Source: an uncultured Clostridia bacterium (lineage in GTDB: Bacteria > Bacillota > Clostridia > Oscillospirales > Acutalibacteraceae). Taken from it: 64,000 bases of DNA. The notes beneath the pieces are model-generated. The model made no database searches, was not told the origin of the DNA, and was given only the letters and a program-made list of their open reading frames with translations. Positions 1-64,000 of the stretch are shown piece by piece. The translations under genes and the position numbers were made by a program. Positions within the stretch are counted from its first letter, which is position 1. Each line of letters opens with the position of its first letter. The stretch spans positions 9,330 to 73,329 of the forward strand of contig CANQOP010000007.1 in the NCBI GenBank assembly GCA_947625485.1. Reading direction: 5' to 3'.

Positions 1-2
1 TA

Positions 3-623
3 TATCTTGAATGGTCCGCGATAAAAGGCGCTAAGGCGGCGGCTCAAGCACTGGAGGAACAGGATATTCACCTCATCTCCTCTCAGGACACCGCGAGATT
101 TCTAAACGATGACCGCAGCAGCTTCGGTCTGTCACGTATTCACGGCGATAAAATGGAAATGATTGCTAATCCCGTGTGGAAGTGGGGCGTATATTACGAG
201 GAAATACTGCGGCGCATGTTTGACAAGACTCTTCAAACAGAGTACGAGAACAGCAACAAGGCTTTAAACTACTACTGGGGTATGTCCGCAGGAGTGGTAG
301 ATATAGAATATTCCGATACTTTATCCCCTGCTACAAGACGCTTGGCGGATTTTTTGAAGGAAAGTATAATCCACAACGTCTGCACGCCCTTTCTTACCCC
401 ACTGTTTAATCAGAGCGGAGAGACAATCGGAGATGGTCAGAAGACTTTAAATCTCGAGCAGATTATAAATATGGACTATCTAGTTGAAAATGTGGTAGGT
501 ACAATTCCTCGATATGAGGAAATGACTCCTATGGGAAAAGCAACGGTAGATACGGCAGGTGTTGAAAAATCCCAGAACAATTCCGTTGAAAATGATGAAC
601 AGGAAGAAGGCGATGAGGAGTGA
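3..623 (+). CDS. 5'-truncated protein, C-terminus resembling Clostridiales BMP-family substrate-binding-like proteins
   Basis: Frame is open from position 3 (YLEWSAIKG...) into the listed 153-623 ORF. The WKWGVYYE and NYYWGMSAGVVDI motifs are recalled from BMP-like proteins that pair with a metallophosphoesterase. The stop overlaps the next start (GTGA). Confidence 0.5.
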   Translation, partial: YLEWSAIKGAKAAAQALEEQDIHLISSQDTARFLNDDRSSFGLSRIHGDKMEMIANPVWKWGVYYEEILRRMFDKTLQTEYENSNKALNYYWGMSAGVVDIEYSDTLSPATRRLADFLKESIIHNVCTPFLTPLFNQSGETIGDGQKTLNLEQIINMDYLVENVVGTIPRYEEMTPMGKATVDTAGVEKSQNNSVENDEQEEGDEE

Positions 624-1204
624 AAATTCTGGCTGTTTCCGATATTGAATCGCAGTATTTTTACGATTATTATTCTCCGGGAAAGCTTAAAGACTTTGAC
701 CTTATTATCGCCTGCGGAGATTTGAATGCAGAATATCTTGAATTTCTTGTAACAATGGCGGACTGTCCTTTGCTTTATATACACGGAAACCACGACAACT
801 TCAATAAAAAACCCGAGGGTTGTATCTGCATTGACGACTCGCTTTACGTTCATAACGGTGTGCGAATCATTGGTTTAGGCGGGTCGTACCGCTACAAAGA
901 CGGCAGATATATGTATACAGAAAAGCAAATGAGGCGAAGAATATTCAAACTTATGCCGTCCATTTTTCGCCGCAGAGGCTTTGATATTCTCGTGACTCAC
1001 GCTCCCGCAAGACACTTAAACGATTTTGAGACTCTGCCGCACAGAGGCTTTGAGTGCTTTAATAAGCTCCTTAATTGGTACAGGCCTAAGCTGTTTCTGC
1101 ACGGACATATCCACAGAAATTACGGAACATATATACCCCAAAAAACAAAGCACGGCGACACTACGGTCATTAACGCCTTTGAGTACTGCGTAATAGATTT
1201 TTAA
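620..1204 (+). CDS. Calcineurin-like metallophosphoesterase
   Basis: Motifs SD, GD, GNHD, TH and HGHIH are in the canonical order. Confidence 0.9.
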   Translation: MKILAVSDIESQYFYDYYSPGKLKDFDLIIACGDLNAEYLEFLVTMADCPLLYIHGNHDNFNKKPEGCICIDDSLYVHNGVRIIGLGGSYRYKDGRYMYTEKQMRRRIFKLMPSIFRRRGFDILVTHAPARHLNDFETLPHRGFECFNKLLNWYRPKLFLHGHIHRNYGTYIPQKTKHGDTTVINAFEYCVIDF

Positions 1205-1236
1205 AAATTAATATAAATTCTTTAGAGGTGATTTTT

Positions 1237-1854
1237 ATGAAAGTTTTAATAATTAACGGAAGTCCTCACAAAGCAGGTAATACGAGTATTGCTCTGCGTG
1301 AAATGGAGGATATTTTCAAGCAGGAGGGAATAGAAACAGAAACTATTCATATAGGAAACAAAGATATTCGCGGCTGCATAGCGTGCAGGTCGTGTATAAA
1401 AAACGGAAAGTGCGTATTTGATGATGAAGTAAATCAGGCGGCGGGCAAATTTGAAGAATGCGACGGACTTGTTGTCGCAAGTCCCGTTTACTACGCGTCT
1501 GCAAACGCTACGCTTATAGCTTTTCTGGACCGCCTGTTTTACAGTACGCCTTTCGACAAAACTATGAAGGTAGGCGCAAGTGTTGCGGCCGCGAGAAGAG
1601 GCGGTTTATCCTCGACATTCGACGAGTTGAACAAGTATTTTACTATCTGCGGTATGCCTGTCGCGTCAAGCCAATATTGGAACAGTATCCACGGCAGAGA
1701 AATCGGTGAGGCGGAACAGGACGAAGAGGGTCTGCAAACAATGCGTGTGCTCGCGAGGAATATGGCTTTCCTTATGAAGAGCATTAAGCTGGGAAAAGAA
1801 AAGTTCGGCTTACCCGAAAAGGAGGCTTGGACCCCGACACATTTTATCAGATAA
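1237..1854 (+). CDS. Flavodoxin-fold NADPH-dependent FMN reductase / iron-sulfur flavoprotein
   Basis: NGSPH..GNT, CIACRSC..NGKC cysteine motif, SPVYY; ATG at 1237 after GAGG. Confidence 0.85.
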   Translation: MKVLIINGSPHKAGNTSIALREMEDIFKQEGIETETIHIGNKDIRGCIACRSCIKNGKCVFDDEVNQAAGKFEECDGLVVASPVYYASANATLIAFLDRLFYSTPFDKTMKVGASVAAARRGGLSSTFDELNKYFTICGMPVASSQYWNSIHGREIGEAEQDEEGLQTMRVLARNMAFLMKSIKLGKEKFGLPEKEAWTPTHFIR

Positions 1855-1887
1855 CATACAATTTACTCTTTACATTACATTATCATT

Positions 1888-1917
1888 AAGGCGTGCAAAA
1901 TGCGCGCCTTCTTTTTT
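1888..1917 (+). terminator. Intrinsic terminator
   Basis: AAGGCGTGCA-aaa-TGCGCGCCTT followed by a T-run. Confidence 0.7.
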
Positions 1918-2088
1918 ACGAAATCAGTTCTATCCGCAATCCTTTGTAAATATGTAAATATAGATTGGTATATAATGCCAATGTGCAAGTTTTTATCACT
2001 TTTAATTCAATTTTTGTAAATTTTTTTAGTTTAAGCAATTTAAAAATCAAAATAATGAAAGTTTTGTTTTAAAAATTGCATAATTCGC

Positions 2089-2118
2089 TTGACAGGAAAC
2101 ATACAACGGTTATATAAT
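2089..2118 (+). promoter_or_regulatory. SigA-type promoter of gltBD
   Basis: TTGACA-N18-TATAAT. Confidence 0.6.
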
Positions 2119-2164
2119 ATTAAATGTAAATTCAACCTTTGAAATTATTCGGAAAGGATGACCG

Positions 2165-5100
2165 ATGATGTCACAATCAGAGAACAGACAGTCCTTGCAC
2201 AGTCTTTATTCTCCAAAGTTCGAGCACGATAACTGCGGTATCGGAGCAGTCGTAAACATCAAGGGTATAAAATCCCACGACACAGTAACCAACGCTCTCA
2301 CAATTGTTGAAACGCTTGAACACCGCGCAGGAAAGGACGCCGACGGTAAGACGGGAGACGGCGTAGGCATACTTTTACAGATTTCGCACAAGTTCTTTAA
2401 AAAAGCGGCTAAGAAGATAGGCATTAGCCTGCTCTCCGAGAGGGACTACGCTGTGGGTATGTTTTTCTTCCCTCAGAAGGAGCTTCTTCGCAATCAGGCT
2501 AAAAAAATGTTCGAGATTATCGCCGAAAAAGAGGGCCTCGAGGTGCTCGGCTGGCGTGAAGTCCCGTCCGATAATAACACTATCGGAAAGCGTGCACTCG
2601 ACTGTATGCCTAACATACAGCAGTGCTTTATCAAGCGTCCCGCAGGCGTTAAAAAGGGACTGGACTTCGACCGCAAGCTCTACGTTGCACGCCGTGTCTT
2701 TGAACAGAGCAACGAGGATACATATGTAGTTTCCCTATCGAGCAGGACGATTGTATATAAAGGTATGTTTCTTGTCGGCGATTTAAGGAAATTTTTCCTA
2801 GATTTGCAGGACGAAGACTATGAGTCGGCTATCGCTATGGTTCACTCCCGGTTCTCGACCAACACGAATCCCAGCTGGCAGAGAGCTCATCCGAACAGAA
2901 TGATAGTTCACAACGGTGAAATCAATACTATCCGCGGAAACGCGGACAAAATGCTAGCGCGAGAGGAAACTATGCGTTCCGAACACCTCAAAGGCGACCT
3001 GGACAAGGTTATCCCCGTCGTAAATACAGAGGGCTCCGACTCCGCTATGCTCGACAACACGCTTGAATTTCTCGTTATGAGCGGAATGGAGCTTCCGCTG
3101 GCGGTTATGATAACCATTCCCGAGCCTTGGGACAGGAACGGCACTATGACTCAGAAAAAGAAGGATTTCTACCAGTATTACGCAACTATGATGGAGCCGT
3201 GGGACGGTCCTGCTTCAATACTTTTCTCCGACGGCGATATTATGGGCGCTGTGCTCGACCGCAACGGTCTGCGCCCGTCGAGGTATTACATTACCGACGA
3301 CGGCAACCTTATACTATCTTCCGAGGTAGGTGCGCTTCCGATAAGCCCTGATAAAATCATATCCAAGGAAAGACTGCACCCCGGCAAAATGCTTCTTGTA
3401 GACACGGTTCAGGGAAAGCTTATCGACGACGACGAGCTCAAGGAGTATTACGCCTCAAAGCAGCCATACGGCGAGTGGCTCGACAGCAATCTTGTAAAAC
3501 TAAAGGATTTGAAAATTCCCAACGCAAAGGTAGAGGAACACCACCGCGAACAGCGCAAAAAGCTCCAGAAAGCTTTCGGATATACATACGAGGACGTTAT
3601 GACCTCTATCCTCCCTATGGCTAAAAACGGAAGTGAATCTATTTCCGCTATGGGCACAGACAGTCCTCTGGCAGTGCTTTCAAAAGAGCCTCAGCCGCTG
3701 TTTAACTATTTTAAACAGATGTTTGCTCAGGTTACAAATCCTCCGATTGACGCGATTCGCGAAGAAATTGTAACCTCTACTACCATATACATCGGCGAGG
3801 ACGGCAATATTCTTGAGGAAAAGCCCGAAAACTGCAAGGTTATGAAAATTAATAACCCTATCCTCACTTCAACCGATATTTTAAAACTCAAAAATATGAA
3901 AATCAGCGGTTTTAAAGTTGCCGTTATCCCTATTCTTTATTATAAGAACACAAAACTCTCAAAGGCGATAAAAAGGCTCTTTATCGAGGCTGACAAGGCT
4001 TACAACGACGGTGCTAACATCCTCATTCTCTCCGACCGCGGAGTTGACGAGTACCACCTCGCTATTCCCTCCCTGCTCGCAGTTTCGGCTCTGCACCAGC
4101 ACCTTGTTGTCACAAAGAAAAGAACCTCTCTCGCAATTGTGCTTGAGAGCGGCGAGCCGAGAGAAGTCCATCACTTTGCCACCCTGCTCGGATACGGTGC
4201 GAGCGCTGTCAATCCCTATCTCGCTCAGGAAACTATCCACGAGCTTATCCACGACGATTTGCTTGATAAGGATTACTACGCCGCTGTCAACGACTACAAC
4301 AGCGCTGTTCTCCACGGCATCGTAAAAATTGCGTCAAAAATGGGTATTTCGACCATTCAGTCCTACCAGGGTTCGCAGATTTTCGAGGCTATCGGCATAG
4401 GCAAAGACGTAATTGACGAATACTTTACAGGTACAGTCAGCAGAATAGGCGGTATCACTATAAAGGATATTGAAGAAAATGTCGATAAGCTCCACACTTC
4501 GGCGTTTGACCCTCTCGGACTGAGTGCCGATACAGAGCTTGAGTCGCGGGGAAGTCACAAATTCAGAAGCGGCAAGGAGGAACACCTATACAATCCGCAG
4601 ACAATTCATACCCTCCAGCACGCAGCGCGCACGAACGACTATGAGCTATACAAAAAGTATTCACATATGATTTCAGAAGAAATGGATCCCGTGAGCATAA
4701 GAGGACTTTTCGATTTCAACTACGCGGAAACACCCGTACCTTTAGAAGAGGTTGAGAGCGTTGAGTCAATAGTAAAACGTTTCAAAACGGGCGCTATGTC
4801 TTACGGCTCAATCTCACAGGAGGCTCACGAGGCTCTTGCTGTTGCAATGAACAGACTTCACGGAAAGTCCAACTCGGGCGAGGGCGGAGAAAGCATAGAG
4901 CGGCTGCTCACTAAGGGCACAGAAAACAACCGCTGCTCCGCTATCAAACAGGTAGCCTCGGGACGTTTCGGAGTAACCTCACGTTATCTTACATCGGCTG
5001 ACGAAATTCAGATAAAAATGGCTCAGGGCGCAAAGCCCGGCGAGGGCGGACACCTTCCGGGAAACAAGGTTTATCCGTGGATTGCGAAAACACGCCACTC

Positions 5101-6712
5101 CACGCCCGGCGTGTCGCTGATTTCTCCCCCGCCTCACCACGACATTTACTCCATTGAAGACTTGGCTCAGCTCATCTACGACCTAAAAAACGCAAATAAG
5201 GACGCGAGGATCTCCGTAAAACTCGTTTCCGAGTGCGGCGTCGGTACTGTTGCGGCAGGTGTTGCAAAGGCAGGCGCGGGCGTAATCCTCATTTCAGGTT
5301 ACGACGGCGGCACGGGAGCCGCACCGAGAAACTCGATTTACAACGCAGGTCTGCCGTGGGAGCTCGGTCTTGCCGAGGCTCACCAGACGCTTATTATGAA
5401 CGACCTTAGAAACAAGGTCGTCATTGAGACCGACGGTAAGCTGATGACAGGACGCGACGTAGCTATAGCCGCCATACTCGGAGCCGAGGAATACGGCTTT
5501 GCGACCGCTCCTCTGGTAACTCTCGGATGCGCGATGATGAGAGTTTGTAACCTTGATACCTGTCCGTTCGGCGTTGCAACGCAGAATCCCGAGCTTCGGA
5601 AAAAGTTCACAGGTAAACCCGATTACGTCGTAAACTTCATTCTCTTTGTAGCAAGAGAGCTAAGAGAGTATATGTCCATGCTCGGCGTGAGAACAATTGA
5701 TGAGCTTGTCGGAAGAATTGACCTCATAAAACCCAAGGCTAATCTTTCCGACCGCGAAAAAGAGATTGACCTCTCAAATATTCTCAATTGCGACTTCGCG
5801 GGAGGAAAGATTGAATACGCGAACAAGAGCGGCTATGACTTCAAACTCGAAGAAACAATTGACGAAAAGGTTATTGCAAAAAAGTTTAAGACGGCTCTCT
5901 CGAACGGCTCTAAAAAGGCCATAGAGATTGACGTAAAAAATACAGACCGTTCTCTCGGCACGATTTTCGGCTCGGAAATCACGAGAAAATACGACGATAA
6001 GCTTGAGGAAGATACTTACAAAGTAATATGCAACGGCTCGGGCGGTCAGAGCTTTGGCGCGTTTATTCCTAACGGCTTAACGCTTGAGCTTTCGGGCGAC
6101 AGCAACGACTACTTCGGAAAGGGACTTTCGGGCGGAAAGCTCGTTGTTTACCCGCCTAAAGGCTCTAAGTTCAAGGCTGACGAGAATATTATCGTCGGAA
6201 ATGTCGCGCTCTACGGCGCAACGAGCGGCAAGGCGTTTATAAACGGTGTTGCGGGAGAACGCTTCTGCGTGCGCAACTCCGGCGCTACGGCTGTTGTTGA
6301 GGGCGTAGGCGATCACGGCTGCGAATATATGACAGGCGGACGCGTTGTTGTAATCGGAAAAACAGGCAAAAACTTCGCCGCAGGCATGTCGGGAGGCGTT
6401 GCATATGTTCTCGACGAGGACAGAGACCTCTACACAAAACTTAACAAGGAAATGGTTCTTTTCACCGAAGTCAGCGAAAAATATGACATTATTGAGTTAA
6501 AGGAGCTCATAGGCGAGCACGTAAAGCACACAGACTCCGCTAAGGGTAAAGAAATACTTGAAAACTTTGATGAATACCTGCCGAAGTTTAAGAAAATAAT
6601 TCCGCACGACTACAAAAAGATGATGTCCGCAATCGCATCTATGGAAGAAAGAGGTCTCGACCACGAACAGGCAAAAATCGAGGCATTCTATCAAATCATA
6701 AACAACAAGTAA
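2165..6712 (+). CDS. gltB: Glutamate synthase large subunit
   Basis: 1515 aa; N-terminal CGIG amidotransferase, HSRFSTNT, FMN-binding region and GXGXG C-terminal domain. Confidence 0.97.
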   Translation: MMSQSENRQSLHSLYSPKFEHDNCGIGAVVNIKGIKSHDTVTNALTIVETLEHRAGKDADGKTGDGVGILLQISHKFFKKAAKKIGISLLSERDYAVGMFFFPQKELLRNQAKKMFEIIAEKEGLEVLGWREVPSDNNTIGKRALDCMPNIQQCFIKRPAGVKKGLDFDRKLYVARRVFEQSNEDTYVVSLSSRTIVYKGMFLVGDLRKFFLDLQDEDYESAIAMVHSRFSTNTNPSWQRAHPNRMIVHNGEINTIRGNADKMLAREETMRSEHLKGDLDKVIPVVNTEGSDSAMLDNTLEFLVMSGMELPLAVMITIPEPWDRNGTMTQKKKDFYQYYATMMEPWDGPASILFSDGDIMGAVLDRNGLRPSRYYITDDGNLILSSEVGALPISPDKIISKERLHPGKMLLVDTVQGKLIDDDELKEYYASKQPYGEWLDSNLVKLKDLKIPNAKVEEHHREQRKKLQKAFGYTYEDVMTSILPMAKNGSESISAMGTDSPLAVLSKEPQPLFNYFKQMFAQVTNPPIDAIREEIVTSTTIYIGEDGNILEEKPENCKVMKINNPILTSTDILKLKNMKISGFKVAVIPILYYKNTKLSKAIKRLFIEADKAYNDGANILILSDRGVDEYHLAIPSLLAVSALHQHLVVTKKRTSLAIVLESGEPREVHHFATLLGYGASAVNPYLAQETIHELIHDDLLDKDYYAAVNDYNSAVLHGIVKIASKMGISTIQSYQGSQIFEAIGIGKDVIDEYFTGTVSRIGGITIKDIEENVDKLHTSAFDPLGLSADTELESRGSHKFRSGKEEHLYNPQTIHTLQHAARTNDYELYKKYSHMISEEMDPVSIRGLFDFNYAETPVPLEEVESVESIVKRFKTGAMSYGSISQEAHEALAVAMNRLHGKSNSGEGGESIERLLTKGTENNRCSAIKQVASGRFGVTSRYLTSADEIQIKMAQGAKPGEGGHLPGNKVYPWIAKTRHSTPGVSLISPPPHHDIYSIEDLAQLIYDLKNANKDARISVKLVSECGVGTVAAGVAKAGAGVILISGYDGGTGAAPRNSIYNAGLPWELGLAEAHQTLIMNDLRNKVVIETDGKLMTGRDVAIAAILGAEEYGFATAPLVTLGCAMMRVCNLDTCPFGVATQNPELRKKFTGKPDYVVNFILFVARELREYMSMLGVRTIDELVGRIDLIKPKANLSDREKEIDLSNILNCDFAGGKIEYANKSGYDFKLEETIDEKVIAKKFKTALSNGSKKAIEIDVKNTDRSLGTIFGSEITRKYDDKLEEDTYKVICNGSGGQSFGAFIPNGLTLELSGDSNDYFGKGLSGGKLVVYPPKGSKFKADENIIVGNVALYGATSGKAFINGVAGERFCVRNSGATAVVEGVGDHGCEYMTGGRVVVIGKTGKNFAAGMSGGVAYVLDEDRDLYTKLNKEMVLFTEVSEKYDIIELKELIGEHVKHTDSAKGKEILENFDEYLPKFKKIIPHDYKKMMSAIASMEERGLDHEQAKIEAFYQIINNK

Positions 6713-6726
6713 GGAGGAGAACAGCA

Positions 6727-8211
6727 ATGGGAAAGCCAACAGGATTTATGGATTATAAACGCGAGGAAGCCCCTGCATTCTCCGTAAAAGAACGTATAAA
6801 AAATTATGACGAGTTTCACGAGCCGCTTAGTAAAGCCGAGCAGGCAAAGCAGGGCGCGAGATGTATGGAGTGCGGCGTTCCGTTCTGTCAGTCGGGTATG
6901 ATGATAGGCGGTATGTTCTCGGGCTGTCCGCTTAACAATCTTATTCCCGAGTGGAACGACCTTATATTCAAAGGCGCCTGGGAGCAGGCGTATCAGAGGC
7001 TGAGAATAACGAACAACTTCCCCGAGTTCACATCACGCGTATGTCCCGCCTTGTGTGAAAAGGCGTGCACCTGCGGAGCTAACGGCGACGCGGTAACCGT
7101 CAGGAACAACGAATACAGCATTGTTGAAAACGCCTACAGTGAGGGCTATGCCGCGCCGAATACGCCGAAGGTAAGAACGGGCAAGAAGATAGCAATAATA
7201 GGCTCTGGACCTTCGGGACTTGCGGCGGCAGACCAGCTCAACCGCAGAGGTCACAGCGTCACTGTTTTTGAGCGCAGCGACCGCGTGGGCGGACTGCTAA
7301 TGTACGGTATTCCGAATATGAAACTCGAGAAAAACGTAATCGACCGCCGAATAAATATAATGAAAGAAGAGGGCGTAGATTTCAGAACAAACATCAACGT
7401 TGGCAGGGATATAGAACCGAGCGAAATCCTGAGGGATTTCGACAGAGTAATACTCGCCTGCGGAGCCTCAAATCCCCGTGATATCAATGTAACGGGGCGA
7501 GACGCAAAGGGCATTCATTTTGCGGTTGATTTCCTCAAATCAACCACAAAAGCTCTTTTGGACAGCGATTTAAAGGAGGGTACATACATTTCTGCGAAAG
7601 GCAAAAACGTAATGGTAATCGGCGGAGGCGACACAGGCAACGACTGCGTGGGTACAAGCGTAAGACACGGCGCAAAATCCGTTTTACAGCTTGAAATGAT
7701 GCCGAAGCTGCCCGACGAAAGGACAAAAGATAATCCCTGGCCGCAGTGGCCCAAAGTCTGTAAGACCGACTACGGTCAGGAAGAGGCTATCGAGGTATTC
7801 GGAAGTGACCCGAGAGTGTACCAAACGACCGTCAAGGAGTTCTTAAAGGACAAGAAAGGAAACCTCAAAGGAGCCGTGCTCGTAAAGCTTAACCCTGAAA
7901 AAGACGAGAAAACGGGCAGACTTATTATGAAGGAAGTCGAAGGCTCCGAGTACACGGTTGACGTTGAGCTTGTGCTGATTGCCGCGGGATTTCTCGGAAG
8001 CGAAAGCTACGTTACGAAAGCGTTCGGCGTAGAAACCGACGGAAGAACAAACGTCGCAACGGAAAAAAATTCATTCAAAACGAATGTCAAAAATGTCTTT
8101 ACCGCAGGCGATATGCACAGAGGTCAGTCGCTTGTCGTGTGGGCAATCCGCGAGGGCAGAGACTGCGCACGCGAAGTAGACGAAAGCCTTATGGGCTATA
8201 CAAATCTATAA
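6727..8211 (+). CDS. gltD: Glutamate synthase small subunit
   Basis: RCMECGVPFC, CPALCEKAC Fe-S motifs; GSGPSG and GGGDTG dinucleotide-binding motifs; directly follows gltB. Confidence 0.97.
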   Translation: MGKPTGFMDYKREEAPAFSVKERIKNYDEFHEPLSKAEQAKQGARCMECGVPFCQSGMMIGGMFSGCPLNNLIPEWNDLIFKGAWEQAYQRLRITNNFPEFTSRVCPALCEKACTCGANGDAVTVRNNEYSIVENAYSEGYAAPNTPKVRTGKKIAIIGSGPSGLAAADQLNRRGHSVTVFERSDRVGGLLMYGIPNMKLEKNVIDRRINIMKEEGVDFRTNINVGRDIEPSEILRDFDRVILACGASNPRDINVTGRDAKGIHFAVDFLKSTTKALLDSDLKEGTYISAKGKNVMVIGGGDTGNDCVGTSVRHGAKSVLQLEMMPKLPDERTKDNPWPQWPKVCKTDYGQEEAIEVFGSDPRVYQTTVKEFLKDKKGNLKGAVLVKLNPEKDEKTGRLIMKEVEGSEYTVDVELVLIAAGFLGSESYVTKAFGVETDGRTNVATEKNSFKTNVKNVFTAGDMHRGQSLVVWAIREGRDCAREVDESLMGYTNL

Positions 8212-8223
8212 TAAAGTAAATTT

Positions 8224-8261
8224 TCGGCTCTTAACCCGAAAGGGTTGAGAGCCGACCTTTT
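8224..8261 (+). terminator. Intrinsic terminator after gltD
   Basis: TCGGCTCTTAACCC-gaaa-GGGTTGAGAGCCGA followed by a T-run. Confidence 0.85.
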
Positions 8262-8372
8262 CGTAAAAAATACGATGGGTTAACATAATTACTATACATA
8301 ATACAGAAATTGTGTTAGAATAAGGTATAAATCTATTTTTAAAGAAGTATGCTGATTATGGAGGATAAAACA

Positions 8373-8957
8373 ATGGAATTTAGCTTATCTTTTTTTATAA
8401 ACAGCGTGCTTTTCGGCGTTGGACTTGCGATGGATGCCTTCTCAGTGTCTATGGCGAATGGTCTGAACGAACCGTATATGAGGAAAAAAAGAATAAATCT
8501 TATTGCAGGCACTTTCGCTTTTTTTCAAATACTTATGCCGCTTATCGGATGGTTTTGCATACACACTATCGCAACGCTGTTCCGGTCATTTCAACTGCTA
8601 ATACCGTGGATTGCGCTCGTTTTGTTGCTCTATATCGGCGGGAAAATGCTGATTGAGGGCGTGCGCAATAAGGACGTTGAGGGTGAGAAAGCTCCTGTTT
8701 GTATGGGCGCCCTGATGATGCAGGGAATAGCCACCTCGATAGACGCGCTGTCGGTCGGCTTTACAATATCCGACTATTCGTTCGGCGCGGCACTGGCGGA
8801 GGCGCTGATTATCGGTATAATAACGTTTTTAATATGCATAGGCGGGCTGCTTATCGGAAAAACCTTCGGCACAAAGCTTGCAGGAAAGGCGTCAATAATC
8901 GGCGGAGCAATTCTTATAATCATCGGTATAGAAATTTTTATTAAGGGAATTACCTAA
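8373..8957 (+). CDS. mntP: Manganese efflux pump MntP family
   Basis: GLAMDAFSVS and ATSIDALSVG repeats; six hydrophobic segments; ATG at 8373 after GGAGGA. Confidence 0.9.
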   Translation: MEFSLSFFINSVLFGVGLAMDAFSVSMANGLNEPYMRKKRINLIAGTFAFFQILMPLIGWFCIHTIATLFRSFQLLIPWIALVLLLYIGGKMLIEGVRNKDVEGEKAPVCMGALMMQGIATSIDALSVGFTISDYSFGAALAEALIIGIITFLICIGGLLIGKTFGTKLAGKASIIGGAILIIIGIEIFIKGIT

Positions 8958-9014
8958 TTTTTTAAAATTCCTCTTTACAAAAAGGTACATTTTGTTATAC
9001 AATAGAGATGTTGT

Positions 9015-9090
9015 GGGGGTATAGCTCAGTTGGGAGAGCGCTTGGTTCGCATTCAAGAGGTCAGGGGTTCGAATCCCCTTATCTCCACCA
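9015..9090 (+). tRNA. tRNA-Ala (CGC)
   Basis: Cloverleaf with G3:U70 alanine identity pair, anticodon loop TTCGCAT, T-loop GGTTCGAATCC and encoded CCA. Confidence 0.95.
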
Positions 9091-9097
9091 TTTAATG

Positions 9098-9128
9098 AAA
9101 AACCACTGACATTTGTCAGTGGATTTTT
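9098..9128 (+). terminator. Terminator after tRNA-Ala
   Basis: CCACTGAC-attt-GTCAGTGG flanked by A- and T-runs. Confidence 0.8.
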
Positions 9129-9140
9129 GTTATAAGAAAA

Positions 9141-9540
9141 GATAAGGGGATTCGAAGCCGAGCGTTAAGAAAATCGTCCTGTGGACGATTTTTAGCGAGG
9201 AGCGCTGATGAAACCCTTCCTCTCCCACACGCCCCAACAAACGAAACAGAAGCTTTCTCATTGCAGAACATACCTTATCTCCACCAAAAAGCAGGTATAA
9301 CCGAAAGGTTGTGCCTGCTTTTTTTGATAAGGGGATTCGAAGCCGAGCGTTAAGAAAATCGTCCTGTGGACGATTTTTAGCGAGGAGCGCTGATGAAACC
9401 CTTCCTCTCCCACACGCCCCAACAAACGAAACAGAAGCTTTCTCATTGCAGAACATACCTTATCTCCACCAAAAAGCAGGTATAACCGAAAGGTTGTGCC
9501 TGCTTTTTTGATAAGGGGATTCGAAGCCGAGCGTTAAGAA
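9141..9540. repeat. Tandem 185/184-bp repeat (2 full copies plus a 31-bp partial) containing tRNA-Ala 3'-end fragments
   Basis: Units start at 9141, 9326 and 9510 with GATAAGGGGATTCGAA. Each full unit contains CCTTATCTCCACCA followed by an AAAAAGCAGG...CCTGCTTTTTT hairpin. Confidence 0.95.
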
Positions 9541-9746
9541 CAAGTTACTTTGTTCGTAATTTTAAAGTAAAGCAAAACACGCAATTCACCATAATTTCTA
9601 AAAAACAGGGTACTTTATTGTGCATTTAGCAGATTGAATAAATTTCAATATTTTGTTAAAATAATATTAAATTTTCATTGGCATTAATTTAGTGTATACT
9701 AATGTATACAATTATTGCCCCAATAGAAATAACAGGAGAGAATGTA

Positions 9747-10487
9747 ATGCATATTAATAAAGTATTTATAGGAATAATAGTTGTTTTATCTATGTTACTA
9801 TTTTCGTCTTGTGCGAACAATGAAACCGGGTCGAATGTTAATTCATCCTCAACCGAACAGTCAGACAAATCGAAAACTTCCGGTGAGAACCAAGTAATGG
9901 ATGCTTCAGAGTTTACGTTTTATCCAAGTTCTGATGGAAAAACTTGTTCAATAATGAGAGGCGACGATCAACCAAAACATGAAATTATGAAGATTCCTGA
10001 AAAAAACGAGAGTCGCACAGTTGTTGAGATTGAAAGCGAAGGGTTTAAATTGGTTGAGGTGTTCAATTCACTAATTATTCCAGATACTGTAAAAAAAATA
10101 GGTGCAACCGCATTTGCGTTTTGTCCTGACTTGAAAACACTGGATATGGGAAATGGTGTTGAACAACTTGGTCAGAACACATTTATAGGTTGCAAGAAAC
10201 TAAAAACTGTTACGTTGTCGAATAAACTTACCGAGATTCCTATGGGAGCTTTTCAAAATTGCGCTATAGAAACGGTTTATATTCCATCAAGCGTACAAAG
10301 CATTAAAGAAAATGCTTTTGCAATATGTGAAAGCTTAAAGGAAGTACATATTCCTAGTTCAGTTAAAAAAATAGCGGATACTAATGGACCTTTTGAAGAT
10401 AGCCCCAATGTTACTATTTATGCTCCAAGCGGTTCATATGCTGAGAAATATGCCAAGAGTAAAAACATACCGTTTGTAGCAGAATAG
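9747..10487 (+). CDS. Lipoprotein with BspA-type leucine-rich repeats (LRR_5)
   Basis: Lipobox LFSSC, Ser/Thr-rich linker, repeated IPxSVxxIxxxAF units; ATG at 9747 after GGAG. Confidence 0.85.
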   Translation: MHINKVFIGIIVVLSMLLFSSCANNETGSNVNSSSTEQSDKSKTSGENQVMDASEFTFYPSSDGKTCSIMRGDDQPKHEIMKIPEKNESRTVVEIESEGFKLVEVFNSLIIPDTVKKIGATAFAFCPDLKTLDMGNGVEQLGQNTFIGCKKLKTVTLSNKLTEIPMGAFQNCAIETVYIPSSVQSIKENAFAICESLKEVHIPSSVKKIADTNGPFEDSPNVTIYAPSGSYAEKYAKSKNIPFVAE

Positions 10488-10625
10488 AATCTTAACTGTT
10501 TTAAACCTAGTGAAATGATATAAATGTGGTTAATGGTTAAGGATAAGATTAAAAAATAATACTTGATAAACAAGGCGCCATTTTAGTAGGAAATACAATT
10601 GATAATAATTTAGGAGTTGAGAAAT

Positions 10626-12998
10626 TTGAAGAAGAAAATTACAAGCATTGTACTGGTATTCTGTATGGTTTTTTCCGCGTTTACGTTTGGAAACCTTTCG
10701 GCGGTAGCGGTCGGAACTGACGCGCAAACCACGGGTGCAAGCAGCACGGGACCGCAGAAATCCATTCAAGGCAGTGCGATTTTGCACTGCTTCGATTGGT
10801 CGTACAATTCAATCAAAGTCAATCTCAAGGCAATTGCCGATGCAGGCTACACTGCGGTGCAGACCTCCCCTGTTCAGCCCCCGAAGGACTATAACTCGGG
10901 CTGGAGAGATCAGGGCGGTCAGTGGTGGAAGCTATATCAGCCGCTCGGAATCAGAATTGCAGAGAACAATCAAACATGGCTCGGCGGTAAAAACGAGCTG
11001 AAATCCCTGTGCACCGAGGCCGACAAATACGGTATCAAGGTAATTGTCGATATTGTCGCAAACCACCTTGCTAACAAGAACACCGGCGGAGGATTTAACA
11101 ATCTTAACGACGGCGTGGACAGTGATTTAAAGCGAAGCGAATATTACCATACTGAGGATTACGGCGCAGGTGACGGCAACCGCTACTCAATGACTCACGG
11201 TCATATCGGGCAGCCCGACCTTAACACGGGAAATTCCTATATTCAAAACAAATACAAACAGCTCCTCATTGATTGTATCAATCAAGGCGTAGACGGTTTC
11301 CGTTTCGACGCTGCTAAGCATATTGAACTTCCTAATGAGGACGGCGGGAGTAATTTCTGGCCTACGGTTCTCAACGGTGCATCCTCCAGTACAAAAAATG
11401 AAATTTACTACTACGGCGAGATTCTTAACACCGCAAGCACAGACATCAGCAACTACACGAAATATATGAGTGTAACCGATAACAAAACGAGTGACTCAAA
11501 ACTCGCTGCGGCAAACAACAAAAATGCCTCGGGTCTTGCGGATTCGTCCTATAAATTAGGCGGAACAGCTAACAAAGCCGTACTATGGTGCGAATCGCAC
11601 GATACCTATATGGGTGATTCGGGCTCTGCTGACGGTCTCAAAAACACAAAAAACGTATCAGATGCCACGATTGTAAAAACCTGGGCAATTGTCGGCGCAA
11701 GAGCGGACTCTTCTGCTCTCTTCTTCGCACGTCCTGCGAATAATATGGGCGACCCAAGCTCCAACACAACATGGAAGAGCAAGGAAGTAAGCGAGGTCAA
11801 TAAATTTAAAAACTACTTTGCCGGTCAGAATGAGTCCGTCTCCTCTGAGGGCGACTCCGCTTACGTTGAGCGCGGAACATCCGGCGTAGTTATAAGTAAA
11901 ATGGGCGGCGGCGGTTCCGTTTCGCTTTCGGCTCATAAAATCAAGGACGGCACTTATACCGACCACGTATCCGGCGGAACATTCAAAGTATCAGGCGGAA
12001 GAATCAGCGGTAACGTCGGCTCTTCGGGTGTTGCTGTTGTGTACAATGAAGGTCCTGTAGGTCCAACAGCTTCCGTTACACCCGGCTCTCAGACTTATAC
12101 AGATACACTTGAGCTTACACTCAAATATGAAAACGCAACAGCAGGTCAGTATTCCATTGACGGCGGGGCGTATCAGAATTACACGAACGGTCAGAAGATA
12201 ACAATCGGTCAGGGCGTTGAATACGGTGCTGTTACAACGGTAAGCGTTAAGGCATCAAGCGGAACCGTACAGTCCGATGTACAGACATACACCTACACAA
12301 AGGTTGACCCCAATCAGACACAAAAGGTCTACTTTGACAACTCATCATACAACTGGTCAAGGGTTTACGCTTACATTTACGTTGATGAAAGCAACCGAAA
12401 CGGTGAATGGCCGGGACAGGAAATGCAGTACGACAGTTCGCTTAACCTTTACTTCCTCGAAATTCCGGAGAACCTGACCAATGCAAATGTAATCTTTACC
12501 GAAGACACAAACGCGGGAGACCACCGCTATCCCGGAGACGGCGAGCCGGGTATGCCCCTCGGCGGGAAAAGTATGATATTTAGGGCTAATCACGAGTGGA
12601 GCGAGTATGTTCCTCCCGTTAAGCCTCAACCTACAACTACACCGACCACTACGCCCACAACTACACCAACCACTGCGCCAACGACAACTCCCCCAATCCC
12701 TACATCACCTTCGACGCAGCCGCCCACGCCTTCGTCACAGCCTACTCCGGGCACCACAGCACCCTTGAATGTTTACGGTATTTACGGCGACGCTAACTGT
12801 GACGGATATATAGATATAACGGACGTTACAGTAATCCAGAAGCACCTTGCTTCCCTAGGAAGGCTTACAAACAAGGGTTATGTTCTTTCCGACGTTGACG
12901 GAAACAATTCATTAAGCATTAAGGACGCTACCTATATTCAGATGTACGGTATCAATATGAGCGACACTAAGAATGTAGGTAAACCGTACTACATCTAA
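10626..12998 (+). CDS. Secreted GH13 alpha-amylase with CBM26-like starch-binding module, Pro/Thr linker and C-terminal dockerin
   Basis: Signal peptide; catalytic GFRFDAAKH, YGEIL, ESHD; KVYFDNS..W..VYAY CBM motif; PTTT repeats; duplicated DxNxDG/DVDGN dockerin loops. TTG start at 10626 chosen for spacing from AGGAG. Confidence 0.92.
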   Translation: MKKKITSIVLVFCMVFSAFTFGNLSAVAVGTDAQTTGASSTGPQKSIQGSAILHCFDWSYNSIKVNLKAIADAGYTAVQTSPVQPPKDYNSGWRDQGGQWWKLYQPLGIRIAENNQTWLGGKNELKSLCTEADKYGIKVIVDIVANHLANKNTGGGFNNLNDGVDSDLKRSEYYHTEDYGAGDGNRYSMTHGHIGQPDLNTGNSYIQNKYKQLLIDCINQGVDGFRFDAAKHIELPNEDGGSNFWPTVLNGASSSTKNEIYYYGEILNTASTDISNYTKYMSVTDNKTSDSKLAAANNKNASGLADSSYKLGGTANKAVLWCESHDTYMGDSGSADGLKNTKNVSDATIVKTWAIVGARADSSALFFARPANNMGDPSSNTTWKSKEVSEVNKFKNYFAGQNESVSSEGDSAYVERGTSGVVISKMGGGGSVSLSAHKIKDGTYTDHVSGGTFKVSGGRISGNVGSSGVAVVYNEGPVGPTASVTPGSQTYTDTLELTLKYENATAGQYSIDGGAYQNYTNGQKITIGQGVEYGAVTTVSVKASSGTVQSDVQTYTYTKVDPNQTQKVYFDNSSYNWSRVYAYIYVDESNRNGEWPGQEMQYDSSLNLYFLEIPENLTNANVIFTEDTNAGDHRYPGDGEPGMPLGGKSMIFRANHEWSEYVPPVKPQPTTTPTTTPTTTPTTAPTTTPPIPTSPSTQPPTPSSQPTPGTTAPLNVYGIYGDANCDGYIDITDVTVIQKHLASLGRLTNKGYVLSDVDGNNSLSIKDATYIQMYGINMSDTKNVGKPYYI

Positions 12999-13158
12999 AA
13001 TTTTAACAACCGCATAACTATACTGTTGCTAACATTATAGAGATATACAAAGCCTGCGCTGTTTTGCGTAGGCTTTTATCTTTACATTCGTGTTCTAAAC
13101 TGCAACAAAAGAGCCGACCTTACAGTCGGCTCTTCGGTAGAATGACTAAATAATTTAA

Positions 13159-13470
13159 TTAAACAAATTTTACTGCTGTACCCGAAGCGAGAATCTCGGC
13201 AGCTCCGCCCATAATAGACGCGCTGGAGAAACGAACATTTACTACGGCGTCAGCTCCGAGAGTCTCCGCCTGCTGCATCATTCTCTGCAATGCAACCTCA
13301 CGCGCTTCGGCGAGCATTTTTGTGTAGGAAACAAGCTCTCCGCCTACCATAGACTTAAAACCGGCGCCAATATCTTTAAAAGTGTTCTTTGACTGAACCG
13401 TGTTTCCGTTTACGAGCCCGAGCGTCTGTAAAGCCTGACCCTCGATTGTGGGTGTATTTACTATTACCAT
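13159..13470 (-). CDS. YbjQ/UPF0145 family protein
   Basis: GGEL..YTKML.EAR..AL.RM and GADAVVNVRF motifs. Confidence 0.9.
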   Translation of the reverse strand: MVIVNTPTIEGQALQTLGLVNGNTVQSKNTFKDIGAGFKSMVGGELVSYTKMLAEAREVALQRMMQQAETLGADAVVNVRFSSASIMGGAAEILASGTAVKFV

Positions 13471-13626
13471 TATAAAACCTCCTTAGTAATATAGTCCAAT
13501 TATATAACATATTTAGCTGATATGCAATATAATTCATAATAAATCACATTACGAAGCAAAAGGCGGCTGTCCTACAGGACACCCGCCTTAATATATTCAA
13601 CTTACTTTAAAAGAAGCGGGTTTTTA

Positions 13627-15003
<1,377 letters not shown>

Positions 15004-15176
15004 TTAGTACTTTAATATGATAACATATAACATTAAAAATTGCAAGTTTTTTTTACAGAATTTCAGTTTTTTATAAAATTTGTACTTTTTTTGTCGTAAT
15101 TTGCATATTTCGTTGAATTGTTCCTGCACTATTAGTTGATTTTGCAGTACTAGCCTAACAGCATACGGCAATAATT

Positions 15177-15662
15177 TTAACCGTACATAACTATATCCGC
15201 CGTTTCGGCGCCGATAAGTCTTATAAGCTCACGCGGATCAGCCTTGATTTGAAAACCTATTTTGCCCGCGCTTATATAAATTTCGTCAAAATCAAAAGCG
15301 GTCACATCTATCACAGTCTTAAAGCTTGCTTTCATTCCTATCGGGGAAACATTACCGCGCGCGTATCCGCAGATTTTTACGAGATCCTTAACAGCGGTCA
15401 TCTCAATACTCTTCTCTCCAACCGATTTCGCCGCTTTTTTGAGATCGAGGTGAGAGTTTACGGGAATATCGAACACATAGAATTCGCCCGATTTGCCCTT
15501 AGCAACCAAAGTTTTGAACACCTGAGACGGGTTCTGTCCCATAAGCGCCGCGACCTCATTGCCCTCCACTGCCTCCTTACCGTGAGGATACTCGAACACT
15601 TCGTATTTTATTTTTGCCTTATCAAGTATCCGCATAACATTCGTCTTTATACTTTTAGCCAT
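15177..15662 (-). CDS. ybaK: Cys-tRNA(Pro) deacylase
   Basis: KTNVMRILD, VFKTLV, GY.RG.VSPIG, ISAGK.G motifs. Confidence 0.9.
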   Translation of the reverse strand: MAKSIKTNVMRILDKAKIKYEVFEYPHGKEAVEGNEVAALMGQNPSQVFKTLVAKGKSGEFYVFDIPVNSHLDLKKAAKSVGEKSIEMTAVKDLVKICGYARGNVSPIGMKASFKTVIDVTAFDFDEIYISAGKIGFQIKADPRELIRLIGAETADIVMYG

Positions 15663-15764
15663 TTATATCACCTTTTTATTTTGATTATTAAAATTATAGC
15701 AAAACTACCCACCTACATGCAAGAGGCGGGTAGTGACAATGGGATTATAAAATGGGTAATCCGT

Positions 15765-17063
15765 TTATTTGATTGCGTCGAATGCTTCCTGTAAATCGAA
15801 GAGAATATCGTCGATGTGCTCTGTTCCTACTGAAAGGCGAATTGTGTTCGGCTTAATTCCCTGCTCAATAAGCTCGTCTCCTGTGAGCTGGCTGTGAGTT
15901 GTTGACGCCGGATGGATAGCCAACGACTTAACGTCGGCAACATTTGCAAGAAGTGAAAACACTTGCAGATTATCGATAAACTTCTTGGCTTTCTCCTCGT
16001 CACCCTTTATCTCAAAGGTGAATATTGAGCCTCCTCCATTCGGAAAGTATTTCTTATAAAGCTCAGAGTAACCTGAGTCTTCAAGGGACGGATGATTGAC
16101 GCGCTCGACCTGTGGGTGGTTTGAAAGAAACTCAACAACCTTAGCGGTATTGTAAGCGTGTCTCTCTACGCGCAGTGAGAGAGTCTCAAGTCCCTGCAAA
16201 AAGATAAACGCGTGAAACGGAGAAAGCGTTGCTCCCGTGTCGCGGAGAAGGATTGCACGGATATATGTAACAAACGCGGCTCCCGGAGCAGCATCTGTGA
16301 ATATCGCTCCGTGATATGACGGGTTCGGCTCTGAGAACTGCGAAAATTTTCCGCTTGCAGTCCAATCAAACTTGCCGCTCTCAATAATTACGCCGCCTAT
16401 AGCCGTGCCGTGACCGCCGATAAACTTTGTAGCGGAATGAACTACAATGTCCGCGCCGTACTCGATAGGTCTTAGAAGATAAGGAGTCGCGAAAGTACTG
16501 TCCACAACGAGGGGAATATTGTGTTTATGTGCAACAGCCGCAACTTTCTCTATATCAATGATATTCGAGTTTGGATTGCCAAGGGTCTCGATGTAAACAG
16601 CTTTAGTGTTCTCGTCTATAGCCGACTCAAAAGCGCCCTCCTCGTCGGGATCAACAAATTTAGTTGTTATGCCGTAGTTCGGAAGCGTGTGCTCAAAAAG
16701 ATTGTAACTTCCGCCGTATATGGTCTTAGCAGATACAATATTGTCTCCTGCGTTTGCAAGAGCCTGAATCGTATAGGTAACGGCGGCAGCTCCCGACGCT
16801 ACTGCAAGCGCAGCAGAGCCACCCTCGAGAGCGGCGATACGCTCCTCAAATACGCTTTGAGTCGGGTTAGTAAGTCTGCCGTAAATATTCCCCGCGTCAC
16901 GGAGACTAAAACGGTCAGCCGCGTGCTGACTGTTGCGGAACACATAGGAAGTGGTGGCGTAAATCGGAACGGCACGAGCGTCAGTAACGGGGTCGGCCTG
17001 TTCCTGACCTACGTGAAGCTGTAATGTTTCAAATTTTAAATTTCTTTCTTTTAAAGTACTCAT
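15765..17063 (-). CDS. metY: O-acetylhomoserine aminocarboxypropyltransferase / sulfhydrylase
   Basis: IYGRLTNPT, PLP lysine motif HSATKFIGGHG, NVAD.KSL.IHPASTTH. Real start is ATG 17063 (MSTLKER); the 5' extension of the listed ORF is non-coding-like. Confidence 0.92.
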   Translation of the reverse strand: MSTLKERNLKFETLQLHVGQEQADPVTDARAVPIYATTSYVFRNSQHAADRFSLRDAGNIYGRLTNPTQSVFEERIAALEGGSAALAVASGAAAVTYTIQALANAGDNIVSAKTIYGGSYNLFEHTLPNYGITTKFVDPDEEGAFESAIDENTKAVYIETLGNPNSNIIDIEKVAAVAHKHNIPLVVDSTFATPYLLRPIEYGADIVVHSATKFIGGHGTAIGGVIIESGKFDWTASGKFSQFSEPNPSYHGAIFTDAAPGAAFVTYIRAILLRDTGATLSPFHAFIFLQGLETLSLRVERHAYNTAKVVEFLSNHPQVERVNHPSLEDSGYSELYKKYFPNGGGSIFTFEIKGDEEKAKKFIDNLQVFSLLANVADVKSLAIHPASTTHSQLTGDELIEQGIKPNTIRLSVGTEHIDDILFDLQEAFDAIK

Positions 17064-17208
17064 TGTAATACCTCTTTCATAAAACATTTTTAATGTACTG
17101 ATTTTGTTCTGATTTTGTGCTTTTGTGTGAATTTCAATTTCACATTCGCACAGTATTACAACATCGTTCATTGAGTAAAAACATACTCTCAAAACCTTTC
17201 CTATTTTG

Positions 17209-17225
17209 CCTATAGATTTTATAGG
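17209..17225. promoter_or_regulatory. Palindromic operator just downstream of the metY promoter (possible Rrf2/CymR-like site)
   Basis: CCTATA-N5-TATAGG, downstream of a minus-strand TTGACA at about 17265-17270. The regulator identity is an inference. Confidence 0.45.
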
Positions 17226-17392
17226 TTTTATTTTCTGGATATATAATACCATAATTTTCAGATTTGTCAATACCAATTTTAAAATTTTTATAAGACGCAC
17301 AGTAAAAACATATGAAACTTCGTGCACAACAAATATTATTTACATATGTTATTAATATTTCCTATTCGACAAAACATTACACTAATTAACCC

Positions 17393-17421
17393 TTGACAAA
17401 CCCGCAATAACGCGCTATAAT
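17393..17421 (+). promoter_or_regulatory. SigA promoter of tRNA-fMet
   Basis: Perfect TTGACA-N17-TATAAT. Confidence 0.85.
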
Positions 17422-17450
17422 GTAAAAGCTGAATACGACAGCGCAGATAT

Positions 17451-17526
<76 letters not shown>

Positions 17527-17533
17527 GTTCTAT

Positions 17534-17579
17534 TGTAGAGTAGGTTTTGTAATTCAAAAAATTGCAAAACCTACCCTGC
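17534..17579 (+). terminator. Long hairpin terminator after tRNA-fMet
   Basis: 21-bp stem with one mismatch and G-T wobbles, loop CAAA. Confidence 0.75.
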
Positions 17580-17639
17580 AAAAAATTTTTTAATATTATT
17601 TACCTTATAGGGTAGTAATATATTTGATTGGGTTTTTGT

Positions 17640-17850
17640 ATCGTTCCCCATTCAGCAACGCCGGATAGTCAACCAACCTATCCGTACTCTCCTCACAACG
17701 TCTCCCGACATGATGAGTGAGTTGTCGATGTAGTTACAAACAAGATTATCCCCTAATCTCAATAAATCTTGCAGAGTGGATAAGGCTCTTATCCATACGG
17801 AAGTTAGCTACAGAATAGGTCGGCTCGCTACTCCTATGCTGGCACATAGG
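17640..17850. ncRNA. Candidate multi-hairpin structured RNA of unknown class
   Basis: At least five short inverted-repeat stems in about 210 nt of GC-richer, ORF-free sequence inside an AT-rich island. Confidence 0.3.
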
Positions 17851-17987
17851 TTAAGTTTTTAAATTCTTAGTTTAAAGATTACGGCGAAACTATTATCCGC
17901 AGGCTGGATATATTCGATACAAATATCCTATTCAGTTGTAAATTTATAAAAAGTAAGACCTGCGCCGCAGGTAAACAGTACAGGTCT

Positions 17988-18150
17988 TGACAAATCTATC
18001 AAAAACACTTAGAATTAAGTGCAATTGGAGCTTCACAAGTCGAGTGCTCTTTACTCGGCGCAAGCTCATAAGTTGTTGGTCGCAGCTTATGGGCTGTGGG
18101 GCTTATTTTCTATATATTTAAATTATATACCATATATATAGATTTGTCAA
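17988..18150. ncRNA. Convergent sense/antisense small-RNA pair
   Basis: Plus-strand TTGACA-N17-TAGAAT (17988-18016) and minus-strand TTGACA-N17-TATAAT (18150-18122) face each other across two hairpins. Confidence 0.45.
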
Positions 18151-18182
18151 TATATGGAAAATTATATTTTTAAAAAATATCA

Positions 18183-18218
18183 AAAAAATAGCAGGTGTCC
18201 CTCGGAGGGACACCTGCT
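18183..18218 (-). terminator. Terminator after toxN
   Basis: AGCAGGTGTCCCTC-c-GAGGGACACCTGCT followed by a T-run on the minus strand, immediately after the stop. Confidence 0.8.
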
Positions 18219-18224
18219 TAACTT

Positions 18225-18830
18225 TTACGATAAACCGCCAAAACCTTGACCGCCTAAATTTTGAGAGCCGATATTCGGAATTTCGTTTGGCTGAATAGGT
18301 TCACTTGTTTGTGCATTTGGTTGTTGTTTATGAGCTTGATAATAATCTACAGACTTTGCTTCCAACAGCAAGAAATTACAACAACGATTTTTTAAATTAA
18401 AATTAGCTGAACCATCTGATATTTTTTGATATAAATTGCGAGCTTTATTTAAAATGTAGTCTTTTTTAGAATTGCACCACGTCAACTGATTGTTAAGGAG
18501 ATTTCTATACATATCATTATCATAACTTCTATGAAGGTCATTAGGATTAACCTTTGTTGCCAGTTCAGGAGCAATAGGTATCATATTGTTAAGATTTATC
18601 GCACCCCATACCCCACCATTTATTTTTATAAAATCAATTTGATTTTTCATTTTTAAGTGCTTAGGTTTTGGAGAAGATAACGGTGCATAATATGTATGTC
18701 TATTCACTTCAAGTAATACGCCCAAGAACGGACGAGTGCTTTTCTGTTGCATTGTATAAGGCACACATTTATCAAATTGCCTTAAATAATCGCAATAATC
18801 AGAATTAACCGTATAAAATGATAAACTCAT
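18225..18830 (-). CDS. toxN: Type III toxin-antitoxin endoribonuclease, ToxN/AbiQ family
   Basis: FYTVNSDYCDYLRQFD..VP, RPFLGVLL, YYAPLSSPKPKH, INLNNMIPI motifs; preceded by a terminator and tandem repeats; ATG at 18830. Confidence 0.92.
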   Translation of the reverse strand: MSLSFYTVNSDYCDYLRQFDKCVPYTMQQKSTRPFLGVLLEVNRHTYYAPLSSPKPKHLKMKNQIDFIKINGGVWGAINLNNMIPIAPELATKVNPNDLHRSYDNDMYRNLLNNQLTWCNSKKDYILNKARNLYQKISDGSANFNLKNRCCNFLLLEAKSVDYYQAHKQQPNAQTSEPIQPNEIPNIGSQNLGGQGFGGLS

Positions 18831-18843
18831 ATAAAATCCTTTC

Positions 18844-18880
18844 AAAAAAAGGAAACGGGACTGATAAGCTCAGCCCCGTA
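18844..18880 (-). terminator. Terminator between toxI and toxN
   Basis: CGGGGCTGA...TCAGTCCCG followed by TTTCCTTTTTTT on the minus strand; canonical position for type III TA. Confidence 0.85.
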
Positions 18881-18994
18881 CTTTTTTAGTTCCCACTTAT
18901 TGGTAGGGTACACCGCTTTTTTAGCTCCCACTTATTGGTAGGGTACACCGCTTTTTTAGCTCCCACTTATTGGTAGGGTACACCGCTTTTTAAG
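18881..18994 (-). ncRNA. toxI: ToxI antitoxin array: three 35-nt repeats plus a short partial
   Basis: Units at 18881, 18916 and 18951. RNA GGUGUACCCUACCAAUAAGUGGGAGCUAAAAAAGC can form an H-type pseudoknot (GGU/ACC, CCC/GGG). Confidence 0.92.
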
Positions 18995-18996
18995 TG

Positions 18997-19049
18997 TAGG
19001 GATTACTCCCTTCATTTATTATTATACTCAAAAATAAAAATATGTCAAT
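18997..19049 (-). promoter_or_regulatory. toxIN promoter and leader, copy A
   Basis: TTGACA-N16-TATAAT followed by an AGGGA-gtaa-TCCCT hairpin. Confidence 0.85.
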
Positions 19050-19064
19050 TAAGATTGAGTAAAA

Positions 19065-19172
19065 TTATAATTTATTAATTAAATGTTTATCATTGTCCCT
19101 CCGAGGGACATCTGCTTCTTGGAGATATTCTATGTAATCATTCGAAACATTATAGAATTTTAGTTTATCCAT
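19065..19172 (-). pseudogene. Truncated second ToxN-family toxin (35 codons)
   Basis: AGGAG RBS, then MDKLKFYNVSNDYIEYLQEADVP, which matches the ToxN N-terminal FY.V..DY..YL...D pattern; homology is lost at a palindrome and a stop follows. Confidence 0.75.
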
Positions 19173-19188
19173 ATCAAACTCCTAATAC

Positions 19189-19216
19189 AAAAAGGGAACG
19201 GTAATCGTCCCCTTTT
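19189..19216 (-). terminator. Terminator between second antitoxin array and truncated toxin
   Basis: AAAAGGGGACG-atta-cCGTTCCCTTTTT on the minus strand. Confidence 0.75.
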
Positions 19217-19231
19217 CGCTTTCATTATAAT

Positions 19232-19298
19232 CCACATTTAGAGCTGTGGAACACTCTGCATAAATCACCCACATTTAGAGCTGTGGAACACTCTGCAT
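19232..19298 (-). ncRNA. Second type III antitoxin-like array: two 30-nt identical cores, 37-nt period
   Basis: Cores at 19232-19261 and 19269-19298. RNA AGAGU-GUU-CCACA-GCUCU-AAA-UGUGG forms a two-stem H-type pseudoknot. Confidence 0.8.
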
Positions 19299-19351
19299 TA
19301 GGGATTACTCCCTTTATTTATTATTATACTCAAAAATAAAAATATGTCAAT
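19299..19351 (-). promoter_or_regulatory. toxIN promoter and leader, copy B
   Basis: 52 of 53 nt identical to 18997-19049. Confidence 0.85.
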
Positions 19352-19393
19352 GAAATTTAATTGTTAACCCCTTTGCAACCGGTAGAAAACAGC

Positions 19394-19615
19394 TTAAACG
19401 GAGGTTTTAGCTGTTTTCTTTTTTTTATCATCCTGACCATCAAGGATATCCGCATATTCATGATACTTATGCGGTCGTATAGGTCTCTCGAACGGCGGAG
19501 TACTAAAATATAACAGTAAGCACTCCCCTATATTCTTATAATTGCTCACATACTCGTAGCCTACAAGCTCGCCGTTTCTAATTCGCTTTTTAATAGTGTT
19601 GTGGTATGAATACAT
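19394..19615 (-). CDS. Small hypothetical protein (73 aa)
   Basis: Protein-like composition (IGECLLLYFSTPPFERPIRPHKY) and a downstream hairpin GAAAACAGC...GCTGTTTTC. No family recognised with certainty. Confidence 0.6.
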   Translation of the reverse strand: MYSYHNTIKKRIRNGELVGYEYVSNYKNIGECLLLYFSTPPFERPIRPHKYHEYADILDGQDDKKKKTAKTSV

Positions 19616-19914
19616 TGCGATTTCTCTTTTCTCAATTTTTTATTATTAGCATATCAAATAAACGCTGTTATAAACTCTATTTTCTCTGTTTTAGCTTATT
19701 TAAATTCACCTTTTGTAAACAAAACCCATAATTTTAAAAACGTTTTTTGTTGAAAATGCTCAAAAAATGTCTAAATTCGAAAAAGCTGTCACACATTAAA
19801 TTCAAATTTTAATTTATTTTTATATAATTCGACTAATTAGTTACAAAAAGATTACAACGTTTATTTCTTTTTAGGAATATTTTTATGCAAAGTCCCATAA
19901 ATACTGGATTTGTA

Positions 19915-19943
19915 TTGACAGTCGGTTACGAATTTGTTACAAT
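19915..19943 (+). promoter_or_regulatory. SigA promoter of the Ig/peptidase gene
   Basis: TTGACA-N17-TACAAT. Confidence 0.7.
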
Positions 19944-20070
19944 ATGTTCATTGTTTGTGCTCTAATCGAATTAAAACGACCGAAGATGAAAAGCCGCTTT
20001 CCTTTTTCCCCTATAATTTCCCTATAATTATAAGGATTTAAAAATGCGGCCCGACAGATAAGGAGATTTT

Positions 20071-20916
20071 ATGAAGAAAAAGAAAACAATACTTTGTGCG
20101 GCTGCTGCTCTTTCAGTAATCAGCGCGAGCTGTTTAGGGGCGTCAGCGGCAAGTCCTGAGCCGACAAAAACAGTTTTTCTCAACGTAAGTTTGGAAGAAA
20201 TCGTACCGAAACCATTTTCACTAAAGATAACACTGAACAAGAAAAATGTAGTCGGCAATGTCGGCAAAAAAATCAGACTCAAGTCCGAAACTAACGCGGA
20301 CGGATATGACGTTACATACTCGAGTACCAATAATAAGGTCGCCGTCGTCAGCAAAAACGGAGTTATAAAGCTCAAGCGACGCGGCAAGGCAAATATCATC
20401 GCAAGCTGCAACAGCGTTCAAAAGATATGCAAAGTAACGTCAAAACCAAAAAAACACATTATCAAGGACGTGCGTAACACGATTAAGGACGAAACTATGA
20501 GCAGCATAGCGGCTCAAATAGGATGTCAGACAGATTACGCATACCCGAACTCATCTATAATGTGCAGCGCATATTCATACGCATATGCTTACTATCAGGT
20601 GACGGGTCAGCTCAGAACGCCGGGAAGTTTCTGGTGCGGCGGATGCACCTGGGAGGGCGGCACATACAGCCGTTACGGCTCGAGTACGGCAATGCTTTCC
20701 GCAATTAAGGAGTCACTCGACGAAAACAAGGCGTGCGTAGGACTACTAAGCGTGGGACGTTCGTCCACACATTACGTTACATTCTACGGTTACACAGGTA
20801 ACGGCGACACGCTCAGCGATTTTAAAATTCTCGACCCGTGGGACGGTAAACTTACAACCGGCGCGGGCTACGGTTACAGCTACACGGGCTATCACGTAGC
20901 GACCGTTAATGCATAA
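20071..20916 (+). CDS. Secreted protein with Lys-rich Ig-like (Big_2) domain and C-terminal papain-like (C39-like) domain
   Basis: Signal peptide; YSSTNNKVAVVSKNG.I Big_2 pattern; putative Cys-His-Asp triad in MCSAYS, THYVT and ILDPW. Confidence 0.7.
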   Translation: MKKKKTILCAAAALSVISASCLGASAASPEPTKTVFLNVSLEEIVPKPFSLKITLNKKNVVGNVGKKIRLKSETNADGYDVTYSSTNNKVAVVSKNGVIKLKRRGKANIIASCNSVQKICKVTSKPKKHIIKDVRNTIKDETMSSIAAQIGCQTDYAYPNSSIMCSAYSYAYAYYQVTGQLRTPGSFWCGGCTWEGGTYSRYGSSTAMLSAIKESLDENKACVGLLSVGRSSTHYVTFYGYTGNGDTLSDFKILDPWDGKLTTGAGYGYSYTGYHVATVNA

Positions 20917-21156
20917 ACAAGATATTTAAGGCTGTTGTGATTACAACAGCCTTTTATATTAAACGGGGATTAACTTTTGAAAGTGTATACACGTTAAGGA
21001 CGCAACCAATCGAAAATATTATTTTTAGGAAAAGTTAGGAAAAGCATTTCCGTAAAACATAAAGAAAACCGAGAACAGCCGCTCTATTGAGCGGCTGTTC
21101 CCGGATTTAGAAGTTTTGAAATTAACGTGAAAACGTGGATGTCTGTTTAATAGTCT

Positions 21157-21408
21157 TCAGCAAACCTCATCATAAAGGTTAAGTCTGAAAAGCTTGCTCT
21201 CATCAGTCTTGTTCTCGCAGACTATAGACGCCTCTGCAATCTTTCCGCCCTCAATAAGCTGAGTAAGACCGACAAGCTGTGAAAGCTTACTGCGGAGATT
21301 GAGCTTATCTCCGTCCTTGGTAACGAGAAATACGTTACCCTCGCAGGTATCAAGCACAGCTAAAAATTCAGAAACGTTAACGTCATGCATGTTGAGAATA
21401 GGTGTCAT
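21157..21408 (-). CDS. HPr-like small protein
   Basis: 83 aa; V.L...DG..LNLRS matches the HPr Ser46 region; strong AAGGAGG RBS. Confidence 0.65.
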   Translation of the reverse strand: MTPILNMHDVNVSEFLAVLDTCEGNVFLVTKDGDKLNLRSKLSQLVGLTQLIEGGKIAEASIVCENKTDESKLFRLNLYDEVC

Positions 21409-21896
21409 AACTTTCTCCTCCTTTTCAATTTTCTGTTGCCATTTACCATTTGACGATTTTATTCCCCTCGCGGCCGCGCTCTCATAATTCGCGTGCGATG
21501 GGTATATGAAAGCCGTCGCATACTGCGCACGCTTTCGTGAAATGTACGGTTGTGTGATCCGTAGTCAGGCGGACTTTTTCCTGACGATTATATTATACTC
21601 ATTTTTTCGTGAAAGTCAACAATTTATCTCGCTTTTATTTGTAGATAATGACGAACTAAAAGCAAAAATAGCTAACTTAATTTACTATAATATGTGCAAT
21701 TAGCACAATAAAATTAATTTAGGTTTACACACTTCGACTTTTTTGTCTGTGTATTTTCGTCAAAATTCACTTGTTTTGAAAAGAATGAATGTGATCCTTT
21801 TGCACTTTTAACAAATTTAATATACGGCTTAATATTGCCCGACTATAAAAAATATAGTATAATATCGGGTATAAAGAGGTTTTCGGAGGAAAAGAT

Positions 21897-23393
21897 ATGT
21901 TAAATAATTTTTATAAAGGATTCAAAAGCGGCACCGACATTCGCGGCGTCGCCGTCGAGGGCGTTGAGAGTCAGAACGTAAACCTCACGAACGAGGTCGT
22001 CGCCTCCATGGCAGACGGCTTTATACTGTGGCTTTGCGAGAATGTCGGGAAAAAAGCCTACGAGCTGACCGTATCAATCGGGCGTGACAGCCGAATAAGC
22101 GGACCGCGTATCGTAGAAGTAGTATCCGCGGAGATGAAGAACGCGGGCGTACGCGTGATTGACTGCGGTCTTGCGTCCACTCCGTCGATGTTTATGACTA
22201 CGGTTGACCTTAACTGTGACGGCGCCGTGCAGATTACGGCGAGCCACCACCCTTACAACCGCAACGGTTTAAAATTCTTTACCCGTCAGGGCGGACTGGA
22301 GGGAAGCGATATTGAGCAGATTCTGCAATTCGCTCAGGACGGAGAAAAGCCACAAAAAGCCGAGGGAACGATTGAAAGCGTTCCGTATATGGAACAGTAC
22401 TGCGAGCATTTAAAGAATATTATTAAAAAGGAAGTAAACGCGGAAAACTACGACAAACCGCTCGACGGCTTTAAAATAGTTGTTGACGCAGGAAACGGCG
22501 TCGGAGGATTTTACGCGTCTGTACTTAATGATTTAGGCGCAGATACAAACGGCAGCCGCTATCTCGACCCTGACGGAATGTTTCCCAATCATATTCCCAA
22601 TCCCGAAAACAAAGAAGCTATGATGTCGATTTGCGAAGCTGTTAAGGAAAGCAAGGCTGATATGGGAATTATATTCGACACCGATGTTGACCGCGGCGGC
22701 GCGGTTGACAAAAGCGGAAACGAAATCAACCGTAACAGGCTAGTGGCGCTTGCGGCGGCGATAGCGCTCGAGGGTAATAAGGGCGGTACGATTGTTACCG
22801 ACTCTATCACTTCGAGCGGTCTGAAAGATTTTATTGAAAATTCGCTCGGCGGAAAGCACTACCGCTATCGCCGCGGATATAAAAACGTCATAGACAAGGG
22901 TCTTGAGCTGAACGCTCACGGAATAAACTGTCCTCTCGCGATTGAAACCTCGGGTCACGCGGCTATGCGCGAGAACTACTTTCTCGACGACGGAGCATAC
23001 CTATGCACCAAAATTATAATAAAAATGGCCCAGCTTAGTAAAGAGGGCAAGTGTATCGAAAGTATAACCGAGAGTCTCAGGGAGCCTGTTGAGGAGACGG
23101 AAATCCGTTTTAAAATTCTTGAGGAGGACTTCAGAGCCTGCGGCGAAAGAATTATAGCCGACCTCACTAAATATGCGGAAAGCTCCGAGGGCTGGATTCT
23201 GGCAGACGATAACCGCGAGGGCGTTCGCGTCTCCTTCGGGGAAAACGACGGCAACGGCTGGTTTTTGCTCAGGCTCTCCGTACACGACCCGATTATGCCG
23301 CTTAATATCGAAAGCGACAGTATAGGCGGTGTTGAGATAATCAAGGAAAAGCTGTTTAAGTTTCTTAAAACAACAAAAGGATTAAAAATCTGA
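21897..23393 (+). CDS. Phosphomannomutase/phosphoglucomutase family
   Basis: GTDIRG, TASHHP active-site serine, FDTDVDR metal loop, ETSGH. Confidence 0.92.
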   Translation: MLNNFYKGFKSGTDIRGVAVEGVESQNVNLTNEVVASMADGFILWLCENVGKKAYELTVSIGRDSRISGPRIVEVVSAEMKNAGVRVIDCGLASTPSMFMTTVDLNCDGAVQITASHHPYNRNGLKFFTRQGGLEGSDIEQILQFAQDGEKPQKAEGTIESVPYMEQYCEHLKNIIKKEVNAENYDKPLDGFKIVVDAGNGVGGFYASVLNDLGADTNGSRYLDPDGMFPNHIPNPENKEAMMSICEAVKESKADMGIIFDTDVDRGGAVDKSGNEINRNRLVALAAAIALEGNKGGTIVTDSITSSGLKDFIENSLGGKHYRYRRGYKNVIDKGLELNAHGINCPLAIETSGHAAMRENYFLDDGAYLCTKIIIKMAQLSKEGKCIESITESLREPVEETEIRFKILEEDFRACGERIIADLTKYAESSEGWILADDNREGVRVSFGENDGNGWFLLRLSVHDPIMPLNIESDSIGGVEIIKEKLFKFLKTTKGLKI

Positions 23394-23529
23394 AATATAT
23401 AGCTAAAAAAGACGGGGCATAACGCTCCGTCTTTCTAATATGCCTCGCGTGCATGCACGCTTAGTGCGCAACTGCACGGGAAATATAAATTTAATTGATA
23501 CGAATTTCCTATAAAATTGAAAAGACATT

Positions 23530-24285
23530 CTATCGGTTGCTTTTTATAAATGTAAAGTAATTTAATGCGGTTATCCCCAAAAACAAATAAGGGAGTGTGC
23601 TTAACAGCAGATTAACCGTCAGAGCAATCTGTTGCGCATCGTTATCAAAAATTGAAACAATAGACGCCGATATAAAAAATACTGCGGCAAAAATAAGATT
23701 CATTACAGCGAAAAACATTGCCGTCCCACGTCTGGTCTTTCCATCTTTCACACTCTTTCTCACAGAGCCCGCAAATAAAAGCTGAGAAATCGCAAACAAC
23801 AGAACTAAAATACATATTATTAATAAAATTGTAGCCAGTACCACTGTTATTCCTCCTGAAATTATAGCAACCGGAAAGAACCGTAATAAAAACAGCGCTG
23901 TACTAAAAAATACTGCAAGAACTATAAGAGTTGCCAAAGCCAGAAAAGCCACTAAACATATTATTACAAAAATTAAGCTAATTACCGAACCTGTTTTAAA
24001 AAAGGCTGACGCAAAGCTCAGAGTCCCGTTTTTTCTTCGGCTTTCGAGAAAAAATATCAGCAGCGCCGCCGCAATGAACAGCTCAAAAAAGTTTATATTA
24101 TATTTTTGTATTTCATAAAGAAAACTGTTTTGAAATTCGTCCTCATAAAATATATTGAAAAAGTCAATACGGAAAATTCCCGTAAGGCTAAACACAAGTC
24201 TTACAATAGCCGTCAGAAAAATCACAGCCGAATTCACAGCTACAATCGGCTTGCGAAAAAAATCTTTTAAAATATCATTTCTCAT
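23530..24285 (-). CDS. Hypothetical multi-pass membrane protein
   Basis: About six hydrophobic segments; overlaps the upstream regulator gene by 11 nt. Confidence 0.7.
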   Translation of the reverse strand: MRNDILKDFFRKPIVAVNSAVIFLTAIVRLVFSLTGIFRIDFFNIFYEDEFQNSFLYEIQKYNINFFELFIAAALLIFFLESRRKNGTLSFASAFFKTGSVISLIFVIICLVAFLALATLIVLAVFFSTALFLLRFFPVAIISGGITVVLATILLIICILVLLFAISQLLFAGSVRKSVKDGKTRRGTAMFFAVMNLIFAAVFFISASIVSIFDNDAQQIALTVNLLLSTLPYLFLGITALNYFTFIKSNR

Positions 24286-25099
24286 CTTTTTTACCGTAAA
24301 TTCCTCTAATCATTTTAACCACGCAATAGTAAATTGGAATGGTGAGATATGCAATCCAGCTCCAAGACCAGCCGTTAAATAAAAATCCCGATAACATCTG
24401 GAATACGATGCAGACCACAGGATATGCAAATATGTTGGCGTCGCGTTTATAAATTGCCTCGACAAGCGTGTGGTAGATAGGTATAGCCAGAAGGCATACC
24501 CAGGACAGAGAAAAACCGCACAGAGCACCCGAATATCCCCACAACAGCATCGCTATTAATGCAATAATCCAGATAGGGAAAATATGTGCGACTTTCTTTT
24601 TATACTTTTTCTTTTTTATTTCTTTGTCAACCATGACGTTTCCGTTCTCATCGGTATAGGCGCAGACCTTCACGCCGTTATGAACATGAACTCCGTCCTT
24701 GCCGACGTGTACATATGAGCCGTCCTTAGACTGAACATTAACTCCTCTCTTTAAACTGATGTCCACCTTGTCCTCTCCATCGTGAATGCGGATACCCGCT
24801 TTGCTAAACGAAAATCGGTCGTCCGTTTCATATGTGGTATTTTCATCCGGCGCGTCTTTGGTATATTTCTCTGCATTATTGTTTACAGACTGTTCCTCTT
24901 TCCCTCTGAGCAGCTCGTCAAGAGTTACTCCGTAGACGTTCGCCAATATAATAAGGTTGTCGGTATCGGGAGAAGCCTCGGCGCGTTCCCACTTTGAGAC
25001 CGCCTGACGGCTTACTCCGATTTTCTCGGCAAGTTCTTCCTGAGAAAAGCCAAACTTTTTTCTGTACTCTAATAATCTGTTAGCTGTCTCAATATTCAT
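24275..25099 (-). CDS. XRE-family HTH regulator with C-terminal membrane helices
   Basis: SQEELAEKIGVSRQAVSKWE..EASPD N-terminus; hydrophobic C-terminal third. Confidence 0.85.
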   Translation of the reverse strand: MNIETANRLLEYRKKFGFSQEELAEKIGVSRQAVSKWERAEASPDTDNLIILANVYGVTLDELLRGKEEQSVNNNAEKYTKDAPDENTTYETDDRFSFSKAGIRIHDGEDKVDISLKRGVNVQSKDGSYVHVGKDGVHVHNGVKVCAYTDENGNVMVDKEIKKKKYKKKVAHIFPIWIIALIAMLLWGYSGALCGFSLSWVCLLAIPIYHTLVEAIYKRDANIFAYPVVCIVFQMLSGFLFNGWSWSWIAYLTIPIYYCVVKMIRGIYGKKDEK

Positions 25100-25261
25100 T
25101 CTTTACCCTCCGTTTTGTTGCGATTATAATTTTTGATTCTCTCCTCAAGTGCTAAAATTTCCGGTTTTTTAAACACCGTGATGATATTCTAATACGCAAC
25201 CGCATAAAAATGCTATACACTTCGGTTTTCATCTGCGCAACCGTTGGTTGCAATCCGGCTC

Positions 25262-27163
25262 CTATCCTATATATTCCAAATTCTCCGTGTCAAGTTCGGC
25301 GGTGGAAAGAGCAGGTTTTGCCAGAGGAATTTTTTTACCCCCTTTTATAAAAAGCGGCACTTCGTTAAGAGCAACCTCTATGTAGCGGATACCCTTTTCG
25401 AGCGATTCCTCCGTTACGTTCTCTCCGCTTAACTTTACGAATGTCATCGGTTCGGGCAGATAGACCGTTCTGCCGCTCTTGTTCTGCTCGTAAATCGGAG
25501 CAATCATACACTCGTCGCCGAGCATAAGCTGGTCCTCGATTTCAGAGGCAATTTTGTCGTTCGGATAGTCAAACGCCAGAGGTCGGAACATCATATCGTT
25601 TTCGTCGCTGCAGCGGCGGAATGTGCTGTATATATAAGGAATAAGGCGGTAACGAACGGCAAGCACGTCCGAAAAAGCCTGAATGTCACCGAATTGATAC
25701 GCCTCCTGAGCCCGAGTTCCAAGTGAGCGGTGATTTCTCATAAGCGGCGTAAAAACTCCGAGTTGCAGCCAACGCAGGAGCAAATCGGCAGTACAGTTAT
25801 GTCCAAATCCGCCCAAATCAGCGCCGCAGTAGAGGAAACCGCACATATTCACAGACGGAAGCATTTTTAAGTTAAGGAGAATATGCGACCACCAACTGAA
25901 ATTATCGCCGAACCATATTCCGCTTCCGCGGTGAGCGCCGATATAAGAGGCACGCGAAAAAATCAGAATTTTTTCCTTTCCATACATTTCCTCGAAGTAA
26001 TCGGACGCGGCGCGCGTCATAAACGCGCCGTAAATGTTGTGGACGTCCTTGTGGCAAACCATTTTGCCGTCAAAATCGTGGTAGAACGACGAGTAATCGT
26101 CCATACTGTTTGTAATTCCGAGCACGGCGTCTTTCATACCAAAAAAGCCCCATATATCAATCTCTTTTTCGGAAAGCTCTGAAAGCTTTCTCTGAGCCTT
26201 TTTCAGTCCGTCTGCAGAGTAGAACAGCGCAGGCTCATTCATATCGTTCCAGAAGCCGTCTATACCGAAATCCGTGAGCGTTTTATACTGCCTGCCGAAC
26301 CAGCGTCGGGCATTTGTATTAAGAAAATCAGGAAGCCCCACAACACCGGGCCATACTCCGCACTCAAACTCATTACCACCTTTATCCGTGCAGAAATAAC
26401 CGTTTTCATGCCCTTCGTCATAGACCGTATAGCCTTTTTCGTTCTTTACGCCTGCGTCGATAATCGGTATAAGGTGAATATTATGCTCTTTCATATCGTC
26501 AACGAACGCCTTAAAATCAGGAAAGCTTTTGGAATTTACGGTAAAGTCCTTAAAACTGTCCATATAGTCTATATCCATATAGATGCAGTCCAGAGGAAGA
26601 TTGTTCTTTCTGTGGTTGTCGCGTACTGCGCGGAAATCCTCCTGAGAGGAATAGCCCCAGCAGCTCTGTTGATAGCCGAACGCCCAGAACGGCGGAATAT
26701 AGCTTTTTCCAATCAGCCTTCTGAACTGACGTACTATATCGCGTTCGGTTTCGCCGTCAACTATGTAAAGATATGCGCTGTCGCCCGACGCGGTTATTTT
26801 CGCATTATCCGGAGAGGTGTAACCTAAATCCCACTCCACCTTACCGGGAAAATCAACAAAGAGCGCAAATTTCTTTTTTCCGCTTACTATTATGAAGTTA
26901 TGCGCGCCGTAAAGCGAGCGTTTATCCTCTGTGTGATGGGTCTCGTCGGAGCACCAGCTCTCATAAATCCAGCCGCGCTTATTTATTCCGCGGACAGCCT
27001 CACCGAGACCGTAGATTTTGTCACCACCTTTAAGGGCAAAACTAATTTCTATACTCTCCCCTGTCTTTATACTCAGAGGAAACTCCGAAATCGGGGATAT
27101 ATCGAGCTGTTCTGCTACTGCGTTTGTGTCGAACGGCTCACCTGTTTTGAATCGTTTTATCAC
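25262..27163 (-). CDS. GH31 alpha-glucosidase
   Basis: YGLGE, DIDYMD, FWNDMNEP nucleophile, W.GDN, GADLGGF; GTG at 27163 after AAGGAG. Confidence 0.9.
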   Translation of the reverse strand: MIKRFKTGEPFDTNAVAEQLDISPISEFPLSIKTGESIEISFALKGGDKIYGLGEAVRGINKRGWIYESWCSDETHHTEDKRSLYGAHNFIIVSGKKKFALFVDFPGKVEWDLGYTSPDNAKITASGDSAYLYIVDGETERDIVRQFRRLIGKSYIPPFWAFGYQQSCWGYSSQEDFRAVRDNHRKNNLPLDCIYMDIDYMDSFKDFTVNSKSFPDFKAFVDDMKEHNIHLIPIIDAGVKNEKGYTVYDEGHENGYFCTDKGGNEFECGVWPGVVGLPDFLNTNARRWFGRQYKTLTDFGIDGFWNDMNEPALFYSADGLKKAQRKLSELSEKEIDIWGFFGMKDAVLGITNSMDDYSSFYHDFDGKMVCHKDVHNIYGAFMTRAASDYFEEMYGKEKILIFSRASYIGAHRGSGIWFGDNFSWWSHILLNLKMLPSVNMCGFLYCGADLGGFGHNCTADLLLRWLQLGVFTPLMRNHRSLGTRAQEAYQFGDIQAFSDVLAVRYRLIPYIYSTFRRCSDENDMMFRPLAFDYPNDKIASEIEDQLMLGDECMIAPIYEQNKSGRTVYLPEPMTFVKLSGENVTEESLEKGIRYIEVALNEVPLFIKGGKKIPLAKPALSTAELDTENLEYIG

Positions 27164-27379
27164 GTTACTCAACTCCTTATCTTTTCTTATTGTAATGGAA
27201 TTATAAACTTTTTTCAACAGAAAATTTGCGATAAAACGGACTGTATATCTGTTGTGCGTATATACGTTCAGTTCTCCGCCTCGCCTAAAATGCGAGTAAA
27301 GCAAGAAGTTGCCTCAAAGAGACAACTTCTTATCTATTTCTCACGAAGGAACGCGCTTAGCGCTCACACATTATTAAGT

Positions 27380-28564
27380 TTATTCGGAAAGCAGTCTCTT
27401 TATGCGTTCAATTGCCTCAACTGTGTTCTCTCTGTCTCCGAATGAAGTCAGTCGAAAGTAGCCGGCGCCGTTCTTTCCGAAGCCTTCGCCTGGCGTACCG
27501 ACCACATTAGCATTCTCTAGCAGATAGTCGAAGAATTCCCAGCTTCCCATACCGTTTGGACACTTAAGCCATATATACGGCGAATTTTTCCCGCCCGTGT
27601 AATAAATACCGAGTTCGTCCATAGCAGATGAAATTATTTTCGCGTTCTCCTGATAGTAAGCGATATTCTCCTTAATCTGTCTCTGACCTTCTTCACTGAA
27701 CACAGCCGCGGCAGCACGCTGTACGGGCCATGAAACGCCGTTAAACTTGGTAGCCTCGCGGCGGTACCAGAGATTGTAGATATTATGACCGTCGCGCTCG
27801 AGTTCCTTAGGAATTACGGTATATCCGCAGCGTGTACCCGTAAAACCGGCTGTTTTGGAAAGCGAGCAAAGCTCAATCGCGCAGGTACGCGCGCCCTCAA
27901 CAGCAAAAATCGAGCGAGGTAAATCATCGTCCGTAATAAACGCCTCATAAGCGGCGTCGTAAATTATAACAGCGTCGTTTTTATTCGCGTAATCGACCCA
28001 TTGTTTCAGCTCATCGTATGTATACGCGGAGCCTGTAGGGTTATTCGGAGAACAAAGGTAGATTATGTCAGCCTTTATGTCCTTCGGAGGCATAGCCGCG
28101 AATCCGTTCTCGGCGTTTGAATCGGCGTAGACAATTTTTCTTCCCGCCATAATATTGCTGTCAACATAAACCGGATATACGGGGTCGGTCACGAGCACGA
28201 GGTTGTCGGCTCCGAATATATCGCCGATATTGCCCGAATCGGACTTTGCGCCGTCGGTTATGAGAATCTCATCAGCCGAAACATCGACGCCAAAGCTCTT
28301 ATAATAGTCGGAAACAGCTTTCCTTACGAACTCATATCCCTCATAGTCGGGATATCCCTTAAAGGTTTCCTTTCTGCCAAGCTCGTCCGCACCCTTTTTC
28401 ATAGCCTCGACCACAACGGGCGCGAGCGGAAGGGTAACGTCGCCGATACCGAGCTTAATCACCTTCTTATCGGGATTATTCTTAATAAATTCATTGGTGC
28501 GCTTTGCTACCTCGGCAAAGAGGTAGTTTGGCACGAGGTTGTCAAAATTTCTGTTTATTTTCAT
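27380..28564 (-). CDS. dapL: LL-diaminopimelate aminotransferase
   Basis: LGIGDVT, GAKSD, CSPNNPTG, SLSKTAGFTGTRCG, PY.W motifs. Confidence 0.93.
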   Translation of the reverse strand: MKINRNFDNLVPNYLFAEVAKRTNEFIKNNPDKKVIKLGIGDVTLPLAPVVVEAMKKGADELGRKETFKGYPDYEGYEFVRKAVSDYYKSFGVDVSADEILITDGAKSDSGNIGDIFGADNLVLVTDPVYPVYVDSNIMAGRKIVYADSNAENGFAAMPPKDIKADIIYLCSPNNPTGSAYTYDELKQWVDYANKNDAVIIYDAAYEAFITDDDLPRSIFAVEGARTCAIELCSLSKTAGFTGTRCGYTVIPKELERDGHNIYNLWYRREATKFNGVSWPVQRAAAAVFSEEGQRQIKENIAYYQENAKIISSAMDELGIYYTGGKNSPYIWLKCPNGMGSWEFFDYLLENANVVGTPGEGFGKNGAGYFRLTSFGDRENTVEAIERIKRLLSE

Positions 28565-28694
28565 ATAGTCCCTCCATCAGAAAAGAACACAGTACACACA
28601 AATTTTATATACCCGCCGCGCGCCATTAGTGCGCCTCTGTGCAGGTATATAAATTGTTTTACATTGTTCCATATATATTTCTTAATGCAACCTT

Positions 28695-34366
<5,672 letters not shown>

Positions 34367-34427
34367 AATATCATTCCTTACTAAAAAATCTTAACTGCGT
34401 TGTAATCACTGAATCTTATATTTAAAA

Positions 34428-35510
34428 CTACTTTTTATGCTCCTTAATCATTTCGATAAAGCGGTCAAACAGAAAGGCTGTATCCTTCGGACCGCCGCAC
34501 GCCTCGGGGTGGAATTGAACGGAAAAGGCAGGCATATTTTTGTAGTTTATACCCTCGCAGGTTCCGTCGTTTCCGTTTACAAAGCTCACCTCTGCGGTAT
34601 CGGGAATTGAGTCGTTGATTACGGCATAGCCGTGGTTTTGGGAAGTGATATACACTCTGTCGGTGCTCAGCTCCTTAGCGGGCTGATTAGCGCCGCGGTG
34701 ACCGTAGTGTAGCTTTTCCGTCCTTGCGCCCTGAGAAAGAGCCAAAAGCTGATGACCCAGGCATATACCGAAAGTCGGAATCTTATGCTCGCACAGCTTT
34801 TTGAGTGTAGCGATAGCCTCAACGTTCTCCTGCGGGTCCCCCGGTCCGTTACTTAGCATAATCCCGTCGGGGTCAAGCTCCAAAATTTCCTCAGCAGTCG
34901 CGCTGTACGGCACAACTGTAAGGTTGCAGCCGCGCTTTACCAGTTCTCTTCCGATATTGTGCTTTGCTCCATAGTCGATAAGCACTACGTTATACTCGGG
35001 CTTTTCCGATTTAAACTCAACCTTACTATCTATAGAAGTGCTCTTTACCGCATCGGTCACCCTGTACTGCCTGATTTCCTCAATATCCTTTTCCAGGTTA
35101 TCGAGCGTGTAGGTCAGCTTGCAGTTCATAACGCCGTACTCACGCACAATACGCGTAAGGGCGCGGGTGTCAATATCGTAAAGTCCCGGAATATCGGCGC
35201 TTTTTAAAAAAGTGTCAAGATTCCCCTCACAACGGAAGTTGCTGGGAGCTTGGCACCAGTTTCTAACAATATAAGCTTTTAAAGCCGGGGACTTGCTCTC
35301 GAAATCAGAGGGAATAACCCCGTAGTTTCCGATAAGCGGGAATGTCTGGATTACCACCTGACCGTAATAGCTGGGGTCGGTGAGTGTCTCAAGATAGCCT
35401 GTCATCGCGGTTGTGAAGACCAGCTCTCCCGTGGTTTCTTTTTCTGCTCCGAAAGCCTTGCCCTCGAAATATGTGCCGTTTTCCAATATTAAATATGCGC
35501 TGCGGCTCAT
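34428..35510 (-). CDS. carA: Carbamoyl-phosphate synthase small subunit
   Basis: TAMTGY.E.LTDPSY.GQ, SNGPGDP, GICLGHQ, QFHPEA. Confidence 0.97.
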   Translation of the reverse strand: MSRSAYLILENGTYFEGKAFGAEKETTGELVFTTAMTGYLETLTDPSYYGQVVIQTFPLIGNYGVIPSDFESKSPALKAYIVRNWCQAPSNFRCEGNLDTFLKSADIPGLYDIDTRALTRIVREYGVMNCKLTYTLDNLEKDIEEIRQYRVTDAVKSTSIDSKVEFKSEKPEYNVVLIDYGAKHNIGRELVKRGCNLTVVPYSATAEEILELDPDGIMLSNGPGDPQENVEAIATLKKLCEHKIPTFGICLGHQLLALSQGARTEKLHYGHRGANQPAKELSTDRVYITSQNHGYAVINDSIPDTAEVSFVNGNDGTCEGINYKNMPAFSVQFHPEACGGPKDTAFLFDRFIEMIKEHKK

Positions 35511-35563
35511 TAAACCAATCCTTTCATTTCGTTTTCTAAATTTCTAAATTCTAAATAGTTTTC

Positions 35564-36130
35564 TTAGTTTTCGTATGTTCTTATTACCTGTTTTGCAATG
35601 CTCAGCTTGCTCGTGCGCATATTCATCGCCTGCTTTTCCAGGTAGCGGTGCGCCTGCTGCTCGGTCATAGAAAGGCACTGTATCAGAAGAAGCTTAGCGC
35701 GGTTTATAACGTTGACTTCCTCGAGCTTGCTTTTAAGCTTTTCGTTCTCGCGCTCAAACGTCAGCAGTCTTTCCTTAAAGCACTGAGTAAAAATCAGGTA
35801 GTGATGAAACAGGTGCTTATTAATTGGCTTAGAAATAACTAGGACGCCGTGACTGTCCACAATATTAAACGCGTCAAGAGAACGCTCCTGCTGCACTATA
35901 AGAATAACGCACGCTTTGGTATGCTCTGCGCAGTACACGGAGAAGTTAAGACCGCTTTCCTCCTCGAGCGGAGTGTTTATAACAATAGCGTCGTATTCGT
36001 TCTTTGAAAGTTTGTCCTTGGCTATATCCACAGCGGCTAAGCAGTCAATATCGTTGTAGTCTTCCTTCTTTAACATCTGAGCGATAGTACGCAGACCTGT
36101 TTCTGTTTTGGAGATAATTAATGCTTTCAT
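35564..36130 (-). CDS. ANTAR antiterminator with pseudo-receiver domain (NitR/AmiR-like)
   Basis: C-terminal INRAKLLLI...EQQAHRYLEKQAMNMR..K..IAK ANTAR motif; receiver-like N-terminus with DAIVIN in place of the phospho-Asp strand. Confidence 0.88.
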   Translation of the reverse strand: MKALIISKTETGLRTIAQMLKKEDYNDIDCLAAVDIAKDKLSKNEYDAIVINTPLEEESGLNFSVYCAEHTKACVILIVQQERSLDAFNIVDSHGVLVISKPINKHLFHHYLIFTQCFKERLLTFERENEKLKSKLEEVNVINRAKLLLIQCLSMTEQQAHRYLEKQAMNMRTSKLSIAKQVIRTYEN

Positions 36131-36461
36131 AAATATCACCATCGTAGTATTCCAACATAGTATTTTAATCTATTTAAGGCAAAAAGATATTACATATTAG
36201 AATAATAAGAAATTTATTTTTTCACAAGTTTAGCACAAGTTTAGTATGAGCGCATATTATAATGTATATAAACAAGTTTTTAATAGCTTATTGCTTGATT
36301 TAATTAAGTTAGCTAACATTAAAAACCGTTTGTTTTGCAACTTTAATTTATTAAACTTGCATATTTACGTTAATTATACACTAATTTGGCTGTGTTTCGC
36401 AATATATTTTTTATATACTTGCATAATTTTGCGTTTTTTAATAAAATTTTTTCTTTTTCTC

Positions 36462-36545
36462 TTGACAAACTGCCTTTCTGGGTATATACTAAACGCGATG
36501 ACACAGCAACGGCGCTGCGAGCATAATGCTCACAGCGCCGTTTTT
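36462..36545 (+). promoter_or_regulatory. glnA promoter and ANTAR-type attenuator
   Basis: TTGACA-N17-TATACT; hairpin CAGC-AACGGC-GCTG overlaps terminator ACGGCGCTG...CAGCGCCGT-TTTT. Confidence 0.75.
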
Positions 36546-36577
36546 GTATTACAAAATTTTTAAGGAGAGTAATTGAA

Positions 36578-38671
36578 ATGGTAAATGTTCCTGAATTATT
36601 CGGATGCAACGTCTTTAACGATGACGTAATGAGAGAACGACTCCCTAAGCCTGTTTACAAGGCGCTCAAGAAAACCATCCAAGACGGCGCTACGCTCGAC
36701 GAAAGCGTTGCGAACGCTGTAGCTCACGCTATGAAGGAATGGGCAATTGAAAAGGGATGCACTCACTTTACTCACTGGTTTCAGCCGCTAACGGGAGTTA
36801 CCGCCGAAAAGCACGACAGCTTTATCACTCCCGACGGCGACGGCAAGGTAATTATGACCTTCAGCGGCAAAGAACTCATTAAGGGCGAGCCTGACGCGTC
36901 CTCTTTCCCGAGCGGCGGCATCCGCGCTACTTTCGAGGCGAGAGGCTACACGGCGTGGGATCCTACTTCCCCTGCTTTCGCTAAGGACGGAACCTTATAT
37001 ATCCCGACGGCATTCCTTTCCTACACAGGCGAAGTTCTCGATAAGAAAACCCCGCTTTTACGCTCTATGGAAAGTATTTCCAAAGAGGCTGTCCGTATTC
37101 TTCATATGTTCGGCAAGACCGACGTTACCCGCGTTATGACCACGGTAGGTCCCGAACAGGAGTACTTCCTTATTGACAAAGATATGTACGAGGCACGTCC
37201 CGACCTAATCTTCACGGGTCGTACACTCTTCGGCGCAAAGGCTCCCAAGGGTCAGGAGCTCGACGACCACTACTTCGGCTCTATCAAAACCAGGATCGCT
37301 CAGTTTATGGCTGAACTCGATAAAGAGCTTTGGTCATACGGAATTTACTCAAAAACAAAGCACAACGAGGTTGCTCCGTCACAGCACGAGGTTGCTCCTA
37401 TTTTTACAACAACCAACGTAGCTGTCGATAACAACGAGCTTCTTATGGAAATACTCAAGAAAACCGCTGAGAAGTTTAACCTTGTATGTCTTCTCCACGA
37501 GAAGCCGTTCGCAGGCGTAAACGGCTCGGGCAAGCACAACAACTGGTCAATCACCACCAACACAGGCGAAAACCTCTTAAATCCGGGCAAAAACCCCTCC
37601 GAAAACACTCAGTTCCTTCTTTTCCTTGCGGCTATCGTAAAGGGCGTTGACGAGTATCAGGATCTTCTCAGAATTTCCGTAGCGTCCGCAGGAAACGACC
37701 ACCGTCTCGGCGCTAACGAGGCGCCTCCCGCAATCATATCTATGTTCCTCGGCGACGACCTCGGCGCTGTTGTAAGCTCAATAGAGGTTGGAGAAGAGCA
37801 CGAGAGCGAAGGCAAAAAGACTATGGACCTCGGAGTTGAAGTTCTCCCCTCCGTAAGAAAGGATACTACCGACCGCAACCGCACCTCGCCGTTCGCATTT
37901 ACAGGTAACCGTTTCGAGTTCAGAATGTTGGGCTCTGCCGTTAATATCGCGGGTCCTAACATCATTCTCAACACAATCGTGGCAGAGGAGCTCAAACAGT
38001 TCGCCGACCGTCTGGAGGGCGTTAAAAATTTCGATAAGGAAGTCAGAAAAATTATCGCAAAGACATTTAAAGAGCACGACAGAATTATCTTTAACGGCGA
38101 TAACTACTCCGACGACTGGGTTGCGGAGGCAGAGAGACGCGGACTTCTTAACCTCAAGAGCGTTCCGAAAGCTGTTAAGCACTACATTGATGAGAAGAAC
38201 GTAAAGCTCTTCACAGAAAACAATGTATTCAGCAAAGAGGAGCTCCACGCACGCTACGAGGTTGAACTTGAAAACTATGCTAAGCTAATCAACATCGAGG
38301 CTCTCACAATGCTCGATATGGCGAAGAAGGATATTATTCCCGCCGTCACTTCCTATGTAAGAGAGCTCACAGACACCGCTCTCGCTAAGCAGGCGCTCTC
38401 TTCTGAAATTCCCGTAACTCTCGAGACAAAGCTGATCACAGACCTAAGCCAGAAGCTCGTATGCTTCTCGGATAAAATTAGTGACCTTGAAAACGACCTC
38501 ATAAAGGCAGGCGAGCTTGAAAGCGATATGCAGGCTTACGCCGACTTCTACTGCGATACGGTGTTTGCGGATATGCAGGCGCTCAGAGCAATCGGCGACG
38601 ATATGGAAACGGAAACCGCTTCCGATTACTGGCCCTATCCTTCCTACGGCGAAATGCTGTTCGGCGTTTGA
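36578..38671 (+). CDS. glnA: Glutamine synthetase type III
   Basis: 697 aa; [52 protein letters not shown]. Confidence 0.96.
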
Positions 38672-38703
38672 TATATTTTGAAGATACAATCTAATAACAC
38701 ACC

Positions 38704-38731
38704 AGGGTGCGCTGATTTGCGCACCCTTTTT
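38704..38731 (+). terminator. Terminator after glnA
   Basis: AGGGTGCGC-tgattt-GCGCACCCT followed by a T-run. Confidence 0.85.
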
Positions 38732-38774
38732 GTTGTGCATTTAATTATTAATAAAATTAAAATTTTTTAAATCT

Positions 38775-38812
38775 TGAAACTTTTTTCCTCTTTTCTGACG
38801 CTACTATAGTAG
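38775..38812 (+). promoter_or_regulatory. Putative ECF-sigma promoter with palindrome, copy 1
   Basis: TGAAAC-N16-GACG followed by the perfect palindrome CTACTATAGTAG. Confidence 0.5.
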
Positions 38813-38989
38813 AATAGAGTTTTTTAATATCTGTTCACAAAATTGTGCGCGAAATTTATTGCGTATTGCACAATCAGCAGTTAGTAAATTCTGTATATCT
38901 TACAATTGAATTTTAAATATCTTGGTGATAATATTTAATTATAGAAAACATTTTCTCTTATTCAAAATAATATAAAGGAGGAAAACATT

Positions 38990-40240
38990 ATGAAAAAAGT
39001 TATTTGCGGTATATTATCTATCGTTATTTTGTCAAGTTCACTATTATTGCCAACTACAACTTTCGCTGCCGATGAGGACAATAATAGCGGATTCGTTACA
39101 AAAGAAGAAGTTTTACAACGGCTTCACGACAAATACGGTGACGATCCATTTCCCAATGCGGCGGAAAGCGGCTCATGGGGGTTTGAGGATTTAGAAGAAG
39201 CACCGGAATTTGGCTCGCTTATTCCTGATATTGACGGATCGGTTGCTTCACCTCTATGGGGAACCACACAAGATAAAACTGTAAAAGAAAAAAATCATGC
39301 GTACGGCACTCATGGTTACATTATCGAACAAGCAAACGCAGAATGTACAGAAGGAAATATACCCGATAAATATATTAATCTTGTTTACGAAATTACAAAG
39401 CGTTGCGACTCAGAATATGGCAATGGAGGCAACGATGACGAGCATTGCAGAGCCTTTCACGGTAAGGGAAATTATATTGCCAACATTACGTTTCTTTGGA
39501 AATTTTCAAGGCTGATTAAACAAAAACATTCAGATTATGACGACAAAAAAGCTACAAAAAAAGAAGAATTTATAGATGAAATGGCTGAGTCGGCGTACAA
39601 AGAAGTAAAAAAACCGTCAGATCAAACAGATAAAAACATTTTAAAAGAATTACGTGAAAGAGCATCCGAATTTGTCATAAAATACTATAAAACTACATCA
39701 TCCGTTGGGGAACCACCAAAAAATAAAACTCAAACGTGGAACGGCAGATGTAGGTACATAATATACGGTATGGTTATGCACAGTATAGGTGATGTTTATG
39801 CTCATACGGTTATGTTTAAGAAAAATGCAGCAGATAAATTGAAAGAAAAAGCAACATTAACAAAGGCTCAACAAAAAAAGTATTTAGATTACTCATATTT
39901 AAAAACTCTTAATATCACTAACAATGAAATTAATAATATAATTAAAGCGGTATCTGGTGAAAACACAGAATATTCTGATGGCATACCTATGTATATAATT
40001 AAGAAGTTCATCAATGGCGATTCTAAAAGGAAGAAAGTACATAAAAAATACGCAGATAATCCCGAATTTTATGATGAGCGTGTTGAGGAAGCAATATTGG
40101 CAGCATGGTATTTCATAGAAGGATATGACTTAGTACTTTATTCTATAGACGAATATGCTTACGAAGCGGCAGAATGTCTTGAACCAGCCAGCTATAAGCT
40201 TTATAAATTTAATGCTTATAAAAAAGAATTAGATATCTAA
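38990..40240 (+). CDS. Secreted protein with Zn-dependent phospholipase C / P1 nuclease-like motifs
   Basis: Signal peptide, acidic pro-region, W90..GTH108GYIIEQA, GMVMH264SIGD268VYAH272, H351KKYAD. Confidence 0.6.
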   Translation: MKKVICGILSIVILSSSLLLPTTTFAADEDNNSGFVTKEEVLQRLHDKYGDDPFPNAAESGSWGFEDLEEAPEFGSLIPDIDGSVASPLWGTTQDKTVKEKNHAYGTHGYIIEQANAECTEGNIPDKYINLVYEITKRCDSEYGNGGNDDEHCRAFHGKGNYIANITFLWKFSRLIKQKHSDYDDKKATKKEEFIDEMAESAYKEVKKPSDQTDKNILKELRERASEFVIKYYKTTSSVGEPPKNKTQTWNGRCRYIIYGMVMHSIGDVYAHTVMFKKNAADKLKEKATLTKAQQKKYLDYSYLKTLNITNNEINNIIKAVSGENTEYSDGIPMYIIKKFINGDSKRKKVHKKYADNPEFYDERVEEAILAAWYFIEGYDLVLYSIDEYAYEAAECLEPASYKLYKFNAYKKELDI

Positions 40241-40263
40241 AATTTTATTAGGAGAAAAATATT

Positions 40264-41625
40264 ATGAAAAAAATATCACTTATAATGGCATTGATAATAC
40301 TGCTTAGCGCGTTATTTTCTGTCCCCGCAAATGCTATGGACAATGATTATCTGAATGAAACTATAGACGGATTTACATTTCACTACCGCATAATCGATAA
40401 TAAATACGTCGAAATAGTTGATACCAGCGGAAGAGATACCCGTGGAAGAGGAGTTAATTTTATCCCGGAGAAGCTCGGCGGTTATCCTGTCACGATTATT
40501 GGTTACCATGCATTTGCCTTTCCTTCAGACGTCCTTATAGAATTGGACGATGAAAGTACATTTGATTTGGTTATACCTGACACAGTCACTTGTATAAGAG
40601 AATATGCCTTTTCCGGCAATATTTTTCTCGGAACTGTTAAAATACCATCAAGCGTTACATATATAGGTGAAGGAGCTTTCCAAGAGTGTGTTAGTCTTAG
40701 GAAAATAAATATTCCTGAGTCGGTAAATAGGATTGAGCCAACCACATTTATAAGCTGCGCAAAACTAAAAAAGATTACCTTGCACGATGGTATAAAAAAA
40801 ATCGGTAACGCTGCTTTTTTAGGTTGCAAATCGCTGACTAAATTTACCGTTCCCTCTGAATTAAACAAACTAGGTGACAGGGCATTCTATCATTGTAAAT
40901 CACTAAAATCAATGGATTTTAATGATACTGATACTATATTAGGATACCAAAGCTTAGGATACTATAACACGCGAGGAGGATGGGACGACGGATATTACGG
41001 CGATACTACGACTATTCGTGATGAAACAACTAAAAAGTACGGAAATTTCAAAATAATTTGTAATGATACTTTTGGTTACACTAATCTTAAGGAATATGCC
41101 CAGAAAAATGGCTTTAAATACCTGGTAAGCAGTTCGAGCGAAAGCACAGATCTCGGCGCTTGTGAATCGGGCGATACACGCACATTATATATCGACCGCG
41201 AAAGGCTGACCGATTATAAAACCTCAAATCCGAAAATAATCAAGCTGACAAAAAAGGGCAAGCTGACGGCGCTCAAAAAGGGTACGGCTACTGTAAAAGT
41301 TACTTTGCCGAGCGGAAAAAGATACAAGGGAACTATCGAAGTTACCAACGACCCCGTACTCAAGCAAAAGGTCACTAAAGGCAAAAAGGCAACGTACAAA
41401 ATGGCAAAGACGGTTTTCGTTAAACATGGAAAAACCGTGAGCGTGAAAGTCTTTGGCAAAGCTAAGTCGATAAAAAATCAGTACACATCTACCTCAAAAG
41501 CTCAGATTGTCTCCAAAAAAAATGATAACATTATTAAAATCAAAGGAAAAACCAGAGGTACATCTACAGTTAAGGTAAAAGTAAACGGTGTTAAAACTCT
41601 TAGTCTTAAAGTAAAAGTTATATAA
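40264..41625 (+). CDS. Secreted BspA-type LRR protein with C-terminal Lys-rich Ig-like domains
   Basis: Signal peptide, IPxSVTYIGxxAF repeats, YKTSNPKIIKLTKKGKLTALKKG.ATVKV Big_2-like motif. Confidence 0.85.
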   Translation: MKKISLIMALIILLSALFSVPANAMDNDYLNETIDGFTFHYRIIDNKYVEIVDTSGRDTRGRGVNFIPEKLGGYPVTIIGYHAFAFPSDVLIELDDESTFDLVIPDTVTCIREYAFSGNIFLGTVKIPSSVTYIGEGAFQECVSLRKINIPESVNRIEPTTFISCAKLKKITLHDGIKKIGNAAFLGCKSLTKFTVPSELNKLGDRAFYHCKSLKSMDFNDTDTILGYQSLGYYNTRGGWDDGYYGDTTTIRDETTKKYGNFKIICNDTFGYTNLKEYAQKNGFKYLVSSSSESTDLGACESGDTRTLYIDRERLTDYKTSNPKIIKLTKKGKLTALKKGTATVKVTLPSGKRYKGTIEVTNDPVLKQKVTKGKKATYKMAKTVFVKHGKTVSVKVFGKAKSIKNQYTSTSKAQIVSKKNDNIIKIKGKTRGTSTVKVKVNGVKTLSLKVKVI

Positions 41626-41707
41626 CAGCATACGCTGTCATTACGGACAGTCTTTTGCTTATTGACTGTACTTCAGCATATATTTTCTTGAAAAGATTTT
41701 TAAATTT

Positions 41708-41745
41708 TGAAACTTTTTTCAGCTTTTCTGACTCTACTATAGTAG
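41708..41745 (+). promoter_or_regulatory. Putative ECF-sigma promoter with palindrome, copy 2
   Basis: TGAAAC-N16-GACT plus CTACTATAGTAG; same spacing as copy 1 with three mismatches. Confidence 0.5.
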
Positions 41746-41782
41746 AAGAGAAATTTTTAAATCTCGTAAGGAGGAAAACACT

Positions 41783-43090
41783 ATGAAAAAATTATCCCTA
41801 ATAATAGCATTAGTAATACTTTTGAGCGCGGTTTTTTCCGCTCCTGCATATGCATGGCCTAACGCAAAAGAAATAATTATAGACGATGCTCAATTTTATT
41901 ATCGCATAATTGATAACAAGTACGCTGAAATAGTTCGTGGGTCTCATTTTGTTCCCGAAAAAATTGACGGGTATCCTGTTATGATTATAGACGAGGGGGC
42001 ATTTAGGGGTTATTATAATTTGGATGGCGATTATGAGCCAGAAGAAGATGAAGAAATCAGAGACTGGGTTATACCCGACACCGTAACATATATAGGAGAT
42101 CGCGCCTTTGAGAGAAACCCTGAAATCGGAACAGTTAAAATACCGTCGAGCGTCACATATATAGGTAAAGACGCTTTCAACTTCTGTGTAAACCTTAAAG
42201 AAATAAATATTCCCGAGTCTATAAGGCATATAAGAGCGAGAACTTTTTATATGTGCTTAGATTTAAAGAAAATTACACTTCATAATAATATAGAAGAAAT
42301 CGGAGATTCTGCTTTTGATTCTTGCATTTCGCTTACTGAATTTCAAATCCCTTCCGAGTTATGGGAGCTGGGCGACAAAGCGTTTTTATCCTGCTCACGC
42401 CTCAAATCGTTAGATTTTTCTAATACTTCAGCATCATTAGGAAAATATAGTGTGGGATATGACGAAGTACTCTTAAAAAAATATAAAAAAATAAAAAATT
42501 TTAAAATTATTGGTGCCGGTGGTAACGGAGGCGGCTATGAAGACAGCCCTAAAAAATACGCGTACAAAAACGGTTTTAAATTATATATAACCAGACCGAG
42601 TACAGACTCAAATATCGGTTCTTATGAGTCCGGCGACTCATTCACTCTGCGTATTGATAACGAAAAGCTCAGCGATTACAAAACCTCAAAGCCGAAAATA
42701 ATTAAGCTGACCAAAAACGGAAAGCTGACGGCTCTGAAAAAGGGTACGGCTACTGTAAAAGTTACTTTGCCGAGCGGAAAAGTTTATAAAGGTATTATCA
42801 AGGTAATTAATAATCCCGTCCTCAAGAAAAAAGCGACAAGCGGAGAAAACAAAGGAGAATACGAAGCGGTTAAATCCATTTCCGTTAAACAGGGAAAGAC
42901 CGTGAGCGTTAAACTGTTCGGAAAGGCTAAGTCGATAAAAAATCAGTACACATCTACCTCAAAAGCTCAGATTGTCTCCAAAAAAAATGATGACATTATT
43001 AAAATCAAGGGAAAAGCCAAAGGTACATCTACAGTTAAGGTAAAAGTAAACGGCGTTAAAACTCTTAAACTAAAGGTAATTGTTAAATAA
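41783..43090 (+). CDS. Paralogous secreted BspA-type LRR protein with C-terminal Ig-like domains
   Basis: Same architecture as 40264-41625; near-identical 3' end. Confidence 0.85.
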   Translation: MKKLSLIIALVILLSAVFSAPAYAWPNAKEIIIDDAQFYYRIIDNKYAEIVRGSHFVPEKIDGYPVMIIDEGAFRGYYNLDGDYEPEEDEEIRDWVIPDTVTYIGDRAFERNPEIGTVKIPSSVTYIGKDAFNFCVNLKEINIPESIRHIRARTFYMCLDLKKITLHNNIEEIGDSAFDSCISLTEFQIPSELWELGDKAFLSCSRLKSLDFSNTSASLGKYSVGYDEVLLKKYKKIKNFKIIGAGGNGGGYEDSPKKYAYKNGFKLYITRPSTDSNIGSYESGDSFTLRIDNEKLSDYKTSKPKIIKLTKNGKLTALKKGTATVKVTLPSGKVYKGIIKVINNPVLKKKATSGENKGEYEAVKSISVKQGKTVSVKLFGKAKSIKNQYTSTSKAQIVSKKNDDIIKIKGKAKGTSTVKVKVNGVKTLKLKVIVK

Positions 43091-43152
43091 AAACGTATAA
43101 CGCACAAAAGGGTCGGGATAATCTCCCGATCCTTAAACATTGCGTTTTTCAA

Positions 43153-43635
43153 TTAAAAAGTATCCTCGTCGGCTGTCTCAGCGTCAGCGGTAACGTTCTC
43201 CTGCGAGGTTTCCTCTAATTTCTCCTCCGCCTTAAACGGAATTTCCTCGTACTCGTCCTCGTTGGAGCACGCAACGGTGATATCCTCTAGATCCTCTACA
43301 CTGTACTTGCTCTCGTTCTCAACGGTCTGCATCTCGACAATTTTGCGGTAACGCTCACGTGCCTTGCGAATTTGCGCCTTACTGTTCTCAATAATTTTGA
43401 ACAATTCTTCCTCGTTATCGCAGGTGTCGGTTTTGTTGTTCATCTTGTTCTCATAGTACTTCTTGCCCAGAGTGATGTAAGCGCGGTTAATCATCTCGCA
43501 CTCATTCTTCATAATAGTACGCAGTCGATTGAGCTGAGCGTTTACTCTGTTCTTCTCAACAAGAGTCTGGGTAATTCCTGATACGGTATCCACAGCCGTG
43601 GACAGTCCGTTTTTAACTGAATCTAAAAAAGCCAT
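43153..43635 (-). CDS. Hypothetical coiled-coil protein with acidic tail
   Basis: AGGAG RBS, helical N-terminus (AY..LGKKYYE), D/E-rich C-terminus. Confidence 0.7.
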   Translation of the reverse strand: MAFLDSVKNGLSTAVDTVSGITQTLVEKNRVNAQLNRLRTIMKNECEMINRAYITLGKKYYENKMNNKTDTCDNEEELFKIIENSKAQIRKARERYRKIVEMQTVENESKYSVEDLEDITVACSNEDEYEEIPFKAEEKLEETSQENVTADAETADEDTF

Positions 43636-43780
43636 AACATTTTCTCCTTATGTTATTATATTATATAAAATCCTCATTACTATTATTGCAGAAAATTCGC
43701 AATAAATCAATGTTTTTTTAAAAATTACTTGCCCATTTCTTTTCGCCGTGTTAAAATATTATCGGAAATGGGGTATTTGA

Positions 43781-44482
43781 ATGGCCAACTCAAATATAAT
43801 CAGAAAGAAGATAGTCTGCCCTAAGTGCGACGAGGTCACCGAGGCAACTTTATACACAAGCATAAATGTGACAAATCACAAGGAGCTTCGGGAGCGCGCC
43901 ATGGACGAAAGCCTGTTTAAGTGGACGTGTAAAAGCTGCGGTCACGTTGCGAGGCTTACATATCCCGTGCTATATAACGATATGAAAAACCGCTTTATGG
44001 TCTACCTTATTCCCAACATTGGTCACTTCCAGCTCGCCGACAAGGCACTTGAGGAGGAGTTCAAGACGCTCAAGCACATTAACAAACGCATAGTTCCCGA
44101 CTTCAACACTTTTAAGGAGAAGATTTTTATTTTTGAAAGCGGTCTTGACGATATGGCAGTAGAGCTTACGAAGCTCGCTATCTCGCAGGCTGTAGCTAAA
44201 AAGCACAAGCTTAACGGAGTTACGGAGGGTTATCTCTCTATGTATAACAGCGAAAACAATACTATGGGCTTTACTTACTTCGTAGGTGAGGAAAAGAAAC
44301 CGTATGTACAAAGCGCCCGTCTCGAGATTTACGGCAAATCTTTCAGTGTTGTAAACGAGCTTGCGGTAAAGGACAAAAAGCTAAAGGGGTTTATCCGTAT
44401 TGACCGCGAATGGGCAGAAAACATACTCTATCGCTATAAACGCGGCAGACAGGCCGCAAGACAAAACCAAAACAAAGAATAA
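43781..44482 (+). CDS. CpXC domain protein
   Basis: CPKC...CKSCG zinc-ribbon pair, LYTSINVT, YPVLYND. Confidence 0.8.
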   Translation: MANSNIIRKKIVCPKCDEVTEATLYTSINVTNHKELRERAMDESLFKWTCKSCGHVARLTYPVLYNDMKNRFMVYLIPNIGHFQLADKALEEEFKTLKHINKRIVPDFNTFKEKIFIFESGLDDMAVELTKLAISQAVAKKHKLNGVTEGYLSMYNSENNTMGFTYFVGEEKKPYVQSARLEIYGKSFSVVNELAVKDKKLKGFIRIDREWAENILYRYKRGRQAARQNQNKE

Positions 44483-44578
44483 CAACGGTCGGCAGGTTTA
44501 TGATACCTGCCGATTTTTAATGCCCGCTTTATTGCAATTTCCCGCTAAGTATGGTACAATATTTGTCGGCTTATGCCG

Positions 44579-44641
44579 AGTCTGTTCGCAATATCCAGAC
44601 TTATACTAAAGAGATTTAGTATTAAATCAAAACTACGGAGG
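44579..44641 (+). promoter_or_regulatory. Probable preQ1-I riboswitch with an extra hairpin in the A-rich tail
   Basis: Stem AGTCTG/CAGACT, loop TTCGCAATATC, tail AAAACTACGGAGG overlapping the RBS of queT; TTGCAA-N17-TACAAT promoter upstream. Confidence 0.6.
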
Positions 44642-44650
44642 AAAATTAAA

Positions 44651-45190
44651 ATGAAAAAAACGACGGTCTATACCGTTCAGGGCGCGGTAATCGCCGCCCT
44701 TTACGCGGTACTGACAGTAGGGCAGAATGTACTCCTGCCCGGAACTGCCTCAATGTCAGTACAGTTTCGAGTTGCAGAGGTGCTCACTATCCTCGCGCTC
44801 TATACGCCTGCGGCTATCCCCGGACTTACTGTCGGCTGTATTATAGCCAACATCAGCTCAGTCACGGCAGGCCTCGGCTTCTACGATATGATTTTTGGCT
44901 CACTCGCAAGTCTGCTCGCGGCTCTGACTATGCACGCGCTCAGGGATATGAGAATAAAAGGACTTCCGATTCTTTCAGCGCTTATGCCCGCAATTTTCAA
45001 CGGTCTTATCGTCGGATTTGAAATTGATTTCTTTTTTATAAGCAACCTCAGCTTTAACTTCGCCGATTTTCTCGTTCAGGGCGGTTTCGTTGCTCTCGGA
45101 GAGCTCGGGGTACTCATAGTCCTCGGACTGCCTCTCTCGGTACTTATTGAGAAAACAGCATTAGACAGGAAAATACTTTCCGTCGGGTAA
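44651..45190 (+). CDS. queT: QueT-family queuosine-precursor transporter
   Basis: AVIAALYAVLT, VQFRVAE.L..L, GLTVGC.IAN, DMIFGSLA; ATG at 44651. Confidence 0.85.
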   Translation: MKKTTVYTVQGAVIAALYAVLTVGQNVLLPGTASMSVQFRVAEVLTILALYTPAAIPGLTVGCIIANISSVTAGLGFYDMIFGSLASLLAALTMHALRDMRIKGLPILSALMPAIFNGLIVGFEIDFFFISNLSFNFADFLVQGGFVALGELGVLIVLGLPLSVLIEKTALDRKILSVG

Positions 45191-45292
45191 AATAACCTAA
45201 ATAAAACCTTAGATATTGCGCAAGCCGACCGATTTTTTCGGTCGGCTTTAATTAATATTTTCCTTTAATCTAAAGACCTTTTACTGATTGTT

Positions 45293-46639
45293 CTAAGTAC
45301 ATTTTAGCGGTTTCCTTCGCATATATACATACAAAAAGGCGCATATAATTACAGACAAAGCCGAGCCGGTACAGGTCGCTAAACCCATTGGCAAAAGCGT
45401 ATCCGAAAACATTTTTGACGCCAGGTACGCGAGCGGAATACGCGCGAGTGAAATTGATATTATATTGTGCACAAACGAAAATCCCGACCGTCCGTAAGCG
45501 CAGAAATAGCCGCTGAAGCAGAAGTGAATACCCGCGAGAATAACGTCCAAAACATAGCCGCGCATATACTGTCCGCCCAGTACGGCAACCTTTTCGCTGT
45601 CCGTAAAAAGTCCGACAAATACCTCGGCTGAAAGCTCCATAACAATAACGCACAATATGCCCCACGCTATTGAAATAAGAATACCGTATCGCAGTGTTCT
45701 GTCTGCACGGTCGTGCTTTTTTGCGCCGATATTCTGAGCCGCAAGAGCCGAAACCGTAGAGAGCATAGACGACGGCACAAGGAAAAGAACGCTTATCATT
45801 TTTTCTACTATGCCGACTGCCGCGGAGTCGTTAAGTCCGCGGCTGTTTGCGATTGCCGTTATTACAAGGAAAGCAATCTGAATAAAACCGTCCTGCAAGG
45901 CTATGGGAATACCGATTTTCAGAATATTCGCAACGGCTGACTTATCGGGTTTTAAATCGTTTTTTTTAATGCTTATTCCCGTTTTCCGGCGTCTTATAAC
46001 AAACAACGCTATTATAACGCTCAGAGTCTGCGCGAGCGTTGTACCGAGCGCCGCGCCCGCTGTTCCAAGTCCGAAAGCTCCGATAAATATGTAGTCAAGG
46101 ACAATATTTGACGCGCAGGCGACAGCTATAAAATACATAGGGCTTTTTGAGTCGCCAAGTCCCCGGAAAACTGAGCTTATTATGTTGTACGCCGTAATAA
46201 AGGGCACACCGAGAAAGCAAATCAGAAGGTAGTTTTCGGTCTCCGTAACCGCCTCAAAAGGCGTAGCAACGGCGGCTACTATCGGTTTAACCGACAGCGC
46301 AAGCACAGCAGTAAGCACGAGCGACAGCACAGTAAAAAGCGTTATAGTGTTTCCTATGTATCCTTCTGTCTCTCGCCTGTTGTTTGCACCGACAGCCCTG
46401 CCTATCATAACTGTCGAGCCCATAGCAAGACCGACAATAATCACAGTGAGCATATGCATAATCTGACTGCCGACGGATACGGCAGTCGTGCTCTCTACCC
46501 CGTTAAACTGACCGATAATAAAAAGGTCTGCCATTCCGTATAGGGTCTGTAAAAAATATGACAGAAAAAACGGCAGAGAAAACCGCACCACCGTTTTAAA
46601 CACGCTTCCCGTCGTCAGATTTCTTTCCATATCTATCAC
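45293..46639 (-). CDS. MATE family efflux transporter
   Basis: LQTLYGMADLFIIG, RGLGDSKSP, two-repeat 12-TM pattern. Confidence 0.92.
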   Translation of the reverse strand: MIDMERNLTTGSVFKTVVRFSLPFFLSYFLQTLYGMADLFIIGQFNGVESTTAVSVGSQIMHMLTVIIVGLAMGSTVMIGRAVGANNRRETEGYIGNTITLFTVLSLVLTAVLALSVKPIVAAVATPFEAVTETENYLLICFLGVPFITAYNIISSVFRGLGDSKSPMYFIAVACASNIVLDYIFIGAFGLGTAGAALGTTLAQTLSVIIALFVIRRRKTGISIKKNDLKPDKSAVANILKIGIPIALQDGFIQIAFLVITAIANSRGLNDSAAVGIVEKMISVLFLVPSSMLSTVSALAAQNIGAKKHDRADRTLRYGILISIAWGILCVIVMELSAEVFVGLFTDSEKVAVLGGQYMRGYVLDVILAGIHFCFSGYFCAYGRSGFSFVHNIISISLARIPLAYLASKMFSDTLLPMGLATCTGSALSVIICAFLYVYMRRKPLKCT

Positions 46640-46772
46640 CGAGCAAATTATTTATCTACCATATTTTATACTTCCAAGCGTATTTCCGTCAAGTGTCATA
46701 AGCCATTTTTTCGAGTAAAATCGGACCGTCTATCTTTAAGACGGTCCGCTTTTACTTAGCTTAACTTTTAAA

Positions 46773-48455
46773 TCAACTGCTTTTTCTTGTCGCAAGCTTA
46801 ATAAATATAAGAACGGCGAGCATAAGCGCTATCGATACGCCGAGAACTACAAATACGTTCTGTGTAAAGCCTGATATCAAATAACCTACAGCAGAGACAG
46901 CCGCAACTGTCATAGCATATGGAAGCTGAGTGGAAACGTGATTTACGTGGTCGCACTGGGCGCCCGTGGACGCCATAATTGTCGTGTCGGAAATCGGTGA
47001 ACAATGGTCGCCGCAAACTGCGCCTGCAAGGCAGGCGGAAATGCAGACAATGACCAGAGGGGGTATTACACCTGTTGCCGCGACAGTCTCAAGCGGTTTC
47101 TCGAACACGCCGATAACTATTGGTATAAGAATACCGAACGTGCCCCAGGACGTGCCTGTTGCGAACGAAAGGCCGATAGCAACGACAAACAGAATTAACG
47201 GCAGAAGAACCTGAACGGCAGTTGCATTTTCAACAAGTCCCGATACAAAGCCGCTTGCGTCGAGCATACCCGTCATAGTTTTGAGCGTCCAGGCAAACAC
47301 GAGTATAAGAATAGCGGGAACCATCTGCTTAAAGCCCGAAGGGATAGCCTCCATACACTCTGAAAATCTGAGCACTCTGCGGCACATAAAGTAGATAATG
47401 TTGATAATTAACGCGCCGATTGAACCAAGAGCCAGCCCATAAGCCGCGTCACAGTTAGCAAATGCTTCTACAAGTCCCGCGTGCTTTTCGGGGTCCGTCT
47501 CAAAGAGACCGCCCGTGTAGAGCATACCAAGCACACAAAATACGATAAGGATAACAACAGGGATAATAAGGTCCACAACCTTGCCCTTACTGTGCGACGG
47601 AGCGTCGTCCTCGGGATAAACGTTGTTACGTGTTGTAAAAAGGTCGCCTTTCAGGGCATTTCTCTCGTGCAGTCTCATCGGACCGTAGTCTGTATTGGTT
47701 TTGGCAATAAAGATTACCATAATTAGCGTAAGCAGCGCATAGAGATTAAACGGAATTGTGCTTATAAAAAGCTGAATACCGTTCACGCCCTTAACCGTAC
47801 CGCTTACCGCGGCTGCCCACGAAGAAATCGGGGCGATAATGCACACCGGCGCAGCGGTTGCGTCAATTATGTAGGCGAGCTTTGCGCGGGATACCTTGTG
47901 CTTATCCGTAATGGGGCGCATAACCGAGCCTACCGTGAGACAGTTAAAATAGTCGTCAACAAAAATAAGCACGCCCAGAACAAATGCCGAAAGTGTTGCG
48001 CCTGCGCGCGTCTTTATGTGCTTTGCTGCCCATTCGCCGTACGCGCGGCTGCCGCCCGCCTTATTCATAAGAACTACGATTGCGCCGAGCACAACGAGGA
48101 AAACGAGGATACCTACGTTGTAGGAATCAGCAATGTTAGCGATAATACCCTCGTTTACGACAGCGTTAAACATTCTTGTAAAGCCTGCTCCAACAGCATT
48201 GAATATGCCCTCGCTCGCAATAATCTTCGAGAAGTACGTCTCGGATACAGCATAAAGAAATCCGCCCGTTAGAATACCGATAAACAGCGAGGAATAAACC
48301 TCTTTTGTGATTAGAGCCAGTCCGATAGCTACAATAGGCGGCAAAAGCGCCCACATTGTGCCGACTGAGTTCGTAATCGGCGCCTGAAAACAACAGCAGA
48401 TAACGTATGCCGCTATAATCAGTATGAAAATAATATTTTTCAAATATTTTTTCAT
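46773..48455 (-). CDS. NhaC-family transporter (possibly amino-acid transport)
   Basis: FVDDYFNCL.VG, LAYIIDATAAP, GTSWGTFGI, GDHCSPISDTTIMAS. Confidence 0.88.
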   Translation of the reverse strand: MKKYLKNIIFILIIAAYVICCCFQAPITNSVGTMWALLPPIVAIGLALITKEVYSSLFIGILTGGFLYAVSETYFSKIIASEGIFNAVGAGFTRMFNAVVNEGIIANIADSYNVGILVFLVVLGAIVVLMNKAGGSRAYGEWAAKHIKTRAGATLSAFVLGVLIFVDDYFNCLTVGSVMRPITDKHKVSRAKLAYIIDATAAPVCIIAPISSWAAAVSGTVKGVNGIQLFISTIPFNLYALLTLIMVIFIAKTNTDYGPMRLHERNALKGDLFTTRNNVYPEDDAPSHSKGKVVDLIIPVVILIVFCVLGMLYTGGLFETDPEKHAGLVEAFANCDAAYGLALGSIGALIINIIYFMCRRVLRFSECMEAIPSGFKQMVPAILILVFAWTLKTMTGMLDASGFVSGLVENATAVQVLLPLILFVVAIGLSFATGTSWGTFGILIPIVIGVFEKPLETVAATGVIPPLVIVCISACLAGAVCGDHCSPISDTTIMASTGAQCDHVNHVSTQLPYAMTVAAVSAVGYLISGFTQNVFVVLGVSIALMLAVLIFIKLATRKSS

Positions 48456-48459
48456 TTTT

Positions 48460-49371
48460 CTACTCCCTCTTTTTTAACTTTCTATTTTCAAACGGCAGAT
48501 TTACCTGAGCAAAAACTACTGCCGCAAAAACCAACAAGCAACCGAACAATTCCTTCACGGAAAGCTGTTCGCCTATGATAAGCCAGCCCGAAAGCGCCGC
48601 AAACACCGATTCAAGGCTCATTATGAGCGTTGCGACCGTCGGAGCTGTGAAACGCTGACCGACAATTTGAAGAGTGTACGCAACACCGCACGACATTACT
48701 CCCGCGTAAAGAATTGTAAAACGAGCTTCATATATGTACTCAATTCCAGGCGTTTCAAACAAAAGCATAATTACAAACGAAATTATGCCCGACGTAAAAA
48801 ACTGCACGCACGCCATAGCCACTCCGTCCGCGCCTTTCGATATAAAGCGGTCAATAACGATAATGTGAATTGCAAAGAAAAACGCGCACACAAGCGTAAG
48901 CAAATCGCCGAAGCCTACCCCGAAATTATCCTTGATACACAAAAGATAAAAACCCACTATCGCGAGCGCAACGCAAAGCCATATTTTTTTTGACGTCCTG
49001 CGTCCGAGCGCAAATTCGATAACAGGCACAAGTATAACATACAGTGCCGTAATAAAGCCCGACTTACCCGCGGTCGTATACACAATCCCGACCTGCTGGA
49101 ACGAGCTGGCGACGCACAGCGCAAAGCCGCATAATATTCCGCCTGTTAAGGTCGTCTTAAACGAGGTTTTCTTTTCGGTCTGCTCGGACTTTGAAAACAG
49201 CTTAAAGCCGGCTATCACAGGCAAAAGCACAATTCCTCCAATGAGGGTGCGTATCGAGTTGTATGTGAAAGGCTCGACATACTTCATTCCCTCGCTCTGA
49301 GCCACGAACGACGTACCCCAGATTACAGCGGTCACGAGCAAAATAATACTGCCGCGCAGATTTTTTAACAT
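48460..49371 (-). CDS. EamA/DMT family permease
   Basis: IWGTSFVAQ, TAGKSGFIT.LYV, IMSLESVFA; ATG at 49371. Confidence 0.9.
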   Translation of the reverse strand: MLKNLRGSIILLVTAVIWGTSFVAQSEGMKYVEPFTYNSIRTLIGGIVLLPVIAGFKLFSKSEQTEKKTSFKTTLTGGILCGFALCVASSFQQVGIVYTTAGKSGFITALYVILVPVIEFALGRRTSKKIWLCVALAIVGFYLLCIKDNFGVGFGDLLTLVCAFFFAIHIIVIDRFISKGADGVAMACVQFFTSGIISFVIMLLFETPGIEYIYEARFTILYAGVMSCGVAYTLQIVGQRFTAPTVATLIMSLESVFAALSGWLIIGEQLSVKELFGCLLVFAAVVFAQVNLPFENRKLKKRE

Positions 49372-49574
49372 TAAAATTACTCCCAATTATTACCTTAAAA
49401 ACACTTCATAATTTTATCATCATAATGAGATTTATGCAATAAAATTCGACAGCAAACGACTAATTTCTGCACATTAGCCAAATAAGGCGCTCAGAATTTG
49501 GGCACTTTACTCACATCGCGTTCCGTCGCAGCAGAAAAAAGCGCTGAAATGAAAAAGCACCCGTAAGGGCGCTT

Positions 49575-51242
49575 TTAACTGAATATAATCCAAAATTCTA
49601 TTTTATCCTTATCCGTCTGTACTCCGTAATCAAACCCGTGCATATCAAGGATACGCTTTGCTATCGCAAGTCCAAGTCCGTTACCTTTAGAGTACCTCGC
49701 AGTGTCGAGTTTCGTGTACGGCTCCCAAATTTTTGTAAGCTCACTCTTCCCTATTTCTTCCGCCGTTTTGTTAGTCACGCTCAACCTTCCGTCTTTTATA
49801 ACGACATCAATCGGCGTATCCTCAGTTGCGTACTTTACGGCGTTGTCAATAAAGTTATCAATGACTGTCGTGAGAAGATTACAATCTGCGCTTATCACGC
49901 AGTCGCCGATACATTTAAACCGAAGCCGACTGTCTGGGCACTTCTCAACAGCGTTTTTTACAAGCTCCTTCAGCGAAAACCTCTCTCGGTTCAGTTTGAA
50001 ATTATCCGAGTCAAACCGTGAGAAATCGAGCATATTGTGCACAAGCTCGTCCAGCCGCTCCGTCTGATCAATGATAACGTCGGCGTAATACTCACGTTTA
50101 TCGGCATTGATATTTTCCCTCAGGCTCTCCGCGTAACCGCTGATTATAAACAGCGGAGTTTTCAAATCGTGAGCCATAGCCCTTGTCATATCCCGTCGGA
50201 TATTTTCCTGCTCTATTTCCGTGCATATTGATTTCCAGCTGAGTCTGCCCACTATAATCCCGACAAGTAAAAAGAACACGAAAATAATGACCGACGCGAT
50301 AAGTATATTGACAAAGCACACGCTCAAGACATTATATTCGCGTACAAAGTCGAGGTAATAAGTCGTGTCTATATACTTATCAATACTGTTAACAGTCCGT
50401 CGGTTGAAGAAAATATAAGTGAACGGCGCTGTGTTTGTCTCAGTCGGAATATCATTGAGCTTAACGCCCAATCCGTCAATATAGTCCAACAGATTTCGGC
50501 TTTCGTAATTTCCGAGGACAAAGTCGGTATCTATCATATTTCTGTACCGGCCGCCGCTTTTATAGACAATCTGTCCCGCAGTCTCAGAGGTATAAAGCTC
50601 AGGCTGCAGCTCAAAGTCCTCGACAGGCTCGTCCTCGGCGTACCGTTTATTTATATCGTTAGTCACGACAATCTCGACGCTTTTAGGATACACATAGTTA
50701 CCGCTGTAGTAAAATGAGCGGCACACCAGCTCATACCTCACCTCGCCGGAAAGCTCGGTTTTATCGGGCTTGCTTCTAAGATATGAAGAAATTTTCCTGT
50801 ATTGAGCATTGGTCATAGAACCTCTGAACTCTCTGTAATCAATTACGCCTATCGCGCTGTCAAGTCCGAACGTCCTGTCGCTGAAATCAACGGCGCAGTA
50901 GTCGCCCGTCTCAGCAAGAACAGTATCACTACTGCCTATATAAGTGTATCTCTCATTCTGTCCGCTGTCATCAGATATACCGTTAGCCTCTCGAACATAC
51001 ACGCGTACCTCGGTGGAGTTGTCCTGAAGACTGTTCACCTCATAAGCGAGACTGTTCGGAGCCTGCAAAAGCGTGGCGTAATACTCCGAAACTGCGTCAT
51101 AAGCGCTGTTTAGCAGATTCTGGTGGGTATGGTTGTACGTTATCACCGCGTACGCTCCGGCAACAATGAAGAAAACGCCGAGAAACATCGCCATTATTCT
51201 TATGTAGTGATTGTTTCGTCTTTTGCGCAGCTTACTTTTCAC
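49575..51242 (-). CDS. Sensor histidine kinase
   Basis: Two TM segments around a large extracellular domain; AHDLKTPL H-box, N.IDNAVKY, G.GLGLAI. Confidence 0.92.
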   Translation of the reverse strand: MKSKLRKRRNNHYIRIMAMFLGVFFIVAGAYAVITYNHTHQNLLNSAYDAVSEYYATLLQAPNSLAYEVNSLQDNSTEVRVYVREANGISDDSGQNERYTYIGSSDTVLAETGDYCAVDFSDRTFGLDSAIGVIDYREFRGSMTNAQYRKISSYLRSKPDKTELSGEVRYELVCRSFYYSGNYVYPKSVEIVVTNDINKRYAEDEPVEDFELQPELYTSETAGQIVYKSGGRYRNMIDTDFVLGNYESRNLLDYIDGLGVKLNDIPTETNTAPFTYIFFNRRTVNSIDKYIDTTYYLDFVREYNVLSVCFVNILIASVIIFVFFLLVGIIVGRLSWKSICTEIEQENIRRDMTRAMAHDLKTPLFIISGYAESLRENINADKREYYADVIIDQTERLDELVHNMLDFSRFDSDNFKLNRERFSLKELVKNAVEKCPDSRLRFKCIGDCVISADCNLLTTVIDNFIDNAVKYATEDTPIDVVIKDGRLSVTNKTAEEIGKSELTKIWEPYTKLDTARYSKGNGLGLAIAKRILDMHGFDYGVQTDKDKIEFWIIFS

Positions 51243-51918
51243 GTTTATCCTCTATTCTGAATCCGCGGCGAATTACGGTTTTAATCATCTGAGCGTTGTC
51301 TGCTAGAGCCTTGCGGAGATTTTTTATATGAGAGTCCAGCACGCGTACATCGACGTCGCTGTCGTAGCCCCAGATTTCCTGGATGAATTTCTCACGCGAT
51401 ACAACTTTGTTTTTATTCTCTAAAAGAATTTTAAGTATTACATATTCCTTAGCGGTGAGGTTTACCTCCTCTCCGTTTGAAACTACTATTCCGTTATTTG
51501 GATTTAAGGATAGCGTCCCCACTGAGAGAACGTCCGAACGCACCAGACCCTTTGAGCGCTTAATCGTTGCGATTACCTTTTCATAGAAAACAGGCAATGA
51601 AAACGGCTTAACTATGTAATCATCGCAGCCGAGAGCATAACCCTTTAAAATATCCTCCTGAGCGGTACGGGCGGTTATAAAAATAATGGGCGTATCGCTG
51701 TAGCGGCGAATCTCGCGGCAAATCTCAAAACCGTCAACCTCGGGCAACATAATATCGAGCAAAAACAGATCGTATTTCTCCTCGTAAGCGCGGCTTAAAC
51801 CGATACCGCCGTTTGCCGCTGTATGTATCTCGAGCTCGAGCTTACTTTTTGCGGAAAAGTAATCCTGTATCATTTCACAGATATGGGCGTCGTCCTCCAC
51901 CAGCAAAACCTTATACAT
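51232..51918 (-). CDS. OmpR-family response regulator
   Basis: LLVEDD, LLDIMLP, ITAR, DDYIVKPF, winged-helix C-terminus; ATG at 51918. Confidence 0.93.
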   Translation of the reverse strand: MYKVLLVEDDAHICEMIQDYFSAKSKLELEIHTAANGGIGLSRAYEEKYDLFLLDIMLPEVDGFEICREIRRYSDTPIIFITARTAQEDILKGYALGCDDYIVKPFSLPVFYEKVIATIKRSKGLVRSDVLSVGTLSLNPNNGIVVSNGEEVNLTAKEYVILKILLENKNKVVSREKFIQEIWGYDSDVDVRVLDSHIKNLRKALADNAQMIKTVIRRGFRIEDKREK

Positions 51919-52090
51919 CTGTATCACCCCATAATATGTTAGCACATTAATCTGGATTTTATTTGGAGAAATAGAAATTTTTTGTAAAATATTATGTAAA
52001 TTTTTATTCTTTTTTCGTTTTTTCCATACAAAATTCAAATAAGGATGCTATAATAATAACTATACTGATAATCCGACAGAGAGGTAACAT

Positions 52091-53461
52091 ATGAAACGAA
52101 TACTTTCCGCAATAATTATATTAACGATTTTGCTAACCGCTGCTGTTTTCGGCGGCTGTTCAAAAGAAGACCTGAGCGATAAGCAGCTCACGGTATACTG
52201 CACAAAAGACGGAAAAACGGAATACGAACAGCTTTTCAAATACTATAACAACTACTGCACAGCAAACGCTGATTTCGGCAGACAGTATCAGATTTCTTTC
52301 GTGGAGTTTGAGAACGAAGAAGAGCTGTATAAAAAGATGACCACAGAAACTATGGCAGGCGGAGGTCCAGACATTTTTTTAACCGCGCAGTATCTCCCGT
52401 TTGAAAAAATGATAGGCGCGGGAGCGTTTATGGATATTGACGAGCTTTTAGAAAGAGAAAACTGCAAAATCGACTTTTCAAAGCTGAATGAAAAGGTTAT
52501 GGACTCGGGCGTGTGGAACGGCAAGCGATACATACTTCCGATAGTATACAGCCCGCGCGTTATGATAACGGACAGAGCGTATCTTAACGGGCTTAATATG
52601 ACAATTCCCGAGGAAAGGAGATTTCCCTATAAAAACGGCTATACCGTCACTTACAGCGATTTAAAGTATATGTTGAAATACGCAAAGAGCAGTCAGCTTT
52701 TCTCCTACAACAGCATGCAGCTTATGTATAACCTTCTGTACGACAATATGGACATGAAAGAAAAGAAAGTTTACTTTGACACCGATAAGTTTAAAGAAAA
52801 TTTAGAGACAATCAAAAAGCTGTATAAGTACGAAGTTAAAATAGAAGAGAATACGGAAGATCAAAAAGATTTCTTCGGAGATTACTACTCATTGTTTGCG
52901 TATGCGCAATATAGCTTTGAAAATTTTATGAGGAACAATTTGTGCGGATACACAAAAAACAATTTTGAATATTACAGCGAAAAGATTGAAAAGAGCAAAG
53001 TACTCTATAAGGGCATATCAAGGGAAAGAAACGACAACCGAGGCTATATCGACCTCGGTATCGCGGTCAACAAAAATACTAAACAGGGCAAAAAAATATG
53101 CGAATTTATAAAGTTTTCGCTGAGTAATCTCGGCCAGTCTCATATGACAAGCAAGTACAACAGCTTCGCGTTCGGAGACTCCTTCCCCGTCAACAAAGAA
53201 ACCTTTGAAAAACGCCTGCGCAATGCAAAGGAGTTTGAGTTTGTCGGAGGAGACGTTTTTAAAAATCACAACAGCGAGCTGTTCAACACATACGAAAAAA
53301 TCGTGCGCAGCGTGGACGATTGCAGTCTCTACAACGGCAGCTCATACTACACCACGAGCATTGTCGGCGATTTGATAGAGCAATATATGAGCGATAAGCT
53401 TCCGCAAAATAAATTTATAAGACAGCTATCCTCGGCGACTAAATTTTATCTCGAAGAATAA
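52091..53461 (+). CDS. Extracellular solute-binding lipoprotein (CUT1-like)
   Basis: Lipobox FGGC; GGGPDIF, G..YILP, AVNKNT motifs. Confidence 0.8.
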   Translation: MKRILSAIIILTILLTAAVFGGCSKEDLSDKQLTVYCTKDGKTEYEQLFKYYNNYCTANADFGRQYQISFVEFENEEELYKKMTTETMAGGGPDIFLTAQYLPFEKMIGAGAFMDIDELLERENCKIDFSKLNEKVMDSGVWNGKRYILPIVYSPRVMITDRAYLNGLNMTIPEERRFPYKNGYTVTYSDLKYMLKYAKSSQLFSYNSMQLMYNLLYDNMDMKEKKVYFDTDKFKENLETIKKLYKYEVKIEENTEDQKDFFGDYYSLFAYAQYSFENFMRNNLCGYTKNNFEYYSEKIEKSKVLYKGISRERNDNRGYIDLGIAVNKNTKQGKKICEFIKFSLSNLGQSHMTSKYNSFAFGDSFPVNKETFEKRLRNAKEFEFVGGDVFKNHNSELFNTYEKIVRSVDDCSLYNGSSYYTTSIVGDLIEQYMSDKLPQNKFIRQLSSATKFYLEE

Positions 53462-53493
53462 CAAAACTCGAAAACATTTTAAGGACTGATATT

Positions 53494-54345
53494 ATGACAA
53501 GAAAAAGAAGAGAATGTATAGCGGCGGCGCTGTTTTTAATCCCATCGTTTGCGGGAATCCTGGTATTCTACATTATTCCGTACATAATATGCTTCGTGCA
53601 GAGCCTGTTTATCGGCGACAGCTTTGTCGGGTTTAGTAACTATATTTCGCTTTTTTCAAACTATACCTTTACGCTTGCGTTAAAAAACACGGTGATTTTT
53701 ACAGTTACGGCTATTCCGCTGCTTATGGTAGTATCATTTCTCATAGCGCTGTTTCTCAACTCATTTAAACGGCTTAACTCATTCTTCCGCAGTGCGTTTC
53801 TGATACCCGTCGTTATTCCCGTTGCCTCATTAATCGTGGTATGGCAGGTATTTTTTGAGGACTACGGCGCGATTAACGGCTTTATTACATCGCTCGGGCT
53901 TCCGAAAATAGAATTCTTTGATTCGTGGTTTTCTATGCTTATGATAATTTTTATTTATGTGTGGAAACACTGCGGATTTTGCGTTATTCTCTTCACCGCC
54001 GGACTTGCTAATATTCCCGAGGCGTATATAGAAAGCGCAAGGCTCGACGGCGCAGGTCCCCTGAAAATTGTAACACGAATTAAAATACCGAACATTACGC
54101 CTACGATTTTCTTCGTGTTCCTTATGGCGATGATTTACTCTTTTAAAATCTACCGCGAAGTTTTCGCTCTGTTCGGCGACTATCCTAACGAGCACGTCTA
54201 TTTCCTGCAAAACTTCGTAAACAACAATTACTATAACTTAAACTATCCGCGCCTTTCGGCGGCGTCCATAATTCTTTCAGTGTTTATCGTTGCGGTGCTG
54301 TTCGTTTTCTTTATGCTCGAGCGCAAGCGCAACTATCTTGAATGA
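53494..54345 (+). CDS. Carbohydrate ABC permease
   Basis: FVGFSNY, ALKNT, EAA loop IPEAYIESARLDGA. Confidence 0.9.
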   Translation: MTRKRRECIAAALFLIPSFAGILVFYIIPYIICFVQSLFIGDSFVGFSNYISLFSNYTFTLALKNTVIFTVTAIPLLMVVSFLIALFLNSFKRLNSFFRSAFLIPVVIPVASLIVVWQVFFEDYGAINGFITSLGLPKIEFFDSWFSMLMIIFIYVWKHCGFCVILFTAGLANIPEAYIESARLDGAGPLKIVTRIKIPNITPTIFFVFLMAMIYSFKIYREVFALFGDYPNEHVYFLQNFVNNNYYNLNYPRLSAASIILSVFIVAVLFVFFMLERKRNYLE

Positions 54346-54354
54346 GGTGCAGGT

Positions 54355-55191
54355 ATGAAAAAGGTAAAAACTGTTTTTAAATACATTTTTCTTATAATAT
54401 TGACGCTCTTGTTTCTCTTTCCGCTTATTTATATGCTCATAGGCTCGCTTATGCCAAACGAGGAAATCGTTTCTATGCTCGATTTTTCCAAGGAAACATA
54501 CAAATCCATTAAGCTCATACCCGACGCATTCACTCTCGACCAGTTTTATCAGGTGTTTTTCAGACGAGCACAGTACCTCTTAAAGTTCTGGAACTCTGTA
54601 ATTATCACGTTTCCCACAGTAATCGGTCAGGTCGTGGTGTCGTCGCTCGCGGCGTTTGCATTCGCAAAGCTCAGATTTCCGTTCAGGGATAAGCTCTTCT
54701 TCGTTTACATTGTTTTGCTTATTCTTCCGCTTCAGGTGACGCTAGTTCCGAATTACATAGTGCTCGACAACCTTAAACTGCTCAACAGCTTTCTGTCCGT
54801 TATTCTTCCGGGCACGTTCTCCGCGTTCGGCATATGTCTTCTCAGACAATGCATTAAGTATATTCCCGACGCCTCGATTGAAGCGGCTCGTATAGACGGA
54901 GCGTCATACTTTAGGATTTTTACGGGTATAATACTTCCTCAGATACGCGGCGGACTGATCACACTCACGCTTTTGTGCTTTATCGACAGCTGGAACGCGG
55001 TCGAACAGCCGCTTATCTACTTTAGCGACAGGTCTATGTATCCTCTCTCAATAGGACTTGCAGACATAGGCAACTCCGATTACGGCATTATCTTCGCGTG
55101 CGGAGTTATGTTTATGATACCGCCTCTATTGATTTACCTCTACGGCGAACGTGATATTGAGTCTCCGTTTACAACTTCGGATAAGCTATAA
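54355..55191 (+). CDS. Carbohydrate ABC permease
   Basis: FWNSVIIT, AFAFAKLRFP, EAA loop IEAARIDGA. Confidence 0.9.
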   Translation: MKKVKTVFKYIFLIILTLLFLFPLIYMLIGSLMPNEEIVSMLDFSKETYKSIKLIPDAFTLDQFYQVFFRRAQYLLKFWNSVIITFPTVIGQVVVSSLAAFAFAKLRFPFRDKLFFVYIVLLILPLQVTLVPNYIVLDNLKLLNSFLSVILPGTFSAFGICLLRQCIKYIPDASIEAARIDGASYFRIFTGIILPQIRGGLITLTLLCFIDSWNAVEQPLIYFSDRSMYPLSIGLADIGNSDYGIIFACGVMFMIPPLLIYLYGERDIESPFTTSDKL

Positions 55192-55201
55192 GGAGTGCGC
55201 T

Positions 55202-55630
55202 ATGACAAGAAGGAAAAAAAATGTGATAAAAATCGCGGTCATTTTTTTCGTCGCACTCGGACTGCTCACTTACTTCTCCGATGAAATCGACCGTATGCTT
55301 TTACCACAGATAAAAACCTGCGAACCAGTAGTCGACTACTACAACAACGACCACTGGAAATACTATATAGACGAATGTTATATTCCGAAGTCAGCTGTCG
55401 TTTTTGACGACGACAGCGCGGTCGTTTACGCCGTAAATGAATACTATGACGGAGAAACTCCGACAGTATACTCCATCGAAATTGACATAAGAGACAGTGA
55501 TGAGCTGTATTATACTGTAGAAATGAATGACAGTCTGATGTCCGGTTTAACTGCCACCACTCAGCTCGTTTACCATACCTCAAAGCCGCTCAGTGACGGC
55601 GAAAGAGTGTTTATCACGGAGGAAAACTGA
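55202..55630 (+). CDS. Small membrane-anchored protein resembling a truncated periplasmic adaptor (MFP)
   Basis: N-terminal TM followed by LPQI; IPKSAV...VYAV...KPLSDGERV resembles the MFP C-terminal domain; ATG at 55202. Confidence 0.5.
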   Translation: MTRRKKNVIKIAVIFFVALGLLTYFSDEIDRMLLPQIKTCEPVVDYYNNDHWKYYIDECYIPKSAVVFDDDSAVVYAVNEYYDGETPTVYSIEIDIRDSDELYYTVEMNDSLMSGLTATTQLVYHTSKPLSDGERVFITEEN

Positions 55631-55631
55631 T

Positions 55632-56765
55632 ATGAAGCTAACGATAAAAAAGCTCGTCGCTCCGACGCTGCTGTGTCTGCTTACCCTGTTGTCGCTTTTG
55701 GGGATAATTCTTACATCAGTTCACGCGGAAAGCAAAATGGGCGACATCACTGTCCTCAACTGCGATTATAACAAGGGAGAAAAGCTGCTGACTATCGGGG
55801 ATATTACAAAGCTTACAGACCGAATCAGTGAGCTTATGAGCGGTCAGTCCACGCTCGCTTTCTGCGCAGAGACTAAGGACGAAAAAATTAAAAAGCAAAC
55901 CGTCACGCCCGTACTTACAAACAGCCTTTACTTCGGGCACAACAAAATAAAAACGGAGAGTTTTAAAAACTCAGACATTGTAATAAGCCGCACGCTTGCC
56001 CAAAAGCTTTTTAAAACCGGCGAAGCAGTCGGTAAGAAACTTAAACTCTACGGAAACAATTATACCGTATCAGGCGTTTACGACAGCCGCGACGGACTTT
56101 TCGACCGTTACTTTCACGACGGAAAAGAACGCGTCTATATTAATTATGAGGGTATTGAGGACTGCCAAAAATATGAAATAAACGAAATGAGCTACGAAAA
56201 TCAAACCCAGTCGGCTGTCACTCTGGAGCAGATGAATCCTGTAAACTACCATTCAACCAATCTCTCGGAAAAGTCGCTTGTACTGCGCGATTTTCTGAAT
56301 CTTGCGGCGCTTATCGTGTATCTAGTCGCTCTTGTAATCGCGGTAAAACTCTGGTTCTATCTTTGCAAACGACAGATAAATAACATTAAAGCAACTCTCG
56401 AAGACTCATATAGTCTCGAAAGCGTCCGAAAAAATCCGCGTGCCTATATACTGCTCGCTCTGTTCGGAGCAGGTATTCCTCTTATAATCGTCTCCGTATT
56501 TTTAATATGTGATTTCAGCATTTATATTATTCCGCAGTATATTCCATATGATAATATTTTCGACATCTCCCACTATCTCGGTGAACACGCAAAAGCAGTA
56601 GCGCAGCTCAACTCCTGTGCGCTCGGCGGCGACAAATTCCTTTTGAACTTGTATAACGGCAGCTTTTACGCACTGATATTCGAGACCGTTCTCTTCACAA
56701 TTTCGCTTATAATAACCGCAGTATATTTTTACAGAATATTAAGGAAAAAATTTGAGCTGTCCTGA
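55632..56765 (+). CDS. MacB-like periplasmic-core membrane protein
   Basis: VISRTLAQKLF....AVGKKL.LYG..YTVSGVY MacB_PCD pattern; several TM helices; ATG at 55632. Confidence 0.65.
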   Translation: MKLTIKKLVAPTLLCLLTLLSLLGIILTSVHAESKMGDITVLNCDYNKGEKLLTIGDITKLTDRISELMSGQSTLAFCAETKDEKIKKQTVTPVLTNSLYFGHNKIKTESFKNSDIVISRTLAQKLFKTGEAVGKKLKLYGNNYTVSGVYDSRDGLFDRYFHDGKERVYINYEGIEDCQKYEINEMSYENQTQSAVTLEQMNPVNYHSTNLSEKSLVLRDFLNLAALIVYLVALVIAVKLWFYLCKRQINNIKATLEDSYSLESVRKNPRAYILLALFGAGIPLIIVSVFLICDFSIYIIPQYIPYDNIFDISHYLGEHAKAVAQLNSCALGGDKFLLNLYNGSFYALIFETVLFTISLIITAVYFYRILRKKFELS

Positions 56766-56939
56766 CGGACGGCTCTTCTCCTTAAAGGCAAAAAAGTTAT
56801 AACCTCTTGTCCCATAACTCTTGCTCCATAAGAATAAATATGGTAATATATTAAAGTGTTAAAGTAAAACAGTCTTACGGATGTGTGAAAAATCACATTA
56901 ATTTGATTTCTCAACCTGTTATTATCATAAATATATTGC

Positions 56940-57056
56940 CCGACCGGTTTGTCCCTTCGGGACAACGGTCGATGGCTGAATTTCCATATACGCCTTATCC
57001 GCCCACGATAAGGTTGTAATAAAAACCATTAACTTAATTTTGTGGGCGGAAAGGCT
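56940..57056 (+). promoter_or_regulatory. Structured proB leader with alternative RBS-sequestering hairpins
   Basis: Mutually exclusive stems CCTTATC/GATAAGG and TCCGCCCAC/GTGGGCGGA. Confidence 0.45.
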
Positions 57057-57842
57057 ATGGACATTATGAGAATTGTTATAAAGGTCGGCACTTCTACCCT
57101 TGCCCACCCGACGGGAATGCTCAACATAAGGCACGTGGAAAATATGTGCAAGGTAATATCAGACCTCAAAAATGCAGGGAATGAAATTGTACTTGTAAGC
57201 TCGGGCGCAATAGGAATGGGACTCGGCAAAATAGGAATCCAAAAACGCCCCGACGATATTCCCACCAAGCAGGCGGCTGCGGCTATCGGTCAGTGCGAGC
57301 TTATGTATACCTACGACAAGCTTTTTTCAGAATACAACCACACAGTGGCGCAGATACTTATGACGGGCGCATATGTCGCGATTGAGGATTACGGCAAAAA
57401 CCTGAACAACACGCTATTCAGGCTTCTCGAACTCGGCGTTATCCCGATTATAAACGAAAACGACACCGTAACCACGGACGAAATCATAATCGGAGACAAC
57501 GATACCCTCGGCGCAATTATCGCAGAAGCGGTAAAAGCGGATATGCTTATAATCCTATCCGACATTGACGGACTGTTCACAGGCGACCCGAATAAGGACA
57601 CGGACGCAAAACGCATTAGTGTGGTGGAGGAAATCACTGAGGAAATCGAATCCCTCGCGGGGAGCAGAGGCTCGTCCCTGGGAACAGGCGGAATGATTAC
57701 AAAAATAAATGCCGCAAAAATTGCGACCGAGGTTGGAATTGACACTATCGTCGCAAACGGCAAAAATCCCGAAATACTTTACGATATTATAAACGGCGAG
57801 GGTATTTTCACTCGCTTTGTGGGGAGAAAAAATGACGACTGA
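57057..57842 (+). CDS. proB: Glutamate 5-kinase (no PUA domain)
   Basis: KVGTSTL, VSSGAIG.G, INENDTV, GDND.L, GTGGM.TK. Confidence 0.95.
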   Translation: MDIMRIVIKVGTSTLAHPTGMLNIRHVENMCKVISDLKNAGNEIVLVSSGAIGMGLGKIGIQKRPDDIPTKQAAAAIGQCELMYTYDKLFSEYNHTVAQILMTGAYVAIEDYGKNLNNTLFRLLELGVIPIINENDTVTTDEIIIGDNDTLGAIIAEAVKADMLIILSDIDGLFTGDPNKDTDAKRISVVEEITEEIESLAGSRGSSLGTGGMITKINAAKIATEVGIDTIVANGKNPEILYDIINGEGIFTRFVGRKNDD

Positions 57843-59079
57843 AGAACTTTTAATTAAAGCAAAAAACGCAAAGGCAGAGCTCAATATGATTTCTGTCGAA
57901 AAAATAAATTCAGCTCTTCTGGCTATGGCGGACAGCCTTGTTAATAACACGGAGAGTATTCTCAAAAAAAACGCCGAGGACGTAGAGGCGGCGCGCGGCA
58001 CAGTGAGCGACGTTATGATTGACCGACTTTCACTTACAAAAGAGAGAATAGAGGCGATGGCTCAGGGTGTGCGCGATGTTGCGGCTCTTCCCTGCCCTGT
58101 CGGGCGTGTGCTCGACCGCATAGTACGCGGCGACGGTCTTATTATTGAGAAAACCTCGGTTGCGCTCGGAGTGGTTGCGATTATCTACGAGAGCCGTCCG
58201 AACGTCACCTCCGACGCGGCGGCGCTCGCGCTGAAAAGCGGTAACGTATGCGTTCTCCGCTGCGGTAAAGAAGCGCACAAAAGCGCCGAAATTATTGTGA
58301 AAGCGCTTCAGGACGGGCTGGAAATGGCAGGTCTGAACCGCGACCTTGTTCTTCTCGTTGAAGACACTACAAGGCAGAGCGCAAATGAGCTTATGACTGC
58401 CGACGGTTACGTTGACCTGCTCATTCCGCGCGGCGGAAAGGGGCTGATATCGGCGTGCGTGAAAAACGCGACTGTTCCCTGTATTCAAACAGGTACGGGA
58501 ATATGTCACATCTATGTTGACGGTTCAGCCGACCTGGATATGGCTGTAAAAGTCATAGAAAACGCAAAGACGAGCAGACCGTCGGTGTGCAACGCCGAAG
58601 AGGTATGCGTGGTTGACAGCGCAATCGCGCAAAAGTTTTTGCCTATGCTAAAAGCGGCTCTGGTTGACAACCGAAAGGTTAATCCCGTTGAGCTGAGACT
58701 TGACGAAAGAGCGGCACAAATTATTGACGGTACAATAGCGGACGAAAATGATTTCGACACAGAGTTTCTCGACTATATTCTCGCGGTAAAAGTCGTTGAC
58801 GGCGTAGACGAGGCTATTAAACACATTAACGCTCATTCTACAAATCACAGCGAGGCAATCATAGCTAACGATACCGCGGTCTCCGAAAAATTCACAAAGA
58901 GCATAGACAGCTCGGCAGTTTACGTAAACGCGAGCACGCGCTTTACAGACGGAGGCGAGTTCGGTCTCGGCTGCGAGATGGGAATTTCCACTCAAAAACT
59001 GCACGCGAGAGGTCCTATGGGGCTTAACGAGCTTAATACCTACAAATATATAATTAAAGGAAACGGAAATATAAGGTGA
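57832..59079 (+). CDS. proA: Gamma-glutamyl phosphate reductase
   Basis: YESRPNVT, LIPRGG, CNAEE, NASTRFTDGGEFG.G.E.GISTQKLHARGP; ATG at 57832. Confidence 0.96.
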   Translation: MTTEELLIKAKNAKAELNMISVEKINSALLAMADSLVNNTESILKKNAEDVEAARGTVSDVMIDRLSLTKERIEAMAQGVRDVAALPCPVGRVLDRIVRGDGLIIEKTSVALGVVAIIYESRPNVTSDAAALALKSGNVCVLRCGKEAHKSAEIIVKALQDGLEMAGLNRDLVLLVEDTTRQSANELMTADGYVDLLIPRGGKGLISACVKNATVPCIQTGTGICHIYVDGSADLDMAVKVIENAKTSRPSVCNAEEVCVVDSAIAQKFLPMLKAALVDNRKVNPVELRLDERAAQIIDGTIADENDFDTEFLDYILAVKVVDGVDEAIKHINAHSTNHSEAIIANDTAVSEKFTKSIDSSAVYVNASTRFTDGGEFGLGCEMGISTQKLHARGPMGLNELNTYKYIIKGNGNIR

Positions 59080-59083
59080 TATT

Positions 59084-59884
59084 ATGTATAATTTCGGATT
59101 TATAGGAACGGGAAATATGGGCGGCGCGCTCGCGACCGCAGTAAGTAAAGCCACAAAATCCGTATTGCTTGCGGACCATTTCGCTGAGAAGGCGGAGGAA
59201 CTCGCTCATAAGCTCGGCTGTAACAAAGGAGACAACGAGCAGGTCGCTAAGGAATGCAAATTCATTTTTTTAGGTGTTAAGCCGCAGATGATGGCGCAAA
59301 TGCTCGGCTCAATAAACGATATTATTAAAAGCAGAACGGACGACTTTGTGCTCGTCACAATGGCGGCGGGACTTTCTATCGAAACAATTCGTTGTATGAC
59401 TCGCTCAGACGCGCACGTTATCCGCATTATGCCTAATACTCCCGTAATGGTAGAGCAGGGCGAAATTCTTTACTGCAGGAGTGATAATACAACCGATGCT
59501 CAGCTCTCAGAATTTCTTGACAATATGCGACTTGCGGGCAAACTCACGGCAATAGATGAGAGCCTTATGGACGCGGGCTGTTCTGTTTCGGGTTGCGGTC
59601 CTGCATTCGTGTATATGTTTATAAAGGGTCTCGCTCAGGGAGGAACAGACTGCGGAATTGACGAGAAAACCTCTCTCTCGCTTGCGGCGCAAACCGTGCT
59701 CGGCTCGGCAAAGCTTCTTTTGGAGAGTGGTACTGACCCCGATATTCTTATAAAAAATGTTTGTTCTCCGGGCGGAAGCACAATAGAGGGAGTTAAGTCT
59801 CTCGAGAACGATGAATTAGAAAGTATTGTAAAAAAAGCGGTAAGAGCGTCGTACAAAAGGAACATCGAGCTAGGCAAATCGTAA
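59084..59884 (+). CDS. proC: Pyrroline-5-carboxylate reductase
   Basis: GTGNMG, RIMPNTP, SGCGPAF, VCSPGGSTI. Confidence 0.95.
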   Translation: MYNFGFIGTGNMGGALATAVSKATKSVLLADHFAEKAEELAHKLGCNKGDNEQVAKECKFIFLGVKPQMMAQMLGSINDIIKSRTDDFVLVTMAAGLSIETIRCMTRSDAHVIRIMPNTPVMVEQGEILYCRSDNTTDAQLSEFLDNMRLAGKLTAIDESLMDAGCSVSGCGPAFVYMFIKGLAQGGTDCGIDEKTSLSLAAQTVLGSAKLLLESGTDPDILIKNVCSPGGSTIEGVKSLENDELESIVKKAVRASYKRNIELGKS

Positions 59885-60003
59885 ATAACCTGTATAATAA
59901 CACACCAAGGCGTGACTTGGTGTGTTTTTTATATAATATAAAAATTCAGACGGCGCCGTCTTACGACAAGCACCGTCCGGATTAAAAGAATGGATGGACT
60001 GAA

Positions 60004-61743
60004 TTATTCTACGTCCTGCATAGCGTCGTAGCCGGTTTCGCCTGTACGAACCTTTACTACGTCCTCTACGTCGTATATAAAAATCTTACCGTCGCCGATA
60101 TGACCCGTGTAGAGCGCTCTGATAGCCGCGTCAACAACGTCCTGAACAGGAACCTTGCACACTACAATCTCAACCTTCATCTTAGGCAGTAGGTTGGACT
60201 CAATAGCGACGCCTCTGTAGTACTCCGCTTTACCCTTCTGAGCGCCGCATCCGAGAACCTGAGAAACGGTCATACCCGTAATACCGAGCTTATCCATTTC
60301 GTTCTTGAGCGCCTCGAGGCGGGACTGCTTGAGAAGAATATCAATTTTAGTAATTTTAATGCTTCCGTCTGTTGCAGGAGCAACTCTGCCCGCAAGCTGA
60401 ACGGGAACTGCCTGAGTAACGGGAACTTCGCCTGACGCGTTAGCCTCGATAGCAGAGTCGAGAGACGCTGTCGAAACCGTAAGCGGCATAAAGTCGGCGT
60501 ATGCGTTCGGGAGACCGTGCTCGGTAATATCGAGACCCTTCATCTCCTCTTCAACGCTTGCACGCAGGCCGATTGTGTGCTTGATAATCTGGAACGCGAT
60601 AACCATTGTTACCGCTGTCCAAGCGAGGATACTAAACATACCTATGAGCTGAACGCCGAGCTGTTCAAATCCGCCGCCATAGAACAGACCTGTTACGCCG
60701 TTCTGACCCTTTCCTGTTGCGAAAAGACCAACGGCAATTGTACCCCACACACCGTTGCAGGCGTGAACAGCGACAGCACCGACAGGGTCGTCTATTTTGA
60801 GCTTGATATCAATGAACTCAACCGCAACGACTACTAAAATACCCGCAACGAGTCCGATGATTGCAGAACCCAGAGCGTCTGTGTCAGCGCACGGAGCCGT
60901 GATAGCTACGAGACCTGCGAGCGAGCCGTTAAGCGTCATACTTACGTCGGGTTTGCCGTTCTTAATCCAGGTATACATCATGGTCGCGCAGGTAGCAACC
61001 GCCGGAGAAATCGTTGTTGTAAGGAAAATTTGACCAAGGTGGTCAAGGCTGTCGGCGGCGGCGCCGTTAAATCCGTACCAGCCAAACCAGAGGATAAACA
61101 CGCCTAGCGCGCCGAGAGTAAGGCTGTGACCCGGGATAGCGTTTACCTTTCCGTCCTTGCCGTACTTACCAATACGCGGTCCCAGTATTTTCGCGCCGAT
61201 GAGTGCCGCTGTACCACCGACCATATGTATGCAGGTTGAACCGGCAAAGTCAACGAACGGTACGCTAAACGCGTTCGTAAGCCAGCCGCCTCCCCATACC
61301 CAGTGAGCCTCGACAGGATATACAACGAGCGATATAATTGCCGAGTACACGCAGTAGGAAACAAACTTTGTTCTCTCCGCCATAGCTCCCGATACGATCG
61401 TTGCTGCGGTTGCGCAGAACACCATATTGAACACAAATTCCTTCCACGGGAAGTCGTAGAAGTTGGTGAAAATCTGTAAATCGGGTCTGCCGATTAAACC
61501 AAAAAATGTGTTCTCGCCGTATAAAAGTCCAAATCCGAGAAGCACAAATACAACCGTGCCGATACAGAAGTCCATAAGGTTCTTCATAATAATATTACCG
61601 GCATTCTTTGCCCTTGTAAAACCGGTTTCAACCATCGCGAAGCCGCACTGCATAAAGAATACCAGCGCAGCGCCGATCAGAAACCATACGCCGCCAAGCT
61701 GTTCGTTAAACGGCGCAGAACTCGTAAGTTCCGTTACATTCAT
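60004..61743 (-). CDS. amtB: Ammonium transporter fused to a C-terminal PII domain
   Basis: FFMQCGFAM.E.G, DFAGS..IH..GG, WFGWYGFN, DDP..A..VH; then G.G.QKG..EYYRG T-loop and TG.IGDGKIF PII motifs. Confidence 0.95.
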   Translation of the reverse strand: MNVTELTSSAPFNEQLGGVWFLIGAALVFFMQCGFAMVETGFTRAKNAGNIIMKNLMDFCIGTVVFVLLGFGLLYGENTFFGLIGRPDLQIFTNFYDFPWKEFVFNMVFCATAATIVSGAMAERTKFVSYCVYSAIISLVVYPVEAHWVWGGGWLTNAFSVPFVDFAGSTCIHMVGGTAALIGAKILGPRIGKYGKDGKVNAIPGHSLTLGALGVFILWFGWYGFNGAAADSLDHLGQIFLTTTISPAVATCATMMYTWIKNGKPDVSMTLNGSLAGLVAITAPCADTDALGSAIIGLVAGILVVVAVEFIDIKLKIDDPVGAVAVHACNGVWGTIAVGLFATGKGQNGVTGLFYGGGFEQLGVQLIGMFSILAWTAVTMVIAFQIIKHTIGLRASVEEEMKGLDITEHGLPNAYADFMPLTVSTASLDSAIEANASGEVPVTQAVPVQLAGRVAPATDGSIKITKIDILLKQSRLEALKNEMDKLGITGMTVSQVLGCGAQKGKAEYYRGVAIESNLLPKMKVEIVVCKVPVQDVVDAAIRALYTGHIGDGKIFIYDVEDVVKVRTGETGYDAMQDVE

Positions 61744-61771
61744 AAAATCTCCTCCATAAAATTATTTAAGA

Positions 61772-61861
61772 TAAAAAACTAAGGGCGCCCGCAGCATCTT
61801 TGCTGAGGCGCCCTTGCCAAATCTTTGAACATAGTATAATACTTTTAAACCTCGTTGTCAA
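61772..61861 (-). promoter_or_regulatory. amt promoter and ANTAR-type attenuator
   Basis: TTGACA-N17-TATACT; GGC-AAGGGC-GCC and CAGC-AAAGAT-GCTG hexaloop hairpins within terminator AAGGGCGCC...GGGCGCCCTT plus T-run. Confidence 0.78.
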
Positions 61862-62121
61862 TAGTTTTTCTTAATTTTTTGCAAGATTTTTTTAAATTCC
61901 TGCATTTAATTAGGGCTTGTACCATTTATTGCATAAAAATAGTGAGGTTTCTGAAATATATTTATAAAATTATTTCATTTCTTGTTGTTTAAACATATCT
62001 TAAACTCAAATAAGCAAATATTTTGTCTTATGTAGTTGATTTACTTCGTATTTTTTGGTAAAATAAATTGAAATTATGCGGTTTATCAGTTCTTTTAGTA
62101 ATAACCGCACGGAGGAAATGT

Positions 62122-63144
62122 ATGGAAAAACTAATTACGTTTGCAGTTCCCTGCTATAATTCGGCTGAATATATGGACCACTGTATCGGAACCCTGCTGA
62201 CAGGCGGCGACGACGTGGAAATCATACTCATAGACGACGGCTCAACAAAAGACAACACTCCCGAAATCTGCGACAGCTACGCCGAGAAATACCCCGACAT
62301 CGTAAGGGTTATTCACCAGGAAAACGGCGGGCACGGCGAAGGCGTTAATCAGGGTCTCAAACACGCAACAGGTATGTACTACAAAGTAGTTGACAGCGAC
62401 GACTGGCTCGACGCAGACTGCCTGAAAGAAGTAATTATTAAGCTCAAAGCGCTCAAAAGCGCAAACCTCGATATGTTTATTTGTAACTATGTTTACGAGC
62501 ACGTTGAAGACAACACGAGCCACACAATGCACTACCGCAACGTTTTTCCGCAGAACAGAATTTTTAAGTGGGAGGACATAAAGGGCTTCAGCACTTCGCA
62601 GGTTCTTCTTATGCACAGCGTGATTTACCGCACACAGCTCCTTCGCGACTGCGGTGTAACGCTTCCGAAGCACACGTTCTATGTCGATAACATATTCGTT
62701 TATCAGCCTCTGCCGTACGTCAAGAGCATTTACTATATGGATCTTGACCTTTACCGCTATTTCATAGGTCGTGAGGACCAGAGCGTTAACGAAAAGGTTA
62801 TGGCAACCCGTATCGACCAACAGCTCAGGGTTACAAAAATTATGATTGACGCGCACAATCTCGACGACGTGTTCGCTGTGAGCAAAAAGCTCGGTATGTA
62901 TATGCGCAAGTATCTTACAATGATGATGACCATTTCCAACATATTCTGCGAGCTGTGCGAGTTCGAGGACAAGGACGAAAAGCGAAAGGATTTGTGGAAT
63001 TACCTCAAGGCGAAGGACGAAAACCTATACAAATACGTCAGGTCAAAAACTATTTTCGCTTTTGCCAACATCCAGCATAAGCCCGGCAGAAAAGCCGCCG
63101 TATTCTTCTACAGAATCGCAAGGAAAATATATAAATTCAACTGA
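62122..63144 (+). CDS. GT2-family glycosyltransferase
   Basis: VPCYN, LIDDGSTKD, NGGHG, VDSDD DxD motif; ATG at 62122. Confidence 0.92.
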   Translation: MEKLITFAVPCYNSAEYMDHCIGTLLTGGDDVEIILIDDGSTKDNTPEICDSYAEKYPDIVRVIHQENGGHGEGVNQGLKHATGMYYKVVDSDDWLDADCLKEVIIKLKALKSANLDMFICNYVYEHVEDNTSHTMHYRNVFPQNRIFKWEDIKGFSTSQVLLMHSVIYRTQLLRDCGVTLPKHTFYVDNIFVYQPLPYVKSIYYMDLDLYRYFIGREDQSVNEKVMATRIDQQLRVTKIMIDAHNLDDVFAVSKKLGMYMRKYLTMMMTISNIFCELCEFEDKDEKRKDLWNYLKAKDENLYKYVRSKTIFAFANIQHKPGRKAAVFFYRIARKIYKFN

Positions 63145-63742
63145 TTAAAATTTATATACACTAAAATCAGTAAACAAAATTAAGGAAGAAACAATATAAA
63201 AGTTTCACACAAAATGGAAAAAACAGTCAGCCTAATTAGATAAAGTTTAAAACCAAATATAAGACAGTCACGACCTTTTCGGTTATGTCTGTCTTTTTAT
63301 GTCAAATTAATTGCAAAATTAAAAAGGGATTGCCGAAGCACAATATCATTAAGATAATTTGCCAAGGGAGAAGAAAGAAACACACATGCGATAAGCAGGT
63401 GTGTTTTTTCGTATAAAATGGCATAAGGAAAAGACCAACGGAAACGTCAGACAAAAAACATATTGAATTAAAAGCAGAATTATGCTACTCTGTAAGAGAA
63501 GCTGGCAGGCGGGATACTACGAAGGTTTCTCGGCTTTGAAAGATTAGGACGATAAGGTAAAATATGTTTACTAATTACAGTTTCAACAGCTTTAGGGGCA
63601 TATCTGCCAAGCAGGAAATTGCGACAAGCATACACAGCAACAGAAAAGTTAATTTTGTAAATGTGTTGTCTTTTCTTTTTTCGGATGGCTATGCGGGAAG
63701 TAACTAATTCGGAAAAATTGTAAAGAGTAAGCCGAGCAAAGA

Positions 63743-64000
63743 TGAACTGACCCCAAAAAGTTAGACAAAGTTTTAGATATATTTTTGTAGAAATTAAATA
63801 TTAAGCGGCAGTTATGGCTTGAGATCTGTGTTGAGCAGGTGTCAAGCCATTTAATTTTAGCTTGATTCTTTGATTGTTGTAATAGTCAAGATATTTAACA
63901 AGCTCCTCTCGGAACTGTTCGATAGTATCAAATTCTTGTAAATAAAAGAATTCTGTTTTTACTAATCCAAAGAAATTTTCCATAACAGAGTTATCAAGGC
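63743..64000 (-). mobile_element. IS3-family (IS150-like) element, right end with transposase OrfB C-terminus; truncated by the window edge
   Basis: LDNSVMENFFGLVKTE...YYNNQRIK.KLNGLTPAQHR; terminal inverted repeat TGAACTGACCCCAAAAAGTTAGACA at 63743. Confidence 0.9.

Follow-up and report, generated by a model that had tools for sequence, protein, structure and literature searches.

A putative family of structured ~310-nucleotide RNAs behind tRNA genes at the edge of mobile islands in Ruminococcus

Results

Organization of the locus behind the initiator tRNA gene

The window, a 64,000-nucleotide stretch of DNA from an uncultured Clostridia bacterium, contains a tRNA-Met(CAT) gene of the initiator type (17451–17526, plus strand), which is preceded by a consensus promoter (17393–17421, plus strand). 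The gene is followed by an AU-rich spacer hairpin (17540–17575, plus strand) with no U-tract directly behind it, which stands where empty sites carry strong U-tract terminators after their tRNAs. Further downstream lies a conserved structured element of ~313 nt (17625–17937, plus strand), which extends from the 5′ strand of helix P0 to the invariant 3′ tail CCUAUUCAGUU. The tRNA gene is the upstream neighbour of the element and the likely source of its transcription. The earlier note had described positions 17640–17850, right behind the tRNA-fMet gene, as free of open reading frames and richer in GC than their surroundings. This stretch indeed starts ~100 nt past the tRNA gene, its GC content is 0.44 compared with 0.25–0.37 in the flanks (the genome mean is 0.436), and its longest open reading frame is 36 aa. 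The extent given for it was too short, as the homology detected by nhmmer spans ~310 nt rather than 210 nt. The comparison of copies located behind different tRNAs sets the start of the unit 12–15 nt before the motif GUAUC and its end after CCUAUUCAGUU. In its own 1.77-Mb genome, the element is present in a single copy. That it could be a decayed coding sequence, as the earlier note had considered, is contradicted by the absence of reading frames longer than 36 aa, by single-base indels within conserved blocks, by indel lengths that are not multiples of three, and by conservation that tracks base pairing.

The element lies at the tRNA-proximal end of an AT-rich island of ~2.2 kb (17527 to ~19745), the limits of which were determined by comparison with the nearest relative, genome G095. 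Its placement in a defence island by the earlier note is borne out by the toxIN system of this island. The intact type III toxin-antitoxin system is encoded on the minus strand (18225–19300) and includes toxN (Pfam ToxN_toxin, E 2.6e-51) and a toxI array of 3.2 copies of a 35-nt repeat (18881–18991). Antitoxins of the type III, ToxI-like kind consist of tandem direct repeats of 34–36 nt upstream of the toxin gene; the element itself contains no tandem repeats and was rejected as such an antitoxin. A second antitoxin-like array of two repeats (19227–19298) is accompanied by a truncated toxin start only and lies behind a promoter block that is duplicated (18997–19052 and 19299–19354). Two other genomes (L037 and L038) likewise encode ToxN homologues in the islands that follow the element.

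Just past the element, the window contains a module (17945–18150) that is conserved in nine relatives. It includes a minus-strand terminator hairpin, which overlaps the −35 box of a plus-strand promoter (17987–18015), and a three-way-junction small RNA of ~90 nt that ends in a terminator (~18022–18108). A perfect convergent promoter on the minus strand (18150–18122) would give rise to an antisense RNA that fully overlaps the small RNA. A 41-codon reading frame on the antisense RNA was considered as a membrane toxin and rejected, since its product is basic and not toxin-like.

Homologues and their distribution

Homologues of the element were detected by BLAST, nhmmer, a scan with a conserved 23-mer and a metagenome scan. 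The BLAST search identified copies in 17 of 222 same-genus genomes (Ruminococcus sp.), with one to three copies each; five of the 17 carriers have the element in two or three places. The 23-mer, scanned over one genome per prokaryotic species, yielded 29 loci, 23 of which were confirmed by the profile and belong to Ruminococcus, Ruminococcaceae, Clostridia or close relatives, and the remainder are chance matches. Rumen copies were added by the metagenome scan. In total, same-genus genomes and rumen metagenomes provided 22 distinct full-length copies and several decayed ones. Internal or terminal deletions are present in copies L008, L010, L011, L015, L016, and L021, and because many copies are partly deleted, the element appears to be dispensable. 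Judged by their record titles, two of the carriers (Ruminococcaceae bacterium P7 and Lachnoclostridium sp. MSJ-17) come from culture, which makes the RNA directly testable.

When applied to other genera of the same order (150 genomes, 97 genera), a covariance model built for the 5′ half of the element (151 positions) detected no copy. BLAST searches of annotated plasmid and phage collections gave no match, and a pattern scan of IMG/VR phage contigs returned chance matches only. None of the families in Rfam 15 matches the element in the window or in eight relatives, at either gathering or permissive thresholds (E up to 10 in the window at 17350–18250, E up to 1 in the eight relatives), and the only RNAs found were tRNAs.

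Linkage to tRNA genes

A tRNA gene identified by aragorn on the same strand is located 45–130 nt upstream of the element in 17 of 22 loci, and ~375 nt upstream in two more, where a small open reading frame lies in between. Of the remaining copies, two lie behind incomplete tRNA-Arg genes and one is not near any tRNA. The upstream genes represent seven tRNA types: fMet/Met, Tyr, Arg, Ala, Thr, Gly, and Val. As there are only 37 tRNAs in the 1.77-Mb genome, this proximity is not due to chance. Near-identical elements follow different tRNAs in different species, which indicates that the element moves horizontally. In one genome, an identical unit begins directly after the CCA of tRNA-Gly, tRNA-Met, and tRNA-Arg. 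The elements behind tRNA-Tyr and tRNA-Arg are nearly identical, and RNA-guided targeting was therefore rejected, since no segment of the element tracks the tRNA.

A conserved hairpin module of ~50 nt (CAGTAAAGTGATTTAAGCAGCCGAAAAGCTG...), which has no U-tract, is positioned just upstream of the element in loci L024, L023, L016, L014, L013, and L012. One genome has it immediately next to the CCA end of tRNA-Gly, tRNA-Met, and tRNA-Arg, and two others have it next to that of tRNA-Arg and tRNA-Gly. In genome G172 (L103:560–700, contig C11), an internally deleted copy of the element is preceded by a remnant of a tRNA-Arg gene, which lacks its 5′ half (31 nt) but retains the promoter and leader hairpin. 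The retention of the tRNA promoter identifies this remnant as a 5′-deleted gene rather than an att copy.

Predicted fold of the element

The fold predicted by hand and with RNAalifold consists of ~13 helices and a pseudoknot, and holds across the 22 distinct copies. Helices P0 and P1 close the molecule, P2 encloses P3 and P4 and forms with them a 5′ three-way domain, P5 and P6 are central hairpins, and P9–P12 constitute the 3′ domain. The fold also includes the conserved junction GUAGUUAC and one variable hairpin. All positions given below are on the plus strand. The 5′ strand of P0, UGAUUGGG (17625–17632), pairs with CCUAUUCA (17927–17934); the leader sequence varies from locus to locus, yet is complementary to the invariant tail, including G-U pairs. 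The closing helix P1, GUAUCG (17638–17643) paired with CGAUAC (17915–17920), spans ~270 nt and covaries, with the versions AUAUC/GAUAU and GCACC/GGUGC. P2a is formed by CAUU (17649–17652) and GAUG (17727–17730) and contains an invariant U-G pair. P2b pairs CAAC (17656–17659) with GUUG (17721–17724) and occurs in five covarying versions: CAAC/GUUG, CGGA/UCCG, CCGA/UCGG, CAGC/GCUG, and CAGA/UCUG. The P4 hairpin ACGUC/GACAU (17698–17711) carries the conserved loop UCCC(G/A)AC.

The P5 hairpin CAAGAUU/AAUCUUG (17741–17771) contains a variable insert; the family consensus of its stem is CAAGA/UCUUG, replaced by CAAGG/CCUUG in one subtype. It is followed by the P6 hairpin AGAGU/GCUCU (17773–17789) with a conserved 7-nt loop GGAUNAG, which is GGAUAAG in the window; the stem exists as AGAG/CUCU and as the covarying AGGA/UCCU. 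The apical loop of P5, CCUAAUCU (17752–17759), forms a pseudoknot with the strand AGAAUAGG (17812–17819), located ~60 nt downstream of the loop. The pseudoknot is kept through three or four sequence versions and in relatives reads CACACAG/CUGUGUG, CAUACAG/CUGUAUG, and CAUACU/AGUAUG. In the 3′ domain (17826–17886), P9 encloses P10, CCUAUG/CAUAGG (17833–17850), and P11, UUAAG/CUUAG (17851–17870). P9 itself, CGC (17826–17828) with GCG (17884–17886), is tentative and shows no covariation. Similarly tentative is P12, AACU (17888–17891) with GGCU (17902–17905), which has one mismatch in the window, is dominated by G-U pairs in relatives, and fails in one subtype. A CAAC/GUUG hairpin across the pseudoknot strand and the helix P12′ were weighed as alternative pairings and discarded after hand comparison of the alignment, as they are not conserved.

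All six stems listed in the earlier note are present in the window, and three of them correspond to conserved, covarying helices. These are CGGATAG (17662) with CTATCCG (17678), which forms the conserved and covarying hairpin P3 (CGGAUAG/CUAUCCG, 17662–17684); AAGATT (17742) with AATCTT (17765), which is part of P5; and CCTATG (17833) with CATAGG (17845), which is P10. The other three are specific to the window. The pairing of CGACA (17706) with TGTCG (17723) is not kept in relatives, nor is that of TGTAG (17729) with CTACA (17808), which had been proposed to close two of the stems into a multibranch junction. The stem TGGATAAG (17777) with CTTATCCA (17788) is missing from relatives and competes with the conserved AGAG/CUCU pairing of P6.

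Covariation supports the fold

The fold was evaluated on a MAFFT alignment of the 22 distinct copies that had not been fitted to any structure, using 71 base pairs, and compared with slid controls in which the 3′ partners were shifted by 1–3 columns. In the proposed fold, 89.1% of the cells contain standard pairs, compared with 31–45% in the controls, 31 of the 71 pairs are changed on both sides (9–16 in the controls), and the covariation score is 0.263 (0.06–0.09 in the controls); because the 22 sequences represent only ~five divergent subtypes, the covariation events are fewer than these cell counts suggest. The observed values were reached by none of 500 shuffles. In an alignment of the 5′ half fitted to the model, 93.1% of the cells form pairs, and both sides have changed in 22 of 37 pairs. 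Covariation, which the earlier note had named as a check of its proposal, is thus strong in both alignments. The plus-strand fold of a single 231-nt sequence is no better than those of shuffled sequences (z −0.62); therefore, the hairpins by themselves do not exceed chance and are no evidence, and the signal is that of the 22 homologues.

Strand and transcription signals

Several features favour the plus strand as the RNA strand. The alignment contains 147 G-U cells compared with 61 A-C cells, and five positions have invariant or predominant G-U pairs, for which the opposite strand would have C-A mismatches. The element keeps the same orientation with respect to the tRNA. The commonest subtype contains a plus-strand terminator 25–30 nt past the element, and in the other subtypes a minus-strand terminator lies between a downstream convergent promoter and the element.

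We also considered that the element is part of a structured minus-strand RNA, transcribed from the perfect consensus promoter that points at it from downstream in every subtype, and regard this weaker rival as improbable. Promoters of the TTGACA-N17-TATAAT type do face the element 80–190 nt past its 3′ end, and the minus-strand fold of the 231-nt sequence scores better than that of the plus strand (z −2.76). The strands are not distinguished by their thermodynamic or alifold energies, the alifold energy being slightly lower on the minus strand. In subtypes 1 and 3, however, the minus-strand terminator, a hairpin followed by five or six T, is positioned to end minus transcripts just before the element. 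A minus-strand RNA would also contain C-A mismatches in place of the invariant G-U pairs of P2a and P6 and of a mostly-G-U pair of P12, and the constant orientation relative to the tRNA speaks against it as well.

Read-through from the tRNA is suggested by the sequences that follow the tRNA genes. At filled sites, the sequence diverges from the first base after CCA, and the U-tract is mostly absent. At empty sites in the genome of the window, the genes of tRNA-Tyr, tRNA-Ala, tRNA-Thr, and tRNA-Gly are directly followed by strong U-tract terminators, and the empty tRNA-Arg site has a hairpin with a short U run only. Two filled loci share upstream synteny with empty loci in the genome of the window. 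Against such read-through, a terminator-like site separates the element from the tRNA in one locus.

Islands adjoining the element

The element forms the tRNA-proximal end of small, mobile, and highly variable islands. The DNA beyond it is variable and often ends the contig. Where the islands are readable, their genes encode ToxN, HicB-like, MazF-like, Abi_2, and AbiEii proteins, non-specific nucleases, HTH regulators, and proteins without assigned function. No partner protein was identified, and no gene neighbours the element consistently.

In five loci of the commonest subtype (L027:8956–9645, L029, L031, L026, and L032), the first gene behind the element is convergent and belongs to a family of proteins of 140–229 aa. 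The conserved 229-aa protein has no match in Pfam, PADLOC, or NCBIfam. The region between the element and this gene contains a bidirectional terminator, a perfect promoter for a short minus-strand RNA, and operator-like repeats. In genome G223, a 300-nt segment right after the element is repeated at 99% identity (L102:3608–3907 and 4880–5179), and the island contains several copies of the palindrome GTCCCTCCGAGGGAC, which in the window also flanks toxN.

At the same tRNA-fMet site in genome G095, the island is replaced by tandem units of ~190 nt (L083:2330–2615 and L109:2450–3162), each of which ends in a copy of the last ~17 bases of the tRNA. The units look like leftovers of repeated integrase-type insertions. 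The genome of the window has a like arrangement after tRNA-Thr(CGT) on contig C33.

These tandem copies of a tRNA 3′ end bring up another weaker rival, according to which the element acts as double-stranded DNA, either as an integrase arm or attachment region or as a miniature transposable element with P0 and P1 as terminal inverted repeats. The element lies at tRNA genes, which classically serve as integration sites, a tyrosine integrase next to ffh marks the end of one island, and the copy number of one to three, together with the decayed copies, would suit such an element. Nevertheless, we consider a double-stranded role very improbable. Protein-binding sites in double-stranded DNA would not be expected to maintain long-range and internal helices that covary as the sequence changes, and the P0 partner is complementary to the invariant tail through G-T pairs, not identical as in inverted repeats. 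In addition, there is no target-site duplication, the far side of the island has no copy of the tRNA 3′ end, and the integrase is linked to the element in only one locus among those examined.

The main rival, which the earlier note had put forward as its second option, is that the element folds as single-stranded DNA and serves as an sso-like origin or as another folded site for the single-stranded transfer or replication of the island. The ssoA, ssoT, and ssoU origins of rolling-circle plasmids and ICEBs1 are orientation-specific, ORF-free, strongly folded sequences of 150–300 nt on mobile DNA of Firmicutes. The element resembles them in being orientation-specific, ORF-free, folded, and carried by mobile DNA of Firmicutes. 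Covariation with G-T wobble fits a folded single-stranded DNA equally well. The fixed orientation at the end of mobile islands also suits this reading, and so does the mobility implied by near-identical copies that follow different tRNAs in separate species. The predicted fold, with multiple domains, conserved loops, and a pseudoknot, differs from known sso origins, which are long imperfect hairpins. Origins of the ssoA type carry a CS-6 motif (TAGCGT) in a terminal loop and an RSB, and share their mobile element with a rolling-circle Rep; other sso types have no fixed motif. The sequence TAGCGT does not occur in 17625–17937, and no rolling-circle Rep or relaxase is encoded among the ~40 island reading frames scanned in six loci, most islands being cut by contig ends. 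Furthermore, the flanking terminators and the missing tRNA terminator suit a transcript, and thus an RNA gene, better than an origin. We therefore regard a single-stranded DNA function as unlikely.

Discussion

A proposed role of the element as RNA

It is reasonably probable that the element represents an uncatalogued family of structured non-coding RNAs of ~310 nt, located at the tRNA-proximal end of mobile toxin-antitoxin, abortive-infection, and nuclease islands in Ruminococcus. The earlier note's proposal of either a functional RNA of a new kind or a structure of single-stranded DNA is supported by the existence of homologues, the covariation, the lack of an Rfam match, and the evidence against a decayed coding sequence.

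Judging from sequence comparison, we infer that the element is probably an RNA gene carried by the island and transcribed by read-through from the promoter of the host tRNA. The island would replace the tRNA's own terminator, so that the strong tRNA promoter could read through into the element. The 3′ processing of the tRNA would then release a compact RNA protected by its paired ends. The exposed conserved segments, namely the P4 loop UCCCRAC, the P6 loop GGAUNAG, and the junction GUAGUUAC, may bind a protein or RNA partner in trans for the benefit of the island.

Few bacterial non-coding RNAs exceed ~300 nt and combine many helices with a pseudoknot, and several of these have proved to be ribozymes or unexpected assemblies. 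It is conceivable, though improbable, that a catalytic or self-assembling RNA is the active part of the mobile island. Such an RNA might be an RNA-only or RNA-centred defence or maintenance device that is switched on by host tRNA transcription, or might aid the precise placement of the island behind the CCA of unrelated tRNA genes.

Comparison with known systems

Several known RNAs were considered and rejected. The failure of the earlier note to match the element by eye to HEARO/omega RNAs or group II introns was confirmed with the Rfam models. No match to the HEARO/omega RNA of IscB-TnpB was obtained, and no IscB or TnpB reading frame is present in the neighbourhood. Group II introns, including the terminator-seeking class C, were rejected because neither Intron_gpII nor group-II-D1D4 matches at permissive thresholds, and because the element starts with GUAUC inside the closing helix instead of the 5′ GUGYG of these introns. 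A search of the full-text literature found no description of the element, which may be an unnamed entry in a large catalogue of candidates.

The RtT RNA (RF00391) of the E. coli tyrT operon consists of repeats derived from the tyrT trailer. Like RtT RNA and the 3′ETS-leuZ sponge, the element lies directly 3′ of a tRNA in the same orientation, and could plausibly originate from the tRNA primary transcript. Unlike them, it lacks a copy of the tRNA 3′ end and travels with islands behind seven tRNA types instead of belonging to one operon. It is also far larger and more structured than the 3′ETS sponges. An identity with RtT RNA was rejected, as there is no Rfam match and no internal tandem repeat in the element.

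The closest parallels are found among larger RNAs. [quoted passage not shown] Both are large non-coding RNAs with complex folds that are frequently encountered close to tRNA genes and on mobile or prophage DNA; the discovery of ROOL was made in rumen data (PMC5737381). The element shares with ROOL (RF03087) and GOLLD (RF01998) the position next to a tRNA, the location on mobile DNA, and a predicted multi-helix fold with a pseudoknot. In contrast to these RNAs of ~580 and ~800 nt, it is ~310 nt long, is confined to one genus, and was not found in phage collections. It is not a member of either family, as their covariance models do not match it even at permissive thresholds (E up to 10 for the window, up to 1 for the eight relatives). 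With no shared sequence or model, the element is classed as a new family of the ROOL/GOLLD-like kind that also resembles the tRNA-trailer RNAs. The family adds a sharp genomic rule, since nearly every copy is found behind a tRNA gene, at the border of a toxin or defence island. It bears on how small, integrase-poor islands land exactly after tRNA genes, on whether islands exploit host tRNA promoters, and on the role of large tRNA-adjacent RNAs such as ROOL and GOLLD.

Follow-up and report, generated by a model that had tools for sequence, protein, structure and literature searches.

A canonical ToxIN cassette beside a toxin-less type III antitoxin array in a strain-specific island of an uncultured Clostridia bacterium

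The window analysed here is a 64,000-nt stretch of contig CANQOP010000007.1 from an uncultured Clostridia bacterium (Acutalibacteraceae). On its minus strand, two type III toxin-antitoxin cassettes, called A and B, lie head-to-tail, each starting with a common block composed of a promoter and a 5' hairpin (Table 1). A sequence-only reading of this DNA had described two cassettes of the same layout, with near-identical promoter/leader modules and antitoxin repeats unrelated to each other. Every feature that it described was found in place. The 52/53 identity of the 53-bp core was confirmed and amounts to 54/56 over 56 nt (18997-19052 versus 19299-19354), and the repeats, 35 nt x3 in cassette A and period 37 x2 in cassette B, have no common sequence. 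Both mismatches between the P_A and P_B blocks are outside the promoter hexamers, and each copy has unique flanks.

The cassettes are located in a strain-specific island beside a tRNA-Met gene, from 17527 to ~21000, in which no phage genes were found. Between the tRNA and position 20070, toxN is the only ORF longer than 100 aa. A permissive Rfam scan of positions 16500-20500 matched only the tRNA and no ToxI family. A within-genus synteny comparison revealed no counterpart of the island, and thus the order of events is not readable from sister species. A genome-wide search found no further copy of the promoter/leader module or of the palindrome (T in Table 1) in the 1.77-Mb genome. A candidate third array next to a promoter-like match (C4:12201-12257) was rejected, as it is inside a coding region.

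Table 1. Features of the two cassettes and their junctions (positions in the window)
Feature	Position	Strand	Description	Evidence
Promoter P_B	19323..19350	-	TTGACA-16-TATAAT; within the 54/56 block	12/12 consensus
5' leader hairpin B	19300..19313	-	AGGGA-GUAA-UCCCU, GNRA loop, starts 9 nt after -10	fold
ToxI-B array	19225..19298	-	two 37-nt pseudoknot repeats, 94% identical	repeat family D4
Intrinsic terminator B	19189..19216	-	AAAAGGGGACG-auuac-CGUUCCCUUUUU, 14-bp stem	minimum-free-energy fold
toxN-B remnant	19065..19172	-	35-codon ORF behind AGGAG	ToxN-like in codons 1-21 only (19172-19110)
T'	19094..19116	-	partial copy of the palindromic terminator, in-frame fusion to toxN-B at codon ~20	
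Promoter P_A	19021..19048	-	promoter of the intact cassette, TTGACA-16-TATAAT	12/12 consensus
5' leader hairpin A	18998..19011	-	identical to hairpin B	
ToxI-A array	18881..18994	-	3.2 repeats of 35 nt, 95-100% identical	
Terminator between toxI-A and toxN-A	18855..18879	-	10-bp stem then T-run	
toxN-A	18225..18830	-	201 aa, ToxN/AbiQ endoribonuclease domain and Q/P-rich C-terminal tail of ~40 aa	
T	18190..18218	-	13-bp palindromic bidirectional terminator, core GTGTCCCTC(C/G)GAGGGACAC, cassette boundary	
Palindrome of the cassette arrays			GTCCCTCNGAGGGAC	
Promoter P_C	18122..18150	-	third transcription unit, without repeats, after T in the same layout	12/12 consensus

Judged by its sequence, cassette A represents a ToxIN of the canonical type with all parts intact. 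ToxN-A, the sole ToxN of the genome, matches profile positions 1-157 of the 159 of PF13958 (E 2.4e-51), and its closest solved structures are 4ATO (E 3.7e-21), 2XD0, 7D8O and 4GLK. Cassette A has every sequence-level feature of the ToxIN systems of Bacillus thuringiensis pAW63 and Pectobacterium atrosepticum (4ATO, 2XD0) and of AbiQ/antiQ (4GLK), namely the toxin domain, a promoter, tandem upstream repeats of ~34-36 nt and a terminator on one unit with it, and a two-stem pseudoknot with A-rich tails. The ToxI-A units harbour an S1 stem (GGUG/UACC), an S2 stem (CCC/GGG) and an A6 tail. Between 98 and 100% of cells are paired in this pseudoknot, and 100% in 15 diverse units, with compensatory changes in 2/3 pairs of stem 2, a result reached by 0/500 shuffles. 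The differences from the known systems are the extra Q/P-rich tail of ToxN-A, the toxin-less state of cassette B and, in both cassettes, a GNRA hairpin that forms the 5' terminus ahead of the array. P_A would transcribe three ToxI-A pseudoknots, with the terminator limiting read-through into toxN-A. By analogy with ToxIN_Pa and ToxIN_Bt, ToxN-A presumably cleaves the array at the A-tracts, and the released units would keep it inactive.

Cassette B is a remnant and not a complete ToxIN member, because its toxN is cut to codons 1-21 and the genome encodes no ToxN besides ToxN-A. The truncated ORF matches only profile positions 1-24 of PF13958 (E 0.018), in line with the previous claim that the upstream toxin is cut after about 21 ToxN-like codons, and it is 48% identical to residues 1-25 of an intact toxin found in another genome (G004). 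No other fragments of a G004-type toxin were detected in positions 17000-21500. T', to which the remnant is fused, is complementary to T at 22/23 positions and is missing both the outer arm on the right and the U-run. The promoter, the hairpin, both repeat units and the terminator of cassette B are free of damaging change. In the ToxI-B unit, S1 is AGAGU/GCUCU and S2 is UCCAC/GUGGG or GUGGA, the latter stem being extendable by A17-U26 in the window. The conserved GAUUU|AUGC junction is the candidate site at which a B-type ToxN would process the array. Its pseudoknot has 91% of cells paired and five compensatory pairs, which 0/500 shuffles reach, and pairing in slid controls is 33-42%. Covariation thus supports the proposal that both repeat types fold as H-type pseudoknots. 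The predicted fold of the whole B transcript has a z of -5.4.

Intact versions of the second cassette are present in relatives. In G004, 37-nt x3 repeats precede an intact 172-aa ToxN, and the DNA is 70% identical to cassette B over a region that begins at the second repeat, spans the terminator and reaches into the first part of toxN. G348 is a second intact relative, with homologous 37-nt repeats before a ToxN; relatives of this type were found only via the toxin protein, and DNA patterns gave no further B-type arrays. Cassette-B-type repeats thus precede ToxN-family toxins in both genomes, with conservation of the pseudoknot, and the position of terminator B, a hairpin followed by a U-run, matches those of their terminators. 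Searches of viral and metagenome contigs with ToxI-B junction patterns returned nothing beyond isolated chance matches and unrelated repeats, and neither the palindrome nor the B repeat was found in viral contigs. Together, the homology and the toxin remnant support the earlier description of the locus as one intact toxIN with an adjoining antitoxin that differs in specificity and is truly an orphan.

With a probability of roughly 0.6, we consider that cassette B is a former toxIN of other specificity that is now a constitutive, toxin-less antidote beside a working ToxIN. The locus would be a short cassette array, whose units are joined by a palindromic terminator, a spacer, a consensus promoter and the 5'-terminal GNRA hairpin. 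toxN-B has lost the stretch between about codon 21 and the palindromic terminator that belonged to it, and the short match AAGCAG was probably the site of the deletion. Exact-protein look-ups for strain variants of the locus, using ToxN-A and the upstream 73-aa ORF, returned identical contigs only, and thus the deletion could be very recent. What cassette B most likely yields at present is a constitutive, predicted ToxI-B RNA of ~125 nt without a toxin partner in the genome. This RNA would have no effect on ToxN-A; the toxins that it would neutralise are ribonucleases of the ToxN-B type brought in by a plasmid, a phage or a conjugative element.

The 5' hairpin is an element type common to 73 of the 95 related arrays. 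In 48 related arrays it has a GNRA loop, on 27 different stems, and begins 7-10 nt after the -10 element. We found no description of such a strictly placed 5'-terminal GNRA hairpin, and none in Blower 2012 (PMC3401426).

The sequence-only reading had also proposed that a constant block is reused in front of exchangeable toxin/antitoxin pairs. This is supported by a few loci outside the window, and the block is not general. The MAG L082 harbours cptIN and toxIN in tandem, each behind the same palindrome, promoter and GNRA hairpin, with blocks identical at 58/62 positions, and eight palindrome copies bound cassettes within 8 kb, beside TraG/primase-like genes. In L078, an identical promoter block of 79 nt precedes both toxIN and cptIN, and the toxIN of L137 is flanked by palindrome pairs with the same core. 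CptIN, known from Eubacterium rectale (4RMO), occurs in tandem with toxIN behind the same junction or promoter block in L082 and L078, whereas the window has neither CptN nor CptI-type repeats. In the window itself, T'-spacer-P_A and T-spacer-P_C align with a score of 66, versus 26±4.4 for shuffles. In the family, the other promoter-like matches to the 56-nt block are ordinary promoters of unrelated genes, and the palindrome is present in only 2/401 sampled genomes of the family. The block is therefore a marker of one lineage of mobile cassette arrays, and the general feature is the architecture: consensus promoter, 5'-terminal GNRA hairpin, array and terminator. A shared tail-coding segment between CptN of L082 and ToxN-A is unproven, as most of the alignment score comes from the palindrome. 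Short, unrelated cassettes split by a recurring palindrome (L082, L137, T/T') are reminiscent of integron arrays. Nevertheless, the palindrome is a perfect terminator-like hairpin of 27-29 nt and not attC, and each cassette has its own promoter. We rejected the integron reading, as the island has no integrase and no attC features were found. The pattern can be fully accounted for by ordinary homologous recombination at the junction block.

Toxin-less arrays are not limited to this locus and are found in many bacteria of the gut. We collected 98 ToxI-A-type arrays in species-representative genomes, of which 52 have an intact toxN, 21 none and 10 a broken one, the other 15 being at contig ends. 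The antidote thus outlives the toxin in 25-37% of this ToxI type. The orphans resemble the other arrays in repeat number (3.05 versus 3.0) and in full pairing (89% versus 94%), but the tally required two well-kept units, and it is therefore blind to decayed orphans and overstates orphan intactness. One orphan is syntenic in three Lachnospiraceae species, in which the module is 89% identical and the flanking gene 76%, the changes in the array being restricted to the loop. PF13958 matches are absent from each of the nine tested genomes that carry an orphan (9/9) and present in the controls, and several orphans have housekeeping flanks. Remnants similar to that of cassette B also occur: in L119 toxN is cut at codon 24, in L111 only a C-terminal piece is left, and the family sample harbours five broken toxN loci (L172, L174, L175, L176 and L183). 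ToxI-type arrays without a toxin of their own are also borne by phages (L039/L041, L203). We found no paper describing toxin-less ToxI arrays. These sequences suggest that antidotes are retained, and also shuffled, in the absence of their toxins.

Cassette B might instead be an intermediate of neutral decay, in which the toxin was necessarily lost first and the array is functionless, its intactness reflecting the recency of the loss. As loss of the toxin first is the sole viable order, some functionless intact orphans are expected. Broken toxN genes are frequent (10/83 informative ToxI-A loci, in addition to the five loci of the family sample), and arrays do decay, a single repeat being left at the broken toxN loci L174, L175, L176 and L183. 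Furthermore, pattern scans found no ToxI-B-type orphan elsewhere, and the island is strain-specific; the evidence for selection on orphans therefore stems from the ToxI-A type and not from this array. Set against neutral decay are the persistence of orphan ToxI-A arrays across speciation with changes in the loop only, their equality with toxin-linked arrays in repeat number and pairing, their presence in ToxN-free genomes and the undamaged state of all parts of cassette B. We regard decay as possible, though doubtful.

That cassette B serves as an extra upstream promoter, with transcripts escaping terminator B, crossing T' and raising the expression of ToxI-A and toxN-A, is quite improbable. 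P_B is a perfect consensus promoter, and T', given its missing parts, should not terminate in this direction, but the 14-bp hairpin of terminator B is strong and is followed by a U-run, and P_A, 302 nt downstream, is itself a perfect consensus, so that the added input would be small.

Cross-regulation, with ToxI-B acting on ToxN-A as a second or back-up antitoxin, had also been raised; the proximity and the common promoter block are its only supports. We consider it very improbable. ToxN-A orthologues in L137, L082 and L038 carry ToxI-A-type repeats only, and ToxN-A is ~34% identical to the cassette-B toxin type. The two repeats have no common sequence, and ToxI-B has no counterpart of the A6 tract found at the end of every ToxI-A unit. 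Moreover, a review (PMC5086642) reports that the Pectobacterium and Bacillus ToxIN systems show no functional cross-talk. Lastly, it is hardly credible that the duplicated block originated as an assembly artefact or chimera. The assembly does have 37 contigs, and the ToxI-A repeats interrupt Logan contigs assembled from other runs. However, the blocks differ at two positions and are flanked by unique sequence, three unrelated assemblies show this tandem layout, and a 74.5-kb ENA contig (sample ERZ27249684), which might not be independent of the assembly of this genome, is identical to it throughout the 6.6 kb that were compared.

Research on type III toxin-antitoxin systems has treated them as fixed pairs of a toxin and an RNA, which abort phage infection or stabilise plasmids. 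In type II systems, orphan or 'anti-addiction' antitoxins protect against related toxins, as with the chromosomal ccd acting against that of the F plasmid. We know of no type III orphan with a demonstrated protective phenotype. By analogy with the type II case, cassette B would be an antidote kept without its toxin that could disarm a related toxin on a mobile element, except that the antidote would be a processed RNA pseudoknot array and not a protein. A type III parallel is the pseudo-ToxI of the Pectobacterium phage PhiTE, a toxin-less repeat RNA able to neutralise a ToxN made elsewhere (Blower 2012, PMC3475682; see also PMC5086642). Like it, cassette B is a ToxI-type repeat array without its own toxin, and neutralisation by ToxI-B is predicted. 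In contrast with pseudo-ToxI, cassette B is chromosomal, outside a phage context, and visibly derives from a complete cassette by toxin deletion, with its native promoter, leader and terminator kept. It would protect the cell and not the virus.

A protective, anti-addiction role of the toxin-less antidote of cassette B is consistent with the sequence conservation of ToxI-A orphans in ToxN-free genomes. More tentatively, toxin-less type III arrays might be widespread, selected stand-alone RNA antidotes. Together with complete type III and type II cassettes, they might be swapped on conjugative or mobilisable elements of gut Clostridia, via a junction that is conserved and comprises the toxin tail, a palindromic terminator, a consensus promoter and the 5' GNRA hairpin, the window representing one armed and one antidote-only cassette. 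Different type III families strung behind a reused junction block offer a concrete substrate for such swapping, and an RNA antidote can stay intact across species in genomes without ToxN. Functional orphans would be relevant to the ways in which abortive-infection systems are overcome, and to the long-standing question of what purpose chromosomal antitoxins serve. If the orphans are functional, bacteria would hold RNA 'vaccines' against the ribonuclease toxins of incoming mobile elements, and phages or plasmids with the same arrays would disarm the ToxIN defences of their hosts.

Two type III toxin–antitoxin (TA) units lie head-to-tail on the minus strand, with cassette B upstream of cassette A. 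The near-identical promoter/leader blocks pointed out in the sequence-only reading are present as described: they are identical at 54 of 56 positions, and both differences fall outside the hexamers and the stem. No further promoter/hairpin block, palindrome or ToxN was detected elsewhere in this 1.77-Mb, 97%-complete genome. A 74.5-kb ENA contig is identical over the 6.6 kb compared and may not be independent of this genome's assembly. The contigs retrieved were identical at the locus and showed no strain polymorphism.

Features of the tandem TA locus, in window coordinates
Feature	Position	Strand	Remark
Promoter P_B, TTGACA-16-TATAAT	19350-19323	minus	12/12 consensus match
Hairpin B, AGGGA-GUAA-UCCCU	19313-19300	minus	
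ToxI-B array, two repeats, 37-nt period	19298-19225	minus	94% identical
Terminator of cassette B, 14-bp	19216-19189	minus	fold z -5.4
Start of toxN-B remnant, AGGAG then ATG	ATG at 19172	minus	
Promoter P_A	19048-19021	minus	same as P_B
Hairpin A	19011-18998	minus	same as hairpin B
ToxI-A array, 3.2 repeats x 35 nt	18994-18881	minus	
Terminator between ToxI-A array and toxN-A	18879-18855	minus	
toxN-A	18830-18225	minus	
T, 13-bp palindromic terminator 3' of toxN-A	18218-18190	minus	
P_C, third consensus promoter	18150-18122	minus	

Cassette A is predicted to be an ordinary ToxIN. A profile search matched its toxin to PF13958 end to end (E 2.4e-51), and the closest solved structures are ToxN_Bt (4ATO), then 2XD0, 7D8O and AbiQ (4GLK). 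The ToxI-A repeat is GCGGUGUACCCUACCAAUAAGUGGGAGCUAAAAAA, with stems S1 (GGUG/UACC) and S2 (CCC/GGG). Pairing is kept in 98-100% of cells across 15-19 diverse units taken from other loci, and two of the three S2 pairs show compensatory changes (CUC/GAG, UCC/GGA, CGC/GCG); none of 500 shuffles reaches this, and slid controls give 28-65%. ToxN-A has a Q/P-rich C-terminal tail of ~40 aa (18225-18345) ending in GQGFGGLS, shared by an orthologue in a Ruminococcus MAG (L137, 1140-1244; ending ..DIGGFGFTQGS) and loosely similar to the CptN tail of a Clostridiales MAG (L082). This tail may belong to the conserved junction, the DNA evidence being weak for CptN.

By its sequence, cassette B derives from a toxIN of a different specificity whose toxin has been lost. 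The remnant, a 35-codon ORF (19172-19065), is ToxN-like over codons 1-21 only and matches PF13958 at profile positions 1-24 (E 0.018), which agrees with the truncation after about 21 codons proposed earlier. Intact versions were sought in relatives. Genome G004, of the same family, harbours a complete counterpart, with promoter, hairpin, three 37-nt repeats, terminator and a 172-aa ToxN (PF13958, E 4e-36); a further relative in genome G348 has a toxin 55% identical and a degenerate second copy. From the second repeat to within the start of toxN, G004 and the window share 70% DNA identity, and the remnant ORF aligns with residues 1-25 of the G004 toxin (48% identity), other pieces of which were not found in window 17000-21500. 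The H-type pseudoknot suggested for the ToxI-B repeat also stood: in nine repeat units of cassette-B-type loci, stems S1 (columns 5-9/18-22) and S2 (12-16/27-31) are paired in 91% of cells, five pairs are changed on both sides, and 0 of 500 shuffles reach this level (slid controls, 33-42%). Both window units are fully pairable, and the divergent 3' tail of the last one (..AUAAUG) is the native array end in G004 and G348 too. No second orphan array of the ToxI-B sequence type was found elsewhere. Just upstream of cassette B, a 73-aa ORF (19394-19615, minus) has its own promoter-like site and terminator; it yielded no Pfam or NCBIfam match and was recovered solely in identical contigs.

The ToxN-like stretch of the remnant ends with GAA GCA GAT, where the ORF enters AGCAGATGTCCCTCGGAGGGACA (T', 19116-19094). 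T' reproduces terminator T, AGCAGGTGTCCCTCCGAGGGACACCTGCT, in its core and left part, with 22/23 positions complementary. Aligned from the palindrome to the next -35, the T'-to-P_A and T-to-P_C segments score 66, versus 26+-4.4 for shuffles (maximum 40). Since the homology includes the spacer as far as the -35, what recurs along the locus is a unit of terminator palindrome, spacer and promoter, and three transcription units appear to be strung together. Most simply, toxN-B would have lost everything from codon ~21 up to the beginning of its terminator by a deletion across the shared AAGCAG. T' is devoid of the outer right arm and of the U-run, and thus should no longer terminate.

The third unit (17945-18150) follows T in the same layout, with P_C pointing towards a promoter on the plus strand (17987-18015). 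The two transcripts would overlap and take in a 40-codon plus-strand ORF (18019-18141) whose C-terminal half is hydrophobic. This unit looks like a type I toxin/antisense pair, and the island may therefore hold three TA units. Between tRNA-Met and the P_C unit lies an ORF-free, hairpin-rich stretch of ~300 nt (17627-17931) with complementary ends (17627-17643 with 17915-17931) and no Rfam match at E<=1.

Second promoter/leader copies were sought at each of 98 ToxI-A-type loci from species-representative genomes. In L082, a cptIN cassette with 43-45-nt repeats precedes a toxIN-A cassette. The cptIN toxin matches CptN 4RMO (E 6e-12) and NF047359 (E 3e-18; 66 bits, under the model's 90-bit cutoff). 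Upstream of each cassette, the palindrome GTCCCTC(C/G)GAGGGAC is followed, after a short spacer, by TTGACATAAAATA..GTATAATAATAGTACA and then by the hairpin GGGAGAAATCCC; the two blocks are 58/62 identical. Within 8 kb of DXYF01000026.1, the palindrome core occurs eight times (oriented 4500-7650). Its copies delimit cptIN and toxIN as well as an SSB gene, small ORFs and a type II pair resembling HigBA, and genes similar to those of coupling proteins and primases adjoin them (neighbour names come from reading translated ORFs alone). Three times the palindromes are paired, ~120 nt apart, flanking a conserved segment; this may be a small element repeated within a conjugative or mobilisable island. 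In L137, the ToxN-A orthologue lies between palindrome pairs and is followed by a type II pair. In a Lacrimispora MAG (L078), toxIN-A precedes cptIN; both share a 79-nt identical upstream-plus-promoter block, and their hairpins differ by compensatory changes.

Within the window's family (401 genomes), the palindrome was found twice in G000 and in one further genome, where it lies on a sortase/pilin contig; other block-like matches are plain promoters. The palindrome is absent from the viral contigs searched. The 2.8-kb contig carrying the sole other family copy (L200, G189:C182) has the transposase-adaptor-like CTGTCTCTTATACACATCT at both ends, which points to untrimmed library adaptors in that assembly. 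The idea of a constant block in front of swapped toxin/antitoxin pairs thus holds for one lineage of mobile cassette arrays but not for the family at large, where the palindrome is rare.

Among 95 arrays with enough upstream sequence, the promoter was recognisable in 78 and a hairpin between promoter and first repeat in 73; 49 hairpins have GNRA loops (GAAA, 32). The 48 promoter-anchored GNRA hairpins, built on 27 distinct stems, begin 7-10 nt downstream of the -10, at the 5' end of the transcript or adjacent to it, and leave 5-8 nt to the first GGUG. Both window hairpins conform (GUAA loop, 9 nt after the -10). As 5'-terminal stem-loops affect RNase J/Y-dependent decay in Firmicutes, we infer that the likeliest role of these hairpins would be 5'-end protection of the antitoxin transcript. 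Blower 2012 mentions hairpins solely within the pseudoknot (PMC3401426).

A DNA search of the family matched the ToxI-A array and promoter in five other genomes (75-90% identity), four of them without toxN. The 98 ToxI-A-type arrays, collected by exact scan, are mostly from Clostridia, with others in Erysipelotrichaceae, Fusobacterium, Synergistales, Spirochaetia and Anaerolineae. A full toxN follows the array in 52 of 98, 21 have no ToxN trace with at least 1.1 kb of downstream sequence present, 10 have a toxN broken by fragmentation, internal deletion or a 1.1-kb insertion (L119 is cut at codon 24; L111 retains the C-terminal end only) and 15 are at contig ends, in a tally that includes many MAGs and non-independent related species and that required two well-kept units, leaving decayed orphans invisible. 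Orphans have 3.05 repeats versus 3.0 in other arrays, and 89% versus 94% fully paired units. Three Lachnospiraceae species share one orphan in synteny, between 2-hydroxyacid dehydrogenase and DUF1015 genes; the module is 89% identical versus 76% for the flanking gene (80% at protein level), with repeat changes in the loop only and the A6 tract retained. Further orphans adjoin ispD/nrdD, ychF, folD and spoIIGA, and one adjoins Toprim and IS30 genes. None of nine orphan-bearing genomes tested has a PF13958 match anywhere; G000 and G004 do. Toxin-less arrays thus appear common, intact and conserved, the conservation evidence coming from ToxI-A-type arrays, not from the window's ToxI-B type.

Other arrangements were also observed. 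L014 (G022:C33, ~8430-8810) has one promoter and hairpin ahead of two ~49-nt units of the L078 cptIN kind, two ToxI-A units and a terminator, with no toxin; its 99%-complete genome has no ToxN match. In genomes G218 (L011/L130) and G335 (L012), a three-unit orphan ToxI-A array lies ~50 nt after a long-arm tRNA whose 3' end occupies the expected -35 position, which may mean that tRNA and array are transcribed together. The two arrays are ~95% identical and the DNA beyond them ~70%; in G335 an integrase gene abuts the tRNA fragment. In two large phage contigs from IMG/VR (L039, 124 kb; L041, 81.5 kb), one ToxI-A-like unit, AAAAGCGGTGAACCCTACCGATTTAAGTGTGGAATTAAAAAAG, lies ~90 nt before a cluster of tRNA genes, with no toxN; it is a candidate pseudo-ToxI-like decoy. 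The 22-kb Lactococcus phage vL_313A (L203, PQ594014.1, 1500-1577) has two toxin-less ToxI/antiQ-like units between its genes for Holliday-junction resolvase and endolysin, which may act as a decoy against AbiQ-type defence. Defluviitalea phaphyphila Alg1 (L143, NZ_JWID01000021.1) has two toxN paralogues in a row, the first preceded by a toxI array and the second without its own array; both genes contain runs of N.

Jointly, these data favour, with a probability of about 0.6, an armed ToxIN in cassette A and an antidote-only cassette B still making ToxI-B. Cassette B would yield two ToxI-B pseudoknots with no partner toxin in this genome; these would leave ToxN-A unaffected and neutralise B-type ToxN coming from outside. 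A less probable reading is that the array is a recent decay intermediate without function: toxin-first loss is the sole viable order, and single-repeat, broken loci show that arrays decay. That cassette B acts as an extra promoter or by read-through into cassette A is conceivable as a minor effect and improbable as the explanation; cross-regulation of ToxN-A by ToxI-B is unsupported and very doubtful, and an artefactual duplication of the block is highly unlikely.

ToxIN, CptIN and phage pseudo-ToxI are already known (PMC3401426, PMC5086642, PMC3475682, PMC4627078). Orphan or solitary type III antitoxins were not found described in the searchable literature, an absence that is not proof. The window contributes a clean junction anatomy, in which palindrome, spacer, promoter and hairpin join an armed and a disarmed cassette, and intact two-family counterparts of this junction exist elsewhere.
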